A stretch of 64,000 nt of DNA from a virus (IMGVR_UViG_3300010882_000012), one strand, 5' to 3'. Shown: positions 1-64,000, counted from the stretch's first letter. A program made the numbers and translations. The notes: generated by a model not told the origin, from the sequence alone.

Positions 1-1
1 T

Positions 2-580
2 TGTGAAGGACTATCAGCTGCCGGAAGTTTAGCTTTGAAACGAAATCCACTAAATGATGGGATTTATGCTTTGAAAGGAAAGGTAAAGAATACTAGGTCC
101 ATAGGAGATTTAAGCAAAAATGCAGAAATTGTAGATTTGATTAACATCTTGGGACTTGAAATTGGTAAAACCAAATGCGATTATTCCAAAATTATTATCA
201 GTTGTGATGCAGATCCGGATGGACACCATATTGCAACTTTAATTATCAACTTTTTCTTTAAATGGTTTAGGTTTATCATAGAACAAGAAAAACTTTTCAT
301 TTTGATAACACCGTTAGTTTCTGTGGAAGTAAACAAGAAGCGCAAGTACTTCTATGCACTGAAAGACTTTGTAGAATACCAAAAAACTACATCTGAAAAG
401 TTTTCGAATATCCGGTATTTGAAAGGATTAGGTTCACTCGCAGCTCAAGACTGGGAAATCATAATGAACAAACGAGATTGTTTTAAAGTAACTAATGATA
501 AACAGGCAGAAAAATATCTTGAAATTGCTTTTGGAAAATCGGCAGGATTAAGAAAAAATTGGATGGAAGGTAAGCAATAA
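2..580 (+). CDS. DNA topoisomerase II, GyrB-like TOPRIM region (T4 gp39/gp60-like), 5'-partial
   Basis: Frame is open from the window start (C-EGLSA-AGSL); motifs ALKGK, DADPDGHHI, RYLKGLG. Confidence 0.9.
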   Translation, partial: CEGLSAAGSLALKRNPLNDGIYALKGKVKNTRSIGDLSKNAEIVDLINILGLEIGKTKCDYSKIIISCDADPDGHHIATLIINFFFKWFRFIIEQEKLFILITPLVSVEVNKKRKYFYALKDFVEYQKTTSEKFSNIRYLKGLGSLAAQDWEIIMNKRDCFKVTNDKQAEKYLEIAFGKSAGLRKNWMEGKQ

Positions 581-2004
581 TGAAGACAGTAAAAGAAACA
601 AAGGTAAAATCAAAGATAATCAAACTTAATGTCAGTTCTCAAGTTGATGTTAATTTCCGTGAGTATGCACTTTACGTTTTAGAGAATAGAGGAATTCCAG
701 ATTGGCATGATTCAATTAATAATGTGCAAAGAATTATCCTTAATAATGCAAAACCATCTTATGATAAAACTTTAACACTCGTAGGTAGCTGTATTTCGGA
801 TGGATACCATCATGGAGATTCTTCAGTTGGTGGTGCTATTAACAAAATTACGCGTCCATTTGGTTGTGCCGAGCAACTTTTACTCGGTGATGGATTTTTT
901 GGTTCTCCTTACAAACATGAACCTGCGGCGCCTCGTTACACTTCTGTAAAAATCAATCCTGATATTTCAAAAATCATTAAAGAGAATGGATTTCTTAATA
1001 CTAAAGATGATGAAGGAAAGTACAATCCATTACATGTGAATTTACCTGTTGGACTTGCTACTTTTGTAATTGGTATTGCAGTTGGTTACAGTTCTACTAT
1101 TTTACCTCGTAATCTAGATGATATCAAAAAGTTCTTAGAAGGGAAGAAAAAAGAAGTAAAACCATACTTTAAAAATTTTAAAGGAACTATCAAAAGATAT
1201 CAAAATCTTGATAAAACTTGGCTTATTGAAGGAGCTGTAGAGTACGATGATTTTCGTCAACGAATTTCAATAACAGATTTACCTCCTATTATGAAACCAG
1301 CGAATTTCATTAAGAAGCTAGAAAAAATTATTGACGACCATAATGGTAAGTGTGTACTAACTAACAAATCCTCTGAGAATATCGATTTAACCATTAGATT
1401 TACCGGTTTTAAGAATGAATGGGACCATTTCAAAACTATGATTGCTAAAGCAACAAAAATTTTAGTAACCGAAACACCCGTATTTGTGAAAGATGGTTTA
1501 GTAATTCAGTATGATAAAATTGAAGACTATCTTACTGATTTCAAGTACAGAATTGGCGAGATTGCTTTTAAAAGAACAGAATACTTTTACAATGAAACAT
1601 GTTTTGATTTAGAATACAATAAAGCAAAGAAAGAGTATTTTGAGTTCATGTTAAAACAGAAAAGAAAAGAAGAAGAAGTTGTTGAATTTTTAAAAAAATT
1701 TAGCAAACAGATAGCAGGAAAACTTAATGCAATCTTTTTACACTACCTTAACAACGAAGAACTTGCAAGAACTATTGAAAAAATTAAGGAACTTGAACTT
1801 TTGAAAAAAGAAAGAAAAAAACTGATGGATGATGAAAAAAAGATTTTCTCTAAATTAGTTGATGTTTCAATTGCTAGAGGTATTAAGAATAAAGCTGTAA
1901 AGAATCTTTTTGATGAAATGAGTGATGTAGATGGTATTGAGTTTTTTAATGCAGAAGATGATTTAGAAATTCAAGAAGAACAAGATACGGAAGAACATGA
2001 TTGA
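580..2004 (+). CDS. gp52: DNA topoisomerase II medium subunit (GyrA/ParC-like, T4 gp52)
   Basis: YHHGDSS and AAPRYT (catalytic Tyr) motifs; coupled to the TOPRIM gene. Confidence 0.92.
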   Translation: MKTVKETKVKSKIIKLNVSSQVDVNFREYALYVLENRGIPDWHDSINNVQRIILNNAKPSYDKTLTLVGSCISDGYHHGDSSVGGAINKITRPFGCAEQLLLGDGFFGSPYKHEPAAPRYTSVKINPDISKIIKENGFLNTKDDEGKYNPLHVNLPVGLATFVIGIAVGYSSTILPRNLDDIKKFLEGKKKEVKPYFKNFKGTIKRYQNLDKTWLIEGAVEYDDFRQRISITDLPPIMKPANFIKKLEKIIDDHNGKCVLTNKSSENIDLTIRFTGFKNEWDHFKTMIAKATKILVTETPVFVKDGLVIQYDKIEDYLTDFKYRIGEIAFKRTEYFYNETCFDLEYNKAKKEYFEFMLKQKRKEEEVVEFLKKFSKQIAGKLNAIFLHYLNNEELARTIEKIKELELLKKERKKLMDDEKKIFSKLVDVSIARGIKNKAVKNLFDEMSDVDGIEFFNAEDDLEIQEEQDTEEHD

Positions 2005-2176
2005 TGAAGAAATGTTAAAAAAGGCTCTAGGACCTAACGGATATCAAGAATGGATGAATCGATTTGTTTTTATTAAACCGGAAACTAACAAGGAAAAAGA
2101 GTTTTTTGATAATCAAACAGAAAAGTATTGTCAAGAAATTAACAAAAAATGTGCAAAAACAATTTTAAGATACTAA
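1997..2176 (+). CDS. small hypothetical protein (59 aa, MIDEEMLKK...ILRY), not in the ORF track
   Basis: Hand-translated; overlaps the gp52 stop and fills the gap in the operon. Confidence 0.55.
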   Translation: MIDEEMLKKALGPNGYQEWMNRFVFIKPETNKEKEFFDNQTEKYCQEINKKCAKTILRY

Positions 2177-2192
2177 AAACAACTAAGATAAA

Positions 2193-2693
2193 ATGAAAAA
2201 TCTAAAACCAAAAAGAGTAATTTCAAGTAGAGATTATCCGGAATATGGAAACAATTGTCCAGATTCAGATTGGCAGGCAGCACGACTCTTTAATGAACAT
2301 CCTGAATTTGATATTAAATCAAAGCCATACAAATTCAAAGGATTAGTAAAAACTAACACAAGATCTCATGGTTGGCATGTAGAATTTAATGGTGAGTACT
2401 TTATTGTATTGCAGCATAGAATGTATGGAGCAAGCGAGTATGTTTCTGTTTTTTACACTAACTCAAAACAAGATTTTGATGGTAGTTGTAGACCAATTAA
2501 AAGATTTGCAACTATGATTGATATTGAAACAGTTGCAGATGACTTTTTTGCTAACTATGAACAGTATGCTAAAGAATTCAGAGATGAATTAGATAAAGAA
2601 AAAGAACAAAAAGAATTAGAAAAACAGAAAAAGTATGAAGAGTACTTAAAGACAAAAAAGCATGAAAATCATGCAAAACTTTTGCAAAATTAG
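2193..2693 (+). CDS. hypothetical protein
   Basis: 166-aa ORF in operon. Confidence 0.6.
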   Translation: MKNLKPKRVISSRDYPEYGNNCPDSDWQAARLFNEHPEFDIKSKPYKFKGLVKTNTRSHGWHVEFNGEYFIVLQHRMYGASEYVSVFYTNSKQDFDGSCRPIKRFATMIDIETVADDFFANYEQYAKEFRDELDKEKEQKELEKQKKYEEYLKTKKHENHAKLLQN

Positions 2694-2701
2694 GCATAAA
2701 A
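2676..2701 (+). promoter_or_regulatory. putative middle-type promoter AAACTTTT-N12/13-(A/T)TAAAA
   Basis: Same layout (AAACTTTT.GCAAA.T...TAAAA) at 20389-20415, upstream of gp55. Confidence 0.35.
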
Positions 2702-2723
2702 ATTAAAATTAAAATACTAGAAA

Positions 2724-3476
2724 ATGGCACAGAACTTAAATTTAAAGATCAGTAAAGCAGCTAAATTAATTAACTTTTTAAACAAATTCTCACCTATTGA
2801 TAATTCTTTGTTAATAGAAATGAATGAAACTGAAATGAAAGCAAAAAATTACACCGTTGAAAAAGCGTTAGTAAAGTATTCAGCAATTCCATTATCTGAA
2901 ATTTTTTCAGAATACTCTGAAATTAAAGGAGATTTAAAATTTGGAGTTCATAACATCAAAAGGTTGGTAGAAACTTGCAAATTTTTCGGAGATACTGAAT
3001 TTGATATGACACTTGAATGTAGTAAAATCAATGGAGAAACAATTGGAACTTTAATCGTTTTTAAAAATTCAATTTTAACTCTTGAATTTCAATGTGCGCC
3101 CTTAAAATTGCTTAATTATGTTGATGATAATACTTTAAACAAAAAAGTATTCGGTGATTTGACTAATGCAAAAGTAGAGTTTGCACTTTCAAAAGAAAAT
3201 TATGGTAAAGTTCTTTCACTCTTCAAACTTGAAGATACACCAAAAGTTACTTTCGTAAAGAAAGGAAAGAAAGTTACTATCAAAGGTTCTTCTTTTGAAA
3301 TTCTTGTGGTTGAAGATGATAATTTGAAAACTTTACCAGATCATTCATTATCTACTTTGAAAACTCACTATGGATACTTAGACAATGAAAACCAAGATGC
3401 TTACTTGATGGATGATAGAATAGTTTTCATTTCAAAAGAAAGTGATACTAAAATTACTATCGGAGAAGCAGACTAA
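2724..3476 (+). CDS. DNA polymerase sliding clamp (gp45-like)
   Basis: 250 aa; N-terminal 'FLNKFSPIDNSLLI' resembles gp45; replication-module context. Confidence 0.6.
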   Translation: MAQNLNLKISKAAKLINFLNKFSPIDNSLLIEMNETEMKAKNYTVEKALVKYSAIPLSEIFSEYSEIKGDLKFGVHNIKRLVETCKFFGDTEFDMTLECSKINGETIGTLIVFKNSILTLEFQCAPLKLLNYVDDNTLNKKVFGDLTNAKVEFALSKENYGKVLSLFKLEDTPKVTFVKKGKKVTIKGSSFEILVVEDDNLKTLPDHSLSTLKTHYGYLDNENQDAYLMDDRIVFISKESDTKITIGEAD

Positions 3477-4129
3477 TGATAGCAATAACACCTCCTGTTT
3501 CAGTCAGAGAGTTAAACCGATACACAATTTGGATGACTCGAAGAAAAATTGAGTATCGAATTTTAGAACATGATGAATTTTTGCAAAAAGATGATGTTTT
3601 AATGTTGTGTGGAGGTTCTGATTTTGGAACTAACAAAGAAAGAGATAGAAGAGAACTTGAATTATTACATCAAGCATTTGAATGGCATATTCCAATTGTA
3701 GGAATATGCAGAGGAATGCAGGTTTGTAATATTGCAATGGGAGGAACAGTAAAGGACCTCAATGAAACAGGTTGTAAAACACATCAAGAAGTTGCAGCAA
3801 CTATTGGAGATTCAGCAACTGATAAAATGAAACAATCTAAATTTCATGAGGTCCATATTATTAAATCATGGGGGCGAGATTCTAATCAAAGATTAGGTTC
3901 TAGAATAACAGTAAATTCAAGACATCATCAAATGATAGATTTGCTAGCACCTAATTTGCAACTTGATGGATACTGTGTTGGTGATGATGTTCCTGAAATT
4001 GCACTTAATAATTCAATTAGATTGGTACAATGGCACCCAGAATTTGATGAAGTCTATGATAGTGATTGTGAAATTTACGTTAGTAATTGGATAAAAGAAA
4101 AAATTAAAGAACAGAATGATAGAAGTTAA
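3476..4129 (+). CDS. class I glutamine amidotransferase / peptidase C26 (gamma-glutamyl hydrolase family)
   Basis: GGSD, RD..E, GICRGMQ nucleophile elbow, VNSRHHQ, QWHPE. Confidence 0.88.
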   Translation: MIAITPPVSVRELNRYTIWMTRRKIEYRILEHDEFLQKDDVLMLCGGSDFGTNKERDRRELELLHQAFEWHIPIVGICRGMQVCNIAMGGTVKDLNETGCKTHQEVAATIGDSATDKMKQSKFHEVHIIKSWGRDSNQRLGSRITVNSRHHQMIDLLAPNLQLDGYCVGDDVPEIALNNSIRLVQWHPEFDEVYDSDCEIYVSNWIKEKIKEQNDRS

Positions 4130-5297
4130 AGAATTCAAGTTTGCTAAACTTAGTGAACAACCAACAATAGAAGAAATTGATAAAGAAATTAAAAGATTAG
4201 GAAAGCTTGAAAGAGACTATCATAATGAAGAACAAGCAATTAAGATTTTTTTGAATTCCATGTATGGTGCCTTAGCTAGCCAATACTTTATGGCAGCTAA
4301 TACTGATATGGCAGAAGCAATTACTTTACAAGGTCAAAATATCATCCAAACATCAGCCACTCTTTTGGATAATTACTTTAAGAATTTCTGGCATAAAGAT
4401 AAGGATCTTCACAAAAAATTAGGAATTACAAAAGTTGCTGAAGTTACTTGTGAAGTAGCCAAATATGGTGATACTGATTCAGTCTATGCTACTCTACAAG
4501 AAGCTTTTTTAGGAACAGACTATCAAAAAGAGCCATATCAATTTGTTCTTGATGTTTACGAATACAGGCTAAAAGATTATCTTCAAAAAGGAATGGAGAA
4601 ACTTGCAGAAAAGTACAATACAAAGAACATCCAGAAATTTGAACTTGAAACAATTTCTCGTTCTATGTTACTCATAGCTAAGAAAAAGTACATCCTTGAT
4701 ATTGCTTGGCAGGCTCCTGATATTTTCTATGGTCCTCAACAAAAGATTAAACCAAAAGGAGTTGAAATTGTACAGTCTTCAACACCGATTTTCTCTCGTA
4801 AAATCCTTAAAGACATCCTTAAAGTTATCTTGACTGAAAAAAAAGATTTGAATGTTAAAGAATTCATTAAACAACTACGAGTGTATAAAGAGAAATTTTT
4901 AACATCTGAAATTAGTGATATTGCTTTACAGGCGGGAATTAATGACTATGCTAAAGGAATCGCAAATGATACTGAAAAATTTGAAGTTAATTCAAGATGT
5001 CCAATTTATGTTAGAGCAGCAGGATATTACAACTATTTGATTAACAATAATCCTAAACTAAAGAAAAAGTACTCTTTGATTAAAACGGGTGATAAAGTAA
5101 AATTCTACTATTCAACAGACCATTTTTGTAATGTTTTTGCTTTTCCGGTTGGTCAGTGGTGTCCAGAAATTGCACCGTCAATTGATTATGATGCTCATTT
5201 TCAAAGAGTATTGTTAGATGCAGTAAACCGATTAATAAAACCATTAGGATTTCCTGGATTTGATTCAGACCTCATTATTTCGAAAAAACTTTTTTAA
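4116..5297 (+). CDS. family B DNA polymerase, C-terminal half only (split gp43B-like)
   Basis: KIFLNSMYG (motif B), YGDTDS (motif C), KKKY, KGVE; exonuclease domain and motif A absent. Confidence 0.9.
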   Translation: MIEVKEFKFAKLSEQPTIEEIDKEIKRLGKLERDYHNEEQAIKIFLNSMYGALASQYFMAANTDMAEAITLQGQNIIQTSATLLDNYFKNFWHKDKDLHKKLGITKVAEVTCEVAKYGDTDSVYATLQEAFLGTDYQKEPYQFVLDVYEYRLKDYLQKGMEKLAEKYNTKNIQKFELETISRSMLLIAKKKYILDIAWQAPDIFYGPQQKIKPKGVEIVQSSTPIFSRKILKDILKVILTEKKDLNVKEFIKQLRVYKEKFLTSEISDIALQAGINDYAKGIANDTEKFEVNSRCPIYVRAAGYYNYLINNNPKLKKKYSLIKTGDKVKFYYSTDHFCNVFAFPVGQWCPEIAPSIDYDAHFQRVLLDAVNRLIKPLGFPGFDSDLIISKKLF

Positions 5298-5313
5298 AAT
5301 AACAACAATAGTA

Positions 5314-5493
5314 ATGGAAGTTACAAAACATGGATCATGGTATGAGAAAAAAGTTGATAATAAATGCTCTAAATGTGGGTGTGAATTCACAGTAGATGTA
5401 AAAGAACTTACCGTAGTTAATTGTTATCATGACATCATAACATTTTCAATAGACTGTCCGGAATGTGGCAAGAAAATGCTATTCCAATCTTAA
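5314..5493 (+). CDS. small zinc-ribbon protein
   Basis: CSKCG...CPECG; probable start MEVTK. Confidence 0.6.
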   Translation: MEVTKHGSWYEKKVDNKCSKCGCEFTVDVKELTVVNCYHDIITFSIDCPECGKKMLFQS

Positions 5494-5508
5494 AAATAGT
5501 CAAAATTA

Positions 5509-5814
5509 ATGGCAAAAAAAGAATCATCTCTAAAAAGTGAGATGTCATTTATAGAACTTGATAATTTACTTTCAAAAGTAGATCCAAGAGGCTCAATATC
5601 AACAATTAACACTTTCTCTAAAATAGACGATTTCATAGATACTGGTAACTATCTGTTTAATGCTCAGATATCCGGGAGTTTATTTGGTGGTATACCGAAT
5701 TGTAGAACAGTTGCATTAGCAGGAGAAACTGGCTGTGTAGCTAAGTCTCAAAAAATACGAGTATATAGATTAAAGAGTATATCAAATGGATTCCACAATG
5801 TTATTATTGAATGA
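5509..5814 (+). CDS. uvsX: UvsX/RecA recombinase N-terminal fragment (75 aa) fused to split-intein N part (26 aa)
   Basis: IDTGNYLFNAQISGSLFGGIP..ALAGETG followed by CVAKSQKI (intein block A). Confidence 0.9.
   Translation: MAKKESSLKSEMSFIELDNLLSKVDPRGSISTINTFSKIDDFIDTGNYLFNAQISGSLFGGIPNCRTVALAGETGCVAKSQKIRVYRLKSISNGFHNVIIE
5734..5811 (+). mobile_element. split intein N fragment (UvsX IntN, 26 aa)
   Basis: Starts with Cys directly after the Walker A half GETG. Confidence 0.85.
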
Positions 5815-7045
5815 GTTGTTTTTTACTAAAGTACCAAAACTTTCTAGAAAGTACAAACTTTTAGAAAATCCAAGGTCTAAAAAAGAAATGCTAAAAATTT
5901 TACAAAATAGTTACAGTTATTCTAAAAATCCAGTAATTACTATTGTAGAAAATCATTATAATGATTATCTTAAAAAGTTTTTAGAATTTCATGAAAGTAA
6001 AACTAAGGTAAGCAAAGGAATGTGTAATCTTCCACAGCAAATTTTTTCATTCTGGGAAACGCATAATACAAGAATAAACTTTTACATTTGCAGGGGCTAT
6101 ACAGAAGAAGAATCTTTACATTTAAGAGGCATTAGACAATCAACAATGAACAATAATACACAAGAAAAAGTTGAAAAACGTAAAAAGACGATGGAATTAA
6201 AATCTCCGGAAGAACAAAATCGGATTAATAATGCAAAAGGAAATTGTAATAGATGGGAATGGTATTTAGATAAGATTAATTCTATAACTGGTGAAGTTTT
6301 TACAGAATTAGAAGCAAGAGAAAAAGTTAGATTAAAACAACAAAAAGCTACATTAGGATTATGGAAAAAGGTAAAAAATGGTGAAATTGAGTATTATACA
6401 AATTGTAATGTTAATTTTTACATCAAGTATAAAGGATTGAATTATGATGAAGCAGTACAAGAATTAACAAAAAGACAAGAAACGTTTTCATTAGAAGTTT
6501 GTATTGAAAAATATGGTAAAGAAGAAGGTATAAAAAGATGGGAAAGACGTCAGAAAAAATGGCAAGAAACTATGGATACTAAATCTGATGAAGAAAAAAA
6601 GCGTATAAACATTGCTAAAACTAGAAAATTACCAAGATTTTCTAAATCATCGGCAGATCTTTTTGATTTAGTATTAGGAGACGGATTATTTACAAATTAT
6701 GACGTTTATTACAAAGATAAAGAGTACTTTGTTTATGATAATGAAAAAAAGAGGATTTTTTATTATGATTTTGTTATACCAGAATTAAAAGTTTGTATTG
6801 AATATCAAGGTATAACATATCATCCTCATCCTAATTTAACAGAAAATGAGAAACAAAAATGGATAGAACCATATAGTAAGTTAAATTATTGGGAATGTCA
6901 AAAATTTGACAATTATAAAAACAATCTTATAATAACAAAGGGATATGATTTGTTAATAGTATGGGAAACTGATAAAAACAAGTTTGAAACTATCCGTACA
7001 TTTTTAAAAACAAAAAAAGACGAATATGAACGAATTACAAATTAA
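5786..7045 (+). CDS. free-standing homing endonuclease, Vsr-like PD-(D/E)XK nuclease at C-terminus
   Basis: YDFVIPELKVCIEYQGITYH...LIVWE; RQETFSLEVCIEKYG block shared with 10058..11215; lies between the uvsX halves. Confidence 0.8.
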   Translation: MDSTMLLLNELFFTKVPKLSRKYKLLENPRSKKEMLKILQNSYSYSKNPVITIVENHYNDYLKKFLEFHESKTKVSKGMCNLPQQIFSFWETHNTRINFYICRGYTEEESLHLRGIRQSTMNNNTQEKVEKRKKTMELKSPEEQNRINNAKGNCNRWEWYLDKINSITGEVFTELEAREKVRLKQQKATLGLWKKVKNGEIEYYTNCNVNFYIKYKGLNYDEAVQELTKRQETFSLEVCIEKYGKEEGIKRWERRQKKWQETMDTKSDEEKKRINIAKTRKLPRFSKSSADLFDLVLGDGLFTNYDVYYKDKEYFVYDNEKKRIFYYDFVIPELKVCIEYQGITYHPHPNLTENEKQKWIEPYSKLNYWECQKFDNYKNNLIITKGYDLLIVWETDKNKFETIRTFLKTKKDEYERITN

Positions 7046-7499
7046 GAATGAACTACTTTCTTTTATAGAATGGACTGAAGAAAAATTATCAAGAGAGTTA
7101 AAGAATAGGTCATTATTTGAGATTTTTAATGAACATTGTGAAAAATATGCAGAGTATAAAACAGCTAAAGAAATAGTAGATGAATTTCAACATACTAGTT
7201 TTTTAATAGATACACCAGATGGATTTCAAGAAATTGGTGATTTTTATGTTAAGCATAAACGCAATATTCATCATGTGATATTTGAAAATTACCAAATTAA
7301 AGTTTCATCAGATCATCTTCTTGAGACTAAATCTGGATTTAAGCATACTAAAAATCTTAAAAATGGTGATGAAATTTTAACAAAATTAGGATTTATACCA
7401 ATAATTTCAAATGATATTGTTTCATTTGAAGAAGTTTATGATTGGGAAGTTTTACACAAAAATCACAGATATTGGTGCGATGGAGTTTCTTCGCATAAT
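7026..7499 (+). mobile_element. split intein C fragment (UvsX IntC)
   Basis: Ends His-Asn, +1 residue Thr. Confidence 0.88.
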
Positions 7500-8537
7500 A
7501 CAGGTAAAACGTTTTTGGCGCTTAATCTTTGTAGAGGTGCACAAAAGAAAGGATATCACATAATTTACTGTGATACAGAGGCAGCAGTAGATGAGAAACA
7601 ATTCAGAAAATTTGGATTAGATCCCGAAAAAGTTAGGTATCAGCCTGTTAATACACCAGCAGAGTTTAAGTTCTTTGTTTCTAACCTCTTAAAACAATTG
7701 AAAGATGCTCGTGCGGCAGGTAAGCAAGTTCCTAAAATTATGATGGTACTCGACTCACTTGGAAATCTTGCTACATCTAAAGAACGTAATGATGCTTTAG
7801 AAGGTAAAGAAAAAAGAGATATGACAAAACAACAAGAATTACGTTCTCTTTTTCGTATTATTACAATGGATTTAGCAGAGGCAAAAATTCCATTTGTGTT
7901 AACTAATCATAGTTATGCAGCGGTTGGTGCCTATGTTCCTACCGATGTTTTTGCAGGTGGCGGCGGTGCACTTTACAATTCTTCATTCATTGCTTTTCTT
8001 TACAAAGCGCAACTTAAAGAGGATAAGCCAAAAGATGATGAGAATAGTGATGTAGATATGAAAGCAACAGGAATTGTTGTACGGTCAAAACCTCACAAAT
8101 CAAGATTTGCAAAACCAATTCAGATTAGATTTCACATCTCATTCTTTAAAGGCATGAATCCCTATGTTGGTCTTGAAGATTTCATTTCTTGGAAAAATTG
8201 TGGAATTGAAAAAGGTAACTTGGTTTCAAAATCTGAGTATGAGAAACTAACTCCAGGAGATAAAGCAAAAGCAGATGTTTTTGAGTTTAACGGAAAAACC
8301 ATGTACTTTGTACCAAAAGCAAGTGCAATGCGTTATATCGTAAAACACTTGGGAGATGGAGTTAAAGCAAATCAACTTTTTACACCGGAAGTTTTCACAG
8401 AAGAAGCTCTTAGAGAACTTGATGAAAAAGTTATTAAACCTACTTTCATGTTGCCAGATGTTAATGATATCTACGAAATTGATGATTATGTTGATGAAGA
8501 GTTAGAAGAAACAGAAGAAAATTTGATAGAAGATTAA
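7026..8537 (+). CDS. uvsX: split-intein C part (158 aa) fused to UvsX/RecA C-terminal fragment
   Basis: DTPDGF, SSDHLL (block B), VYDWEV (F), SSHN|T (G); then TGKT, YCDTEAA, VLDSLGNL, GGGG. Confidence 0.92.
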   Translation: MNELQIKNELLSFIEWTEEKLSRELKNRSLFEIFNEHCEKYAEYKTAKEIVDEFQHTSFLIDTPDGFQEIGDFYVKHKRNIHHVIFENYQIKVSSDHLLETKSGFKHTKNLKNGDEILTKLGFIPIISNDIVSFEEVYDWEVLHKNHRYWCDGVSSHNTGKTFLALNLCRGAQKKGYHIIYCDTEAAVDEKQFRKFGLDPEKVRYQPVNTPAEFKFFVSNLLKQLKDARAAGKQVPKIMMVLDSLGNLATSKERNDALEGKEKRDMTKQQELRSLFRIITMDLAEAKIPFVLTNHSYAAVGAYVPTDVFAGGGGALYNSSFIAFLYKAQLKEDKPKDDENSDVDMKATGIVVRSKPHKSRFAKPIQIRFHISFFKGMNPYVGLEDFISWKNCGIEKGNLVSKSEYEKLTPGDKAKADVFEFNGKTMYFVPKASAMRYIVKHLGDGVKANQLFTPEVFTEEALRELDEKVIKPTFMLPDVNDIYEIDDYVDEELEETEENLIED

Positions 8538-8764
8538 TGACACGAAATATCACAATAATCGTAGATAAAGTTTGGTTGAATTATCATGAAGATGATGTTT
8601 TAAGTTTTCAATATCCAATAGAATGGACTTTAGAAGAAAAAGAAAGCTGGAAAGAAAGAAATGATGATTTAATTTTAATGTTTCAAAATACCGCCAAAAA
8701 TGCTATGGAAAAAATGAAGGAAGAAAAAATTTTTGATGTAGATGGAACTGAAATTAAATCGTAG
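8537..8764 (+). CDS. hypothetical protein
   Basis: Coupled ORF in operon. Confidence 0.55.
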   Translation: MTRNITIIVDKVWLNYHEDDVLSFQYPIEWTLEEKESWKERNDDLILMFQNTAKNAMEKMKEEKIFDVDGTEIKS

Positions 8765-9077
8765 TAAGTTAAAACTGAAACACTTTCTTAATGTGCAAAA
8801 AGAATGCAAAAATTATCCGACTGATGAAGATTATCTTTACGAATTAATTAGTGCACTTGAAGAAAATGATATGTTGTATGAACCATTTACATCAACTTTC
8901 TCAAAACGTAATGTCAAAAGTTTTACCAAATCTCTACCAGAAGATGATGAAGAAAAACCATTAGTTAAACATCTTGAAAAATTAAAGAGTTTAACAGAAG
9001 AAGGAATTTTAGAAATGATAGAAGAAGGTGGAGTTAATAAATCAAAATTTAAACTAAAAACACATCCCTGGTTATGA
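8742..9077 (+). CDS. hypothetical protein
   Basis: Coupled ORF in operon. Confidence 0.6.
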   Translation: MELKLNRSKLKLKHFLNVQKECKNYPTDEDYLYELISALEENDMLYEPFTSTFSKRNVKSFTKSLPEDDEEKPLVKHLEKLKSLTEEGILEMIEEGGVNKSKFKLKTHPWL

Positions 9078-9313
9078 TAGCAATACCTGTTCCATTAGCA
9101 ATACTTGTCTTTTTTATTGTACTTTTTGCTATAATGATAATTGTAGCAAGAAATTGGGAAGCAAGAGATTTTAATAATGGCTTTTGTCCTCATTGTGGTA
9201 GAAAATTAAGATACTTTGACTCTGACAGTCAAGGTGGTAGAGGATACCGTTGTGATGCTTGCGAGTACACAACTTGGTGTTCATATGCAGTAGACAAAAA
9301 TTACGAAAATTAA
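9074..9313 (+). CDS. membrane-anchored zinc-ribbon protein
   Basis: Hydrophobic N-terminus, CPHCG...CDAC. Confidence 0.6.
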   Translation: MIAIPVPLAILVFFIVLFAIMIIVARNWEARDFNNGFCPHCGRKLRYFDSDSQGGRGYRCDACEYTTWCSYAVDKNYEN

Positions 9314-9315
9314 GA

Positions 9316-10047
9316 ATGATACCAAATCACTTAGAGAAGATCATTTTTCACAATATCCTTGAAAATAAAGAGTACATTAGGGTAACAAAAGCAGAATTTT
9401 TTGATTCTCCAAATTATTCTGATTTGTTCAAATGTGCCGCCGGATTTATTGAGAAGTACAATCAAACTCCTACAAAGGAACAAATGGTTGAACTTGCAAA
9501 AATTGGAGGTCTTGAAAAGATTAATCGAGATTTCATTGAAATTGTATTCAATTGTGACAAATCAGCATATGATAAAGAATGGTTGCAAGAATCAACAGAA
9601 GCTTGGATTGAATCTAAAAAACTTGAAAAAGCTGCAAATCAATTAGTTACCTATCTTAAAACTACAGATATCTCAATAGAAAATGTTAAGAATGTAGTGG
9701 AAACTTCAAGAGATATTATCATGAATGGTACTAATCTTGATTTAAAATTTGATGAAGGTCTTGACTTTTTTAATCCTGAAAGCCATAGACAACCATTAGC
9801 AGATACTTTTAGTTCTGGATTTCCATATGTTGATTTAGTTCTTGGAGGTGGTTGGTATTCAAAAGCTTTGTTTGTACTTTGCGGACAACAGAAAGTTGGT
9901 AAGTGTTCAAAAGGTACAACAAAAATTACTATTAGAAACAAAAAAACAGGGGAAATTAAGAAAATTTCATTGAAAAAATTTCATGAGTTAACTAAAAAAT
10001 TAAATCCTACTTTTTGTAGACCAACATTCCAAAATAATCTGGAATAA
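9316..10047 (+). CDS. gp41: replicative DNA helicase (gp41/DnaB-like) N-terminal fragment fused to split-intein N part (47 aa)
   Basis: SSGFPYVDLVLGGG..LFVLCGQQKVGK then CSKGTTKITIRNKKTGEI; probable start ATG at 9316. Confidence 0.9.
   Translation: MIPNHLEKIIFHNILENKEYIRVTKAEFFDSPNYSDLFKCAAGFIEKYNQTPTKEQMVELAKIGGLEKINRDFIEIVFNCDKSAYDKEWLQESTEAWIESKKLEKAANQLVTYLKTTDISIENVKNVVETSRDIIMNGTNLDLKFDEGLDFFNPESHRQPLADTFSSGFPYVDLVLGGGWYSKALFVLCGQQKVGKCSKGTTKITIRNKKTGEIKKISLKKFHELTKKLNPTFCRPTFQNNLE
9904..10044 (+). mobile_element. split intein N fragment (helicase IntN, 47 aa)
   Basis: Cys directly after Walker A GK; block A pattern C...T.I. Confidence 0.85.
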
Positions 10048-10059
10048 ATAGTAAAAGAT
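10030..10059 (+). promoter_or_regulatory. late-promoter motif CAAAATAATCTGGAATAAATAGTAAAAGAT upstream of the endonuclease gene
   Basis: 30/30 identical to 17532-17561; contains a T4-late-like TAAATA core. Confidence 0.75.
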
Positions 10060-11215
10060 GTTAACTATGAAAAGTACAAAAAGATTTAACCGATATTCAA
10101 TAGAAGATCAAATGGAACGTTTTAATTTATCAAAAGAACAAGCAGAAGAAAAAGTTAAAAAAATTAAACATCAAAATTCTGAATCTTCTAAAAACAAGAT
10201 GAATGTTGAATGGCAAATGGAACGTTTTAATTTATCAAAAGAACAAGCAGAAGAAAAAATTAAAAGAATTAGTAATGCATACTCAACATATCAAAAAACA
10301 ATAAATGTTGAATGGCAAATGGAACGTTTTAATTTATCAAAAGAACAGGCAGAAGAAAAAATTAAAAGAATTAAAAATGAAAAATCTTCAATTTTATCTA
10401 AATTAAAGAATAATGACTATGAAAAATTTTTAACAATTAATCCTAATAATAAAGAGCATTGGATTAAAAAAGGATTTTCATTAGAAGATGCAACAATAAA
10501 AGCACGACAATTTACTAAAGAAAATTGTCAAAATATGCGTAATACCTACGAACAAATTAGAGAAGAAAATCCCGGTATTCATAAAAATTACAATTCAGCT
10601 TGTTTAGAATATTGGCAAAATCAAGGATATACTATAGAAGAATCAATTGAATTAAGAAGTAAACGTCAATCAACATTTTCTTTAGAAATTTGTGTTGAGA
10701 AGTATGGAACTGAAATTGGATTTCAAATTTGGAAAGAAAGAAATGAAAATTGGTCAATAAAAATTGAAGAAAAATATCAAAATGGCGAATTTTCTAGGAT
10801 ACCAAAAAATCCACTATCGACATCTTTTTCTAATAAAGAGATTAATTTAATTAAAGAATTAGTTCAAGTTTTAAAACTTGATGAAAAACAATACTATTCA
10901 ATAATAAATGGAAAACAATTTGGTAGATGGAGCACTGAATTAAAAAGAGGATTTTCTTTTGATTTTGTTTTAAAAGAAAAATTTAAAATTATTGAATTTT
11001 TTGGTGATTATTGGCATTGTAATCCAAGGTTTTATGATAGGAATTATTTTCACAAAAAAATGAAATGTTTAGCAGAAGAAAAATGGGAACAAGATAAAAT
11101 TAAGGAAGATTTTATTAAAAAAGAAGGATTTGAAGTTTTTGTTGTTTGGGAGTATGATTATGATACAGATAAAGAAACTATTTTAAATAATTGCGTAAAA
11201 TTTTTAAAATCATAA
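10058..11215 (+). CDS. free-standing homing endonuclease, Vsr-like nuclease with N-terminal tandem repeats
   Basis: FDFVLKEKFKIIEFFGDYWHCNP...VFVVWE; lies between the helicase halves. Confidence 0.82.
   Translation: MLTMKSTKRFNRYSIEDQMERFNLSKEQAEEKVKKIKHQNSESSKNKMNVEWQMERFNLSKEQAEEKIKRISNAYSTYQKTINVEWQMERFNLSKEQAEEKIKRIKNEKSSILSKLKNNDYEKFLTINPNNKEHWIKKGFSLEDATIKARQFTKENCQNMRNTYEQIREENPGIHKNYNSACLEYWQNQGYTIEESIELRSKRQSTFSLEICVEKYGTEIGFQIWKERNENWSIKIEEKYQNGEFSRIPKNPLSTSFSNKEINLIKELVQVLKLDEKQYYSIINGKQFGRWSTELKRGFSFDFVLKEKFKIIEFFGDYWHCNPRFYDRNYFHKKMKCLAEEKWEQDKIKEDFIKKEGFEVFVVWEYDYDTDKETILNNCVKFLKS
10108..10373 (+). repeat. three coding repeats (QMERFNLSKEQAEEK); 10202-10271 and 10304-10373 differ at one base
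   Basis: Direct sequence comparison. Confidence 0.85.
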
Positions 11216-11219
11216 TAAA

Positions 11220-11582
11220 ATGAAATTATCAGATATTACAGAAAAAAAATTTGAAGAATTTTTTGAAATTTCGGATTGGGAAATTGAAACAGATACAGGA
11301 TGGGAAGATATTAAAGGAATTGGTAAAACTATTCCATATCAAGTTTGGTTTTTAAAAACTTGGGGATTTGAATTAGAATGTGCAGATAATCATATCGTTT
11401 TTGATGAACAATTTAACGAACTTTACGTTTATGAATTAAAAGTTGGTGATAAAATAATGACTGAATTTGGACCTCAAGAAGTATTGAAAATTGAAAAAAC
11501 CAATGAAATTATTGAGATGTATGATGTTCAAGTTAGTTCGGATAATCATCGTTATTACACAAATGGAATTCTTAGTCATAAT
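11220..11582 (+). mobile_element. split intein C fragment (helicase IntC)
   Basis: Ends His-Asn, +1 Ser completes GQQKVGK-S. Confidence 0.88.
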
Positions 11583-12296
11583 TCAATTTTTTTAGCAAAT
11601 TTGGCAGCAAATGCAGTTAAATTAGGATATAATTCAGCTGTAGTTTCTTTAGAAATGGCAGATCGAAAAGTTGTTAAAAGACTTGGTGCTAATCTTCTTA
11701 ATGTTACAATGGGAGAGTATGCACAGATTGCAGAAGATCAAGATTTAATTCGTAAGAAACTTGCAACTATTGGAATGGAAAATTTCAAACAACCGGGGCA
11801 GCTTTTTGTTAAAGAATTTCCAACTTCTGCTGCAAGTATTAAGGATGTTGAAAGATGGTTACTAAAAATGGAACAGATGAAAGGAATTAAATTTAAAACC
11901 GTTTTTATTGACTATATCAACATCTTAGCAAACTGGAGAAATCCAAATTCAGAAAATACCTACATGAAGGTTAAACAAATTGCAGAAGATATGAGAGCTA
12001 TGGCAATTAGAAACAATTGGGCAATAATTAGCTTAACACAAACAAACAGAGGAGCTTTTAATACTTCAAGTATGAGCATAACTGATATTGCAGAATCTTC
12101 TGGTCTTGGTGCTACTGTAGATGCAATGTTTGGTATTGTACAAGATGAGATAATGCATGCTAATAATGAGTACTTTTTGCAGACACTTTTGAATAGAGAT
12201 GAAGGTTACAAAAACTCGCGCAAACGGTTAACTATTAACTATTCACACATGCGCTTAGAAGAAACTTTAGACGATATTATTACAGACGTCTACTAA
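11220..12296 (+). CDS. gp41: split-intein C part (121 aa) fused to helicase C-terminal fragment
   Basis: ETDTGW, CADNHIV (block B), MYDVQV (F), LSHN|S (G); then SLEM, VFIDYINI, TQTNR, IAESSG. Confidence 0.92.
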   Translation: MKLSDITEKKFEEFFEISDWEIETDTGWEDIKGIGKTIPYQVWFLKTWGFELECADNHIVFDEQFNELYVYELKVGDKIMTEFGPQEVLKIEKTNEIIEMYDVQVSSDNHRYYTNGILSHNSIFLANLAANAVKLGYNSAVVSLEMADRKVVKRLGANLLNVTMGEYAQIAEDQDLIRKKLATIGMENFKQPGQLFVKEFPTSAASIKDVERWLLKMEQMKGIKFKTVFIDYINILANWRNPNSENTYMKVKQIAEDMRAMAIRNNWAIISLTQTNRGAFNTSSMSITDIAESSGLGATVDAMFGIVQDEIMHANNEYFLQTLLNRDEGYKNSRKRLTINYSHMRLEETLDDIITDVY

Positions 12297-12310
12297 AAAC
12301 AGAATAGAGA

Positions 12311-12820
12311 ATGAAACTATTTGATGAAGATAATCCATTAGATGAAATAGAACCAAGTTTTGAAAACATGGATGAACAAACTGAAATAGAGAATAATAAC
12401 AATAATGATGGAGAGTTTGAATTTCAATTGTTTGGAACTTTTGCAGTAGATGAAAATTGGATGACCAAAAATTATTCCGAATTAAGATACTTGCATGAAA
12501 CTTTTGAAATGGAAAAATTGAAAAACAATCTCTATGATATTTTTGTAGAATCAAGATTTTACGAAAAGTACAAAGATTATAGTTCTAAAGTAACTAAGCA
12601 AGATTTGTTAGATATCTTTTTACACTTTTACGAAAATATTGAAGATGGAGACAGGTATTCAGAAATGGACAAATTTTGTGAGATTGCAGACTTCTTTGGA
12701 ATTAATTACGATTTACTTTACAAAGAGATACCAATTACAATAAAGCAAAAATTAATAGTTGATATGGATGAAAAGTATCAAATGTTAAATGGTGGTACTA
12801 AAGTTAAAAAATTGTTTTAA
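12311..12820 (+). CDS. acidic hypothetical protein
   Basis: 169-aa ORF in operon. Confidence 0.6.
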   Translation: MKLFDEDNPLDEIEPSFENMDEQTEIENNNNNDGEFEFQLFGTFAVDENWMTKNYSELRYLHETFEMEKLKNNLYDIFVESRFYEKYKDYSSKVTKQDLLDIFLHFYENIEDGDRYSEMDKFCEIADFFGINYDLLYKEIPITIKQKLIVDMDEKYQMLNGGTKVKKLF

Positions 12821-12821
12821 T

Positions 12822-13136
12822 ATGGCAAATGTTAATTTTGTTAAGATATCAGAAGTTTTTTACAATCAAAAAGAGGAAATACCAACAGATTTTGGCATAA
12901 AGTTAGAAAGGATAAAAGAAGAATTATTGAATGTTCTTAATAGTTTTCAATTTCAATTCATGGATAAAGCTACTATGAATGAAATTGAAAATAACATGAG
13001 AAAAGTAATAGACAAATTTGAAGTTACTTGGGCTCGTTTTAAAGTAATCCCAAATTATGATGATTGTAGTGTAAGTTTAGAACCATGCAATTTTGAAACC
13101 TACTTGCTATTTAAAAATTTTAAGATGTGTGATTAA
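12822..13136 (+). CDS. hypothetical protein
   Basis: Probable start MANVNF just after the upstream stop. Confidence 0.55.
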   Translation: MANVNFVKISEVFYNQKEEIPTDFGIKLERIKEELLNVLNSFQFQFMDKATMNEIENNMRKVIDKFEVTWARFKVIPNYDDCSVSLEPCNFETYLLFKNFKMCD

Positions 13137-14229
13137 GACAGAGATAAAAAGAGTTTGGTTGCTAGCAGATTTGCATTTTGGTGTAAGAACTAATTCATTA
13201 GAATGGTTAGAGATACACAAAGATTACTTCTATAATTTCTTTATCCCAATGCTAAAGGAAAAGAAAAAAGAAGGTGATGCTTTGTTTGTACTTGGAGATA
13301 TTTTTGAATCTCGTCAATCTCTTAACATTCGAGTTCTTAATGAAGCTATTAACATTTTTATCGAACTTTCAAAAATAATTCCAATTTACGTTATTGTTGG
13401 AAATCATGATAGTTTTGCACGTAATTCTCTTGACATCAATTCTTTAATTGTTTTTAAGAATATTGACAATATTACAATTTTTGATAATCCTGATGTTTTA
13501 GAAACACAATTTGGACAGAAACTTTTAATGATGCCTTGGATTGAATCCAAAGAAGAAGAGTTAAAATGCCTTAATTCAAATCAAGCCGATTATCTTTTTT
13601 GTCATACAGATTTTCAAGGAATCATGTTTAACAAAAAAGTAGAAATTGAAGAAGGTCTTGAATTAAAAGCAGTTTCAAAATTTAAAAAAGTGTACTCAGG
13701 ACATATCCATCTTTCACAAAAGAACAAGAATGTTTTTATGATTGGTTGTATTTTCCCATTAACTCGTAATGATTTAGGAGATACAAAAAAGATAGTTATT
13801 CTAGATTTTGAAACAGGAAAAGAAACTATTATTAATAACAATTATTCACCTAAATTTTTAAAGTACACTATTGATGGATTACTTGAAAGAACTTTTGAAA
13901 ATTTTGAAAAAGAAATTCAGAATAATTTTGTGGATATTATCATAGATAGTACTTGGACAACTAAATTTCCATTTTCAAACTTAATGGATTCTGTTTCCGG
14001 ATACAAAAAACTAAACTACATTCTCTCTACTTTACAACGAGATGGTGATGGAGATGAATTTGATGAAGATGTTGTAGATGGAGAAATGGATATTGAAGAT
14101 TTGACTGAATTTTACATCCAAAATCTCAACTATTCAGAAGATTTTAAAAAATTGTTATTGGAAACATCAACTAAACTTTACAAAAAAGGTGTGAAATACC
14201 TTGAAGAAAAAACAATTGAGATAGACTAA
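13129..14229 (+). CDS. gp47: recombination nuclease, Mre11/SbcD-like (gp47)
   Basis: ADLHFG, LGDIF, VGNHD, FCH, SGHIH metallophosphoesterase motifs; start uncertain (GTG at 13129). Confidence 0.9.
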   Translation: MIKTEIKRVWLLADLHFGVRTNSLEWLEIHKDYFYNFFIPMLKEKKKEGDALFVLGDIFESRQSLNIRVLNEAINIFIELSKIIPIYVIVGNHDSFARNSLDINSLIVFKNIDNITIFDNPDVLETQFGQKLLMMPWIESKEEELKCLNSNQADYLFCHTDFQGIMFNKKVEIEEGLELKAVSKFKKVYSGHIHLSQKNKNVFMIGCIFPLTRNDLGDTKKIVILDFETGKETIINNNYSPKFLKYTIDGLLERTFENFEKEIQNNFVDIIIDSTWTTKFPFSNLMDSVSGYKKLNYILSTLQRDGDGDEFDEDVVDGEMDIEDLTEFYIQNLNYSEDFKKLLLETSTKLYKKGVKYLEEKTIEID

Positions 14230-15896
14230 TGCGCATAACTAAATTGGCATGGAGAAATTTTTCATCATATGGAAACAAATTACAAGAATTAGACCTTGAT
14301 GAACCGGGGATGAAACTTTTAATTGGAGAAAATGGAGCAGGAAAGTCAACAATTTCAGATGTTGTAATTTTTTCTCTTTATGGTAAATTACCTAACAAAA
14401 AACAAAAGGATATTGTAAACCGGTTTAATAATAATCTCTACACTAAGATAGAACTTGAACACTATAATAGCCATATTGTAATTGAAAGAGGTGTGACACC
14501 AAATTTCATTAATCTTACAGTAAATGGCAAGCCATATGATGTTGCCGGAAAACGTAATATTGAAGACTATTTAGAGGAAGAGATTTTTAAAATACCATTT
14601 TACGTTTACACTAATCTCATTACTTTGAGTATTAATGACTTTCAAAGTTTCATTACAATGGGTGCTAAAGCAAAAAGAGATTTAATTGACAAAATCTTCT
14701 CTTTGCAAATTATCAATGTTATTCGTACTTTAATTCGTGAAGAAATCCGTAAAACTTCAGAAGATGCAGCAATACTTTCTAATGAAATTGATGCACTTGA
14801 AATTACAATCCAAACATCTGAAAAAGAACTTACTAAGCTTAAAAAGCAAATTGAGATTAATGCTATTTCAGAAAAACAAGAAACTTTGAAAAACATTGAA
14901 AATTACAACAAAAATCTTGAAGAACTTGCTGGAAAATTAAAAGAGATTGGTGAAAAGTATGAAAAAGCAGAAGATAAGATTCAAGATCTTAATGAAATGT
15001 TAACAACTAACAAACAGAAAAAGAAGGGGATAGAAGAGAAAAAGTTATTGTATGAAAATCAAAAATGTCCACTTTGCCAATCTGATTTAGAAACGGATTT
15101 CCACAAGCATTTGTTAAAAGGTTACTTAGATGAAGAAATGCAGATTAATGAGAATATTGAAGCAACTAAAACATCAATTGAATCCTACAAAAAAGTTAGA
15201 AATCAAATTGGTACAATGATTACTAAGATGAATTCTAAAAAATCTGAGTTTACTACTTTAATTAGTAATTTTAACAAAAAGCTGAAAGAACTTGATAACT
15301 TGAAAGATAACTCAATGGAAACTAATTCTATTGAAAAAATTATTAACGAGTCAAGAAAACGAAAAGTAACTACAACAAAGAAAAAGGATAATACTGTAAA
15401 CAAAACCAACTTTTTCAAGATATTAGAAGACATCTACAGTGAGAGTGGCGTGAAACAGTTGGCTTTACAGAAAATACTACCAACTTTAAATTCTGAAATT
15501 CGTAAAGTAATGATAGACTTAAAGATGGATTACAAAGTAGTTTTCAATATCAATTTTGATGCAGAAATTAGTCATCTTGGATATGAAGTTTCCGCACAAC
15601 AGATTTCAACCGGTGAAAAAAAGAAGATTGATTTTGCAATTTTGATAGCTTTAATTAGACTAATGAAAATTAAATTTCCAACTATTAACATGATGTTTTT
15701 AGATGAACTCTTTAGTAGTATTGATCAAGATGGAATTTTTCACATCATTCAAGTTTTAGCACAATCTTCAAAAGAATTAGGTCTTAGTATTTTTGTTGTT
15801 AATCACAGTCCTCTTCCAGAAGAGTTGTTTGATTACAAAATTGAAGCAAAAAAGGTTAATAACTTTTCTTCACTCAATATTGAGAAATTAAACTAA
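14229..15896 (+). CDS. gp46: recombination ATPase, Rad50/SbcC-like (gp46)
   Basis: GENGAGKS, coiled coil with CPLC hook, ISTGE signature, FLDE. Confidence 0.92.
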   Translation: MRITKLAWRNFSSYGNKLQELDLDEPGMKLLIGENGAGKSTISDVVIFSLYGKLPNKKQKDIVNRFNNNLYTKIELEHYNSHIVIERGVTPNFINLTVNGKPYDVAGKRNIEDYLEEEIFKIPFYVYTNLITLSINDFQSFITMGAKAKRDLIDKIFSLQIINVIRTLIREEIRKTSEDAAILSNEIDALEITIQTSEKELTKLKKQIEINAISEKQETLKNIENYNKNLEELAGKLKEIGEKYEKAEDKIQDLNEMLTTNKQKKKGIEEKKLLYENQKCPLCQSDLETDFHKHLLKGYLDEEMQINENIEATKTSIESYKKVRNQIGTMITKMNSKKSEFTTLISNFNKKLKELDNLKDNSMETNSIEKIINESRKRKVTTTKKKDNTVNKTNFFKILEDIYSESGVKQLALQKILPTLNSEIRKVMIDLKMDYKVVFNINFDAEISHLGYEVSAQQISTGEKKKIDFAILIALIRLMKIKFPTINMMFLDELFSSIDQDGIFHIIQVLAQSSKELGLSIFVVNHSPLPEELFDYKIEAKKVNNFSSLNIEKLN

Positions 15897-15900
15897 GGAA

Positions 15901-15921
15901 AATCTGGAATAGATAATAAAA
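15901..15921 (+). promoter_or_regulatory. late-promoter motif variant (AATCTGGAATAGATAATAAAA)
   Basis: Matches the consensus; upstream of a structural gene. Confidence 0.65.
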
Positions 15922-15933
15922 AGAGTAGTATTA

Positions 15934-17511
15934 ATGGCTTTCTCACAAACAAGTAATGTTGAAAATGTTTTTGCACGTGCAGTTGTAGTTGGATTAGTTA
16001 AAACTTTAAACAATCAGATTTTTTACGAAAATGTTTTAGATAGTAATGGAACCTATGATATTGTAGGTGTTCCATTTTTTCCAGATTTTGGTCAAGGTTC
16101 AAGTGAACGATTTCTTCAAGATTACTTTTTGAATTGGGGTGATTGTGGTTCTGCTCAAAAAGTAGATGGTAACATAGATCCACTACCGAGAGGAATGGTA
16201 TCTCTTAATTCAATGGAAATTGATACATCAGCACTGACACAAAGATGGATACGAGCTGAATTTTCTAAAGTAATTGATGGTAATATCCAAACTTTTAATG
16301 CTTATCTTAATTCTTTACCACTTAAAATGGATTTTGATATTGAGATAAGAACAGATACTATGGTAGAAGCTTTTAAAATAGTGCAAGCTATTTTAGATAC
16401 TTTTTACAAAGTAAGGATTTTTAATGTTGAGTTTAGAGGATTCATGATACCATGCCAAATTTCATTTCCAGAAAATTATCCAATTGAAAGAGCAATGGAA
16501 TTTTCTTATCCATCTGAAAACAAAATTAACTTTACTTTTTCACTTGAAATTGAAACTTACTATCCTGTTATTGATGAACCAAACATGGGATCTGTAGAAG
16601 GTAGAAAACTACTTGCTGATGGAGATGGGGATATTACAAAGAAAAGGTTAACTAATGCCGATTTTGATATGGTTTTACGCAGAAGGGTTGGTAGTTATGC
16701 AGCAATGGTTTCAAATCCGATAGAACAAGAAATGGTGCCTAATCCAGATTGGGATGGTGAAGATTGGGATAAAGAATTCATTCCGGATCCTAATTGGCAA
16801 GAGATGATACCAAATCCTGTTTTAGAAGGAGCGGGTTTGGGAATGTCCGACAATTTGTCAAGTAAAACTTCGTCAATTCGTCAAGCAAGGAATACAATGG
16901 ATGGAATTATCATAGAGAAAGAAAATGATCAAGCAGGTTTTAATTGGTACCAACATAGACCGGTTCTAAATTTAGAAACACCAAAAGTAGGTGTAACTTT
17001 ATTGAGTAAAGATACTATTGAAATTTCATGGAAATTCACAGGATGGCTTGATAAAGTAAATGGTTATTGGTCAGATGATTATGGTACAACCTGGAATACT
17101 TTTATGCGACTTTATGATGCACACAAAGGAAGTTTCATGTGGCAATTGCCAGAATTTAATCCTACAATAGAAGCAGTTGTAATTTCAGATGTTAAAGTTC
17201 TTGAAAAAGCCATAATAAGATTAATTTCAGATGTAAATGGTACAATTACAGACTACATCATTATTAATCCTGGATTGGGATATGATGAGGCTACAAGTAT
17301 TGAAATTGAAGCAGAAGGAACTGGAGCTTTGATAGAACCATTAGTTGTCAACAGAAGGATAGAAGGAATTACCATCTTAAATGGTGGTTCTGGATACAAA
17401 CCAAGCAAAGAAACAGAAATTGCAATTAAGATTAGGTCTTCAGCAGATGAAACAATTTTTGATACAACTAAAGATGAGCAAGGAAATTTAGGTGTGATCT
17501 CTGTTAAGTAG
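15934..17511 (+). CDS. tail sheath stabiliser/terminator (gp15-like) with C-terminal Ig-like and GSGY-repeat extension
   Basis: LPRG, P..MDFDIEI, KIVQAIL.TF pattern; C-terminal INPGLGY / LNGGSGY. Confidence 0.6.
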   Translation: MAFSQTSNVENVFARAVVVGLVKTLNNQIFYENVLDSNGTYDIVGVPFFPDFGQGSSERFLQDYFLNWGDCGSAQKVDGNIDPLPRGMVSLNSMEIDTSALTQRWIRAEFSKVIDGNIQTFNAYLNSLPLKMDFDIEIRTDTMVEAFKIVQAILDTFYKVRIFNVEFRGFMIPCQISFPENYPIERAMEFSYPSENKINFTFSLEIETYYPVIDEPNMGSVEGRKLLADGDGDITKKRLTNADFDMVLRRRVGSYAAMVSNPIEQEMVPNPDWDGEDWDKEFIPDPNWQEMIPNPVLEGAGLGMSDNLSSKTSSIRQARNTMDGIIIEKENDQAGFNWYQHRPVLNLETPKVGVTLLSKDTIEISWKFTGWLDKVNGYWSDDYGTTWNTFMRLYDAHKGSFMWQLPEFNPTIEAVVISDVKVLEKAIIRLISDVNGTITDYIIINPGLGYDEATSIEIEAEGTGALIEPLVVNRRIEGITILNGGSGYKPSKETEIAIKIRSSADETIFDTTKDEQGNLGVISVK

Positions 17512-17531
17512 TTGAAAAGCGGGAAAACTCT

Positions 17532-17561
17532 CAAAATAATCTGGAATAAATAGTAAAAGAT
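17532..17561 (+). promoter_or_regulatory. late-promoter motif
   Basis: 30-nt identity with 10030-10059. Confidence 0.78.
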
Positions 17562-17610
17562 ATTGGGCTGGTTTTAGATTCAATCAGTCAATTTAAAATA
17601 ATTGAAGATA

Positions 17611-20322
17611 ATGATTACAAAGTTAAAAGAACGAATCAATATCCTAAAAGAAAGCACAACAAATCAAGAGATAATCATTTTGGCAGATGCAGCGATTAAT
17701 TCATGCAAACAAGCCCCTGAATACTTGCAATCCATGGTTGCAGAATCATTGATTAATGATTTGAAAGAGTATGATGATCCGGCGACTAAAAAGTTTATTG
17801 CAAGAGAACAAAGAATTTTAGCAATTGATAATTTAGGTTTAAAAGATCTTCTTACTAAGATTTCAGAAAGTGAGTTGATGTACAACCAACAAACCAAGTA
17901 TGCAATTACATCATATGCAGAAGCTTTGAAATATCAGCCGGAATACAGTCTTGTTGAAGGGATGGTTGTTGAATTAAATTGTTTGGGTTGGCATAAGCTT
18001 GTAGCAGAAGGTATTGCAACTATTCAAGAAAATTGTGAGAAGTACAAAGAGGAAATCTTTTTATGCAATTTCATTAATGAGATTAAGAATTCAGCTGGAG
18101 ATTACTTGACTAAATTTTTCATAACAGAGTTTGATAATTACTTTGTTAATAGAGATGAGTATTCAAAACAAGCTTTAATGGAAAAAATTGAACCATATCT
18201 CTATGATGGTAGAATGCAAAAACTTAGCAACTTTTTGAAAGAGACATCAGCAGGATTGCAAGCTTTTTCAGATAATATTGCAGAAGTATCAACTATCTAT
18301 TCTCCGGTTATCATTAAAGAAAACTCAGAAATTTTTTACAGTTCTGGTCAAATGTTGAAAAGAAATAATGGATCTTTAGTTCAATTATCAGAAGCAGAAT
18401 TAAGAGAAGTACCACAGTCATTCTACATGTTGGCAGAGTTTATCAATAGACCGATTGTAAAAATGGGTAACAATAAAGCCACTATTTACACTAGCGATAA
18501 GAAAGTTGAAGTATTAAAAGAAGGGGAAACTACAATTTTGAAATTGAATGGAAAACAAATGGCAGCTGAATCTTTTACTAAGTTTTTCATGAATGAAGGA
18601 ATTTTTAGAGCACAAGATAACAATGTTTTAGCAAATGTTTTGAATTTGTATGAAAACTTTGATTCAATTTACGAAATTGATTATGGCAAGAGGATATTCA
18701 GTAAAATTCATGAAGCACAATGGATTGATGTTTTCAAATTAGACAAAAATGTGGCAGCTATTAGAATTGATGCACAAAATGGTCTTAATGAGTTTTACAA
18801 TAGTTTGAATGCAGTACAGACAAAAGTTTTAGTACAAGAACATGTGGGATTTGATATTAGCAGATCATTTAGAGATTTGTTACCAAGTGAAGAAGCAAAA
18901 GTTAAAGAATACAATACTGAAATTGCTAAGATAGATGAAACAATTTTAAGTTTGAAAACAAAGAAAGAAGAAATTTTGACCGAAGTTAATGAAAGTGCTA
19001 TTTTAAGAAATGATGCAACTATTAAAGAACTTTTAGAAGCAATTGATACTGAAATTTCAAAATTACAAGAGTCTAAATCAATGTTTAACAACATCTTAGA
19101 AAAGTTTAGTACTATCAGTATTGGTTTTAAGCAAGAAGAGTTTGTGAATGAAAAAGGTGGAGCAAGTTCAGAAATTGAAGAATTTTGGATGGATCATAAA
19201 AACAAAGATTTGACTGTTTATTTTGCACAAGATCAAGAAGATGGAACAGGAAAATGGTTAGTAGGTGAGCAAGTATTATCAGATTTTAAAGCAGGTTTGA
19301 TTTGGAATTTAGTTGAAGATGATCTTTCAAAAGCGGCAGCAATTAAAATGGCAAAAGATTTAGCAAAGAAAGATGATAAAGGACACTATTTTGAAACAGA
19401 AGAAGCAGTTTTTACTTTTGAAAGTAAAGTAGATGAAAGTGAAATTAAAGACGTTTGGAACAATAGAGATGAATACCTTGGATATTTAGGAAGTTTGTTA
19501 AAAGGAAAAAAAAATTCTGAAAAAGAGTACATCCTTGATAAACATGGTTTTTTGAGTGCTAAGTACAAAGTAACGGGTGCAGAATTTAAAGCTTTCTTTG
19601 AGTCAGAACAAATTGATGAATCTAAAGATCCTGATGGAAATGAGAAGTTTGATAAAAAGCATACTAAAGTAAAAGAAAGCAGTCCTTCAAGTTCTAATGA
19701 ATTAGGAGTCGGAGATAAAATCCGTATGCCTAATGGAAAACTTGGAACTATTGCAAGTATTGATGAAACAAATGGCAAGATAATTGCAAACATGGAAGAT
19801 GGTAAAGCCGTTGAAGTTCCTAAAAATCGTGCACATGAGCTAGAAATAGTAGAGCATAAATCCGATGGTAAACAACCTATCAAAACTTCAGACGGTTCAC
19901 AATCGGTTCAGGTTAAAGAAGGTAAAAACGATGAAACAAGAGTAATTGTTTCTTTAGAGATGTTTGGAACTAACAATTTTAAGATGATTGAAGTTGATGC
20001 TAAAGCTTTTGGTGTTGAAGTACAATTAAATGGAAAAGCAGTTTTAGTAACTGGAACATATGATGATATTTCAGCTTTTGTAGAAGATACAATACCTAAT
20101 CGAAAAGATCAAGTAGAAATAATTGGACAAATGGAGTCAGAACAAGTTCAAGAAAATCAAGATGAATGGGTTGCAGCGCAAGCAATTATCAAAGGTAAGA
20201 AAGAACCTGTGAAAGTAATGGCAATTGAATACACAACAGGCGGAGATGATGATTTGATAACAATTGATTTCAAAGGAAAAATTATGCAAATTGAGAAAAA
20301 ATTTGTGAATGTTAGTCTTTAA
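17611..20322 (+). CDS. large late protein, probable prohead core/internal head protein
   Basis: Late motif upstream; coiled coil; many hydrophobic-X-E sites; probable start ATG at 17611. Confidence 0.5.
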   Translation: MITKLKERINILKESTTNQEIIILADAAINSCKQAPEYLQSMVAESLINDLKEYDDPATKKFIAREQRILAIDNLGLKDLLTKISESELMYNQQTKYAITSYAEALKYQPEYSLVEGMVVELNCLGWHKLVAEGIATIQENCEKYKEEIFLCNFINEIKNSAGDYLTKFFITEFDNYFVNRDEYSKQALMEKIEPYLYDGRMQKLSNFLKETSAGLQAFSDNIAEVSTIYSPVIIKENSEIFYSSGQMLKRNNGSLVQLSEAELREVPQSFYMLAEFINRPIVKMGNNKATIYTSDKKVEVLKEGETTILKLNGKQMAAESFTKFFMNEGIFRAQDNNVLANVLNLYENFDSIYEIDYGKRIFSKIHEAQWIDVFKLDKNVAAIRIDAQNGLNEFYNSLNAVQTKVLVQEHVGFDISRSFRDLLPSEEAKVKEYNTEIAKIDETILSLKTKKEEILTEVNESAILRNDATIKELLEAIDTEISKLQESKSMFNNILEKFSTISIGFKQEEFVNEKGGASSEIEEFWMDHKNKDLTVYFAQDQEDGTGKWLVGEQVLSDFKAGLIWNLVEDDLSKAAAIKMAKDLAKKDDKGHYFETEEAVFTFESKVDESEIKDVWNNRDEYLGYLGSLLKGKKNSEKEYILDKHGFLSAKYKVTGAEFKAFFESEQIDESKDPDGNEKFDKKHTKVKESSPSSSNELGVGDKIRMPNGKLGTIASIDETNGKIIANMEDGKAVEVPKNRAHELEIVEHKSDGKQPIKTSDGSQSVQVKEGKNDETRVIVSLEMFGTNNFKMIEVDAKAFGVEVQLNGKAVLVTGTYDDISAFVEDTIPNRKDQVEIIGQMESEQVQENQDEWVAAQAIIKGKKEPVKVMAIEYTTGGDDDLITIDFKGKIMQIEKKFVNVSL

Positions 20323-20350
20323 TCTTAGACTAATTTTTTGATAAAAATCT

Positions 20351-20380
20351 AGGTCCTACCAGAAATGATAGGACCTCTTT
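20351..20380 (+). terminator. intrinsic terminator
   Basis: AGGTCCTA...TAGGACCT hairpin followed by CTTT. Confidence 0.65.
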
Positions 20381-20458
20381 GATTACCAAAACTTTTTGCA
20401 AATTCCGTGTTAAAATAGTAAGGAATTGCAAAACAAAGATTAAAAAGATGAAGGATGA

Positions 20459-20845
20459 ATGCCGGCAATAAAGGAACCAAAAGCTCCCAAGGAAAAGAAA
20501 ACTAATTACTTAGATCCTCAAGAATTTAGAGAAGAAATGCTAAAATCTAGAGAACAAGATGAATTGACACCAAAAGCAGTTCAGATGTTTAGAATAATGA
20601 GTCATGAAAATGCAAAGAGACGTACCTACAAATTCGAAGAGGACAGAGAAGATTGTGTTGCTTGTGGTGTTTTAGATTGTTTACTTTATTGGCGAGGTTG
20701 GGATCCTGAAAAGGGTGCTAACTGTTTTGCATACTTTACTACTGTTGTTTACAATGGATTACAGAAAGGTTGGAAAAGGCTTAATGGAAAAATTAAGTAC
20801 TCTCAAAAAGTTAGTTTAAGCCATCAAAATCTCTACAATATCTAA
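20459..20845 (+). CDS. gp55: late transcription sigma factor (gp55-like)
   Basis: NYLD, DREDC, WDPEKGANCFAYFT match the gp55 pattern. Confidence 0.82.
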   Translation: MPAIKEPKAPKEKKTNYLDPQEFREEMLKSREQDELTPKAVQMFRIMSHENAKRRTYKFEEDREDCVACGVLDCLLYWRGWDPEKGANCFAYFTTVVYNGLQKGWKRLNGKIKYSQKVSLSHQNLYNI

Positions 20846-20850
20846 CCAAG

Positions 20851-21495
20851 ATGAACGTAAACAATGATATCAAGAATTTAAAGCCTCAAAAAGGAACTTT
20901 CATTAATGGATTGTATCATATCCAACATCCTGAAAAGTACATCGGTGATGTTATGAAGTGCATATTTCGATCTTCATATGAGAAAAAATTCATGATTTAT
21001 TGTGATTCTAATGATAGAATAGTAAAATGGGCAAGTGAACCATTTCCAATTGTTTACTTTAATCCTGTGGATAAAAAAGAACATCGTTATTTTGTTGATT
21101 TCTACATCAAGTTAGAACAAGAAGATGGAACAATACAAGAATACTTAGTCGAGGTTAAACCAAAAGCAAAATTACAACCTCCAATATTAAAAGGACATCC
21201 AACAAACAGAACAATAAATCAGATTAAGTTGTACAATGCACAGTGCAAAGAATACATCACAAATTGGGCTAAATTTAAAGCAATTAAAGTTTTTTGTGAA
21301 TTGCACAATAAAAAGTTTTTGTTAGTAACTGAAGATTTTTTATTCGGAGAAAACTACAAAAAGGGAGTTGGAATTGAAAAACCAAAGAAAACTGAAAAAC
21401 AAAAACAAGCAGATAGAGAACTAAAGAAAAAACGTAAAGCCAAGAAAGAAATGGAATTGCGGATAAAATCTCAAGAATTAAATGGAAAATCCTAA
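20851..21495 (+). CDS. gp4: head completion nuclease (gp4-like, TnsA-type)
   Basis: PEKYIGD, FRSSYE, WASEP, RYFVDF, VEVKP, LVTE. Confidence 0.88.
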   Translation: MNVNNDIKNLKPQKGTFINGLYHIQHPEKYIGDVMKCIFRSSYEKKFMIYCDSNDRIVKWASEPFPIVYFNPVDKKEHRYFVDFYIKLEQEDGTIQEYLVEVKPKAKLQPPILKGHPTNRTINQIKLYNAQCKEYITNWAKFKAIKVFCELHNKKFLLVTEDFLFGENYKKGVGIEKPKKTEKQKQADRELKKKRKAKKEMELRIKSQELNGKS

Positions 21496-22201
21496 AGACT
21501 ATTACAAAAAGAATGCTGGTAATAGTAGCATAAGAGAAGAGACATATCAGTACTTTCTTGAGAAGTACATCAAGGGAGATGTTTCTAAATTTGCTTTAGA
21601 ATTACATGAAGGTTCTAAGATTAGCCATAATCAAAAACCGTTTTGGATTCCTGGTCGTGTTTACACCTATGAGTATGATCCTAAGTACAAAGATGTTTTA
21701 GATTGGTATGATACAAGACCTATGATGATGTGCATGGGAATAGAACATAATGAGAATACAGGTAATGATTTAGTATGGGGAATTAATCTTAGTTTTCTTC
21801 CAGAACAAGTGCGTACAACGGTTTTACAATTTTATTGGGATGCTTTTAGAAAAGAAATTGAACATGCTGAAAAATCATTTTGGGAAGGAAAACTTTTCTT
21901 AACTGTTCAAAAAGTAGTTGATTTTATTAAGAACTGGGTTTTACAACTAAAAATTTTCTCAAATCAAAACACTAATCTTAGTTTTGCATACAGAAAGTAC
22001 ATCATTGCTGGACCAGATGCAGGTAGAATACGTAATGCAACTTTAGTAGAATACACCGATTGGTCAAAATCAGTCTTTTTTGCGAGTAAAGAGATTCAAA
22101 AAGTAGGATTGGCTGAAATCTACAATTTGTACTGGAAAAATCTTCCAAAGAATATCAAAAGAGACAAAAAGAATAGTACAAACAAGAAACTAAAGAAATA
22201 G
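21482..22201 (+). CDS. gp2: DNA end protector protein (gp2-like)
   Basis: PGRVYTYEYDPKYK..L.WYD.RP and GINLSFLP; next to gp4. Confidence 0.75.
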   Translation: MENPKDYYKKNAGNSSIREETYQYFLEKYIKGDVSKFALELHEGSKISHNQKPFWIPGRVYTYEYDPKYKDVLDWYDTRPMMMCMGIEHNENTGNDLVWGINLSFLPEQVRTTVLQFYWDAFRKEIEHAEKSFWEGKLFLTVQKVVDFIKNWVLQLKIFSNQNTNLSFAYRKYIIAGPDAGRIRNATLVEYTDWSKSVFFASKEIQKVGLAEIYNLYWKNLPKNIKRDKKNSTNKKLKK

Positions 22202-22212
22202 CAATAGAAAAA

Positions 22213-22231
22213 CTGGAATAGATAGTAAAAG
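22213..22231 (+). promoter_or_regulatory. late-promoter motif (CTGGAATAGATAGTAAAAG)
   Basis: Consensus match upstream of portal. Confidence 0.7.
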
Positions 22232-22264
22232 GTAAGGACCTTAAAGTAAAAAGAAAGAAAACCG

Positions 22265-23932
22265 ATGGCTGGTTTCATAGAATACGGTGTAGATGGTACA
22301 ACAAAAAGTTTAGCAGGTAATTTTGGTGTAGCAAAATCATTAAGAAAACTTGCTAGATTAGGAATGGACTATGATGATATGGTCATTAAGAACTCTATGG
22401 CGATAGGGCAAACCGAAAGTGCAATGGGTAATGATGGTTTTATGCCTGTAGAATTTTTGTACTCATTGGCTTATGCTGACATCTCACAAAAAAAGTACAT
22501 TGCTTATTTTGACAAATCTTTAAAAAATCGTAGAGATTACATCCGTAAATTTGCAATGAACTCTGAAATTGATTTTATTCTAGAGACTATTGCAGATGAA
22601 GCCATTGTTTATGATGAACGTAATTTTTTCTGTAGACCATCACTTGCCAACCTCCGCAAAATTCTTTCTGAAGATATTGAGTCAGAAGTAGTTAACTATG
22701 TTTGGAATGCTTTTACTTCAATTTACTATGCACACCATTTTATTGAAGGTTTTGATGCATGGGGTTATTTTAAACAATTTTTAATTGATGGATTTCTTGC
22801 TTTTGAAATCATTTGGGATAAAACAGGTGAAAATATCATTGGTTTTAAAGAGTTAGATCCTCTTTCACTTTATCCAAAAATGGAAAAAGGAAAAGATGGA
22901 TTACTTGAAAAAGTTTGGGTACAATATGAAGACATCCCAGCAATGAAAAGAAAACTTTTTGATTCTCAAATTATCTACCTTAGTTACTCAAAAGCTAATT
23001 TTATTGGTCGTACATCATACACTGAAAGATTAATCCGTTCTTTTAACTTGCTTAGGATTTTAGAGAATTCTCGTATTATTTGGAATATCATGAACTCAAG
23101 TTACAGAATTAAGATGATTGTGCCTATTGGAACTAAATCTCCACAAAAAGCAAAAGAAAGCTTAGGTGAAATGATGGCGCTATACAAAGAAGATATCAAT
23201 CTTGATATGGATTCCGGAGAACTTTCAGTAAATGGTAGACCAAGTATGCAATTTTACAAAAACTACCTCTTTCCAAGTAAAAATGGTGAAGAACCAACCA
23301 TTGAAACAATGGGTTCAGATGGATATGATCTTAGTGATACTGATGCTTTAAAGTACTTTGAAAACAAACTTAGAAGAGACAGTAAAATTCCATTTGAAAG
23401 ATTTGATAGAGAAGGAGGCGGCGGAACTTGGACAAATGATGCAACCTCAATAAACAGAGAAGAAATTCGGTTTGGTAAGTTCATTAACAGATTAAGGTCA
23501 CAATTTAATGAAATTTTGCTAAAACCATTAATTTTGCAAACCTTGCAAAAATTTCCGAGTTTGAAAGATGATGTAATGTTTAGGACAAGTATCGGGCTTG
23601 ATTATGAAGAAGAGAACTTGTTCCAGGAAAGCAAAGAAATGACCATATTTGGTGCCAGAGTAGATTTTGTGAATAATATGGCCAGCCTAATGGTAAGTGA
23701 GCCAGATGACACCGGAATGACAAATGAAGTACCATTTTTTGATGGATTGTTTCTTGCTGAAAGATTTTTGAAAATGAGTAACGCAGATTTGGAATTAAAT
23801 CAAAAGTACGTTAATAGACGTAAGAAAGGACTTGATCCACGGACGGGTAAAAAAATTCCAGCTCCTAAACCAGCGGAAGGTTCTGGTGGAGGTTCTTCAG
23901 ATGAACCGGATAGTATTAGTTTAGATGTTTAA
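22265..23932 (+). CDS. gp20: portal vertex protein (gp20-like)
   Basis: EID..LE.IADEAIV, ELDP, N.LRILEN, YFENKL...KIP, REEIRF.KFI.RLR.QF. Confidence 0.9.
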   Translation: MAGFIEYGVDGTTKSLAGNFGVAKSLRKLARLGMDYDDMVIKNSMAIGQTESAMGNDGFMPVEFLYSLAYADISQKKYIAYFDKSLKNRRDYIRKFAMNSEIDFILETIADEAIVYDERNFFCRPSLANLRKILSEDIESEVVNYVWNAFTSIYYAHHFIEGFDAWGYFKQFLIDGFLAFEIIWDKTGENIIGFKELDPLSLYPKMEKGKDGLLEKVWVQYEDIPAMKRKLFDSQIIYLSYSKANFIGRTSYTERLIRSFNLLRILENSRIIWNIMNSSYRIKMIVPIGTKSPQKAKESLGEMMALYKEDINLDMDSGELSVNGRPSMQFYKNYLFPSKNGEEPTIETMGSDGYDLSDTDALKYFENKLRRDSKIPFERFDREGGGGTWTNDATSINREEIRFGKFINRLRSQFNEILLKPLILQTLQKFPSLKDDVMFRTSIGLDYEEENLFQESKEMTIFGARVDFVNNMASLMVSEPDDTGMTNEVPFFDGLFLAERFLKMSNADLELNQKYVNRRKKGLDPRTGKKIPAPKPAEGSGGGSSDEPDSISLDV

Positions 23933-23938
23933 AAAGAT

Positions 23939-23960
23939 AAAGAGGATTTAAATCCTCTTT
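23939..23960. terminator. bidirectional terminator, perfect 22-bp palindrome
   Basis: AAAGAGGATTT/AAATCCTCTTT between convergent genes, flanked by A and T runs. Confidence 0.75.
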
Positions 23961-23962
23961 TT

Positions 23963-25987
23963 TTATTTAATTAAAATCACAAATTCTTTATTTTCTCCAA
24001 AGTGACTTTTATTCTTTATCTCTTCAACTATGAAGTCTTTATACTTTTCTGTTTTATCAACTACAAAAAGATAACTTTCACACTTAAAGTTCTTTAAACA
24101 TATATCAATCCACTCATCACAACTTAAATCCTTTTGGCCTTCAAACCAAATCTCTTTCATATTATAAGGAGGGCAAGTAAATAAGCATTCATAAGTTCCT
24201 TCACATTCAAAAACATCTTTAACTTCTAAAAAAACATTTTCTATATCAAAATACTTTACAATTTCTTTAGATTCATTAATTACTATAGAATTTATATCTT
24301 GACCTATATATCTTTTACTTAAAGCAACTGTTCCTAACATTCTCCCTGAATATCCACTAAAAGGATCAAAGATTTCCCGATATTGATCCAGATACTTTTC
24401 TATTAAAGTTCTTGCTAAAGAAGGTTGAAATATAGTTACTTTCGGGGCTATTTTTGAAATATTAAATCCTTCTAAAATTCTGGATGGATCTATATTATTT
24501 TTATAAATAAATCTATTTTTTATAGCTCTAAGTAATAAATCATCTTGAAACCATGCTTCATAAGGTGAAAATTTTGCAACTTTAGATTTCCAAATAGAAT
24601 AATGAAAATGTCTTATAATTTTATCTCCTATTTGTGATTTTAATAAAAAATATTTATAATCTTTTAGTTGTTGGAAACTTGTTTTCAATATTTCATTTGA
24701 ATAAATTGGATATGGAAATTCTATAGATCTACACCAATTAAAAAGATTTTGAATATACTCATCATAATTCATTTCTAAAACATTAAAAAGTTCTTTAATT
24801 CCTTCTTCAAATTGTGATTCTAAAATTACTATAAATTTTACATTTTTTGGAATAAATAATATTCTATTTATATCAGGTTCTATATTTACTTTTTTACCAT
24901 TTTGATCTCCATAATATCCATGATAGTATAATCCATCACATTCAACCAAACAAATTAATTCAGTTTTTTCAATATCTTTAAATATTGCAAAATCAAAAGT
25001 TTTTGTGCAATTATCTCCTTGTATTGTATATAAATGTTCAAAAATTATACCCCTATTTGTTAAAACTTCTATCATTTTCTTTTCTAATTTTGAAAATTTA
25101 GAAGATTTTACTATTTTTGAACGAATTTCTTTTAAACAAAGTAAATATTTAACACCATATTTTTCTAAATTAGATTGAATAATTTTATCCTGAATAATAT
25201 TTGATTGAAATGGCCATTTGGTACCATAACGTTCTAAATTTGTTATATTTGTTTTATCCTGAATTTCTTTACATTTCATTGGATTATCCGTACCATATTT
25301 ATCAAAAAAGGTTTGTTTGCGTTTTTCTTGAAATTGTATAACATTACTAGGATTTTCAACACCATATTTTTTTAAATTTGTAGCAATTACTTTTTCTCGA
25401 ATTTCTTTAGATTGTCCCGGATTTTCAACACCATAATTTTGTTTTAATGTTTTTTTTTGTTTTTCTTGACAAATACTAGATTGAAATGGAAAATCTACAC
25501 CTAATTTATTTCTTATTGATTGTCTTACAGATTCTAATTGATATGCGTTTGTAACACCATGCCGTTCTATTAAAGTATTAATTATTTTTTCTCGAATTTC
25601 TTTAGATTGCCCCGGATTTTCAACACCATAATTTTTTAATAATGTCTGTTTTCCTTTCTCCTGAATTTCTTTACATTTCATTGGATTATCAACACCATAT
25701 TTATTAATAAAAGTTTGTTTTGCTTTTGCTTTTTGGATTATTTTAATACATTCTTTTTTTCCACATGTTTTATAATAATCTTTTATATAAAATTTTAATA
25801 ATTTATTACAATTTAAACATCTTTTTGGTTCTATTAAATTATTAAGTAATAAATAAATTTTTTCTTGATATGTTTCTATATTAGGAAATAAATTATCAAT
25901 TTCTTCTTTATTTTCTAAGTAAAGTTTTTCTTTTTTTGTCCAATGAAAATTAAAAAAATTATTTAATTTTTCTTTTAGTTCTTCCAT
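23963..25987 (-). CDS. fusion protein: Zn-finger + YGVxNP repeats + Vsr-like endonuclease + amino-type DNA methyltransferase domain (copy A)
   Basis: CLNC..C..C; YGVENPGQSKEI repeats; FDFAIF..VECDGLYYHG; DPFSGYSGR (motif I); FTCPPY (motif IV). Confidence 0.75.
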   Translation of the reverse strand: MEELKEKLNNFFNFHWTKKEKLYLENKEEIDNLFPNIETYQEKIYLLLNNLIEPKRCLNCNKLLKFYIKDYYKTCGKKECIKIIQKAKAKQTFINKYGVDNPMKCKEIQEKGKQTLLKNYGVENPGQSKEIREKIINTLIERHGVTNAYQLESVRQSIRNKLGVDFPFQSSICQEKQKKTLKQNYGVENPGQSKEIREKVIATNLKKYGVENPSNVIQFQEKRKQTFFDKYGTDNPMKCKEIQDKTNITNLERYGTKWPFQSNIIQDKIIQSNLEKYGVKYLLCLKEIRSKIVKSSKFSKLEKKMIEVLTNRGIIFEHLYTIQGDNCTKTFDFAIFKDIEKTELICLVECDGLYYHGYYGDQNGKKVNIEPDINRILFIPKNVKFIVILESQFEEGIKELFNVLEMNYDEYIQNLFNWCRSIEFPYPIYSNEILKTSFQQLKDYKYFLLKSQIGDKIIRHFHYSIWKSKVAKFSPYEAWFQDDLLLRAIKNRFIYKNNIDPSRILEGFNISKIAPKVTIFQPSLARTLIEKYLDQYREIFDPFSGYSGRMLGTVALSKRYIGQDINSIVINESKEIVKYFDIENVFLEVKDVFECEGTYECLFTCPPYNMKEIWFEGQKDLSCDEWIDICLKNFKCESYLFVVDKTEKYKDFIVEEIKNKSHFGENKEFVILIK

Positions 25988-26084
25988 TTTTTATTATTAT
26001 TTTATAAAATGTTCTCATTCATCTACACTATATTTTAATATATATTCAAATTTTTCAAAAGTTTTTTATATTTTTAAAATAAAA

Positions 26085-26106
26085 AAGGAGATAAATTTAT
26101 CTCCTT
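26085..26106 (-). terminator. terminator after tail tube, perfect 22-bp palindrome
   Basis: AAGGAGATAAA/TTTATCTCCTT with a T-run on the minus strand. Confidence 0.75.
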
Positions 26107-26134
26107 AATTTTATAACATATTGTTATTCAAGAA

Positions 26135-26701
26135 CTAAAGCCATACTTCATCCCAGTCGTCTACTCGTAATTTATATCCAGTTACTCTGTAGATGTCATC
26201 GGATTCCCAATCAACATCATTTGGTCCAACTACTTGCGTCATTGGAATACAAACTTGATAAGTAATCTGTCTAAAGATGTCACCATTAGCATTAAACTGA
26301 GTAACAACCAATGGACCTCCATGATAATCACGTTTCATTCCCCATTTACCTGTCAACGGATTAAAAGCTAAATCTGACCATTGTCTAAGGGCTTTGTAGA
26401 CGTACATTGAATTACTATCATTAAGGTTAACCTCAAATTCTAATGTTAGATCATGAGAATTTTCCATTGGTTTACCACCAACATAGCTTCTGTGTGCACC
26501 TTTGTATGATTGTTGTTGGACGTTCATATCTCCATCTTGACTACCAAGAAGACCATCAATTTTGATGATGTTGTTCATTACTAATGGCCAGTCTGATATT
26601 CCACTTGGAGGAGTTATCATTACGTCAAAGTAAGCTTTAAACACCGGATCCCAGTGTTTCATTGCTGCAATTGAGTTTTTATAGTGAGGTAAACCTGCCA
26701 T
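26135..26701 (-). CDS. gp19: tail tube protein (gp19-like)
   Basis: 188 aa, immediately downstream of sheath; LTLEF, ..RQW, D.W terminus. Confidence 0.8.
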   Translation of the reverse strand: MAGLPHYKNSIAAMKHWDPVFKAYFDVMITPPSGISDWPLVMNNIIKIDGLLGSQDGDMNVQQQSYKGAHRSYVGGKPMENSHDLTLEFEVNLNDSNSMYVYKALRQWSDLAFNPLTGKWGMKRDYHGGPLVVTQFNANGDIFRQITYQVCIPMTQVVGPNDVDWESDDIYRVTGYKLRVDDWDEVWL

Positions 26702-26741
26702 AATTTTCTATCTTTTTTTATCGTTTTGTTCAATTAAAATT

Positions 26742-26773
26742 AGGGAGATTAACTTTAGAGAATTAATCTCCCT
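26742..26773 (-). other. intergenic stem-loop between sheath and tube genes
   Basis: AGGGAGATTAA...TTAATCTCCCT, 11-bp stem. Confidence 0.55.
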
Positions 26774-26781
26774 TATTCTTA

Positions 26782-29700
26782 TTATGCTACTGTAAATCCT
26801 CCGGAGCTAATTGCACCAGTTTTCAATACAGTTACACGGTTAATCACTTTTTGTAATCCTCTTGCTGGTTCAATACCGATGTCGATAATACCAACATTTT
26901 GGTCAATAACTTCTGGAGTGTTGTTAGTTTCGTCCATAATTACCATAAAGTCGTAAATTCCACCTGCATTTCTTACAGTTTGCAAGTATCCATCTACAAT
27001 TGTTCTAATTTCAAGGCGTGTGCTAGCATCATTAAATTCAAAGATGTAGTTGCTCAAAATATCCTCTACAGTTTCTTCAATAGTAATCAACAAGTCTCTC
27101 ACATGCAAGTTGTTAAAAGCTGTCAAAGTACGTTGATAAGCTGTTTGGTTGCCATAGATCATAGGTCCAGTTTTCTTTGTGGTAATAATTGGATTTAATC
27201 CCATCGGTTCAATCCATTCACGGTCTGTTAACAAGTATTCATACTCAAGACCTGTCAATTTAGGATTACTCAAAATACCACGTCTTGGGCCAGCTGTAAT
27301 TACGTATGGTTGTCCATTGATGAACTTACGCACAAAGTTGTTTGAAACGTCAGCTGCTGGCGGAATCATTTTGTTTTTGTTTTGTTCGTAGATCTTCAAG
27401 AATGGAGTGAAAACACCACAGAATCTTGCACCATTTTCATCATCTGGTAAACTAAATCTGAATGATGGTCCTAAGCTTAAGTTACCACCTGTAGAGATGT
27501 ACTCAGTTCTTAATAATGGTTTTGGTTCTCCAAGATCTGGTCTTGGTTCATCAGTAAATCTAGGATCTGTTGATTGGATAAACTCTGAAATTGATGGAGC
27601 ATTAAGTAAAGCCATACATTTCAGTCTGCGTTTTGCAAGACGTGAAAGAATTGCTTTAGGTCCCATCATAGGTTCCAAACCACCTGCAAAAGTATCTACT
27701 ATGTAACGGAAAGAAATCAATTCTTTGTCAACTAAAGTAGCACCTAAATTAGTATCTTCAATTACGCCATAAATCTTCCAAAGTTGGTCACGACCACCAG
27801 GCATATGATAAGTTGTAATTGTAAAACCATTAAGAGCCGTAAATTGAAGATGATGTGCTATTTGTGGAATTGGTAACATTCTGTTAACAAAACTTACGCC
27901 TGCTTCATCAGTGTAAATTTCAACCGGTTCATTAACTTGAATTTCAAATTCAGTAAATCCTGTAGTTGCATTAGCACGTTTAATTTTATTGATAACCTTA
28001 GTCAATCTTGTTTCACCACCAGCTACATTAATATCCACGGCTAAATAATGCCCTACTTCAATATCAAGTGCATTTGCTGCATTTACTCTGAAAATTGTTT
28101 TGCTAGCATTCAAAGTACCATCAATAACAGGGACGTTTTGTTGGATTTTTGCTGCTGCCGATTGTATTGCGATGTAAGTTGGTGCTTGTAATGGATCACC
28201 GTCTCTATCTACTATCAAACCATGTTCTTCTGCAATATCTAACCATTCATCAACTAAGTGGTCTGTTTGAATACCTGCACGAATCCAAGAACCTGTATCC
28301 ATTTTGATAAGATCTGCAAAAGTATCAATTGGTGTATTCAATTCTGGATTAGCCCATTGTCTAATTCTTTGAACAGGAAGACCATAAAGACCAATTGCCG
28401 GCGCGAATGAGAAGTATCTAAGATCGGTAAGTTGTTCATTTGCAAACGCATAGTCACCATCAATTATTGAACGATTAACAATTTCGTCAAACAATTTGTT
28501 ACCAGGATAAACATCAATAGAAAATTTTTCACCTATTGCATTTTGCCATACGTCTTCGATGTAAGATGATTTGAAAATGAATTGCATACCTTCTTCAAGA
28601 TTTGGCATATAGTTCATTGCTGCTTCACCATTACAGTAAGTTACTTGACGATTTTCTAAAGTATTAGGTTGGGCTATACCACCAACAATAGGGCTGGCTG
28701 GAATACCAATTTCACCATTCAACCAATACTTAAACCAATTTAAGTGGATATCTGTTGTTGGTACATCTGCCATTAATTCTTCAAGAGTTTTGTAGAACTC
28801 AACTCTGTAATCAGTGTAAGAAACAGATGGATCTGGAATCATAGCTGGTACACTTGGATCAACTATTTCGCCTTGTGCTACCGGATTTGGTAAAAATTCA
28901 TACTCATTTTCTGTTCCTGGAGTTTCATCCCATACTTGTCCTTCGCCTCCTGGAAATGTTATACTATCCCAAGTTCCATTAAGTACTGTAGGTTTCCAAG
29001 CTGGATCTGGAATCATCGATGGATAAGCTAGATTAGGCACCATTGTTACAGTACTTGCTGCTTCACCGTCTTTTACTACCATGTAACGATTGTATCCTTT
29101 AACGTAAATCATGTCGAACTGACTGATAAACTGAGGAGGTCTCATTGTAGGTCCGTCAAGTGCAAAAGTATTATCAGGAAATACCATAGTGAGCTTTTGC
29201 TCAGTCGGATCAATATCTTTAATTGTAATACCATCCCAAATACCTGACCACTCTTCATTCTTAGTAGGATTTGAAAGCACTAATTCTAAAGCATTTCCAG
29301 TGCTTGTTACACTATCAACTTTAAGATATCCATTTTTGTTCAAAATAGCACCAGGGAAAGTTCCACCTTCACCAGTATCAGGATCAGCATCACCTGCTTC
29401 CATTACTCTTGAACCATATGCTTTAATCAAACTGTTAGAATTCAATACTGTTGCTAATTTAGTGTAATCTGAAACAGTAAATTGTTGTCCAGGAGCTAAC
29501 ATCTTAGGTCTTGGAATAACTAAAGTATTGAAGAACGGGCTTGAATTGTTTGTGTATGGTAATGATTTTACAAAAACATTTTGTTGTTTACCATTTACTT
29601 CATTAAAATCGGGTTCTGCAAAGTTAGTAGTTTCTGTTTCATCAATAATTGAATAATGAGAACTAAAAAACAACTCATCTGTAATAGGTCCAACATAACT

Positions 29701-30684
29701 CAAAAAGTTCATTGAAGATTTAGTAGAACCAATTAAAGAGTGTCCTATTAAGTCAAGTTTCCAATCTGAATTTTCATAGTCATCAAACATTGCACGATTT
29801 ACTACACAGAAAAGACCTGTTGTTCCTACTGTATTGTTCACAATATTTTCAATAAAATGGTTAACACCATTTCTATCTGTAAAATCTGGAATAATACAAC
29901 CTGTCATGTTTGCTACTAAAGTTACAGTATCATCCGTAATAAAGTACTCAATCATTTCGGTTTTAATACCATTAGCATCAAAGAATCTTGAATACAATGG
30001 ATCAATTGATAATGTTTCATAATTAGTCCAATCTCCTTCAACTACAATAACATCCAAAAAATAGTCTGAGATATAGTCAAATTCCTTAATAAAATCAGGA
30101 ACATTACCAGATCCATAGAATTCTCTTGCTGTAATATCAAAACCTTTAATGTTTCTTGCTTTTCTGATTAAAATCGAAAGTGGTCTTTGACTAAAATTAG
30201 TAAAAGAGAATAGCATATCTCTTGTAATTGGATTTAAATCTACAATAGCTTGAAAATAGCTTGTATCTGGAAACCAGAATCTTTCTTTATTGTAAAAACT
30301 TGCTATCAATTCTCTCGAAACATTTGCATTATCCTGTGTAATACTTGTCGAAAATGGACGGTACTCAATTTTGTCTCCTGTTGGCGTATTATCAAGAGCC
30401 AACAAATTCAAGGCATAAACAGGACCAGTTTGAAGACATGTCTCAATACTTCTATGGAAGAATGAACCTCTCTTTTCAAGAATAGTATCAACTTCTCCAA
30501 ATATCTGACGTGCTGATTTAACATCTCTTAAAAACACCGGCGCGTTGAATGGACCTCTACGAGAAAAACCAACTACAAGTCTAATCGTTTGAGTACTCAC
30601 TGTAATACTTTCACTCGCGTCAAATTCCACAGTATAAACACCTGCTGCTCTGAACTGATTAAGGTCTAAAGTTAATTTAGCCAT
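26782..30684 (-). CDS. gp18: tail sheath protein (gp18-like), 1300 aa with large central insertions
   Basis: GVYTVEFD, GFSRRGPFN, AGPRRG, LHVRDLL, FEFND, DETNNTPEVID. Confidence 0.93.
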   Translation of the reverse strand: MAKLTLDLNQFRAAGVYTVEFDASESITVSTQTIRLVVGFSRRGPFNAPVFLRDVKSARQIFGEVDTILEKRGSFFHRSIETCLQTGPVYALNLLALDNTPTGDKIEYRPFSTSITQDNANVSRELIASFYNKERFWFPDTSYFQAIVDLNPITRDMLFSFTNFSQRPLSILIRKARNIKGFDITAREFYGSGNVPDFIKEFDYISDYFLDVIVVEGDWTNYETLSIDPLYSRFFDANGIKTEMIEYFITDDTVTLVANMTGCIIPDFTDRNGVNHFIENIVNNTVGTTGLFCVVNRAMFDDYENSDWKLDLIGHSLIGSTKSSMNFLSYVGPITDELFFSSHYSIIDETETTNFAEPDFNEVNGKQQNVFVKSLPYTNNSSPFFNTLVIPRPKMLAPGQQFTVSDYTKLATVLNSNSLIKAYGSRVMEAGDADPDTGEGGTFPGAILNKNGYLKVDSVTSTGNALELVLSNPTKNEEWSGIWDGITIKDIDPTEQKLTMVFPDNTFALDGPTMRPPQFISQFDMIYVKGYNRYMVVKDGEAASTVTMVPNLAYPSMIPDPAWKPTVLNGTWDSITFPGGEGQVWDETPGTENEYEFLPNPVAQGEIVDPSVPAMIPDPSVSYTDYRVEFYKTLEELMADVPTTDIHLNWFKYWLNGEIGIPASPIVGGIAQPNTLENRQVTYCNGEAAMNYMPNLEEGMQFIFKSSYIEDVWQNAIGEKFSIDVYPGNKLFDEIVNRSIIDGDYAFANEQLTDLRYFSFAPAIGLYGLPVQRIRQWANPELNTPIDTFADLIKMDTGSWIRAGIQTDHLVDEWLDIAEEHGLIVDRDGDPLQAPTYIAIQSAAAKIQQNVPVIDGTLNASKTIFRVNAANALDIEVGHYLAVDINVAGGETRLTKVINKIKRANATTGFTEFEIQVNEPVEIYTDEAGVSFVNRMLPIPQIAHHLQFTALNGFTITTYHMPGGRDQLWKIYGVIEDTNLGATLVDKELISFRYIVDTFAGGLEPMMGPKAILSRLAKRRLKCMALLNAPSISEFIQSTDPRFTDEPRPDLGEPKPLLRTEYISTGGNLSLGPSFRFSLPDDENGARFCGVFTPFLKIYEQNKNKMIPPAADVSNNFVRKFINGQPYVITAGPRRGILSNPKLTGLEYEYLLTDREWIEPMGLNPIITTKKTGPMIYGNQTAYQRTLTAFNNLHVRDLLITIEETVEDILSNYIFEFNDASTRLEIRTIVDGYLQTVRNAGGIYDFMVIMDETNNTPEVIDQNVGIIDIGIEPARGLQKVINRVTVLKTGAISSGGFTVA

Positions 30685-30727
30685 ATTGTTAGAATTTTTT
30701 TAAATTTTCTTAGTTATTAACTACTTC

Positions 30728-30751
30728 TTACTATTTATTCCAGATTATTTT
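30728..30751 (-). promoter_or_regulatory. late-promoter motif upstream of sheath (proximal copy)
   Basis: AAAATAATCTGGAATAAATAGTAA on the minus strand, 24-nt identity to the consensus. Confidence 0.78.
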
Positions 30752-30779
30752 AGAATATCTAATAATTTTTTAGCCTAAC

Positions 30780-30799
30780 ATCTTTTACTATTTATTCCA
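30780..30799 (-). promoter_or_regulatory. late-promoter motif (distal copy), overlapping the stop codon of fusion copy B
   Basis: TGGAATAAATAGTAAAAGAT on the minus strand. Confidence 0.7.
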
Positions 30800-32696
30800 A
30801 TATTTTTTCAACTTTTTCACTTTTTATTAAAATCACAAATTCTTTATTTTCTCCAAAATTACTTTTATTTATTATTTCTTCAGTAATAAAATCTTTATAT
30901 TTTTCTGTTTTATCTACAACAAAAAGATATGAAGAACATTTAAAATTCTTTAAACATATATTTATCCATTCATCACAACTTAAATCTTTTTGTCCTTCTA
31001 TCCAAACTTCTTTAAGATTATAAGGAGGACAAGTAAACAAACAGTCATAAGATCCTTTTGATTTTATTATATCTTTACATTTTAATTGAACCTTGTTATT
31101 TAACTTTAAAAAATCTATCATATTTTTACTTTCTTTTATATGAATTTCATTTATATCTTGACCAATATAATTCTTATTTAAAGAAATTGTACCTAACATT
31201 CTACCAGAATAACCTGAAAATGGATCAAAAATTGTATTAAATTCATTAAGATATTTTTCAATTAATTGTTTAGCTCGCCATGCTTTAAAAGTTGTTACTT
31301 TCTGACAAATTTTTGAAATATGAAATCCTTCTAATATTCTATTTGGATCAATATTATTTTTATAAATAAGTCTATTTTTAATAACTTTCATAAGTAATTT
31401 ATCATCAAACCATGCTTCATATGGACTCAAATTATCTTTTTTTGCATGCCAAATAGAATGATGAAAATGACGAATAAGATTTGAACCTATTAAAGCTTTT
31501 TCTTTAAACAAAGTATATTTACAAAGTTCATCAAAACTTTTTTGTAAAACTTTTTCATTATATTTAGGATATGGAAATTCTATAGATCTACACCAATTAA
31601 AAATATCTTGAATATACTCATCATAATTCATTTCTAAAACTTTAAAAAGTTCTTTAACTCCTTCTTCAAATTGAGTTTCTATTATAGAAATAAATTTTAC
31701 GTTTTCAGGAATAAAATTTAATCTTTCAATATCACGTTCTATATTTACACGAATACCATCTTGATCTGAAAGATAACCGTGCCAATATAATCCATCACAT
31801 TCAATAAGAGCTTTTAAATTATTTTTATCATCAAAAATTGCAAAATCAAATTCTTTTATTTTATTTTTATCTTCAATTAAATAATGATGTTCAAATTTTA
31901 TATTTCTATTAATTAATAATTCTATAAGTTTTTTTTCTAAACGAGAAAATTGTCCTTCTTTTGTAACTTTATCTCTAAAACTTTTTGAATGCATAAGATG
32001 TATTACACCATAACGATCAAAAATTGTTTGTGTTATTTTATCTTTTATTAATGGATTTTGCGCTGGATTTTCAACATTATAACGTTCTAAACAAGTTTTT
32101 CTTATTTTCCCAGGATTATTATAATTTTTATCTCCATATATTTCTAAACAAGTTTGTTTTCCTTTATTATTTAATTCTTTTGAAGAAAATCCAATACCAT
32201 TATAACGTTCTTCACAAGTTATTTTAACTTTATTTTTAATTTCTTTAGAATACATCGGATGCCCATTATATTTTTCTTCCCATGTTTTATTTTTCTTATC
32301 AACTAAAAAAGAACTTGTGGAATTATATCTTTCTAATAAAGTTTGTTTTGTTTTTTCTTGTATTTCTTTATTTTGTTGTGGATTTTCTACACCAAATTTT
32401 TCAATACAAGTATTTTTAACTTTTTGAAATGTATTTTGATATCTACATGATTTTTTATCACATGTATTAGCATATTTTCTATTATTTAAAATAAATTTAA
32501 CATTTTCACCACAAATTGGACATTTTGGTATTTCTTGTAAATTATTTAAAAATAAAAAAATTCTTTCTTTATAATGAACAATATTTAAATGTGAAGAAAA
32601 AGAATCTATAACATCTTTATATTGTTCATAAATTTGTTTTCTTGTATTTCCTTTTTTAGAAAATAATAAAGACCTTAATTCTTTTTCAGTTAACAT
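30792..32696 (-). CDS. fusion protein: Zn-finger + repeats + Vsr-like endonuclease + DNA methyltransferase domain (copy B)
   Basis: CPICG..C..C; FGVENP repeats; FDFAIF..IECDGLYWHG; DPFSGYSGR; FTCPPY; C-terminal half closely similar to copy A. Confidence 0.75.
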   Translation of the reverse strand: MLTEKELRSLLFSKKGNTRKQIYEQYKDVIDSFSSHLNIVHYKERIFLFLNNLQEIPKCPICGENVKFILNNRKYANTCDKKSCRYQNTFQKVKNTCIEKFGVENPQQNKEIQEKTKQTLLERYNSTSSFLVDKKNKTWEEKYNGHPMYSKEIKNKVKITCEERYNGIGFSSKELNNKGKQTCLEIYGDKNYNNPGKIRKTCLERYNVENPAQNPLIKDKITQTIFDRYGVIHLMHSKSFRDKVTKEGQFSRLEKKLIELLINRNIKFEHHYLIEDKNKIKEFDFAIFDDKNNLKALIECDGLYWHGYLSDQDGIRVNIERDIERLNFIPENVKFISIIETQFEEGVKELFKVLEMNYDEYIQDIFNWCRSIEFPYPKYNEKVLQKSFDELCKYTLFKEKALIGSNLIRHFHHSIWHAKKDNLSPYEAWFDDKLLMKVIKNRLIYKNNIDPNRILEGFHISKICQKVTTFKAWRAKQLIEKYLNEFNTIFDPFSGYSGRMLGTISLNKNYIGQDINEIHIKESKNMIDFLKLNNKVQLKCKDIIKSKGSYDCLFTCPPYNLKEVWIEGQKDLSCDEWINICLKNFKCSSYLFVVDKTEKYKDFITEEIINKSNFGENKEFVILIKSEKVEKILE

Positions 32697-32860
32697 TAAA
32701 AAATAGTTTTTTTATATAAATCTGATAAAAATTCTCTTATTAATTTAGACATATTCCATCCTTTATTTTGCATATAAGCAAGTTCTTCTTTTTCTTTATT
32801 ATTTAATTTAACAACCAAAGTATGATGGCGTTTTATTTCTAATGATTTTTTTGTATTCAT
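32696..32860 (-). CDS. ribbon-helix-helix DNA-binding protein (54 aa), not in the ORF track
   Basis: MNTKKSLEIKRHHTLVVKLNNKEKEELAYMQNKGWNMSKLIREFLSDLYKKTIF; strand-helix-G.N.S.LIRE.L pattern; TAATG overlap with copy B. Confidence 0.7.
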   Translation of the reverse strand: MNTKKSLEIKRHHTLVVKLNNKEKEELAYMQNKGWNMSKLIREFLSDLYKKTIF

Positions 32861-32927
32861 AATTATAATTATATTTATATTATATATTCCAATATTTTTT
32901 CAGCTTTTTACTATTTTGTAATAATCA

Positions 32928-32950
32928 AAAAAGCCATCATTTAGATGGCT
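32928..32950 (-). terminator. intrinsic terminator after the Ig-repeat gene
   Basis: AGCCATC...GATGGCT hairpin plus T-run on the minus strand. Confidence 0.65.
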
Positions 32951-33029
32951 CTTAAAGAGATTAAAGATTAAAATTCTAATTATTTATAAATCTTTATGGA
33001 ATTATAATCCCAAAAGATTATTGTTATAG

Positions 33030-36000
33030 TTATTCTTCATAAAATGTATAAATAAAGATATCCTCCTGAATATTTTTAATAATTGCAGTGTTAACACCTG
33101 GATATTCAATATCATAATCAAGAAGATTCATTTGTTTAGAATAAATGACTAATAAGTACACTGTAATATTATAACTCCATTTAATTTCTAAGTTTTGTCC
33201 TAACTGTATGGTCAGTGGAAAACTTGGTGTGAGTATCTGATTATTTGGCGAAACTGTGTAAAAATCTTCAATTAAGTCGACCGTTACTGTATTTGTTTCA
33301 AGTTCAAAAATTTTCTTTCCATTAAGAAACGCAACCTGTACTTCTTTTCCGTTAAGGAACATGTGTCCAATTTCTTTCCCATCTAAAAAACATCCACCTG
33401 AAGCAGTTACTATTATACTGAAGTTCTTTACATCAACACCATAAAGACTTAATACCATTACATCAAAATTGAAACTTCCAGAATTTAATACAATACCTGA
33501 AATAACACCAGTGTCAGGATCTAAAGTCAATCCGTTAGGCAATGATCCATTATGAATCCTCCAACTAATTGGTAAATCTCCAGATGCTTCAACTGTAGCT
33601 TCATAAAATTCCCCTACAATTGCATTCATCAAAGATGCCGTTGTAATAATCGGAGGATCTTTGATTGTCATCACAAATTGTCTTTCATCACTTCCAATTG
33701 CATTTGAAGCAATAATCGAGAAATTAAAAATGCCCGGAGTTGTTGGTATTCCTGTAAGTTGTCCGGCTGAACTTAAACTTAATCCATCTGGCAACACATC
33801 ACCAGATTTCAAAGTCCAAGTTATTGTAGGATTTCCATCTGCAACTAAACCAATATTAACTGAGCTTCCTTTGATTCCATTATTTAAGTAACTTGATATT
33901 ATTATGATTGGTGCACCTGTGTTATTAATTAGTATCGTAAACTGTCTTGTATCATCAAGTTCCGTAATATTCGTAACGCCAATCGTAAAAGTTGAAAGAC
34001 CTAACGTTGTCGGTGTTCCTGAAATAAGACCGGTGTTTGGGTTTAAACTTAACCCATTGGGCAAAGAACCATAAAGAACACTCCAAGTTCTTTCTTGTGA
34101 ACTTCCAGATGCCTGTAAAGTTTGGGAATAAGCAGTAGAGATAGTACCCGTGTTTAAAGAAAGTGTTAAGATCTTCGGTTCTTCATATACGTTCAAGATA
34201 AAGTCTTCTTCAAAATAATCAGCAATATTCTCAACCCGTAATCTTATTGGAAAACTACCAATCACAGAGGTTGTTCCGGAGATTAGTCCTGTTTCAGGAT
34301 CCAATGTAATTCCGGGTGGCAAACTTCCAGAAACGATACTCCATTCATGAGGTGTTACACCAGTTGCTGTCATTTGTTGCGAATATGGAATGCCCTTTAT
34401 CGCAAATGCAATGTCAAGTTCTATGATACTTGGTGTTGATATTTCAAGTGTTATCTGTTGTGGTGCAGAACTTCCAAACTCGTTAGTTGCTGTAACAGAA
34501 AATATGTAAGTGCCTTCAATTGGATATACCCAAGTAAGAGCGCCATTTGAAGAAAGTGAAATCTGTGCAGCGGCAGTTGGATTTGATGGTGGGGTTGTAA
34601 TTGCCCACATAATCGGTGTATTGCCATTTGCGGTAAGCACCACCGTAAACGGTCTGGCTTCTCTTCCACCAAAAAGATTCGCTGACGTAATTGTCGGTGA
34701 AGCTCCTATTGTAATAGAAAATTGTCCAGATGCTTGGGTTGTTCCGTTTGTGATTGTAACTGTTACGTTATAAGTACCTGCAACTGACGGGGTTCCGGTT
34801 ACAACACCGGTTCCTGCTGTAATAAGCAATCCGGTTGGTTGTCCGGTCCATGACCATGAAATACCTGCTGTTGAGTCTAAACCTTCTGCTTGAAAGGTTA
34901 ACTTTCCATTATAAGAAGTACCAACTGTTCCAATCGGAAGTGGAGATTGTGTTACAATGGCAAGTGCCAAACCTGCATCAATACTTAAGTTTCTTGGTGC
35001 AGAACTGCCTGCAATATTAGTAGCAACGACTGTAAAGTTAAACAGTCCCGTTGTGTTTGGGGTACCTGAGATTATGCCTGTTTGTCCGTCAAGACTTAAA
35101 CCACCTGGAAGTTGCCCAGAAGTTATTGCATAAGTAATAGGTGTAGTTCCAGTTGCATTAAGTTGAACAGAATAATTGGATCCCAAACGAGCATACCCAA
35201 AAGATGTTGTTGTAATTGCTGGAAGCTGATATGTTGTGATTGTGTATGTTCTAACATCGGTTCCTATACTGTTTTCTGCTTGTATAGAAAAGTTACTTAC
35301 ACCAAGTGTTGTTGGTGTTCCTGTAAGTTGTCCTGTATTAGTATTAAGAGAAATGCCATTAGGAAGTGATCCTGTTAAAACTGACCATGTAATTGGAGTT
35401 TGACCAGAAGCACTTAATGTTGCATTGTAAGCAACCGTAAGAGCTCCATTTGGTAAAGATATTGTATTGATGTTTGGCTTTGAAAAAACACCGAACGAAA
35501 AGTTCTTCGTATCAGTTCCATAATTATTGGTAGCAGTAACCGTAATTTGGCAAGTTTGTCCGTCAATTGTAGGTGTTCCTGTAATTGTAGTACCGCTTAT
35601 TGAAAGTCCGGTCGGTAAAGTCCCAGAAGTAACTGAAACTGTAACTTGCATACCGGCTGCTGAACCCGTAACCGTTGGACTCCAAGAATATGGAATGTTC
35701 TCAATTGCTCCGGGAATGTAAGTATCGGTTATAACAGGAGGTTCTGCAACGATTAAAGTAAACTGTCTTGTTGTTGTGTAACCCAAAGAGTCTTCTAACG
35801 AAACTGTAAAGTTGTAAGATCCTTCATTTAAACCAATTGTTCCGCTTATAAGTCCAGCAGAATTTACAGAAAGTCCATGTCCTGTTGGCAATCCATTAAG
35901 TGAAAATATGAACGGGGCTGTTCCTCCAGACCAAGCAAGTTGCTGCGAATAAGATCTTCCTTTTAATGACGATGTTATTGAAGCAGTTGTAATAATAGGA

Positions 36001-36677
36001 GGATCTGCAATTTTTATGTCACCTCCTGCTGGTGTTGTACCTTCCCACCAACCTGATGTTGGTGTATAATCAAGAACTGCATTACGGATTGCTAATAACG
36101 GAGGTTCGTTTCCTGCTCCAAAATCAGCAGTAAGGTCAATAACGACCACATTATCAAGCTGACCATAAAGATCACTATTTCCTGAGTTTGCAGTTTGTTG
36201 CCAAACCCATCTTGGATTCCAGTTTACAGTGTCTGCTGTCCAGATAGCATCAATTAGTTGCCATGAAGTTGTTACCAAAGATTGCAACCCATTCACAAAA
36301 GGTGTAAGTGCCGTTGTTCCCCTTGCAGGAATTGCATTTGTACCATTTGCTGGATTGACTGCATTAACGACCGTACAAGCAGATACTGTTCCTGCTGTTG
36401 CACCACGAAGTCTAACCTGAGATCGTATGTAATACTTGTGACCTACAATTGCACCTAAGTTAGTTGTCGGGTTAACATAAATCAAGCCCTGGGTTTTTCC
36501 TCCAATTTGTAATGCACCAGTTGCATATTCACCGTGGACTGGTGCCAATGGCGTAACCTGAGTTGGGTTTAACACAGACTGTGCATTTTGGTTGTTTGTT
36601 TGGAAACCTGAAAACCCATTAATATTAGCTATAAAGCTTCCGTTTGTGATCTTATTTGTAAGTTGTATTGCTGCCAT
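33030..36677 (-). CDS. virion surface protein with about 10 putative Ig (He_PIG-like) repeats
   Basis: Repeated P.ITT..LP....Y...L.A.G...W....LP.GLSL...TG.ISGTP units. Confidence 0.82.
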   Translation of the reverse strand: MAAIQLTNKITNGSFIANINGFSGFQTNNQNAQSVLNPTQVTPLAPVHGEYATGALQIGGKTQGLIYVNPTTNLGAIVGHKYYIRSQVRLRGATAGTVSACTVVNAVNPANGTNAIPARGTTALTPFVNGLQSLVTTSWQLIDAIWTADTVNWNPRWVWQQTANSGNSDLYGQLDNVVVIDLTADFGAGNEPPLLAIRNAVLDYTPTSGWWEGTTPAGGDIKIADPPIITTASITSSLKGRSYSQQLAWSGGTAPFIFSLNGLPTGHGLSVNSAGLISGTIGLNEGSYNFTVSLEDSLGYTTTRQFTLIVAEPPVITDTYIPGAIENIPYSWSPTVTGSAAGMQVTVSVTSGTLPTGLSISGTTITGTPTIDGQTCQITVTATNNYGTDTKNFSFGVFSKPNINTISLPNGALTVAYNATLSASGQTPITWSVLTGSLPNGISLNTNTGQLTGTPTTLGVSNFSIQAENSIGTDVRTYTITTYQLPAITTTSFGYARLGSNYSVQLNATGTTPITYAITSGQLPGGLSLDGQTGIISGTPNTTGLFNFTVVATNIAGSSAPRNLSIDAGLALAIVTQSPLPIGTVGTSYNGKLTFQAEGLDSTAGISWSWTGQPTGLLITAGTGVVTGTPSVAGTYNVTVTITNGTTQASGQFSITIGASPTITSANLFGGREARPFTVVLTANGNTPIMWAITTPPSNPTAAAQISLSSNGALTWVYPIEGTYIFSVTATNEFGSSAPQQITLEISTPSIIELDIAFAIKGIPYSQQMTATGVTPHEWSIVSGSLPPGITLDPETGLISGTTSVIGSFPIRLRVENIADYFEEDFILNVYEEPKILTLSLNTGTISTAYSQTLQASGSSQERTWSVLYGSLPNGLSLNPNTGLISGTPTTLGLSTFTIGVTNITELDDTRQFTILINNTGAPIIIISSYLNNGIKGSSVNIGLVADGNPTITWTLKSGDVLPDGLSLSSAGQLTGIPTTPGIFNFSIIASNAIGSDERQFVMTIKDPPIITTASLMNAIVGEFYEATVEASGDLPISWRIHNGSLPNGLTLDPDTGVISGIVLNSGSFNFDVMVLSLYGVDVKNFSIIVTASGGCFLDGKEIGHMFLNGKEVQVAFLNGKKIFELETNTVTVDLIEDFYTVSPNNQILTPSFPLTIQLGQNLEIKWSYNITVYLLVIYSKQMNLLDYDIEYPGVNTAIIKNIQEDIFIYTFYEE

Positions 36678-36682
36678 CGTTT

Positions 36683-37276
36683 CTAATTTCTAATCATTTT
36701 ATATAGGTAATTGTTTCCTAATCTTTCCATTTTACACCCAATACTAAATTTGCTTGGATCATAATAAGTTGTTGTATACAAGTACAAAATTGCATTGTCT
36801 TTCATATTCTCTAAAATATGCAATAAACACTTATTCATTGCTTCCGCATCTTTGATGGGTGTACATAAGTATATGAAATCATAATCCTCATATTTTTCAT
36901 AATCACTTGCATTTGCATATTCAACTTCAACTTCATTTCTGAAATAAGTTGATGCAACATAATCACAAATTTCTTTATTGAGTTCTATCCCATGAACTTC
37001 TAATAAACTTTCATACTTTTTCTTTAAAGCATAAGAAAAAATTGGAACACCGCAACCAACTTCAAGAAACTTCTTTTTTGTTTCTTTTAAGTTCTGACCC
37101 ATATCTTTTGACACAAGTTCAAAAATTGATGCATCTGTTGGAATGTATCTCCAATTTTCTATTCCGGACGCAAGTTCTTCTTTTCCTGTAACTGAATAAA
37201 GAAATTCCGGTACAAAAAGTTGATATGTGTCAAGAAGTATTTGGTAACTCATCATCTCAGTTTTAAGCTTTTTCAA
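36683..37276 (-). CDS. class I SAM-dependent methyltransferase
   Basis: FLEVGCG motif I, HGIEL, NASDY..YDFIY. Confidence 0.75.
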   Translation of the reverse strand: MKKLKTEMMSYQILLDTYQLFVPEFLYSVTGKEELASGIENWRYIPTDASIFELVSKDMGQNLKETKKKFLEVGCGVPIFSYALKKKYESLLEVHGIELNKEICDYVASTYFRNEVEVEYANASDYEKYEDYDFIYLCTPIKDAEAMNKCLLHILENMKDNAILYLYTTTYYDPSKFSIGCKMERLGNNYLYKMIRN

Positions 37277-39575
37277 CCCATGTAAGAATCCCAGGATTAT
37301 TTACAGAATATTGTTGCGCTAAGATAACATCTAACTCTTCATGATGTGCAACGACATCAGCTTTTGCATTTACTTCATTAACCGCAGGGATAATCTGTTG
37401 TGCTACTGTATCTAATGTTAAAGGTCCACTACCGTCACCACCAATTTCCAAACCAATCATATTGGTTAACGTTGCAACGTTAACATCCACAAAATCAAGT
37501 ATAACGCCATCTTTAGGAACACCTTCTGCTTGATTTGCACCATAAAACCATACATCTCCTCTTGGAACTGGACGGAAGTTTTCATCAATTAAAACATTAC
37601 CTGAAACGTCACTTAACTCTACAATTTTTGAGATTGCACCATTTTCTAAATACTCAAACCAAACTCGTAATCCTTCTTGTCTACGGGCTGCAGCTGCATT
37701 AGCAATGTTAGGATCTCCTTTTGTATCAAGTTGTGCATCTTCAATGTTATCGTAATAATAACGCATATAAGAAGCTGGAGTCACAACCGGACCTGTAAGT
37801 TGAATGTGCCATCTTGAATCTCTCATCGTGTTAGGAGGAAACGTAAGCATAGTAACATCCCACACAAAAATTGCATTATATCGCATTAAGTCATCGGAAA
37901 TATCAAGTGCGTCTTGAACGTTGTGGATTTTTAGTGGTGTTTTTGAGTTATCATAAAAAATGTTTTCTGCAATAAGTTCAATGTCAGCAACACCGTTCGC
38001 ATCAACCACAGATGAACCGTTGACTTGAACGTCTTCAATTTTGGACTCAGGAATTGGAATATTCCCAATTTTCTCATCAATAAGTGGGTAAATAAGATCC
38101 TTAATCGGTTCAGTGAGTTTAAACTCAGGTCCATCTAATGATTCTCCTGGAAACTCAACATAAAGGGTTGGCAAAAAAGTATCTAAAGGATGTAATTTCT
38201 TATACTCTATTTCACTGTCCTCAATAAACTCAAACCAAAAATTTTCTTCGGGGTTATCAATTTCCCATATACCATTTTTTCTGATTGGATTAAAAGTATA
38301 TCCAGGAAATCCCTTTGTTGTTAAATCAAAGGGATTTCCTGGATATACTTCAACTCCAGTATTACCGTTATAATAAAATGTATCAATACCGAAAGATGTC
38401 GTATTTGCAAGATTTCTTATATAAATTTCAGCATAATGTTCGGTTTCTATTTGAAGAATATTAACATTATCCGATTTAATTTTTGATCCTTGTGGAATTA
38501 AAGTCCCAACTTCCAAGTTCACCAAATATGTTTTATTTTTCTTTTCATACAATCTCAACTTCTTATTCTCATTACTGTCCCTGTTTAAAAGAAACTCATC
38601 ATTACCAAGTTCTGTGGTGCTTTCATATGTAGGAATCACAGGAAGAACTATTTTTGCCACTTTATTTTCAACCACTGAAATGTCATCAACCAAAACATCT
38701 TCAATTGCACAAGTTGGTGCAGGAATCTCAGAAATCTTTTCATCAATCAAAGGATAAATAAGATCCTTAATCGGTTCAGTGAGTTCAAAACCTTCGCTCT
38801 GCCATTCAAAATAAGTGTTCTGTGCTATCCAACAGTTTGGATCATTTGCACCAGGAATATTAGGCATTGCCGAAAAGCTTGCAAATAAGCCATGTTCTAA
38901 ATCATATAATACGGTTCCTAAAATGTTATTAGCAAGGTCTTCGGGTGCAACTTCCCAAACTCCTTCCACCCATGCGAATTGATGTGATAAAGCAGATGGC
39001 GAACTGTACCCATGATCAAGATACGCGCCAAACACAATCTTTTGTGTATCGGGATCTTTGCCTCCAAATAAACTTAAAACTCTATCCCAATCTTTGTTAA
39101 AAAGATCTGTCCATAAATCACCTGCATTTACTTCAATTGATTCTTTATTTTGAATCTTATACTTAGCACCAACGGGAATAAAGCTGTTGTTTTTAAGATC
39201 TTTAACATACAAACGAGTTACTATATTACCGGGTTCATACAACTTTATCTTCTTCTCATCGGTGCCATCTCTCTGCAAAAGATACTCATCACTACCGAGT
39301 TCATTTGTGGACTCAAATAATGAAGGATCTATGTAACCAGTCTCGCCTTGTGGACCTTGGGGTCCCTGTAAACCCTGTTCACCGGTATCTCCTTTGTAGC
39401 CTTGCGGTCCTTGGGGTCCTGCAAATTCAGACGTTCTACGATCATCATCCTCAAAATCGTAAAGTAATTTTAATTTTCCATCTTCTTTCTTAACAAAAAT
39501 GATTTGACCTTTCTTTATTTCTGGAAGTACTTCAGGATTTTCTGTACTTGATTGCAAAACACGGAATTTTGACAT
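37263..39575 (-). CDS. collagen-repeat, modular fibre/adhesin-like virion protein
   Basis: (GPQ)n tract near the N-terminus; two internal modules with conserved borders; late motif upstream. Confidence 0.6.
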   Translation of the reverse strand: MSKFRVLQSSTENPEVLPEIKKGQIIFVKKEDGKLKLLYDFEDDDRRTSEFAGPQGPQGYKGDTGEQGLQGPQGPQGETGYIDPSLFESTNELGSDEYLLQRDGTDEKKIKLYEPGNIVTRLYVKDLKNNSFIPVGAKYKIQNKESIEVNAGDLWTDLFNKDWDRVLSLFGGKDPDTQKIVFGAYLDHGYSSPSALSHQFAWVEGVWEVAPEDLANNILGTVLYDLEHGLFASFSAMPNIPGANDPNCWIAQNTYFEWQSEGFELTEPIKDLIYPLIDEKISEIPAPTCAIEDVLVDDISVVENKVAKIVLPVIPTYESTTELGNDEFLLNRDSNENKKLRLYEKKNKTYLVNLEVGTLIPQGSKIKSDNVNILQIETEHYAEIYIRNLANTTSFGIDTFYYNGNTGVEVYPGNPFDLTTKGFPGYTFNPIRKNGIWEIDNPEENFWFEFIEDSEIEYKKLHPLDTFLPTLYVEFPGESLDGPEFKLTEPIKDLIYPLIDEKIGNIPIPESKIEDVQVNGSSVVDANGVADIELIAENIFYDNSKTPLKIHNVQDALDISDDLMRYNAIFVWDVTMLTFPPNTMRDSRWHIQLTGPVVTPASYMRYYYDNIEDAQLDTKGDPNIANAAAARRQEGLRVWFEYLENGAISKIVELSDVSGNVLIDENFRPVPRGDVWFYGANQAEGVPKDGVILDFVDVNVATLTNMIGLEIGGDGSGPLTLDTVAQQIIPAVNEVNAKADVVAHHEELDVILAQQYSVNNPGILTWVEKA
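38089..38785. repeat. 31-nt exact direct repeat (38089-38119 and 38755-38785)
   Basis: TAAATAAGATCCTTAATCGGTTCAGTGAGTT twice, 666 nt apart. Confidence 0.85.
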
Positions 39576-39620
39576 TGTTTCTTCATTATTTTACTATTAT
39601 CAGCGAGAGTCTATTCTCAC

Positions 39621-39634
39621 TTACTATTTATTTC
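39621..39634 (-). promoter_or_regulatory. late-promoter motif (GAAATAAATAGTAA)
   Basis: Core consensus upstream of the fibre/Ig operon. Confidence 0.65.
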
Positions 39635-39661
39635 GATATGTTTTAAGAAAATTTTAAAATG

Positions 39662-39688
39662 AAAAAGCTCTTCATTTCTAAAGAGCTT
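39662..39688 (-). terminator. terminator ending the accessory-gene block
   Basis: AAGCTCTT...AAGAGCTT hairpin with T-run on the minus strand. Confidence 0.6.
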
Positions 39689-39724
39689 CTTCGATAATTA
39701 TGAAAAAATCCCAAAACAAAAGTC

Positions 39725-40585
39725 TTATGCTTGTCTTTTGATGTAACCTCCAATTTGTTGCTTTCTTTCTTTAAATCCTTTTGTTTGATTTTCAAAATTC
39801 GCAATATCCTTATCAATACCTTCTATTCTTTTTATTGCCCATTCTGAAAGTTTATCAGGATCTAATTCAATTCCACACTCTTCTGCCTGTTTAATTACTT
39901 CATCTGAAATTGATTTGTTTTTCAATATCTCAGTAAACTTCTCAAAAGCTTCTTCATATGTTCTAAATGGATGTATTGTTGTCCAGCCACCACTCCCATC
40001 ACTGTAAGTATTTAAACGATATTCTAAATCTCCATTTGATTTTCCAAATAATGAAACCAACTTAATTCCATCAATTCTGCCATGTCCCCAACAATCATAC
40101 CAGTAAAGTTCTAATTCAGATAATTTCATTATTTTAGGATGATACTCTTCTAAAACAATCCATTCTAAATCATTACAAAGAAAATCAATTATTCTATGCA
40201 ATTGATGTTCTACTCCAGAATCAATTTTAGGATCAAAATTAACTAAAGCAAGTTGCTCTTTCATTAATCTTAATCTGTCTCTTTCTTTTTCTAAACTATT
40301 AGCCATTTTTCTAATAGCATCTCTTTGACGTTCTTCTTCCTTGTAATAATCTTGATGATATTTTTCAAGCATAATATCATACTTTTCTTTCCAAGAAGAA
40401 CAAGGTTTATCAAAAAGTTCTGATTCTATTACAGTAAAAGCTTCACCCGATAAGTACTCTTGATTATCATCTGCAATAAAAATCTCTTGTACTATTACTT
40501 CAGTAGAATTAACCCTACTAATTACAATTACTTTTCTATTGTTTCTTGTGTACATAGGTTGTACATCTGTTTTCAATTCTTCCAT
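39725..40585 (-). CDS. hypothetical phage protein
   Basis: 286-aa ORF. Confidence 0.65.
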   Translation of the reverse strand: MEELKTDVQPMYTRNNRKVIVISRVNSTEVIVQEIFIADDNQEYLSGEAFTVIESELFDKPCSSWKEKYDIMLEKYHQDYYKEEERQRDAIRKMANSLEKERDRLRLMKEQLALVNFDPKIDSGVEHQLHRIIDFLCNDLEWIVLEEYHPKIMKLSELELYWYDCWGHGRIDGIKLVSLFGKSNGDLEYRLNTYSDGSGGWTTIHPFRTYEEAFEKFTEILKNKSISDEVIKQAEECGIELDPDKLSEWAIKRIEGIDKDIANFENQTKGFKERKQQIGGYIKRQA

Positions 40586-40769
40586 TGTATTATTTTAGTG
40601 CTGTTTGTAACCTTTCTATTTGTGAAAATTGTTCTTCAAAAGTCATTCTACTACCATCTGGATTTACACTACTACAAATCAAACAATTCCTATTATAATT
40701 AGGATTTATTTTCGCGCTAGGAAATACCGGAATTGGTGTAATTTCTGTTATTATAAAACTTTTCATATC

Positions 40770-41732
40770 TTAATAATCATGTTCAATTTGTAAAGTCCAA
40801 CCCGCAGGCTCAAAAAACTGTTTAAAAACTTTTTCTGTTTCTATTAAAAGCTCTTGTACTGTATCAAATCTACCTGTTGGATCTCCTTCTTCATAATTAA
40901 ACCATTTATTATAAGGATTTTTATTACCAGTTGCTTCTAATCTTGTAATTGGTCTTGTTACTTCAATTTCAAAATGGTCACAAAATTCTGGACCCCAAAC
41001 ATGACTCCATTCATCTTTATCTTCTCTAAGCTCTTTCCATTGAATATTGGAAGAATAATGAGGCTTTAGATGTCCATAATAATGTTCAGCATCCCAAGAA
41101 GTTCCAATGTATGATGTAATATTAAGAATTACAATTTTCTTGTTTTCTTGCTTACCACAAGTGTATTCTCTTTCTCTTGAAGAAACAAGAATTTTACCAT
41201 CATCTTTCAGTACAAAAACATTTTCTCCATAATCCACAGGAATAGACTCTTTTAACTCTGCCGATTGAGTTTTAAAACTTGTCCAATAATGATTAAGATT
41301 TTTATACCAATCCATCCATTTTTTCGTATCTCCTCTTTCTGTAAGTAAGTTAATTTTTCTATGCAAACCATCCCAAACAAAAATTTCTTCTCCTTCTCTA
41401 ACTTTTAAACATTTAGCATTCTTTTCTTTTTCTTCTTTTTCTTTTAATTCTGCTTCTCTTTTTTTGTTTAATTCATAGTTTTCTAAATCTCTGTCTTTTA
41501 ATGGTCCAAATTTCTCTTCCCATTCTTTACGATGTTGTTGTAATTCAACTGTAAAAGCTTCATCATTTGCATTATCTAAAACTTTTCTTGGATCTAATCT
41601 TCCTTCTCTTACTAAATTTATTACATGACTTTCACCAATCCGAAAAACAGAATGAGGTCTTTCATCTTCCATCCTTTGTTGCTGTTCTGTTTGAAATCCA
41701 AATGGTTGTGTATAATCAAAATTCTTTTCCAT
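40770..41732 (-). CDS. hypothetical protein
   Basis: 320-aa ORF. Confidence 0.65.
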   Translation of the reverse strand: MEKNFDYTQPFGFQTEQQQRMEDERPHSVFRIGESHVINLVREGRLDPRKVLDNANDEAFTVELQQHRKEWEEKFGPLKDRDLENYELNKKREAELKEKEEKEKNAKCLKVREGEEIFVWDGLHRKINLLTERGDTKKWMDWYKNLNHYWTSFKTQSAELKESIPVDYGENVFVLKDDGKILVSSREREYTCGKQENKKIVILNITSYIGTSWDAEHYYGHLKPHYSSNIQWKELREDKDEWSHVWGPEFCDHFEIEVTRPITRLEATGNKNPYNKWFNYEEGDPTGRFDTVQELLIETEKVFKQFFEPAGWTLQIEHDY

Positions 41733-41734
41733 AA

Positions 41735-42328
41735 TTAAGCAATAATTGATTCAATAAAACGATCTCTTTGTTTTCTTTGAGTTTCACTTCGAATTCCAAG
41801 TTTACCAACAAAGAATTTTGCAAAAACTTTATTTTTCAAATTCAAAAGTTGAGTTGCATATTGTGCGCAAAGATTTGATTTTTCTTTCAATTCTTTTTCT
41901 AACCGATTAGATTTTTTGTAAAGTTCCAAAGCTTTATCCATTACATGATAAGAATAATCATATTCTGTTGGCATTTTGATATGATGTATTGAAGTATGAT
42001 TAATTTCTTGTTCATACTCAAAAAGTGTACGGATATAACGATTAAGATTATGAGACTGACCATGAAATTGACTGTTTATTGTCTCAATAATTTTCTTTGT
42101 ATCTTGAGAAAACCCTGGTAATTCTTTACAACGAATCCATTGATTTTCAGATGGTAAAGTTTCTGGTGTGTAATAGCCCTCATTATAATTAACAGGACGA
42201 TAGATGTGTCCAAATTGAGATAGTGCATAAAGTGTTCCAATTCTGAAATCACCATAATCTGCAAAACCTATTCTAATAACGTAACTTAAATTTCTCTTTG
42301 TGTAACCTATGATTTCAATGTTGTCCAT
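41735..42328 (-). CDS. hypothetical protein
   Basis: 197-aa ORF downstream of a promoter-like motif. Confidence 0.6.
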   Translation of the reverse strand: MDNIEIIGYTKRNLSYVIRIGFADYGDFRIGTLYALSQFGHIYRPVNYNEGYYTPETLPSENQWIRCKELPGFSQDTKKIIETINSQFHGQSHNLNRYIRTLFEYEQEINHTSIHHIKMPTEYDYSYHVMDKALELYKKSNRLEKELKEKSNLCAQYATQLLNLKNKVFAKFFVGKLGIRSETQRKQRDRFIESIIA

Positions 42329-42357
42329 GTTTTTGAATTTTAATTGATTTGATATTG

Positions 42358-42417
42358 TAAAAATACTAAAAATATTAATACTAAACTACAATTTAAGAAA
42401 AAAGTTACTAACAATTT
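42358..42417 (-). promoter_or_regulatory. host-type (Bacteroidota -7-like TATTTTTA) promoter with upstream AAATTGTTAGTAAC box
   Basis: Same box and spacing at 48964-49023 and 51526-51592. Confidence 0.65.
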
Positions 42418-42820
42418 AAGCATCAATTTTTAACTCAATTTCTAAAGTAGTTATTCCTTCTTTACCAAATTTTGTAACAACTGAATAAACATGCCTACCA
42501 CCTCTTTGTGGATGAAAATAGTCTTGTTGTAAGTATGTTAGATATTCTGCAAAATCTTCTATCTCTTCAACTATTCTACCAACTTGTTTAAAACTTAAGC
42601 CTCCAATACAAACATGAACTATTGGAACATTCTTAAAAATTAAACTGTCTCTCATAGTTGTTCTTTGAGAAACCATTTTAATTACATCTTTAAGTGCTTT
42701 ATCATAATTATTATAAAGCCAAGCCCAAAAATCATCAGTAGATTCAATTTTGTAATTATTGATAAAATAGTTTTCAAATTTTTTCTGAAGATAGGATAAT
42801 CTTTTTTCTGTTATTTCCAT
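42416..42820 (-). CDS. hypothetical protein
   Basis: 134-aa ORF. Confidence 0.55.
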   Translation of the reverse strand: MEITEKRLSYLQKKFENYFINNYKIESTDDFWAWLYNNYDKALKDVIKMVSQRTTMRDSLIFKNVPIVHVCIGGLSFKQVGRIVEEIEDFAEYLTYLQQDYFHPQRGGRHVYSVVTKFGKEGITTLEIELKIDA

Positions 42821-42822
42821 AA

Positions 42823-43104
42823 TTATTTTAATAAATGATTAATTTTTAATACTGATCTTTGATCTACTATTTTATGAAAACCATTTGGATCTTCATACAA
42901 GATGTCATTCTCTAGATTTTTTGTAATTCCAACTTTATTAGGAAATTGAGAACCAATTCCAGTAATAGTACAAATAATACCTTCAAATTCTATTCCAGAA
43001 CTTGTTACTTTTGTTAATAAACAATTTTTAGTTTCTTCACATTTTATGTAATATAAAACAATATCACATAATTTTAATTCTTGCCCAATGATGTCTTTTT
43101 GCAT
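42823..43104 (-). CDS. hypothetical protein
   Basis: 93-aa ORF (DIIGQELK..DIV start). Confidence 0.55.
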   Translation of the reverse strand: MQKDIIGQELKLCDIVLYYIKCEETKNCLLTKVTSSGIEFEGIICTITGIGSQFPNKVGITKNLENDILYEDPNGFHKIVDQRSVLKINHLLK

Positions 43105-43107
43105 AAT

Positions 43108-43358
43108 TTATGGTCTTAAAGCTGTTTTCAATGAATTTAATCCTGCTTCTATTCCTGAAATAAAAGCATCTACATTTTCCACATGTATTGATGGATGATT
43201 TACAATAAGATCTAAACCTATTTCATATTGTTTTAAACTTTCATCTAAATATGCTGCTTTTTAGGATCTTTTCTATCAAACCATTCTCCATCATTATAAT
43301 AATTTTGAGTAGATTTTCTAAAATTTTCTACATGATAACTAAAAACTTGTTCATTCAT
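43108..43358 (-). pseudogene. frameshifted paralogue of 43383..43622
   Basis: MNEQVF...RKDP, then the -1 frame gives ..QYEIGLDLIVNHPSIHVENVDAFISGI; break at CCT-AAAAA-GCA (43258-43262). Confidence 0.6.
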
Positions 43359-43382
43359 TATTTTATACTTTTATAGTTTTAA

Positions 43383-43622
43383 TTAATTAAAATTAATAGT
43401 TTTAATTACATCATTTATTCCATCTACAAAAGATTCTGCCGATTCACTAAATAAAGATGGATGATTTAAAATAGTTGAAATTCCTAATTCATACTGTCTA
43501 AATTCACTTTCAAGTTCATTCTTTCTTTTAGGATATTGAACTATTAAAATATTGTACCAATCTCTTTGAGATTCTACTTTTTCTGTAACTAATCTTCTTA
43601 TATTTTCTAAATTTGCTATCAT
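43383..43622 (-). CDS. hypothetical protein
   Basis: 79 aa; QYELGISTILNHPS shared with the neighbouring broken ORF. Confidence 0.6.
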   Translation of the reverse strand: MIANLENIRRLVTEKVESQRDWYNILIVQYPKRKNELESEFRQYELGISTILNHPSLFSESAESFVDGINDVIKTINFN

Positions 43623-44228
43623 ATATTAAAATCTTTATGTTTTTCAAATAATAATCTATATGCTTTTTTCTCTTTGAAAGTAATTATAATATTTAAAATT
43701 TCTTCTAAATTTTTATAGTTAAACTTATTTGTATCTTTATTATATTTACAATCAAAATATTCTCCATCATACCAAAATTTTATTATACGTCCAACTCTAT
43801 GTTTTTGCATATCTTTCCAACTATGCTTTGGATGTTCAAATTTTTTCAAATTTATACATTCTTGAAGATGTTTAATATTTGAAATATGATCTTTTATAAT
43901 ATCCTCACCTATATAAATTTTATTCATTATTTTTTTTTCTATTGTTTTAGAAACATATTTTTCCATGCACTTAATGATTTTCTTTTCATGAATTTTTGGA
44001 AAGCAATATTTTAAAATATAATAATATGGAAAATCAATAATCCAATTTTTAGTAAATTTCCAAGCAAAATAAAATGGCAATACTCTTAATTGTTGAAATC
44101 GTCTTCTATAATAAGTTCTTGTTTTTGGCGATTCAACATCAATATACCAATCACAAGTTATTGTTCTAACCCACATTCGTCTCCACCAAAAACTACAAAA
44201 TGAATATCCTCTAACATGACTAACACCT

Positions 44229-44516
44229 TCAAAAATTGATTCTGTTAATTGTTCTTTTGAAATATGGCGTGATGGTGTATATTCTGTTCTTTTTTTGCCA
44301 AAATGGTTTTGGCCATTTTCTAAATTTATGATATCTACAACGAAGACATTTTATTTGATTAAGAGGTGGTTCAGTTCCGCACCAACACATTTCAACTCCA
44401 ACATTATCAGAACATTCTCTACAACGAATTATATTAGATAAAGTTTTATCATAATATTCTCCAATATTAATTACTTTACCACAATCTTTACAATATAAAA
44501 TTTCTTTTGCTATCAT
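44229..44516 (-). CDS. Cys-rich hypothetical protein
   Basis: Several CxxC pairs. Confidence 0.5.
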   Translation of the reverse strand: MIAKEILYCKDCGKVINIGEYYDKTLSNIIRCRECSDNVGVEMCWCGTEPPLNQIKCLRCRYHKFRKWPKPFWQKKNRIYTITPYFKRTINRINF

Positions 44517-44851
44517 TTCTTACTCTTTATTTGTAGATGAAAATTTGAAATTTTTTTACATTCTTTTAAAGTTAAAATATCTTTAAATCCAACTTTCTGT
44601 AAAATTTCAGGAATTTCACCATTTAATAATTTAATCGGTTTTTCTGCTGGTTCTATCCACCAATAAGAATATTTTCTTTTACAAGTAACATTTACTTGTT
44701 TTGATTCTTGTTCACAATTTACACAATTAGTATCAAGTACACAATTATCACACTTTCTATTAAAACCAGAAAAATCTACAAAACCTGAATATTGTTTATA
44801 AAAATCCCAAGTTTTTCTAAATATAAATGGATTACTTAATCTATTTTTCAT
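44513..44851 (-). CDS. Cys-rich hypothetical protein
   Basis: CDNC..CVNC. Confidence 0.5.
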   Translation of the reverse strand: MKNRLSNPFIFRKTWDFYKQYSGFVDFSGFNRKCDNCVLDTNCVNCEQESKQVNVTCKRKYSYWWIEPAEKPIKLLNGEIPEILQKVGFKDILTLKECKKISNFHLQIKSKK

Positions 44852-45057
44852 ATTTTAGTTTTATAAAAATTTTCAAATTGTTCTTCTGACATTTCAACAT
44901 GCATAAATTCTCCATGTTTAATAAATTCAAGATCTTCAAATTTATCTTCAAGTTTTAATAATTCTTGAAATCCTAAATATAATATCCATGCATAATCTTC
45001 TTTTTGTAGATGTACCATTTAAAATTCGCTCTTTAATTTCTGTAATTTTATTTGTCA

Positions 45058-45519
45058 TTATTCTATTAATTTAGGATTATCAAAAATATTTCCAATTATT
45101 TCAATTTCACAAATTTGTAAATCTGAAAAATAGTAATTTTTATTTCTACTATTTTTCTTACTCTTATGTGTCTTTTTCATTCCAAATCGTGCATTAAACT
45201 CATTATAAACTACAATAGCATTAAAGTAATATTGATTTCTTTCTGAAATTCCCATATAATTAAAACTATTAGGATCATAAAGAACTTTTACAACATCACC
45301 CTCAAAAATTCTATTACCATTTTTATCTAACATTCCGATAAACTGCCCGATAGTTTCGGGGATAACGTAAATACAAGCAGTTTCAATTCCTTGTTGTTTT
45401 GTAATATTTTTAATATAAAATATTTCTGCAATATCTTTATATAATGATATTAAACTACCTTCTATCCATTTCCCTGTTTTATTTTCTTTACCCCTAAATA
45501 AATATTGTCTTGTTATCAT
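45058..45519 (-). CDS. YopX family protein
   Basis: LFRG..W..G, PETIGQFIG.LDKNG..IFEGD, EIIGNIFDNP.L. Confidence 0.88.
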   Translation of the reverse strand: MITRQYLFRGKENKTGKWIEGSLISLYKDIAEIFYIKNITKQQGIETACIYVIPETIGQFIGMLDKNGNRIFEGDVVKVLYDPNSFNYMGISERNQYYFNAIVVYNEFNARFGMKKTHKSKKNSRNKNYYFSDLQICEIEIIGNIFDNPKLIE

Positions 45520-45522
45520 ATT

Positions 45523-45954
45523 TTATTTTAAAAATTCTTTAATTTCTTTTTCTGTTAAACCAGCTTCTTTTAATTCATTTGCTAATTCATAATATTCTCT
45601 TTCTAATTCATCTGGTATATGTTCTCTTTCAATATTTACATTATTTCTTCCATAAAATTCTAGAATTTTTAATATTATAACCAAAAGTATTATTAATGGT
45701 ATTATAATAGCAGCAAACAAAATAAATGAAACTACAAATAATCCCATAAGACAAATACTTAATATCCAATAAATAGGTGTTAAAAAAACATAAATAAAAA
45801 GATTATTACTTTCTTTACATTTATCTTCATCAAAATCTAATCCACCACACAACCACCAAAATAGTCCAATAATTACTGTTAGAAGTAATATCCACCAATT
45901 ATCTGTCCATCCAAAAAATTGAACTGTATCCTGCCAAAAACTATAAGGTTCCAT
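45523..45954 (-). CDS. membrane protein
   Basis: Two or three hydrophobic segments. Confidence 0.6.
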   Translation of the reverse strand: MEPYSFWQDTVQFFGWTDNWWILLLTVIIGLFWWLCGGLDFDEDKCKESNNLFIYVFLTPIYWILSICLMGLFVVSFILFAAIIIPLIILLVIILKILEFYGRNNVNIEREHIPDELEREYYELANELKEAGLTEKEIKEFLK

Positions 45955-46387
45955 TTGTATTATTTAAATAATCTAAATTTCTATAAAATCCTTTATATTC
46001 AAGTTTAAAAAACTTTCCAAAATCTGTTATTTCTGTTTTTATGGAAGATTTTCTATATCCTTCCATTATATCATCATCTTCATCATGAAAATAATAATTA
46101 TTATCTATTACTTTTACTGTTGCTTCTTTAATAAATTCTACTATACAATCTAAATATTTTTTCCCTTTAAATTCCTCAATATTTAATCTTGTAATTTTCA
46201 TTCCCTCTGGATCATTTTTTGTTTTTTCTTTAATATAATCTATTGCTTCTTCTATAGAATTAAAAATATTCAATGAATCAAATCCAATTCTAGTTTGTGC
46301 TTTAGTTTCCGCCCAACATGGTACTCCTCTACATTTATAAACAGGTACTGTTGCTTCTAGTTTTCTTTGTAAAATAAAAATTTCCAT
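45941..46387 (-). CDS. hypothetical protein
   Basis: 148-aa coupled ORF. Confidence 0.55.
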   Translation of the reverse strand: MEIFILQRKLEATVPVYKCRGVPCWAETKAQTRIGFDSLNIFNSIEEAIDYIKEKTKNDPEGMKITRLNIEEFKGKKYLDCIVEFIKEATVKVIDNNYYFHDEDDDIMEGYRKSSIKTEITDFGKFFKLEYKGFYRNLDYLNNTNGTL

Positions 46388-46659
46388 TATTCATTATTTG
46401 TTTTTAATAATTCTGTTTCTAAATCTTCAACTCTTCCTTCTAATTCATGTCCCCAATCTCTAAGTTTAGAATTATCAGATCTTAAATCTTCTAATATATC
46501 ATCAAAATTCCATAATTCAGATTCTATTTCATCAATAGTATCCTTTAATTCTGTTACTTCTTCTAACTTACTTGCATACTTAATAATTCTATAGACTGAC
46601 TTAATTTTATCAATTGCCTTATCAATATCAGGACAAGTATGTCTTACAGGTGCTGCCAT
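46387..46659 (-). CDS. coiled-coil hypothetical protein
   Basis: HTCPDID...LEDLR..N..LR.WG. Confidence 0.6.
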   Translation of the reverse strand: MAAPVRHTCPDIDKAIDKIKSVYRIIKYASKLEEVTELKDTIDEIESELWNFDDILEDLRSDNSKLRDWGHELEGRVEDLETELLKTNNE

Positions 46660-47330
46660 TTTTCATAATTTAATTTTGCCTTTTTCCAATTTTTTTTCCA
46701 ATGAGAATCGGTTTGTACATGATTTTCTCTCACATATTTAACAACATGGGTATTGAAATCTTTAACATCAAACTCATCTACTATTCTAACTACAACTCCT
46801 TCTATTTCATTTCCATATGCACTTCCCCATTTCATATGACACTCTATGATTTCTTTTTCAAGTTGTCTCATATCTCTAAACTTTCCTCTTCCTAAAACAG
46901 GAACTGTTGGAATTTCAAGTATAGTTGCAAAATCTTCAACCTCTGTCCATCTTAAAAACTTATCTTTATGCCTAATAGCAAACAAATGAAAATACTTATT
47001 AAGATTATTATACTCAATAGAATGAACTCCATAAAGATTTTCACCATAATAAATTGTATCCTCATCAAGATATGGTTTTATTCTATCAAATAATCCACCC
47101 TCTTGCCAAAGATTTTTATTCCAAGGATGATGTGCTTCTGAAGAATGAGAACGTGCAAAAACTCCATCAAATTTAAGAGCTGAATTTTCTCCATCAAGTT
47201 TTTCTGTTAAAACTAAATTATGAGAAATAAACCAATCCCAATCAACATTTGCAATCTTATCATCCCCACTTAATCCTGGACTAAATGGAAAATGAAAAGT
47301 TCTTGGATATTTTGTACTATTTTCTATCAT
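46644..47330 (-). CDS. RNA ligase (nucleotidyltransferase domain)
   Basis: KYPRT.H, TEKLDGEN (motif I), YGEN, EGVVVR, KYVR. Confidence 0.9.
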   Translation of the reverse strand: MIENSTKYPRTFHFPFSPGLSGDDKIANVDWDWFISHNLVLTEKLDGENSALKFDGVFARSHSSEAHHPWNKNLWQEGGLFDRIKPYLDEDTIYYGENLYGVHSIEYNNLNKYFHLFAIRHKDKFLRWTEVEDFATILEIPTVPVLGRGKFRDMRQLEKEIIECHMKWGSAYGNEIEGVVVRIVDEFDVKDFNTHVVKYVRENHVQTDSHWKKNWKKAKLNYEKWQHL

Positions 47331-47566
47331 TTTTTATTAACAATTTCTATTCTACAAATATCACGCCAACTTAATAAAATAGAAGTTTTATTCCATTTAT
47401 CAATAATTACATCATCAATCATAATACCACTACCATTAAAATGATCTATAGTACCTTTAATATCTGCAACTGTGCAAGGAACTTTCTTTTTATTACAAAA
47501 ATAATGATAATATTCCCATAACTTTATTTTAATAATATCTCCTTTTTCTAACTTATCCCACATCAT
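47327..47566 (-). CDS. hypothetical protein
   Basis: 79-aa coupled ORF. Confidence 0.5.
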   Translation of the reverse strand: MMWDKLEKGDIIKIKLWEYYHYFCNKKKVPCTVADIKGTIDHFNGSGIMIDDVIIDKWNKTSILLSWRDICRIEIVNKK

Positions 47567-47568
47567 AA

Positions 47569-47886
47569 TTATTTCTTTACACTAAATTCAAATTTTGCTT
47601 CATAACTTTCATTATATCTTGGTTTATCATAATAGACATTCCAACCTGCATTTCTAAAAATTTGTTCAAAATCTAACCATCTTTTATCATAAATTTCTCT
47701 ACTATTTGTATCAGGATTTCTCTTAATAATCTCCGCAACAATATCTTTTTGTAATATGGTTGTTGATTTTCCTGTAGAAATAGAACCTATTAATAATTCA
47801 TTTACAGATTCTATTACAAAATCGGGAATTCTTTCATTTTTACATCCTAAAATTTCTTCTGATGTTAAAGCTTTTACTTCTTTCAT
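47569..47886 (-). CDS. hypothetical phage protein
   Basis: 105-aa ORF (IPDFVI..N.LL, WLDFE..FR.AGW.V.YDKP). Confidence 0.6.
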   Translation of the reverse strand: MKEVKALTSEEILGCKNERIPDFVIESVNELLIGSISTGKSTTILQKDIVAEIIKRNPDTNSREIYDKRWLDFEQIFRNAGWNVYYDKPRYNESYEAKFEFSVKK

Positions 47887-47889
47887 ATA

Positions 47890-48681
47890 TTATTGATTTA
47901 CAAAATTTATAATATCTTTTATATAGTTTTTAGTCAACTCAATAAAATTTATTGTTTTTGAATTAAGTTGCGCGAGTTTATAAATTAAAACCGGATTATG
48001 AATAGCACAAATAATTTGAGTATCTTCTCTATAATTAGAAAGAATATTATAAACCATTTTAGTATTCTCTAAATCCATATTTCTATCAGGCTCATCCATT
48101 AATAAAGAAACAATATTATCATCAATATTATTATTTTTAAAATATTTTACAAGCTGATCTATTCTTGATTTCCAAATATCATTACAACCTTCTTTAAGTT
48201 TTTGTAATTGTTCTAATCCCATTGCAATATTACTATCTTCTCCAAACATTTCATTAAATAAAAGATTAAAAGATTGAATATTTTTCTGACCATCACTTAA
48301 AGAATTTCCCGAAATCATTTGATTAAAGTTCAATATATTTTCTAAACTTTCGTCTCCTTTAATATCTGAATGAAGACGATAATTATATGTTTTAACACCA
48401 TAATTAGCTTTTACTTCAATACCATCATAAAATTCATTACTTCCATAATCAACATATTCTTGCCAAAATTTTAAATCAGTTGCTAAAGTAATATCAGATG
48501 AAAAATCATTTATTAAAGTATAATGCTTTAATATATTAAGTACTGTTGATTTTCCAGAACCATTAATACCAACTAAAATATTTGTTCCTTCTTTAAATTC
48601 TATTTTAGTTGGCAAACTTACATCTTTAAAATAAGCATGATGAGCTTTTTTGAAATCCTTAAATTCTAAAGAATAAATCAT
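47890..48681 (-). CDS. stand-alone ABC/AAA-type ATPase
   Basis: GINGSGKS, LSDGQ signature, LLMDEP, H-loop AIHN. Confidence 0.82.
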   Translation of the reverse strand: MIYSLEFKDFKKAHHAYFKDVSLPTKIEFKEGTNILVGINGSGKSTVLNILKHYTLINDFSSDITLATDLKFWQEYVDYGSNEFYDGIEVKANYGVKTYNYRLHSDIKGDESLENILNFNQMISGNSLSDGQKNIQSFNLLFNEMFGEDSNIAMGLEQLQKLKEGCNDIWKSRIDQLVKYFKNNNIDDNIVSLLMDEPDRNMDLENTKMVYNILSNYREDTQIICAIHNPVLIYKLAQLNSKTINFIELTKNYIKDIINFVNQ

Positions 48682-48687
48682 ATTTTT

Positions 48688-48939
48688 TTATTTAAATGGT
48701 GCTAAACAATAATTTTCAAATTCTTCTATTCTTGTATCTTCTATAGAAAGAACAAGTTTTACTTCATTTCTTGTAAATTGAACTTCTTTAATAGGTCTAT
48801 CTATATTATCTTCAAAGTTTACTGTTATAGTTTTTTCACCCATATCAATAACAGTATAAAAATTACCATTATATTGAGCATAAGCTGAATTTTTGTTTAC
48901 TTGGATCTCTGCTAAAAGACTTAAATTGTGATTTTTCAT
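48688..48939 (-). CDS. hypothetical protein
   Basis: First ORF after a promoter-like motif. Confidence 0.55.
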   Translation of the reverse strand: MKNHNLSLLAEIQVNKNSAYAQYNGNFYTVIDMGEKTITVNFEDNIDRPIKEVQFTRNEVKLVLSIEDTRIEEFENYCLAPFK

Positions 48940-48963
48940 AATTCATTATTTTTAATAATAAGG

Positions 48964-49023
48964 TAAAAATACAAAAAATAACAATACAAAAGATTATTAT
49001 AAAAGAAAAATTACTAACAATTT
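48964..49023 (-). promoter_or_regulatory. host-type promoter TTTG-N15-TATTTTTA with upstream box
   Basis: Bacteroidota -33/-7-like elements plus AAATTGTTAGTAA. Confidence 0.68.
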
Positions 49024-49333
49024 ATACTCTAATATATCCATATGTTGTAATATCTTTACATGCTTTTTTTAAAATATTCCAAGCACGATAATATTGTATT
49101 GGATAACCATCTGTAATATTAATATCATTAATAAAGTATTCAAAAATAAGTTTTTGTGTAATACTAAGAAGATCATATTCATATTTAACAAGTTTAATAT
49201 AAAGATCTTTATAAATTGTACCAAGTGGCTCATTTGTAAGATAATATTTATGATAATCAAGAAATTCTGCTAATATAATAACAGATTCCTTAATTTTTTC
49301 TTCATTTGTTCTCCAATCTTTATCCCAACTCAT
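49022..49333 (-). CDS. hypothetical protein
   Basis: 103 aa; C-terminus resembles that of 49335..49607. Confidence 0.55.
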   Translation of the reverse strand: MSWDKDWRTNEEKIKESVIILAEFLDYHKYYLTNEPLGTIYKDLYIKLVKYEYDLLSITQKLIFEYFINDINITDGYPIQYYRAWNILKKACKDITTYGYIRV

Positions 49334-49334
49334 A

Positions 49335-49607
49335 TTAAATATATGTTATAAATCCTTTTTCTTTAATTTCTTTACGAAAATTTTTAATTAATTGTAAAGC
49401 ATACCATTGAACATTATCTCCTTCTCCGGAAATATCAAGAGGAGGTTTTGGTTCCCAATTATAATCAAACATATCACAAATAAGCATTTCAATAATTCTT
49501 GTAATACCTGTGGATGAACTTAATAAAGCTTCATAACTATCTATTTTATCTAAAGATAGTGCAATTACTCTGATTGCATCTCTTAAAAATTGTTGTGTAC
49601 AATTCAT
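49335..49607 (-). CDS. hypothetical protein
   Basis: 90-aa ORF. Confidence 0.55.
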   Translation of the reverse strand: MNCTQQFLRDAIRVIALSLDKIDSYEALLSSSTGITRIIEMLICDMFDYNWEPKPPLDISGEGDNVQWYALQLIKNFRKEIKEKGFITYI

Positions 49608-49623
49608 AATTTTTTATTTAGCA

Positions 49624-50481
49624 TTATTTTTCACATACATTATCAATATTTTCTTTTGGACAATATCCTTTATTTTTCTCGCCATTCTTTAATCCTTTAA
49701 TTAAATATTGTCCATTTTCTTTTATAAGATATCGAGAATCTTTTCCAGTTGGTCTCATTAAAAATCCACCTCTTAATCCACTAAAGTAAGATGAATAATG
49801 ACCTCGAAATCTTTTTATGTTCACACCTTCATTTTTACATCCCTCTTTAACTTTTCCATATTTAAGTAAAAAACTTTGAAGTTGTTTCCATGTACAAGTT
49901 AATCCAACTTTCGAATACATCTCAACGAAATCTAAACATTTTTCTTTTAATGATTTTTGATATGGATCTTCTTGTTGGTACCAAAATACCCAATAAGGAT
50001 AACCGGAAGATTTATTAGCACCTTGCATTACCATAGTCAACTTTAATTTTGGATCATTATTATACAATTGTAAATAGAGTTCAATTTTTTCAGGATGTCC
50101 TGCTGCCCCAAAAAAGAATCCAATACCTCTTGAATTTTCTAATCCCCTTGCTGCTAATTCTAAAGATTGATCATTTTTATTATAATCCCACTGTGACATT
50201 CTATCTGAATAAACTGCGCGATTATTTTCTGACCAATTTTTTCTATCCATCCAAAGAACATAAGGATCATAACTATACTGTGCATTACTTGGTGTATCTC
50301 TATTCGGTCTTCCATGTTCATCATGATATTGACCAGAATAAGGTATTGCATTTCTTAAAAATTCTCGGTAGCGAATATCTTCTTCAGAATAAAAACTACT
50401 TCTACCATTCCAATCACCACCTCTATATCCAAAGTGTGAAAAACCACGATAACCATCTGTGTAAATAAGATCTTCTTGCAT
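49624..50481 (-). CDS. hypothetical phage protein
   Basis: 285-aa ORF. Confidence 0.65.
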   Translation of the reverse strand: MQEDLIYTDGYRGFSHFGYRGGDWNGRSSFYSEEDIRYREFLRNAIPYSGQYHDEHGRPNRDTPSNAQYSYDPYVLWMDRKNWSENNRAVYSDRMSQWDYNKNDQSLELAARGLENSRGIGFFFGAAGHPEKIELYLQLYNNDPKLKLTMVMQGANKSSGYPYWVFWYQQEDPYQKSLKEKCLDFVEMYSKVGLTCTWKQLQSFLLKYGKVKEGCKNEGVNIKRFRGHYSSYFSGLRGGFLMRPTGKDSRYLIKENGQYLIKGLKNGEKNKGYCPKENIDNVCEK

Positions 50482-50795
50482 AATATTTTAAATTTTTTAT
50501 TAATAATTTCTATTTAAGATGTATTAAATCATCCCAAGCTTTTTGAATTGATTTCTTTATAACCATTATATAATCACCACTATGGTAATTTTTTGTAAGA
50601 ATTTCTTCAATATCCTCTTTTCTACAAAAGAAATCTGAATTTACAAAAAATAGTACTTGCATAACGATAAGTATCTCGTACTGTTTTCAAATAATCATAA
50701 CGTCTGTATCTATAATTATCTGCTAATTTTTCTAAAGTTTCCATAAATGGATTAAAATTGGTTAAATCTATTGTTCTTTTCATGCTTCTAACTAT

Positions 50796-51035
50796 TTACA
50801 TGGAACCATCATCCATTATATTATGAGATAAAACCGAAACTCCGGAATCAAATCCATAACAAAAAACCTGTCTAAATTTTTCTTCTATCATTCCCATTGC
50901 AACAGGAAATTGTTTTTTATTAATTTTAAGTTTTTGACAAAGTTGATTAGCAAGAATTATTAAATCCGTTGCTATTTCTTTATTATCAACTGCTTCTCTA
51001 AAAGCTCTGTCTGAATAAAAATATTCTTTTACCAT
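50796..51035 (-). CDS. hypothetical protein
   Basis: 79-aa ORF. Confidence 0.5.
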   Translation of the reverse strand: MVKEYFYSDRAFREAVDNKEIATDLIILANQLCQKLKINKKQFPVAMGMIEEKFRQVFCYGFDSGVSVLSHNIMDDGSM

Positions 51036-51040
51036 AATTT

Positions 51041-51505
51041 TTAATTTTTATTAAATAAAACATCCCCCATTTGTTTTGAAAGTAAAATAAGTGATTCATA
51101 TATTTCAATAGAAATTTCTTCTACACCTACACAACCAGAACAAGTTCCAAGTAACCAAGATTTTTGTACCGAACCTCTCGATGTAGTAAAATTTGCCGGC
51201 ATTGCACCATTTTCTTTTAAATATGAAAGAATAGGTTTACCTGGAATAATATAATCTTGTACATCACTATCAAAAGTTTCTTTATCTATCCAAACTAAAT
51301 TATAAGAACTATTATTATGGTTAATCATAAAAACCTTTCCAACCATTGAACTTAATTTTCTATTTTGTTCAATTTGTTTTTGTTCTTTTGCTTCTCTTTG
51401 TTCTTTAAGTGCTTGTTCATGATTTTCACAATATTTTTTTAAAGTAATATTAGGATTATTCTCATAAATATCTGAAAATACTGTAAGATTGTGTACCTGT
51501 CTCAT
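51041..51505 (-). CDS. hypothetical protein (true start probably MRQVHN at 51505)
   Basis: The track's longer N-terminus overlaps a promoter motif. Confidence 0.55.
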   Translation of the reverse strand: MRQVHNLTVFSDIYENNPNITLKKYCENHEQALKEQREAKEQKQIEQNRKLSSMVGKVFMINHNNSSYNLVWIDKETFDSDVQDYIIPGKPILSYLKENGAMPANFTTSRGSVQKSWLLGTCSGCVGVEEISIEIYESLILLSKQMGDVLFNKN

Positions 51506-51525
51506 ATTTCTAAATTTTAATAATA

Positions 51526-51592
51526 CAAAAATACATCTTTTTTCTTTACCAAAAGCTTTAAAAAGAAAAAAGTTACTAACAATGTTAGTAAC
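51526..51592 (-). promoter_or_regulatory. host-type promoter TTTG-N16-TATTTTTG with palindromic box GTTACTAACA-N-TGTTAGTAAC
   Basis: Exact TAnnTTTG -7 element; 21-bp palindrome at 51572-51592. Confidence 0.72.
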
Positions 51593-51704
51593 CTTCTCTT
51601 GCCAAAGACCATCCAAATTAAACTATGTAAAAAAGGTAATTATACCATAGATTATTGTAACAGTTAAGCTACTATTAAAAGCTAAATTATACAAAATATT
51701 GTAT

Positions 51705-52151
51705 TCATAAATTTTTCATTTTTTCAATAAATTCTTTCATTTCTTTTTCAGTAAATGGAAAACTTTGAGTACCAAAATTTACTTTTTCTAAATCCCAACA
51801 AGCACATTTAACAGGATTTTCATATGTCCATCCACAATCATATCCTCCATGTTCCCAAAAAGCGCAATTCTTTGGTCTTTGTCCCGGTTTACAAACTCTA
51901 TCTGGATCTTCTTGATGTTCATTTCCACAAGTAAAAGCTGATAAAGAATAAATTTTATCTACTTCTTTTTGATTTATAAAACCATCATCTTCTTGTCCTT
52001 TTACATATTGAGAAAGACAATCATTATTCTCCGGATATCCTTCTATAAAAGCATATTCAAGATATAATTTTCCGTTTTCATCTTTTCTAAGATAAACAAA
52101 ATTTTCTCCAAGACCTTTAAAATTTACAATTTCTTTAAGCAAATTTTCCAT
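51705..52151 (-). CDS. hypothetical Cys-rich protein
   Basis: 148-aa ORF. Confidence 0.55.
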   Translation of the reverse strand: MENLLKEIVNFKGLGENFVYLRKDENGKLYLEYAFIEGYPENNDCLSQYVKGQEDDGFINQKEVDKIYSLSAFTCGNEHQEDPDRVCKPGQRPKNCAFWEHGGYDCGWTYENPVKCACWDLEKVNFGTQSFPFTEKEMKEFIEKMKNL

Positions 52152-52172
52152 ATTTTTATAATTTAAGTTGTA

Positions 52173-52916
52173 TTACCATATTTTATAATTTCTTGATTTG
52201 TATGGATAAAAAATAAGTTTTGCTCTTATTTTTTCATTGGTAGTAACATAAGTATTTCCTTTATAAATAGGTTCTTCTAATATATCAATAGTTAAATCAT
52301 TTCTTTTACAACCATAAATTCTTGCCGGCGCATTTTTCATTCCATTTATTGCTTTTTGTAAAGTACAATTTTTTCTATACAATAAATTTCTTATTAATTC
52401 AACTCCAGCATCAATTCCGATAGAATGAATTTCGTCCCAACCGATAACGACTTTAGCTCCTTTGTTTATAAAAGTTTTTGCAAAATGAGATTTATGTTTT
52501 AATCCACAGCATGGAACAAAATAAATTAAAGAATTTTGTAATGAATTTTCTGGATAATATTTTTCAAAAAATTTATGAGATATTGCTAAAAATTTAGGTT
52601 TATTTTCTTTAGTTCCATAATCTGGTGAAATAAAATCATCTATACATTCTTTATCAATTTTATTTTTATTATGACAAAATAAAACTTCATTTGTTAAAAT
52701 CCAACTTTTCTTATTAAAAACTTTTCCATGTGTAATCAAGAAAATAACATCATATCCTTGTAATCCAGTCTTAAAAAATTCAATATCAGCATAAGTAATA
52801 ATTTTTACTTCAAAATTATATTTTATAAAAGCTAATGGTAAAACATTCATACAATTTACTACATCTTTTCTATGTGGTAATCCAGCTTCACAATTTATAA
52901 TAAGACATTTTTTCAT
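52173..52916 (-). CDS. putative clan CD (caspase/CHAT/gingipain-like) cysteine peptidase
   Basis: DVIFLITHG and LIYFVPCCG dyad contexts, F...GAKVVIGW. Confidence 0.5.
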   Translation of the reverse strand: MKKCLIINCEAGLPHRKDVVNCMNVLPLAFIKYNFEVKIITYADIEFFKTGLQGYDVIFLITHGKVFNKKSWILTNEVLFCHNKNKIDKECIDDFISPDYGTKENKPKFLAISHKFFEKYYPENSLQNSLIYFVPCCGLKHKSHFAKTFINKGAKVVIGWDEIHSIGIDAGVELIRNLLYRKNCTLQKAINGMKNAPARIYGCKRNDLTIDILEEPIYKGNTYVTTNEKIRAKLIFYPYKSRNYKIW

Positions 52917-53113
52917 TAATAATCAATTAAATCTTTTCTTAAACAACCATATTTTCTCATCCATCCTTCAAGTGCTTTTTTAATATCCGCATTCATTGCT
53001 CTTTGAACCGGACAACCTATGCACATACCCAATCCTTTACAACCGGTACAATTACCATGACAACCACAACATCCAAACTTTTTATAATCTAGGGGATCTA
53101 TATTTAAAATCAT
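52916..53113 (-). CDS. small Cys-rich protein
   Basis: CCGCHGNCTGC..C..C. Confidence 0.5.
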   Translation of the reverse strand: MILNIDPLDYKKFGCCGCHGNCTGCKGLGMCIGCPVQRAMNADIKKALEGWMRKYGCLRKDLIDY

Positions 53114-53592
53114 TTTATTATTCCAAAGTGTTTTCTAAGTTCGTTTAACTCTTCTGTATATGGCATCTTATTTTTATTTTTTAATATATTTGCATAATTT
53201 TTTGCACTTAATTTATCTTTAGGTTTGGAAACTTTTTCTCCAATCAATCCTTTTACATCTCTACCAACATGATAACCGTCACAAATTTTACAATAATATG
53301 CTACAAAATTAATACCATGTTTTTCAATCATTTTTAAAGCAGCCTTTTGTGCTTTCTTTAAAGTTTCAAATCTTTTCTTTTCTTTATTACCATGAAAATG
53401 ATCTTGAATTTGTTGTTTTGTACATTCTATTGTTTTATTGCCAATATCAAAAGTTTTTACATGAGATTTCTTTTTCTTAACCTTTCTCGGAATTTTATTA
53501 AATTCTTGTTCTTCTAACTTAACTTGTTCTTCAAAAGAAAAATTAAAAATAAAATTAAAAAATTGAAAAATATTATAAAAAAACTTTTTCAT
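53110..53592 (-). CDS. hypothetical protein with YxCxxCxxxHxG zinc motif
   Basis: KKRF...A...YYCKICDGYHVG. Confidence 0.6.
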   Translation of the reverse strand: MKKFFYNIFQFFNFIFNFSFEEQVKLEEQEFNKIPRKVKKKKSHVKTFDIGNKTIECTKQQIQDHFHGNKEKKRFETLKKAQKAALKMIEKHGINFVAYYCKICDGYHVGRDVKGLIGEKVSKPKDKLSAKNYANILKNKNKMPYTEELNELRKHFGIIK

Positions 53593-53781
53593 ACTTTAAT
53601 CATCATCTTCCATTGCCATTCCAGAAAAAACAATCATTAACATAATAGACATTTTTTCTTTTTCAGGAATATCTAATTTTTCAACATCATCTGGCCATTG
53701 TATATCTACTGTTTCACCAGTACTAAGTTTTACTTTCCATGTTTTTAGTGGTTTTGTTTCTTCACTCATATTTTTTAATTT

Positions 53782-54045
53782 TTAATAATCATCATCCCAA
53801 TTACTACTACAACATAAATATCCATCTTTATTTGTAGCATAAGTACATTCTAAACAATATCCAGTACTTTCATATACTTTCTTAACTCTTGGTTTTGGAT
53901 ATCCAGAATAATATTCTAATCCAAATGGACAAATTTTATCTGAAACCCATAATTTTACTTTATCTCCATAAACATCTTGACCTCCTAAAATATCACTATT
54001 ATGTGGATGTAAGATACCTTCATGCCAAACTTTTTTCTCTTTCAT
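53782..54045 (-). CDS. hypothetical protein
   Basis: 87-aa ORF. Confidence 0.5.
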   Translation of the reverse strand: MKEKKVWHEGILHPHNSDILGGQDVYGDKVKLWVSDKICPFGLEYYSGYPKPRVKKVYESTGYCLECTYATNKDGYLCCSSNWDDDY

Positions 54046-54302
54046 TATTTTATTAATTCAAAACTCCAAAATCCATAAACTGCTTGCCATTCATAACTAT
54101 AGTCTCCACAAGCAATAGCTTTAGGACTTTGAATCTTACTATTATCAAGATTAATAGGTAATTTGAAACGTAATCTATCTTGATCATCTTTAATATAACA
54201 TTCTCTCCATTCTTCATTAATTTCATAAACTGTAAATATTACAGGATCTGAAACCATATGGTACACATTAATTTTGTCATTAAGTTCTAATTTTTCTTTC
54301 AT
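54045..54302 (-). CDS. hypothetical protein
   Basis: 85-aa coupled ORF. Confidence 0.5.
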   Translation of the reverse strand: MKEKLELNDKINVYHMVSDPVIFTVYEINEEWRECYIKDDQDRLRFKLPINLDNSKIQSPKAIACGDYSYEWQAVYGFWSFELIK

Positions 54303-54655
54303 ATTAATTCTTTTGTAATTTCTTTAATAATTTTTACATTTTTCAAAATAGGTTCACCATCACTACCAATTCCAATCTCTTCACCATCAATAAGATAAAT
54401 TTTACTTTTATCTTTTGGATTTACTTTATACCATTCTTCTGTTACTTGATTAATTAAACTTTCTAAAGTTTGTATTGCACCAATTTTTAATGGATTTGGA
54501 ATAATTATATGCCATTTTCCTTTTAATTGAACACCATAATAACAACTAACTCCTTTTTCTTCTCCAATTAAAACTTCTCCTCGATATATTCTACTTATAC
54601 CATCTATTGGAATTTTACCAATTCTAATATAAAACAAGCCCTGCCGATCTACCAT
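54299..54655 (-). CDS. hypothetical protein (possible ART-like R-S-E pattern)
   Basis: YIRIG, GVSCY, GSDGEP. Confidence 0.45.
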   Translation of the reverse strand: MVDRQGLFYIRIGKIPIDGISRIYRGEVLIGEEKGVSCYYGVQLKGKWHIIIPNPLKIGAIQTLESLINQVTEEWYKVNPKDKSKIYLIDGEEIGIGSDGEPILKNVKIIKEITKELI

Positions 54656-54866
54656 TTTTACAATTATATTTTACCATTCTTTTAATAAACTCTTCTTGTT
54701 CCTTTGTATTAAGAAATATAGACCAAATTCCACATCCGGATGCGACTAATAATGAAACTCCAAAAAGAATATCAAGTAAAAATATAGGAAAGAATATTTT
54801 ACTAATAAGACAAATTGCAATAATTGATATACTAATAAAAAATAAAATTTTTAATAACTTACGCAT
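54624..54866 (-). CDS. small two-helix membrane protein
   Basis: Hydrophobic segments; probable start MRKLLK. Confidence 0.5.
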   Translation of the reverse strand: MRKLLKILFFISISIIAICLISKIFFPIFLLDILFGVSLLVASGCGIWSIFLNTKEQEEFIKRMVKYNCKNGRSAGLVLY

Positions 54867-54867
54867 T

Positions 54868-55920
54868 TTATTCAAATTTAGCATTTTGTAAATTATGATT
54901 AAGATAAATTAAACAATTATTTACTAACCAATAATTATTAAAAATTCGTTGTCTATATTTATCTAATTTAAAATTTTCAATATTAAATCCTATATCATTT
55001 GTTAAATAAACTTCAATAGAATAATCATGGTTTTCATAATCAGGAACTGCTGGATAAACATCACCATCAAATTCATCTATTTCTTGATGACTACCTATTT
55101 GAACTTGTACTGCTTTAAAATTTTTAAAAATTCCAATATATTTTCCTCCTATTATAACTTTTTTACCTTTTAATATTTTTCTAAGTTTTTCTTTAATAGT
55201 ATTTAAATACTGAGGATTATATTTGTATATTTCAGAAACTAATAATTTGTCTTCTTCTGTTAATTCTATTGGAATTGGTGGCTTTTCAAATTCAAATTGA
55301 GGTTGTTTGCCCCATTTTGTACCAAAAGTTTTTTGACAATATTTATCACAAATTTTAATAACTTTAGCCCAATTTTCAACTCTTTGACTATCTTGATAAA
55401 TCCAATGATTTAATCTATGTTCAACACAAATAAATTCAGGTGATTTATATGTATTAAAAAATTCAATAGAATAATTTTCTAAAACAAATATTAAATCATC
55501 AAAATTAAATTCAGTACTTTCTTTTCCTTGATCCCAAATTGTTTCTTTATCTTCGTTTTTCTTTTTGGTTTTTGTGTTACAAACTAATCCATGAAATAGA
55601 TGTGTATCTAAATAATCAATTTCACCTTTTATTACTTTAATATACCATTCTAATTTCACTGAAATACGTTCTCTTTTTTGAGAATCTACAATAACATTCT
55701 TTTCTTTAAATTGAGACAACATTCCCATATTATAAAGTAAATTATTAATATTATCTTCCGGTTTAGTTAAAATTGTATATTCTTTTCCCGCCCAATTATA
55801 GACAAATTTACATTCTTGTTTTTGTTTTAAACAATAATTTAAAATCTTTTCAATATAATAAACAACATTACTACAATTTGGTGCAATTTTATTTGCTTGT
55901 TTTTCTGTAATTATTTTCAT
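54868..55920 (-). CDS. hypothetical protein
   Basis: 350-aa ORF. Confidence 0.6.
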   Translation of the reverse strand: MKIITEKQANKIAPNCSNVVYYIEKILNYCLKQKQECKFVYNWAGKEYTILTKPEDNINNLLYNMGMLSQFKEKNVIVDSQKRERISVKLEWYIKVIKGEIDYLDTHLFHGLVCNTKTKKKNEDKETIWDQGKESTEFNFDDLIFVLENYSIEFFNTYKSPEFICVEHRLNHWIYQDSQRVENWAKVIKICDKYCQKTFGTKWGKQPQFEFEKPPIPIELTEEDKLLVSEIYKYNPQYLNTIKEKLRKILKGKKVIIGGKYIGIFKNFKAVQVQIGSHQEIDEFDGDVYPAVPDYENHDYSIEVYLTNDIGFNIENFKLDKYRQRIFNNYWLVNNCLIYLNHNLQNAKFE

Positions 55921-55922
55921 TT

Positions 55923-56243
55923 TTATAAATTTTGCTTCTTAATTCTTTCATATTGTTCAAATTCTCCTACTTTTAATGATCTTGATCCCGGACCTATTAT
56001 TGTTAAATAATTACAATCTTTCCATTCATTTGTTGTCGCCATAAAACCTCTTTTACAACAAATAGTAGGCGTACATCCTTCACAAACAGCAGGATTATGA
56101 TATTTTATAAAAGTTCTTACCATTATTTCACCATCTATCATATCAGCAAATCCCTTTATTCCAACTTCTTCAATTTCATAAGGTTGACTAACTATTTCTT
56201 GAAAAGTTTTACATTTTTGTAATTCTTCAAACTTTGTTTCCAT
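55923..56243 (-). CDS. hypothetical protein
   Basis: 106-aa ORF. Confidence 0.5.
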   Translation of the reverse strand: METKFEELQKCKTFQEIVSQPYEIEEVGIKGFADMIDGEIMVRTFIKYHNPAVCEGCTPTICCKRGFMATTNEWKDCNYLTIIGPGSRSLKVGEFEQYERIKKQNL

Positions 56244-56766
56244 TTTCTAAATATTTTTTCCATTTATTTAAAAATTCTACTCTTAGTTTAAACCATTCTG
56301 TTTTCCACCAAGCACCCAAATCCTTCTTTCCATTTTTACAATTCATACCATTTTGCCACCAATAATTTGTTTTCATTCCAAAATCTAAACATTTTGTACA
56401 CTCTTCACTATACTTTTTTAAATAACTATTAGTAGGACAATAACTACAATCTACAGAATCATCTGTTAAAATTCCATTATGTAAATATACAACTTTTTCA
56501 CTTTCATTTTCCCCATTATCTTGTAAAGATTCTAACAATTTATACTTTTTTATTATAAATTGCTTTATTTCTTTCATACAAGAATGATATAAACTTTTAT
56601 CTTTTAAAATTTCTAAACAATATTTAATAAGATAATCACCAATACCTCCTGTATAAAAAGTAGCTTTACCTCTCATATAATCGGGTAATTTTCGAGTATC
56701 TTCTTTTGTTATTTGAATCATTTCAAGAGTCCAGTCGATAAAAGCATTAAGATCTTTATTTTTCAT
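56227..56766 (-). CDS. hypothetical protein, paralogue of 59163..59534
   Basis: Shared ID..L..I, EILKD and WFK.R.EFL..WKK motifs. Confidence 0.6.
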   Translation of the reverse strand: MKNKDLNAFIDWTLEMIQITKEDTRKLPDYMRGKATFYTGGIGDYLIKYCLEILKDKSLYHSCMKEIKQFIIKKYKLLESLQDNGENESEKVVYLHNGILTDDSVDCSYCPTNSYLKKYSEECTKCLDFGMKTNYWWQNGMNCKNGKKDLGAWWKTEWFKLRVEFLNKWKKYLENGNKV

Positions 56767-56768
56767 TT

Positions 56769-57221
56769 TTAAAATTTCATAAATTGTTCTGCACCAGGAC
56801 TAATATAAATTACTTCATTATCTTTTGCTGATGTGCCAAGAGGAACTGAATCATGTGGAATATTTGGTAAAAGTATCATAATTTTATAAACTCTTTCTTC
56901 ATAAAATTTAACACTTTCTTTTTTCCATTCTATTATTTCATCATATAATCCTATAAATTTTTTAATTATAGTAATATAAGATATTTCTTCATGTAATTTA
57001 TCTTTTTTCTTATATAATTTTCCCAATTCAGTAGTACTTTCATTTTTTAAAGATTGATAAAACTCTAAAAGTTGTTTATATTCTCTTAACATTTTATCAT
57101 TCCACAATAAATTTTCAATAGTTTCTTCGACTGTATATCCATAAAGACCTTCAAAATTTTTAACCTTTAAACGTTCTATAATAAATTTAGGATCTTCTCT
57201 TATAGTTTTAATTTGTAACAT
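56769..57221 (-). CDS. stand-alone seryl-tRNA synthetase N-terminal (tRNA-binding coiled-coil) domain
   Basis: MLQIKTIREDP..IIERL..KNF start and LPNIPHDSVP.G....DNEV end; no catalytic domain. Confidence 0.78.
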   Translation of the reverse strand: MLQIKTIREDPKFIIERLKVKNFEGLYGYTVEETIENLLWNDKMLREYKQLLEFYQSLKNESTTELGKLYKKKDKLHEEISYITIIKKFIGLYDEIIEWKKESVKFYEERVYKIMILLPNIPHDSVPLGTSAKDNEVIYISPGAEQFMKF

Positions 57222-57222
57222 T

Positions 57223-57540
57223 TTATAAAATTTCTTCTTTAATAACTTTCAAATATTTTTCCTCTTCTTTTTCTTGATTTTCTTTAGTTTCTTTAAGTTC
57301 TACAAAAATTACATCAAGATTATCTTTTCTATAATATTTTCTACAAACTGTATTATCACAACTTCCACTTTCTGTTCTATTTAAAAAACATTTTTCTGTT
57401 GGTTCTCCCGCTATCCATAATTTTCCACTACAAAAACTATTCCATGGATTTTCAACACATTGAACTCTAACTCCATTGACTTTTATAATTTCATTAAGTT
57501 CTAATTCTCCCACACCTGTTTCAAAAGTAAATCTTTTCAT
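57223..57540 (-). CDS. Cys-rich hypothetical protein
   Basis: 105-aa ORF. Confidence 0.5.
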   Translation of the reverse strand: MKRFTFETGVGELELNEIIKVNGVRVQCVENPWNSFCSGKLWIAGEPTEKCFLNRTESGSCDNTVCRKYYRKDNLDVIFVELKETKENQEKEEEKYLKVIKEEIL

Positions 57541-57773
57541 TTTCCTATCTTAAAAAATTTTAAAATATAATACAACCATTTGAATGGCCAATCGAATTCT
57601 ACATAACTTTTTGTAAATTCTAAACGTAAAACATTTTCATGCCTAGATTTTAAACATTCTAAACAATAATCTACTTTTTCAAAATACTCTCCATATTTAA
57701 GTGGCGTTCCTTCTTTATTCATATTGATTAAGTGGTTTATTATTAATTTTAGATTTTGTTTGTTCCCATTCAT
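57537..57773 (-). CDS. hypothetical protein
   Basis: 78-aa ORF. Confidence 0.45.
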   Translation of the reverse strand: MNGNKQNLKLIINHLINMNKEGTPLKYGEYFEKVDYCLECLKSRHENVLRLEFTKSYVEFDWPFKWLYYILKFFKIGK

Positions 57774-58038
57774 CTTCCCAACAAATCATATACTGTGCAA
57801 TATCTCCACCCAAATCAGCTCTATATTTTGATCTCCATCCAAATTTAATTTTTGGTAGTTTATTAAGTTCTTTTAATGGAATTTTAGCATGTCCCATTGC
57901 ATGAAAAAATTCAAGATAAAGTTGCAAATCATCAAATAAAAGTTTATCATTTTCTATATGAAATTTTTTACTTGTTATATTAAAATTTACATTTTCTACT
58001 TTCTTTGTGATTTTTTCAATTACTTTATTCATTATCAT
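57715..58038 (-). CDS. hypothetical protein
   Basis: 107-aa ORF. Confidence 0.5.
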   Translation of the reverse strand: MIMNKVIEKITKKVENVNFNITSKKFHIENDKLLFDDLQLYLEFFHAMGHAKIPLKELNKLPKIKFGWRSKYRADLGGDIAQYMICWEDEWEQTKSKINNKPLNQYE

Positions 58039-58229
58039 ATTTAGTTATCCATTTAATATCTAAAAACATAAAATTCCTAATGTAATTGAAAATATCATTC
58101 CAATATGTAAAACCATTCGTCCTGTTTTTAACATATCAAAATTAAATAAAATTTCTGGAATAACTAACCATGTTAATATTGTATAAATACTAATAAGCCA
58201 CCATCTATTTTTAAGGATAAATTTTTCCA

Positions 58230-58607
58230 TTATTTTTTCTTCCACCCCATTTCTTTTGTATATTGACTTTCAAATTCTCTTAAATCTTCTTCAGCTTTTT
58301 CTACATTTTTTGTTAGATGTTCTCTTTTAGAATCTATCCAACTTTTTCTTTTCTTAATAGCATCTCCTTCATTTAAAAACCAAACTTTACCTTGTGTAGT
58401 CCAAATATTTTCATTTTTACCCAAACCTATTACCATCCAAGCATCGCTTCCGTTTCTAGGCCAAAATCTTACTGTATCAAAATCTTTTATCAAACTATTT
58501 GGATTTCCTTTTTCACCTATTTGATTTTCTTTAATTGTTAATGTATTCCAATCTAATTCCCAAATTACATCTCCAATTTCTAAATCTTGTGCTACTTTCT
58601 TTTTCAT
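58230..58607 (-). CDS. hypothetical protein
   Basis: 125-aa ORF. Confidence 0.55.
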   Translation of the reverse strand: MKKKVAQDLEIGDVIWELDWNTLTIKENQIGEKGNPNSLIKDFDTVRFWPRNGSDAWMVIGLGKNENIWTTQGKVWFLNEGDAIKKRKSWIDSKREHLTKNVEKAEEDLREFESQYTKEMGWKKK

Positions 58608-58611
58608 ATCT

Positions 58612-58836
58612 TTAATATTTTCTATTTGTTCTATAATTTCTTATATCTCCTCCAGCATGTTCACATCTTATTTCACAAGAGCTACAAAATTCATCACTTA
58701 CAAAATTTTGTACATATTTACAATAATACTTCATTTCATCACAAAAAGATTTCTTTGGAATCCAATAAGCATCTATTGCTTCTTGTAATTTTTCATCACA
58801 AAATCGTGAATTTGTTGTTTTTAAATCTTGATTCAT
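58612..58836 (-). CDS. hypothetical protein
   Basis: 74-aa ORF with (S/R)FCDE repeats. Confidence 0.45.
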   Translation of the reverse strand: MNQDLKTTNSRFCDEKLQEAIDAYWIPKKSFCDEMKYYCKYVQNFVSDEFCSSCEIRCEHAGGDIRNYRTNRKY

Positions 58837-58842
58837 TAGTTT

Positions 58843-59190
58843 TCATCTTTTTTTTATCCATCCTAATGGTTTTCCAAGAATAAACCATCTCCAATCAATA
58901 AGATGTATAATAAATTTCTTAAATGGAAATATTGGTATTTCATCTGGCAAATATCTATTACTACTTTCTGATAAAAATGCTTCTACCCATTCATAATAAC
59001 TAAATACACGTTTAAATTTAAAAACATATATTAAATAAATTATAGTTGTAAACAACCAAATAATTCCAAATACAATACTGTCAAGTATTCCAAGAAAAAA
59101 TAACCAAATTAAGTAAATTAACTTAAAAATAGGATCAATAATAGGTTTCATAATATAATAATTTAATTTTCTAATAATTCTTTTTTCCAA
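58843..59190 (-). CDS. membrane protein
   Basis: Long hydrophobic segment. Confidence 0.5.
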   Translation of the reverse strand: MEKRIIRKLNYYIMKPIIDPIFKLIYLIWLFFLGILDSIVFGIIWLFTTIIYLIYVFKFKRVFSYYEWVEAFLSESSNRYLPDEIPIFPFKKFIIHLIDWRWFILGKPLGWIKKR

Positions 59191-59534
59191 TTTTCTAAAA
59201 ATTCAATCCGAGGTTTAAACCATTTTTCTAATGAAATCATTTTTAATTTTCCAGTCGTTTTATCTCTAATAGTACCTTCTAACCATCCATAACTATCATT
59301 AAGTGGTTTACCCATTATTTTATAATAATATGTTTTAAATTGTCTATGAATATAGATATTTTCTTCTACTTCATCCTTTAAAATTTCTTCAACATATCTT
59401 TTAAAGAATAAACAAATACTGGGGCCTGAAATTCTAGATTTATTTGCTACGTAATAAGTACCATAATCTTGATCTTGAATTTTTTTAATTTCATCTAATG
59501 CAAAATCAATCGCTTCAATAAGTTTTTTATTCAT
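59163..59534 (-). CDS. hypothetical protein, paralogue of 56227..56766
   Basis: Shared terminal motifs. Confidence 0.6.
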   Translation of the reverse strand: MNKKLIEAIDFALDEIKKIQDQDYGTYYVANKSRISGPSICLFFKRYVEEILKDEVEENIYIHRQFKTYYYKIMGKPLNDSYGWLEGTIRDKTTGKLKMISLEKWFKPRIEFLENWKKELLEN

Positions 59535-60063
59535 ATAATTTAATTTTTAAAAATATTCAGGATGTGTACTGCCATAAAATTCATATTCAGTAGATGTATA
59601 TCTTTTACTTTTATATTGGCTTCTTATTTTGTTTTCAAGTTCTTGCATTTCTTTTTTCTTTTTCCTTTCTTTTTCTATTAAACAATTATCTTGAACCCCT
59701 TCGCTAATATTTAAAAAACTTTCAAATTCCCAATCTTTCATAATCTTTCACTATTTAATGGATGTAAAAATTCTTCAACAGGTCTATTATATGATTCTCT
59801 CATATGATAGTTTCCATCTCTGTGAAATTCATTACATTTTTCATTACTTATTATTTTTAAATCGTTTAAGTGGGTAATCACAACTTGCCCATGCAAAATC
59901 ACTTAAATTTTTTATTTCTACATCTGAACTTAATCTACAACCATCTGTTATTTTCATACCAGTTCTTCTCGGCGCAAAACGAATATAATCTTGTATAAAG
60001 ACTTTTCCGTTTTCAATATCTAATTTCCATTTTACTAAATTATTATATTGTATTGCCATAATT

Positions 60064-60711
60064 TTACCAAATAAAAATAAACAATAAACAAAAACAAACT
60101 ACTTCCATGAAAAATATCCAAGCTGAATCATTAGTGTCAAGCGCGGTATTTTTATTATAAACTCCTGGAATATTCAAACCAATTGCAATCATTAATGGAT
60201 AAAAGAAAATAACACTTAACCATCCATACTTATTCATTATACAAATATAAACAGTACTTAAAATTATTGCCATTATACTGCAAACAAAATGAATAAACTT
60301 TGCTGATCCATTTTTAGGATTAAAAGCTTTTAACATACTTTTTATCTTTTGCCAAAATGGTAACAATATTACTTCTTCTATATCTTCAACTTCATTACAA
60401 CCTTCACATTTACAACCTCCTTTATATCTACAACTGACTCCTGTAAATAATAATCCAAACATTACTAATAATGGAATCCAACATAAATATCCTGGCGCTA
60501 ACATAAACCAATAAATTCCTAATGGAACTGCAACCATTGTACACCAAGCTGAAAAAAGCCAATCTATTTTCTCTGGTAATAAATAAAAAGTTTCACTTAA
60601 ACTCACAGGAACACCATACTTAAACACAATAAAAATTATGTAAGCAATACAACAAATAAATGAAATAATCGGTAGTGCTATCATATCTCTTAACTTATTA
60701 AAGTTTGCCAA
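60064..60711 (-). CDS. multi-pass membrane protein
   Basis: About six hydrophobic helices; GVP.SLSETFY, IHFV. Confidence 0.7.
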   Translation of the reverse strand: MANFNKLRDMIALPIISFICCIAYIIFIVFKYGVPVSLSETFYLLPEKIDWLFSAWCTMVAVPLGIYWFMLAPGYLCWIPLLVMFGLLFTGVSCRYKGGCKCEGCNEVEDIEEVILLPFWQKIKSMLKAFNPKNGSAKFIHFVCSIMAIILSTVYICIMNKYGWLSVIFFYPLMIAIGLNIPGVYNKNTALDTNDSAWIFFMEVVCFCLLFIFIW

Positions 60712-60917
60712 TAATAAATTTCTAAATTAGTAGGATCTATTGCATTATAATTACCATGTTTTTGCGAATATTGATTTTCATAATAGATGGTTTTAAGATT
60801 AACCAATCCACTATCATTTATTGAAGCAATCTCACATTCTTGGCAATTATATCTGGCAAACATACCAACCTTAATTTCTTCACCCTTTTGTACAACTCTT
60901 TTAACTTTATTTTCCAT
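60690..60917 (-). CDS. hypothetical protein
   Basis: 75-aa ORF. Confidence 0.45.
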   Translation of the reverse strand: MENKVKRVVQKGEEIKVGMFARYNCQECEIASINDSGLVNLKTIYYENQYSQKHGNYNAIDPTNLEIYYWQTLIS

Positions 60918-61527
60918 ATTTCTTAAAATTATTTATGTTCTTTTTTCCTATAAAACACATATTTCTTTTTTAGTCTGATTCAACTTTATAAATACAACTC
61001 AACTCTGTCATTATATCTTCTATACTTAATAACAATTTTGTATTCACTGCCAATAATTCTGGTCTTTGAAAAGCTTCTTCAATAAAAGCTTCTCTTGCTT
61101 CATTTAATAAATCTTGTACTTTTTGCATATTATCCTCCTATTCCCTCCCACATTTTCATACCATCTCTAAAACCTAAATTATAAATAAATTCTGTAAATT
61201 CACTTAAAGAATCTGCAAATAATTTATCAGTTTTCTTGTTTTTGGGTTTTGGAACAAATAATTCTGTTAATCCCATTACTAAGAGTCCAAAATATTCTTT
61301 GTCCTCTTTTGACATTTTAATTTCAGTTTTTATATTCATATTCTTTATTTAGTTTTTTCAATTAATACATAACAATAATGTAAACAATTTAACAGTGTAC
61401 TTATACCGCCGCTACTTATTTTAACTATTTCCCAATCATCATTTAATCTTCTTTCAAGTTCACAAGTATTATTACCTTTTACTAATATAAGTTCTTGTTT
61501 TTTCATTTAATTTTTCTTTTTTCTTTT

Positions 61528-61866
61528 TTATATCATTTCAATCGGTCTCCATTCTATAATCTCGTCTGTAACTTCATCTTTTCCCTCAGGTGCTTTGTCT
61601 ATAAAGAACTTATATTTGTTCTCCGGATTATTTTTTGAACCATACCCTGTATAAACATAACCATTAAAATTCTTTAATAAAACTAATTTATGCGGCTCCG
61701 GACGTTTATAATTTATACTAATCCATTCTAGAGCATATTCTATACCATTTTTAAATGAGAATTTTGCAATATCATATTCTTTAAATCCTTCTGCATATTC
61801 AGATGCTGCTACATTAATAGTTTTTAACTCTTTTAATAAAAGATCCGGACGTATCATTATTTCCAT
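61528..61866 (-). CDS. DUF551-like phage protein
   Basis: EWISI..KRPE...VL and terminal I.EWRPI. Confidence 0.6.
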   Translation of the reverse strand: MEIMIRPDLLLKELKTINVAASEYAEGFKEYDIAKFSFKNGIEYALEWISINYKRPEPHKLVLLKNFNGYVYTGYGSKNNPENKYKFFIDKAPEGKDEVTDEIIEWRPIEMI

Positions 61867-61932
61867 TTTTAATTTTTCTTTAATATTTCTGGATAATCTC
61901 TAACCTGTTCTGCTTGTTTGTGTATGATATTG

Positions 61933-62181
61933 CTAAGTATTTCTAAGTGTTTTTTGTTGTTGAGTTGGAATATCATAATGACCCATTGCATCAACTTCAA
62001 TTGGGTTTCCTTCTTTTGAGTCTGTAATATAGTAGCCTTCATGTAAGTTGTCAACTATCTGCAATCTAAAGTCATCAAACTCAATTTCATTTGCTTCACC
62101 GATATATCCATATTCTTTATGCCAAATATGAACCATTGGTATTGATATCTTGTTTAGTTTTGGTCTAAATCCGGTTTTCAT
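61933..62181 (-). CDS. hypothetical protein (probable start MKTGF)
   Basis: ATG at 62181 follows the upstream small membrane ORF. Confidence 0.5.
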   Translation of the reverse strand: MKTGFRPKLNKISIPMVHIWHKEYGYIGEANEIEFDDFRLQIVDNLHEGYYITDSKEGNPIEVDAMGHYDIPTQQQKTLRNT

Positions 62182-62192
62182 ATTGTTATAAT

Positions 62193-62375
62193 TTAAAAAA
62201 TTGACAAATAAAAAAGAAAATTCACTAATAACATACAAACAGTCATTAAAATTGTGATAAAGATTCCGACTGATGTGGCAGATATTATTAAAGCACAACT
62301 TATAATGAATAGTAAAATGGCGGTTAGTACATTAAATAGAATAGCAATAAAGTTTCGTTTTAAAAAGTTTTTCAT
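62193..62375 (-). CDS. small membrane protein
   Basis: Two hydrophobic helices. Confidence 0.5.
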   Translation of the reverse strand: MKNFLKRNFIAILFNVLTAILLFIISCALIISATSVGIFITILMTVCMLLVNFLFYLSIF

Positions 62376-62388
62376 ATTTTTTTAATTA

Positions 62389-63024
62389 TTATTTTTTTGT
62401 TTTATATTTTAATCCTCTACCGAATTTAAAATTCTCATCCACAATCATAAATATTTTTTCATTCAGTATAGCAAATTTCTTTATCATCTTAATTTTTTCA
62501 AACCATTCAATATATTCTTTCATTTCTATATTGTATCTTTCCCATCCCATTTCACAAGTACTGTTTCGAGGAGGTAATGGTTTTTTTAATTTATAACTCG
62601 GTATTATTTCTATTAAGTATTCATCTACCCACTCTTTACTTTTTATTTGAGCCCAATACTTAATTTTGTGTTTTTCTATTTCTTTATTTATAGGATTATT
62701 CCATTCTATCTCATATAATTCTATTCCCCACTTTTCTATAGTTTTACTTTCATCACAAAATTTTATCCATATTTTATCCCATGTATTTGTATAATATGGT
62801 TTTTCTTTATTAACATATTTTTTTATGTTTTTTAATTTATATGTTCCTTCCTTAAATGTACTTCCTCCGGGTTTTAAAAATTTATCATTATATGGACTTT
62901 GTCTCCATTTTACTTTTTGTTTAATACCGGTATGATCTCCCCATTTTCTTTTAGGTATTTTGGAAATTGTATCATCTTTAATAGGATATTTTCTAGGTCT
63001 ACCTCTTTTTCTTTTCTCTTCCAT
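62389..63024 (-). CDS. degenerate gp4/TnsA-like paralogue with N-terminal AT-hook
   Basis: KRGRPRK; G.Y...N.KKY, FCD, KW..E, NP, EYLIEI.P align with 20851..21495. Confidence 0.7.
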   Translation of the reverse strand: MEEKRKRGRPRKYPIKDDTISKIPKRKWGDHTGIKQKVKWRQSPYNDKFLKPGGSTFKEGTYKLKNIKKYVNKEKPYYTNTWDKIWIKFCDESKTIEKWGIELYEIEWNNPINKEIEKHKIKYWAQIKSKEWVDEYLIEIIPSYKLKKPLPPRNSTCEMGWERYNIEMKEYIEWFEKIKMIKKFAILNEKIFMIVDENFKFGRGLKYKTKK

Positions 63025-63667
63025 TTAGATTAGTAAGGCATTTTTATTTTATTTATTCAAAAAGTTTCATGTTTTGGTAGGAATTGGAAATTACATGTAT
63101 TTTATGGTAGTATTTTGAGGGTATTTTGGAAAAAATCGGAGATTTTTGGAAAGTTATGGAAGAAGAGTAAAAGTATTTAGTTACTATAAGATTATTATAA
63201 GAATAAGTTTAAATTTAGTATTTTTACTGTAATGTAAAACCTTAAAACCTACATCATAAAATTCTGCAGACACTTAGTAAATTCTATAAAAACCTAGTTA
63301 AACAGGCTCGTTTTGACGAAAATTTTTAGGTCTCTATTCTAACTATCTCACACTAAGCGCTTTACACATCCTATCTACTTGGTTTGCTAGGTTTTTGCAA
63401 AAAATTAACAAATTGTTAGTATTTTCTTGCAAATTGTTAGTAACTTTTTTACTAAATTTTTACAAATCTTTCTAACTCACTTTTGCAAATTTTTTAATAT
63501 CACCCTGGTCCAAAACTCCCGTCACTTCGTATCTTTCTGCTAATATTTTGCAATTCTTTTACAATTTCTTTTCCAAGTTCAGTTATCTTATCATTTTGTT
63601 TTTCAATCAATCTTTTGATTTCTAAAAGTGTACCGTACTCTATACTACTCATATTAAATCTCTTTTG

Positions 63668-63988
63668 TTATAATAAAACTCCTGTATTCTTTTCCCAAGC
63701 TTCATCTCCGCATCCTTCATTAAGTACTTCTTCAATTTCTCTCAGTGCTTGCATAAACTTTTCACCTGCTTCAATTGTTCCTTCTTGCTCTCTTCCATTG
63801 TGTTCCATTTCTCCTCTAACACCTCCTCCTAAATAATTTCTGTAAGCACCAAATTTTCCAACCGGTGCATTCATCAATTCTCCTCTACAGTACAAACTCC
63901 AAGATTTAGTTTCATCTAAAATTACACTTCCTTCTGGTAATCCTAATTCAGATTCTAAGTTGTCAATAATTTCTTCAATACTTTCCAT
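63668..63988 (-). CDS. hypothetical protein
   Basis: 106-aa ORF. Confidence 0.55.
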   Translation of the reverse strand: MESIEEIIDNLESELGLPEGSVILDETKSWSLYCRGELMNAPVGKFGAYRNYLGGGVRGEMEHNGREQEGTIEAGEKFMQALREIEEVLNEGCGDEAWEKNTGVLL

Positions 63989-64000
63989 ACTATAATTTTT

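Follow-up and report, generated by a model that had tools for sequence, protein, structure and literature searches.

Two termite-gut phage genes joining a Hef-type homing endonuclease to a predicted DNA amino-methyltransferase: a candidate cut-and-protect unit

Free-standing homing endonucleases leave their own target uninterrupted, and the escape of the carrier genome is usually explained by target polymorphism. Two genes in a 64,000-nucleotide stretch of DNA from an uncultured termite-gut jumbo phage (the window) raise the question of whether such a nuclease might carry a means of protection of its own, in the form of a fused methyltransferase.

Two paralogous genes around the sheath and tube genes

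The open reading frames of the window include two large minus-strand genes, HM1 and HM2, which are listed here together with the features that adjoin them.

23963..25987, minus strand: HM1 gene, 674 aa, consisting of Zn ribbon, repeats, Vsr-like nuclease and methyltransferase
26085..26106, minus strand: terminator-like hairpin separating the tube gene from HM1
30792..32696, minus strand: HM2 gene, 634 aa, architecture as HM1 with a shorter repeat array
32699..32860, minus strand: 54-aa ORF, overlapping the start of HM2 through its stop codon (TAATG)
32929..32953, minus strand: terminator-like hairpin separating the 1215-aa tail gene from the small ORF and HM2

The two proteins are paralogues, with 52% identity across 665 columns (E = 0). 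Their identity climbs from the N-terminal to the C-terminal end, from 35% in the Zn finger through 44% in the repeats (which also differ by a 56-residue indel), 63% in the nuclease and 64% in the linker to 73% in the methyltransferase core. With HM2 upstream of the sheath gene and HM1 downstream of the tube gene, the pair brackets sheath and tube. Both genes are AT-rich along their whole length, having GC contents of 0.21–0.23 (HM1 0.229, HM2 0.214) against 0.34–0.39 for the neighbouring genes (portal 0.337, sheath 0.354, tube 0.376, tail protein 0.385), and each has one terminator-like hairpin upstream. A sequence-only reading of this DNA had described two minus-strand paralogues at these positions, flanking the sheath–tube genes and more AT-rich than them, all of which is borne out. 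The interval that it gave, 23963–32860, begins correctly, but 32860 is the start of the 54-aa ORF and not of HM2. The product of this ORF is possibly a ribbon-helix-helix regulator, which we mention as a lead only; Pfam gave no match to it, and the other loci gave no homologue.

The nuclease half and its N-terminal arm

In HM1, an arm composed of a Zn ribbon and repeats (residues 40–290) lies N-terminal to a nuclease domain (residues 296–400).

25712..25870, minus strand: HM1 Zn ribbon, residues ~40–92, with C57, C60, C75 and C80; short strands in the model
25118..25711, minus strand: HM1 YGVxNP repeat array (DUF7487), approximately ten 23-residue helical repeats
24788..25102, minus strand: HM1 Vsr-like (EDxHD-type) nuclease, residues 296–400, with invariant E302, D332, D351, G352 and H356
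31641..31958, minus strand: HM2 Vsr-like nuclease, approximately residues 247–352, positioned by alignment to HM1

The model of the HM1 nuclease was matched by VIA to I-Bth0305I (PDB 3r3p; Z 8.5, rmsd 2.8, 81 aligned), to ngo0050 (3hrl; Z 8.4) and to Vsr (1cw0; Z 8.0, rmsd 3.2, 95 aligned), and Foldseek also matched it to 3r3p (prob 0.99, TMt 0.65). BpuSI was also among the fold matches. Within the family, E302, D332, D351 and H356 are invariant and D361 is kept in at least 90% (40 sequences), and we infer a residue-by-residue match of these conserved residues to the EDxHD positions. Using the N-terminal half, tblastn found matches to F-LimIII and to ‘homing endonucleases’ of CP220, CPt10 and RaK2, and there were matches to PHROG 3339 (1.4e-31) and 12131 (4.2e-30). 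Hef-type proteins have been assigned to the EDxHD family, which includes the homing endonuclease I-Bth0305I and in which homing has been proven (PMC3239194). F-LimIII of Dickeya phage LIMEstone1 is a Hef-type free-standing endonuclease, and the paper describing it cites Hef of the T-even phage U5 as a free-standing homing endonuclease (PMC3296691). We accordingly assign the nuclease half to the known Hef-type/EDxHD family of homing endonucleases, whose members include I-Bth0305I and F-LimIII. This agrees with the Vsr-like nuclease and the homing-endonuclease-like arm proposed earlier.

HM1 and HM2 share with I-Bth0305I and Hef-type proteins an arrangement in which the DNA-binding region precedes a Vsr-like nuclease, and the conserved acidic and histidine residues. 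Like Hef-type endonucleases they are phage-borne and sporadic, and adjoin conserved genes. They differ in carrying approximately 275 additional C-terminal residues, which constitute the methyltransferase module, and in the nature of the arm, which is a Zn ribbon with YGVxNP repeats rather than the NUMOD2 motifs of I-Bth0305I. Many Hef-type endonucleases, among them a third paralogue in the same phage genome, have no methyltransferase, and methylation is therefore not a form of protection that the Hef family requires.

The CxxC zinc finger and YGVxNP-type repeats that had been noticed in the arm are both well founded. The four cysteines of the ribbon are kept in at least 90% of 40 homologues, and the repeats match Pfam DUF7487 (PF24308) at 182.9 bits in HM1 and 83.6 bits in HM2, both above the gathering cutoff of 27. 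The HM1 repeats are modelled as approximately ten helix-turn units with pLDDT > 90. Zn ribbon and repeat array together presumably form a DNA-binding arm, and the length of the array suggests a rare, long target site.

The methyltransferase module and its partners

The C-terminal part of each protein is divided as follows.

24398..24787, minus strand: HM1 helical region that precedes the Rossmann core, residues 401–530, with HFHxSIW, SPYEAW and motif X conserved
23966..24397, minus strand: HM1 Rossmann methyltransferase core, residues 531–674, with motif I DPFSGYSGR, motif II GQDIN and motif IV TCPPY
30795..31640, minus strand: HM2 methyltransferase module, approximately residues 353–634

The model of the C-terminal domain has a class I Rossmann fold, and its top structural neighbours are RNA m6A/m2G methyltransferases: METTL5 (Z 15.8, rmsd 3.5, 173 aligned) and aTrm11 (Z 14.4). 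Among 25–42 diverse sequences, the motifs DPFSGxSGR, GQDIN and TCPPY show little or no variation; D252, G256, G259 and D275 (numbered within the piece comprising residues 290–674) are invariant, and the acidic residue after strand 2 is present. Profile searches matched DNA methyltransferases (PADLOC mad2, 2.5e-7; Type II MTase models, 4.6e-7). Against Pfam N6_N4_Mtase (PF01555), the relevant parts of HM1 and HM2 score 17.1 and 22.4 bits, both below the cutoff of 26.7; two homologues, P0197 with 42.8 bits and P0024 with 28.5 bits, pass it. The C-terminal half thus holds a genuine, apparently intact amino-methyltransferase domain, as the sequence-only reading had proposed in describing a SAM-dependent amino-methyltransferase core.

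Compared with the β-class N6-adenine/N4-cytosine methyltransferases (PF01555; N4C enzyme, PDB 8s9n), the stretch containing motifs X and I can be aligned, and close homologues of the module exceed the Pfam cutoff. However, motif I (residues 541–550) stands ahead of motif IV (residues 604–608) in both the model and the sequence, whereas the β class has motif IV first; and motif IV is invariantly TCPPY, with a cysteine where known amino-methyltransferases carry D, N or S. Our literature search found no described CPPY methyltransferase and no precedent for a cysteine opening motif IV. The sequence EFPYP (residues 422–426) was considered as a β-class motif IV and rejected, as the model has helices and a loop there and no strand.

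The single chain, with a nuclease of the PD-(D/E)xK superfamily followed by an amino-methyltransferase having motif I ahead of motif IV, is reminiscent of type IIC/IIG enzymes (BpuSI, PDB 3s1s; MmeI). In those enzymes a target-recognition domain follows the methyltransferase and is shared by both activities. HM1 and HM2 have none in that position, because the chain ends approximately 65 residues past motif IV and these are taken up by strands 5–7 of the fold; the helical region at residues 401–530 is a candidate for the target-recognition part. They differ further in their long N-terminal repeat arm, in having a Vsr-like rather than a BpuSI-like nuclease, and in being phage-encoded and mobile.

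The module constitutes a separate family of 350 clusters at E ≤ 1e-30 (50% clustering). Its fusion to a nuclease is common in uncultured large phages and is kept in more than 2000 full-length proteins (90% clustering), and its tight linkage to nucleases recurs over hundreds of phage contigs. In a census of 81 modules in 79 IMG/VR loci, at least 65 were fused to, or overlapped, a nuclease gene, and the nucleases were of more than one type: 44 modules were fused to a Vsr-like nuclease and 13 to a nuclease with a PD...ExK motif, while 8 lay in a frame of their own immediately behind a nuclease gene, 6 were Zn-ribbon forms, and for 10 no partner was found. There are also short nuclease–methyltransferase forms of approximately 390–440 aa that have no long arm, standalone forms of approximately 270 aa, and forms whose arm is of another kind (NUMOD3/HTH, double Zn ribbon). 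It had been suggested that the DNA-binding arm directs both cutting and methylation. This is not supported, because the module also occurs alone, with other arms and with another nuclease type, and because it is 73% identical between the paralogues while the arm falls to 35–44%.

Accessory status, proposed mechanism and alternatives

The closest relative is a 425-kb genome, estimated to be 97% complete, whose portal and tube are 68% and 70% identical to those in the window, and it contains no homologue of HM1 or HM2. On the basis of this absence, the low GC content and the hairpins upstream, HM1 and HM2 are accessory genes. Family members elsewhere are found directly 3′ of gp23 (locus L049) and directly 3′ of a 424-aa DNA_pol_B gene (L050), and one locus (L053) has two members within approximately 6 kb. 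At the gp23 site the module is seen only together with a nuclease, and is absent in approximately 20 relatives. Related nuclease genes split the gp23 capsid gene itself, and these splitting copies, which are small in number, all lack the module.

The search for empty sites suggested by the sequence-only reading succeeded as far as absence from the relative, but gave no exact empty site for either copy, because synteny with the nearest relative ends right after the portal gene and other relatives share only sheath–tube or a block ending in the portal. In contigs of four termite-gut metagenome runs, no joint cleanly skipped HM1 or HM2; the joints listed there were rejected as empty sites and are read as repeat artefacts, because they connect paralogous segments of the two genes and have sides that are short (20–40 nt). 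No RNA dataset carrying the sequence was among those listed. Among GenBank phages, a 12-kb megablast query had no near-identical counterpart, and neither the 1215-aa tail protein nor the L049 capsid protein picked up relatives in scans of viral contigs.

Our preferred reading, which we hold with a probability of roughly one half, is that HM1 and HM2 are diverged Hef-type free-standing homing endonucleases that carry a DNA amino-methyltransferase and act as a one-protein cut-and-protect unit. The Zn ribbon and repeat arm would hold the protein at a long site close to a conserved gene, and the nuclease would break the DNA of any co-infecting genome without the element. The methyltransferase, through a recognition surface of its own, would mark the carrier genome and so allow it to escape the fused nuclease, and the unit would spread by recombinational repair. 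Self-protection by methylation is plausible and is the role that we favour for the module. If protective, it would represent a second, general answer to the escape of the carrier genome, and would link homing endonucleases with restriction–modification systems, which are normally treated apart. More tentatively, methylation immunity may allow a homing endonuclease to attack targets that cannot diverge, such as capsid, sheath and polymerase genes; the protein might then be a hybrid of homing endonuclease and restriction–modification enzyme, in which the repeat array is a modular DNA-reading code that sets the place of homing. For study, the family offers compact nuclease–methyltransferase pairs and, in its arm, an uncharacterised DNA-binding structure of the repeat type.

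The architecture had been put forward as one not described as a system. For the fusion this stands, since our literature search found no description or test of a Hef-type nuclease–methyltransferase fusion. The cut-and-protect idea is not new, and only the modifying domain is, because the same logic has been published for the Mom-REase fusions of jumbo phages, for which Iyer et al. (2021; PMC7824862) predict protection of the phage's own DNA during an attack by the nuclease on DNA of the host or of superinfecting phages. These also combine a restriction-fold nuclease and a DNA base-modifying domain in one protein, but Mom is a GNAT-fold acyltransferase, whereas the C-terminal domain here is a Rossmann SAM methyltransferase, and a nuclease–SAM-methyltransferase fusion of this type is not reported in that paper. 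The C-terminal tail of the RaK2 Hef gave no match to Mom by Pfam or PDB sequence search.

Four other explanations were considered. It is possible, but unlikely, that the methyltransferase is cargo, namely an anti-restriction enzyme acting against host systems that pays for a selfish element and has a specificity unrelated to the nuclease target. The module looks self-contained and is conserved while the arm diverges, and jumbo phages often carry orphan methyltransferases (PMC7824862). However, a pure anti-restriction gene would be expected to be mostly standalone, and this is not what the census found, with its different nuclease types; the best 150 cluster representatives include only about four shorter than 320 aa, and all three ‘standalone’ genes examined overlap an upstream gene for a NUMOD3/HTH and Vsr-like nuclease. 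These upstream proteins (303–320 aa) are assigned as nucleases from the register of their motifs and from structure matches in Atlas, their match to the nuclease profile by hhalign being weak (E 0.038).

We find it more doubtful that the proteins are type IIC-like restriction–modification enzymes of the phage, which would degrade DNA of the host or of superinfecting phages by cutting at many sites, the phage's own DNA being methylated and the gene itself not homing. The short forms without a long arm, the Mom-REase precedent and the presence of BpuSI among the fold matches are in its favour. Against it, homing has been proven for members of the family to which the nuclease half belongs (PMC3239194; for Hef, as cited in PMC3296691), copies adjoin conserved genes and come and go among relatives, related nuclease genes split a capsid gene, and the long arm points to a rare site. 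A weapon of this kind and homing are nevertheless compatible, and can both be true at once.

A C-terminal domain with no DNA-methylating activity at all, perhaps an RNA methyltransferase or else a SAM-binding or DNA-gripping module without catalysis, is a reading that we regard as improbable. The nearest folds, the cysteine of motif IV and the Pfam scores of HM1 and HM2 would be in keeping with this; however, 25–42 diverse sequences show no variation at the SAM-binding and catalytic-loop residues, the sequence matches are to DNA methyltransferases, and the fusion partners of the domain are DNA nucleases. Finally, an accidental fusion without functional coupling, in which a homing endonuclease landed beside a resident methyltransferase and the gene boundary was lost, is very improbable: the split genes beside gp23 do overlap by 8–23 nt, but the methyltransferase is not resident at that site, the two copies in the window carry the module at two other sites in genes that are AT-rich throughout, and the fusion is retained in the more than 2000 full-length proteins noted above.

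Paralogous genes around the sheath and tube genes

We describe here two proteins, HM1 and HM2, which are predicted to be Hef-type homing endonucleases with a fused DNA methyltransferase and to belong to a large family. Their genes, and a third paralogue from the same genome, are as follows.

23963-25987, minus strand: HM1, 674 aa
30792-32696, minus strand: HM2, 634 aa
L004:1123-2166 (G000:C1:29501-30544 in the full record), minus strand: third paralogue, approximately 1.4 kb before the start of the window

HM1 and HM2 are 52% identical in an alignment that spans both ends. Identity climbs from the N-terminus to the C-terminus, from 35% in the zinc finger through 44% in the repeats (which contain a 56-residue indel), 63% in the nuclease and 64% in the linker to 73% in the methyltransferase core. 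The GC content is 0.229 for HM1 and 0.214 for HM2, against 0.34-0.39 in the genes for the portal, tube, sheath and a 1215-aa tail protein. The minus-strand gene order is tail protein, 54-aa ORF, HM2, sheath, tube and HM1, followed by the convergent portal gene. The sequence-only reading, of two AT-rich minus-strand paralogues flanking the sheath-tube pair, is therefore correct. Terminator-like hairpins lie upstream of both genes, one directly 5' of HM1 and the other 5' of the small ORF that precedes HM2. The window belongs to a 146-kb IMG/VR virus record with an estimated completeness of 56%, and its sequence is present in termite-gut metagenomes.

The stop codon of the 54-aa ORF (32699-32860, minus strand) overlaps the start codon of HM2 (TAATG). 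By eye it has a ribbon-helix-helix-like pattern, and an Atlas feature search returned NikA-like/RHH clusters at 0.90-0.91, which we treat as a lead only; Pfam gives no match for it, other family members have no homologue of it next to them, and HM1 lacks a counterpart. Antitoxin-like RHH genes are paired with other homing endonucleases in moraphages (PMC12619734). The middle of the 1300-aa tail sheath protein (26782-30684, minus strand; residues ~550-720) is unaligned in most relatives, which suggests a variable inserted domain. In four termite-gut runs, the summed contig depth is 2- to 10-fold above the flanks over parts of HM1 and HM2 (25409-26009; 30818-32620), and many contigs diverge from the window sequence inside these genes, suggesting further copies in other genomic contexts within the same communities.

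Domain structure of the HM proteins

Pfam identifies DUF7487 in the two proteins, at 182.9 and 83.6 bits. Among the PHROGs, two families named 'homing endonuclease' match the N-terminal half; the family that matches the C-terminal part is unnamed. The AlphaFold2 model of HM1 residues 1-400 (pLDDT 89) comprises a small zinc ribbon, an array of about ten helix-turn units and a compact α/β domain, confirming the proposed zinc finger, repeats and Vsr-like nuclease. In fold comparisons, which included Foldseek, the α/β domain (residues 296-400) resembles the catalytic domain of I-Bth0305I (Z 8.5), ngo0050, a DUF559-like protein (Z 8.4), and Vsr (Z 8.0). Five of its residues, E302, D332, D351, G352 and H356, do not vary among 40 homologues. 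A tblastn search with residues 1-400 matched annotated homing endonucleases including those of CP220/CPt10 and RaK2 and, from Dickeya phage LIMEstone1, F-LimIII, which has been classified as Hef-like (PMC3296691); none of these matches reaches into the methyltransferase part. Hef-type phage endonucleases have been assigned to the Vsr-like EDxHD family, type I-Bth0305I (Taylor et al. 2011; PMC3239194). The third paralogue, at 347 aa, is a plain DUF7487 protein that covers the full profile (repeats and nuclease) and has no methyltransferase.

In the model of residues 290-674 (pLDDT 89, pTM 0.82), a helical region leads into a Rossmann fold of seven strands in the usual order. The best fold matches are amino-methyltransferases, namely METTL5 (Z 15.8), aTrm11 (Z 14.4), TGS1, Trm14 and RsmD-like proteins, and the Foldseek matches also include BpuSI and an HsdM subunit of type I. 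Conservation is complete at motif I (DPFSGxSGR), at the acidic residue that follows strand 2 (GQD) and at motif IV (TCPPY). Together these results bear out the expected SAM-dependent methyltransferase core. A β-class permutation is ruled out: motif I precedes motif IV, unlike in the β-class amino-methyltransferases. Sequence comparison relates the domain to DNA methyltransferases: PADLOC gave mad2 (2.5e-7) and Type II methyltransferase models (4.6e-7), an N4-cytosine enzyme was matched weakly at the profile level, and Pfam N6_N4_Mtase, under its cutoff in HM1 and HM2, is over it in the homologous proteins P0197 (49% identical, 42.8 bits) and P0024. The domain may nevertheless be inactive or RNA-directed, because motif IV contains a cysteine and the structural neighbours are RNA methyltransferases.

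Association of the methyltransferase module with nucleases

The full fused architecture is common, occurring in more than 2199 proteins (90% clustering) on contigs of up to 224 kb. A profile of the module alone, run against 1.84 billion representatives, found 350 clusters at E<=1e-30; among the best 150 of these, only about four are shorter than 320 aa, and in most the module ends a protein of 500-830 aa. We then counted partners for 81 modules in 79 IMG/VR loci. In-frame fusion to a Vsr-like nuclease accounts for 44; 13 are fused to repeats and another type of nuclease, marked by a PD...E[IV]K motif; eight are encoded in their own frame immediately 3' of a nuclease gene; six are double-zinc-ribbon forms on contigs of 158-553 kb, as in Lak phages; and for the remaining ten no partner was detected. 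The variant forms are found at these loci.

L095, L097, L109-L116, L120, L121: PD...E[IV]K-nuclease variant, with the Vsr-like domain replaced (FDSxWE...PDF...E[IV]KG)
L054:2158-4062 (Lak-A2), L128, L130, L134, L136-L138: Lak-type megaphage form, with the module behind two zinc ribbons and a lysine-rich spacer

For the PD...E[IV]K nuclease, the Pfam families phage endonuclease I, TnsA-like and PDDEXK_3 all score under threshold, and the Lak-type forms have no recognisable nuclease domain. Three apparently standalone module genes (266-270 aa) each overlap an upstream gene of 303-320 aa by 8-23 nt. Each upstream gene encodes motifs of the NUMOD3 or HTH type, and the C-terminal domain of its product is in Vsr-like motif register, with an Atlas model that matches DUF7487 clusters at a TM of 0.86-0.91.

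This recurrent coupling to more than one kind of nuclease, whether by fusion or by translational linkage, points to joint action of the nuclease and the methyltransferase. The same linkage statistics speak against the methyltransferase being an anti-restriction enzyme carried as cargo, and against an accidental fusion. The proposal that the DNA-binding arm directs both activities was not supported: the module occurs with unrelated arms, is conserved between HM1 and HM2 while their arms diverge, and has its own conserved helical region, from which we infer a recognition of its own that is independent of the arm.

The likeliest putative role of the methyltransferase is to mark the carrier genome against its own nuclease. 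The nuclease would then spare the carrier, and unmarked co-infecting genomes would be cut and then repaired from it. Such a role fits free-standing endonuclease genes, which leave their own target undisrupted. A restriction-like weapon acting without homing was also considered; weapon and homing functions would be compatible. The cut-and-protect concept has a precedent in the same logic predicted for Mom-REase fusions of jumbo phages (Iyer et al. 2021; PMC7824862), the modifying domain here being a methyltransferase; we found no description of this methyltransferase version in the literature.

Genomic distribution and the gp23 hotspot

The nearest relative that we found, with portal and tube proteins 68% and 70% identical, is represented by a 425-kb record (estimated completeness 97%), in which no part of HM1 gave a match. 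Synteny with this relative (L040) extends over about 12 genes in the block upstream of the portal gene and stops right after the portal, at 23933-23962, exactly at the boundary with HM1. We therefore conclude that the HM genes are not core. Absence from the relative supports accessory status; an exact empty site was not obtained, since synteny ends after the portal. In the relative, approximately 35 kb separates the portal gene and the sheath-tube pair, which together with the break at HM1 indicates that the nuclease genes mark module boundaries. Elsewhere, full-length homologues directly follow a gp23 capsid gene (L049) and directly follow and overlap a 424-aa DNA_pol_B gene (L050), and in a further contig (L053) about 6 kb separates a full-length copy from another, weaker DUF7487 gene.

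The surroundings of related T4-like capsid genes were surveyed in 49 loci. Here the module occurs only alongside a nuclease, in two distinct phages, and about 20 relatives have neither. The capsid gene itself is split by related nuclease genes in several contigs: in six T4-like loci (L168, L175, L176, L177, L182, L183), gp23 is in two to five pieces, cut by NUMOD3-type Vsr-like nuclease genes, with three such inserts in L182 and L183. The phage with a split nuclease-methyltransferase pair beside gp23 (L056, L057; also L098-L103) is translated correctly only when TGA is read as Trp, and it therefore appears to have a recoded stop codon.
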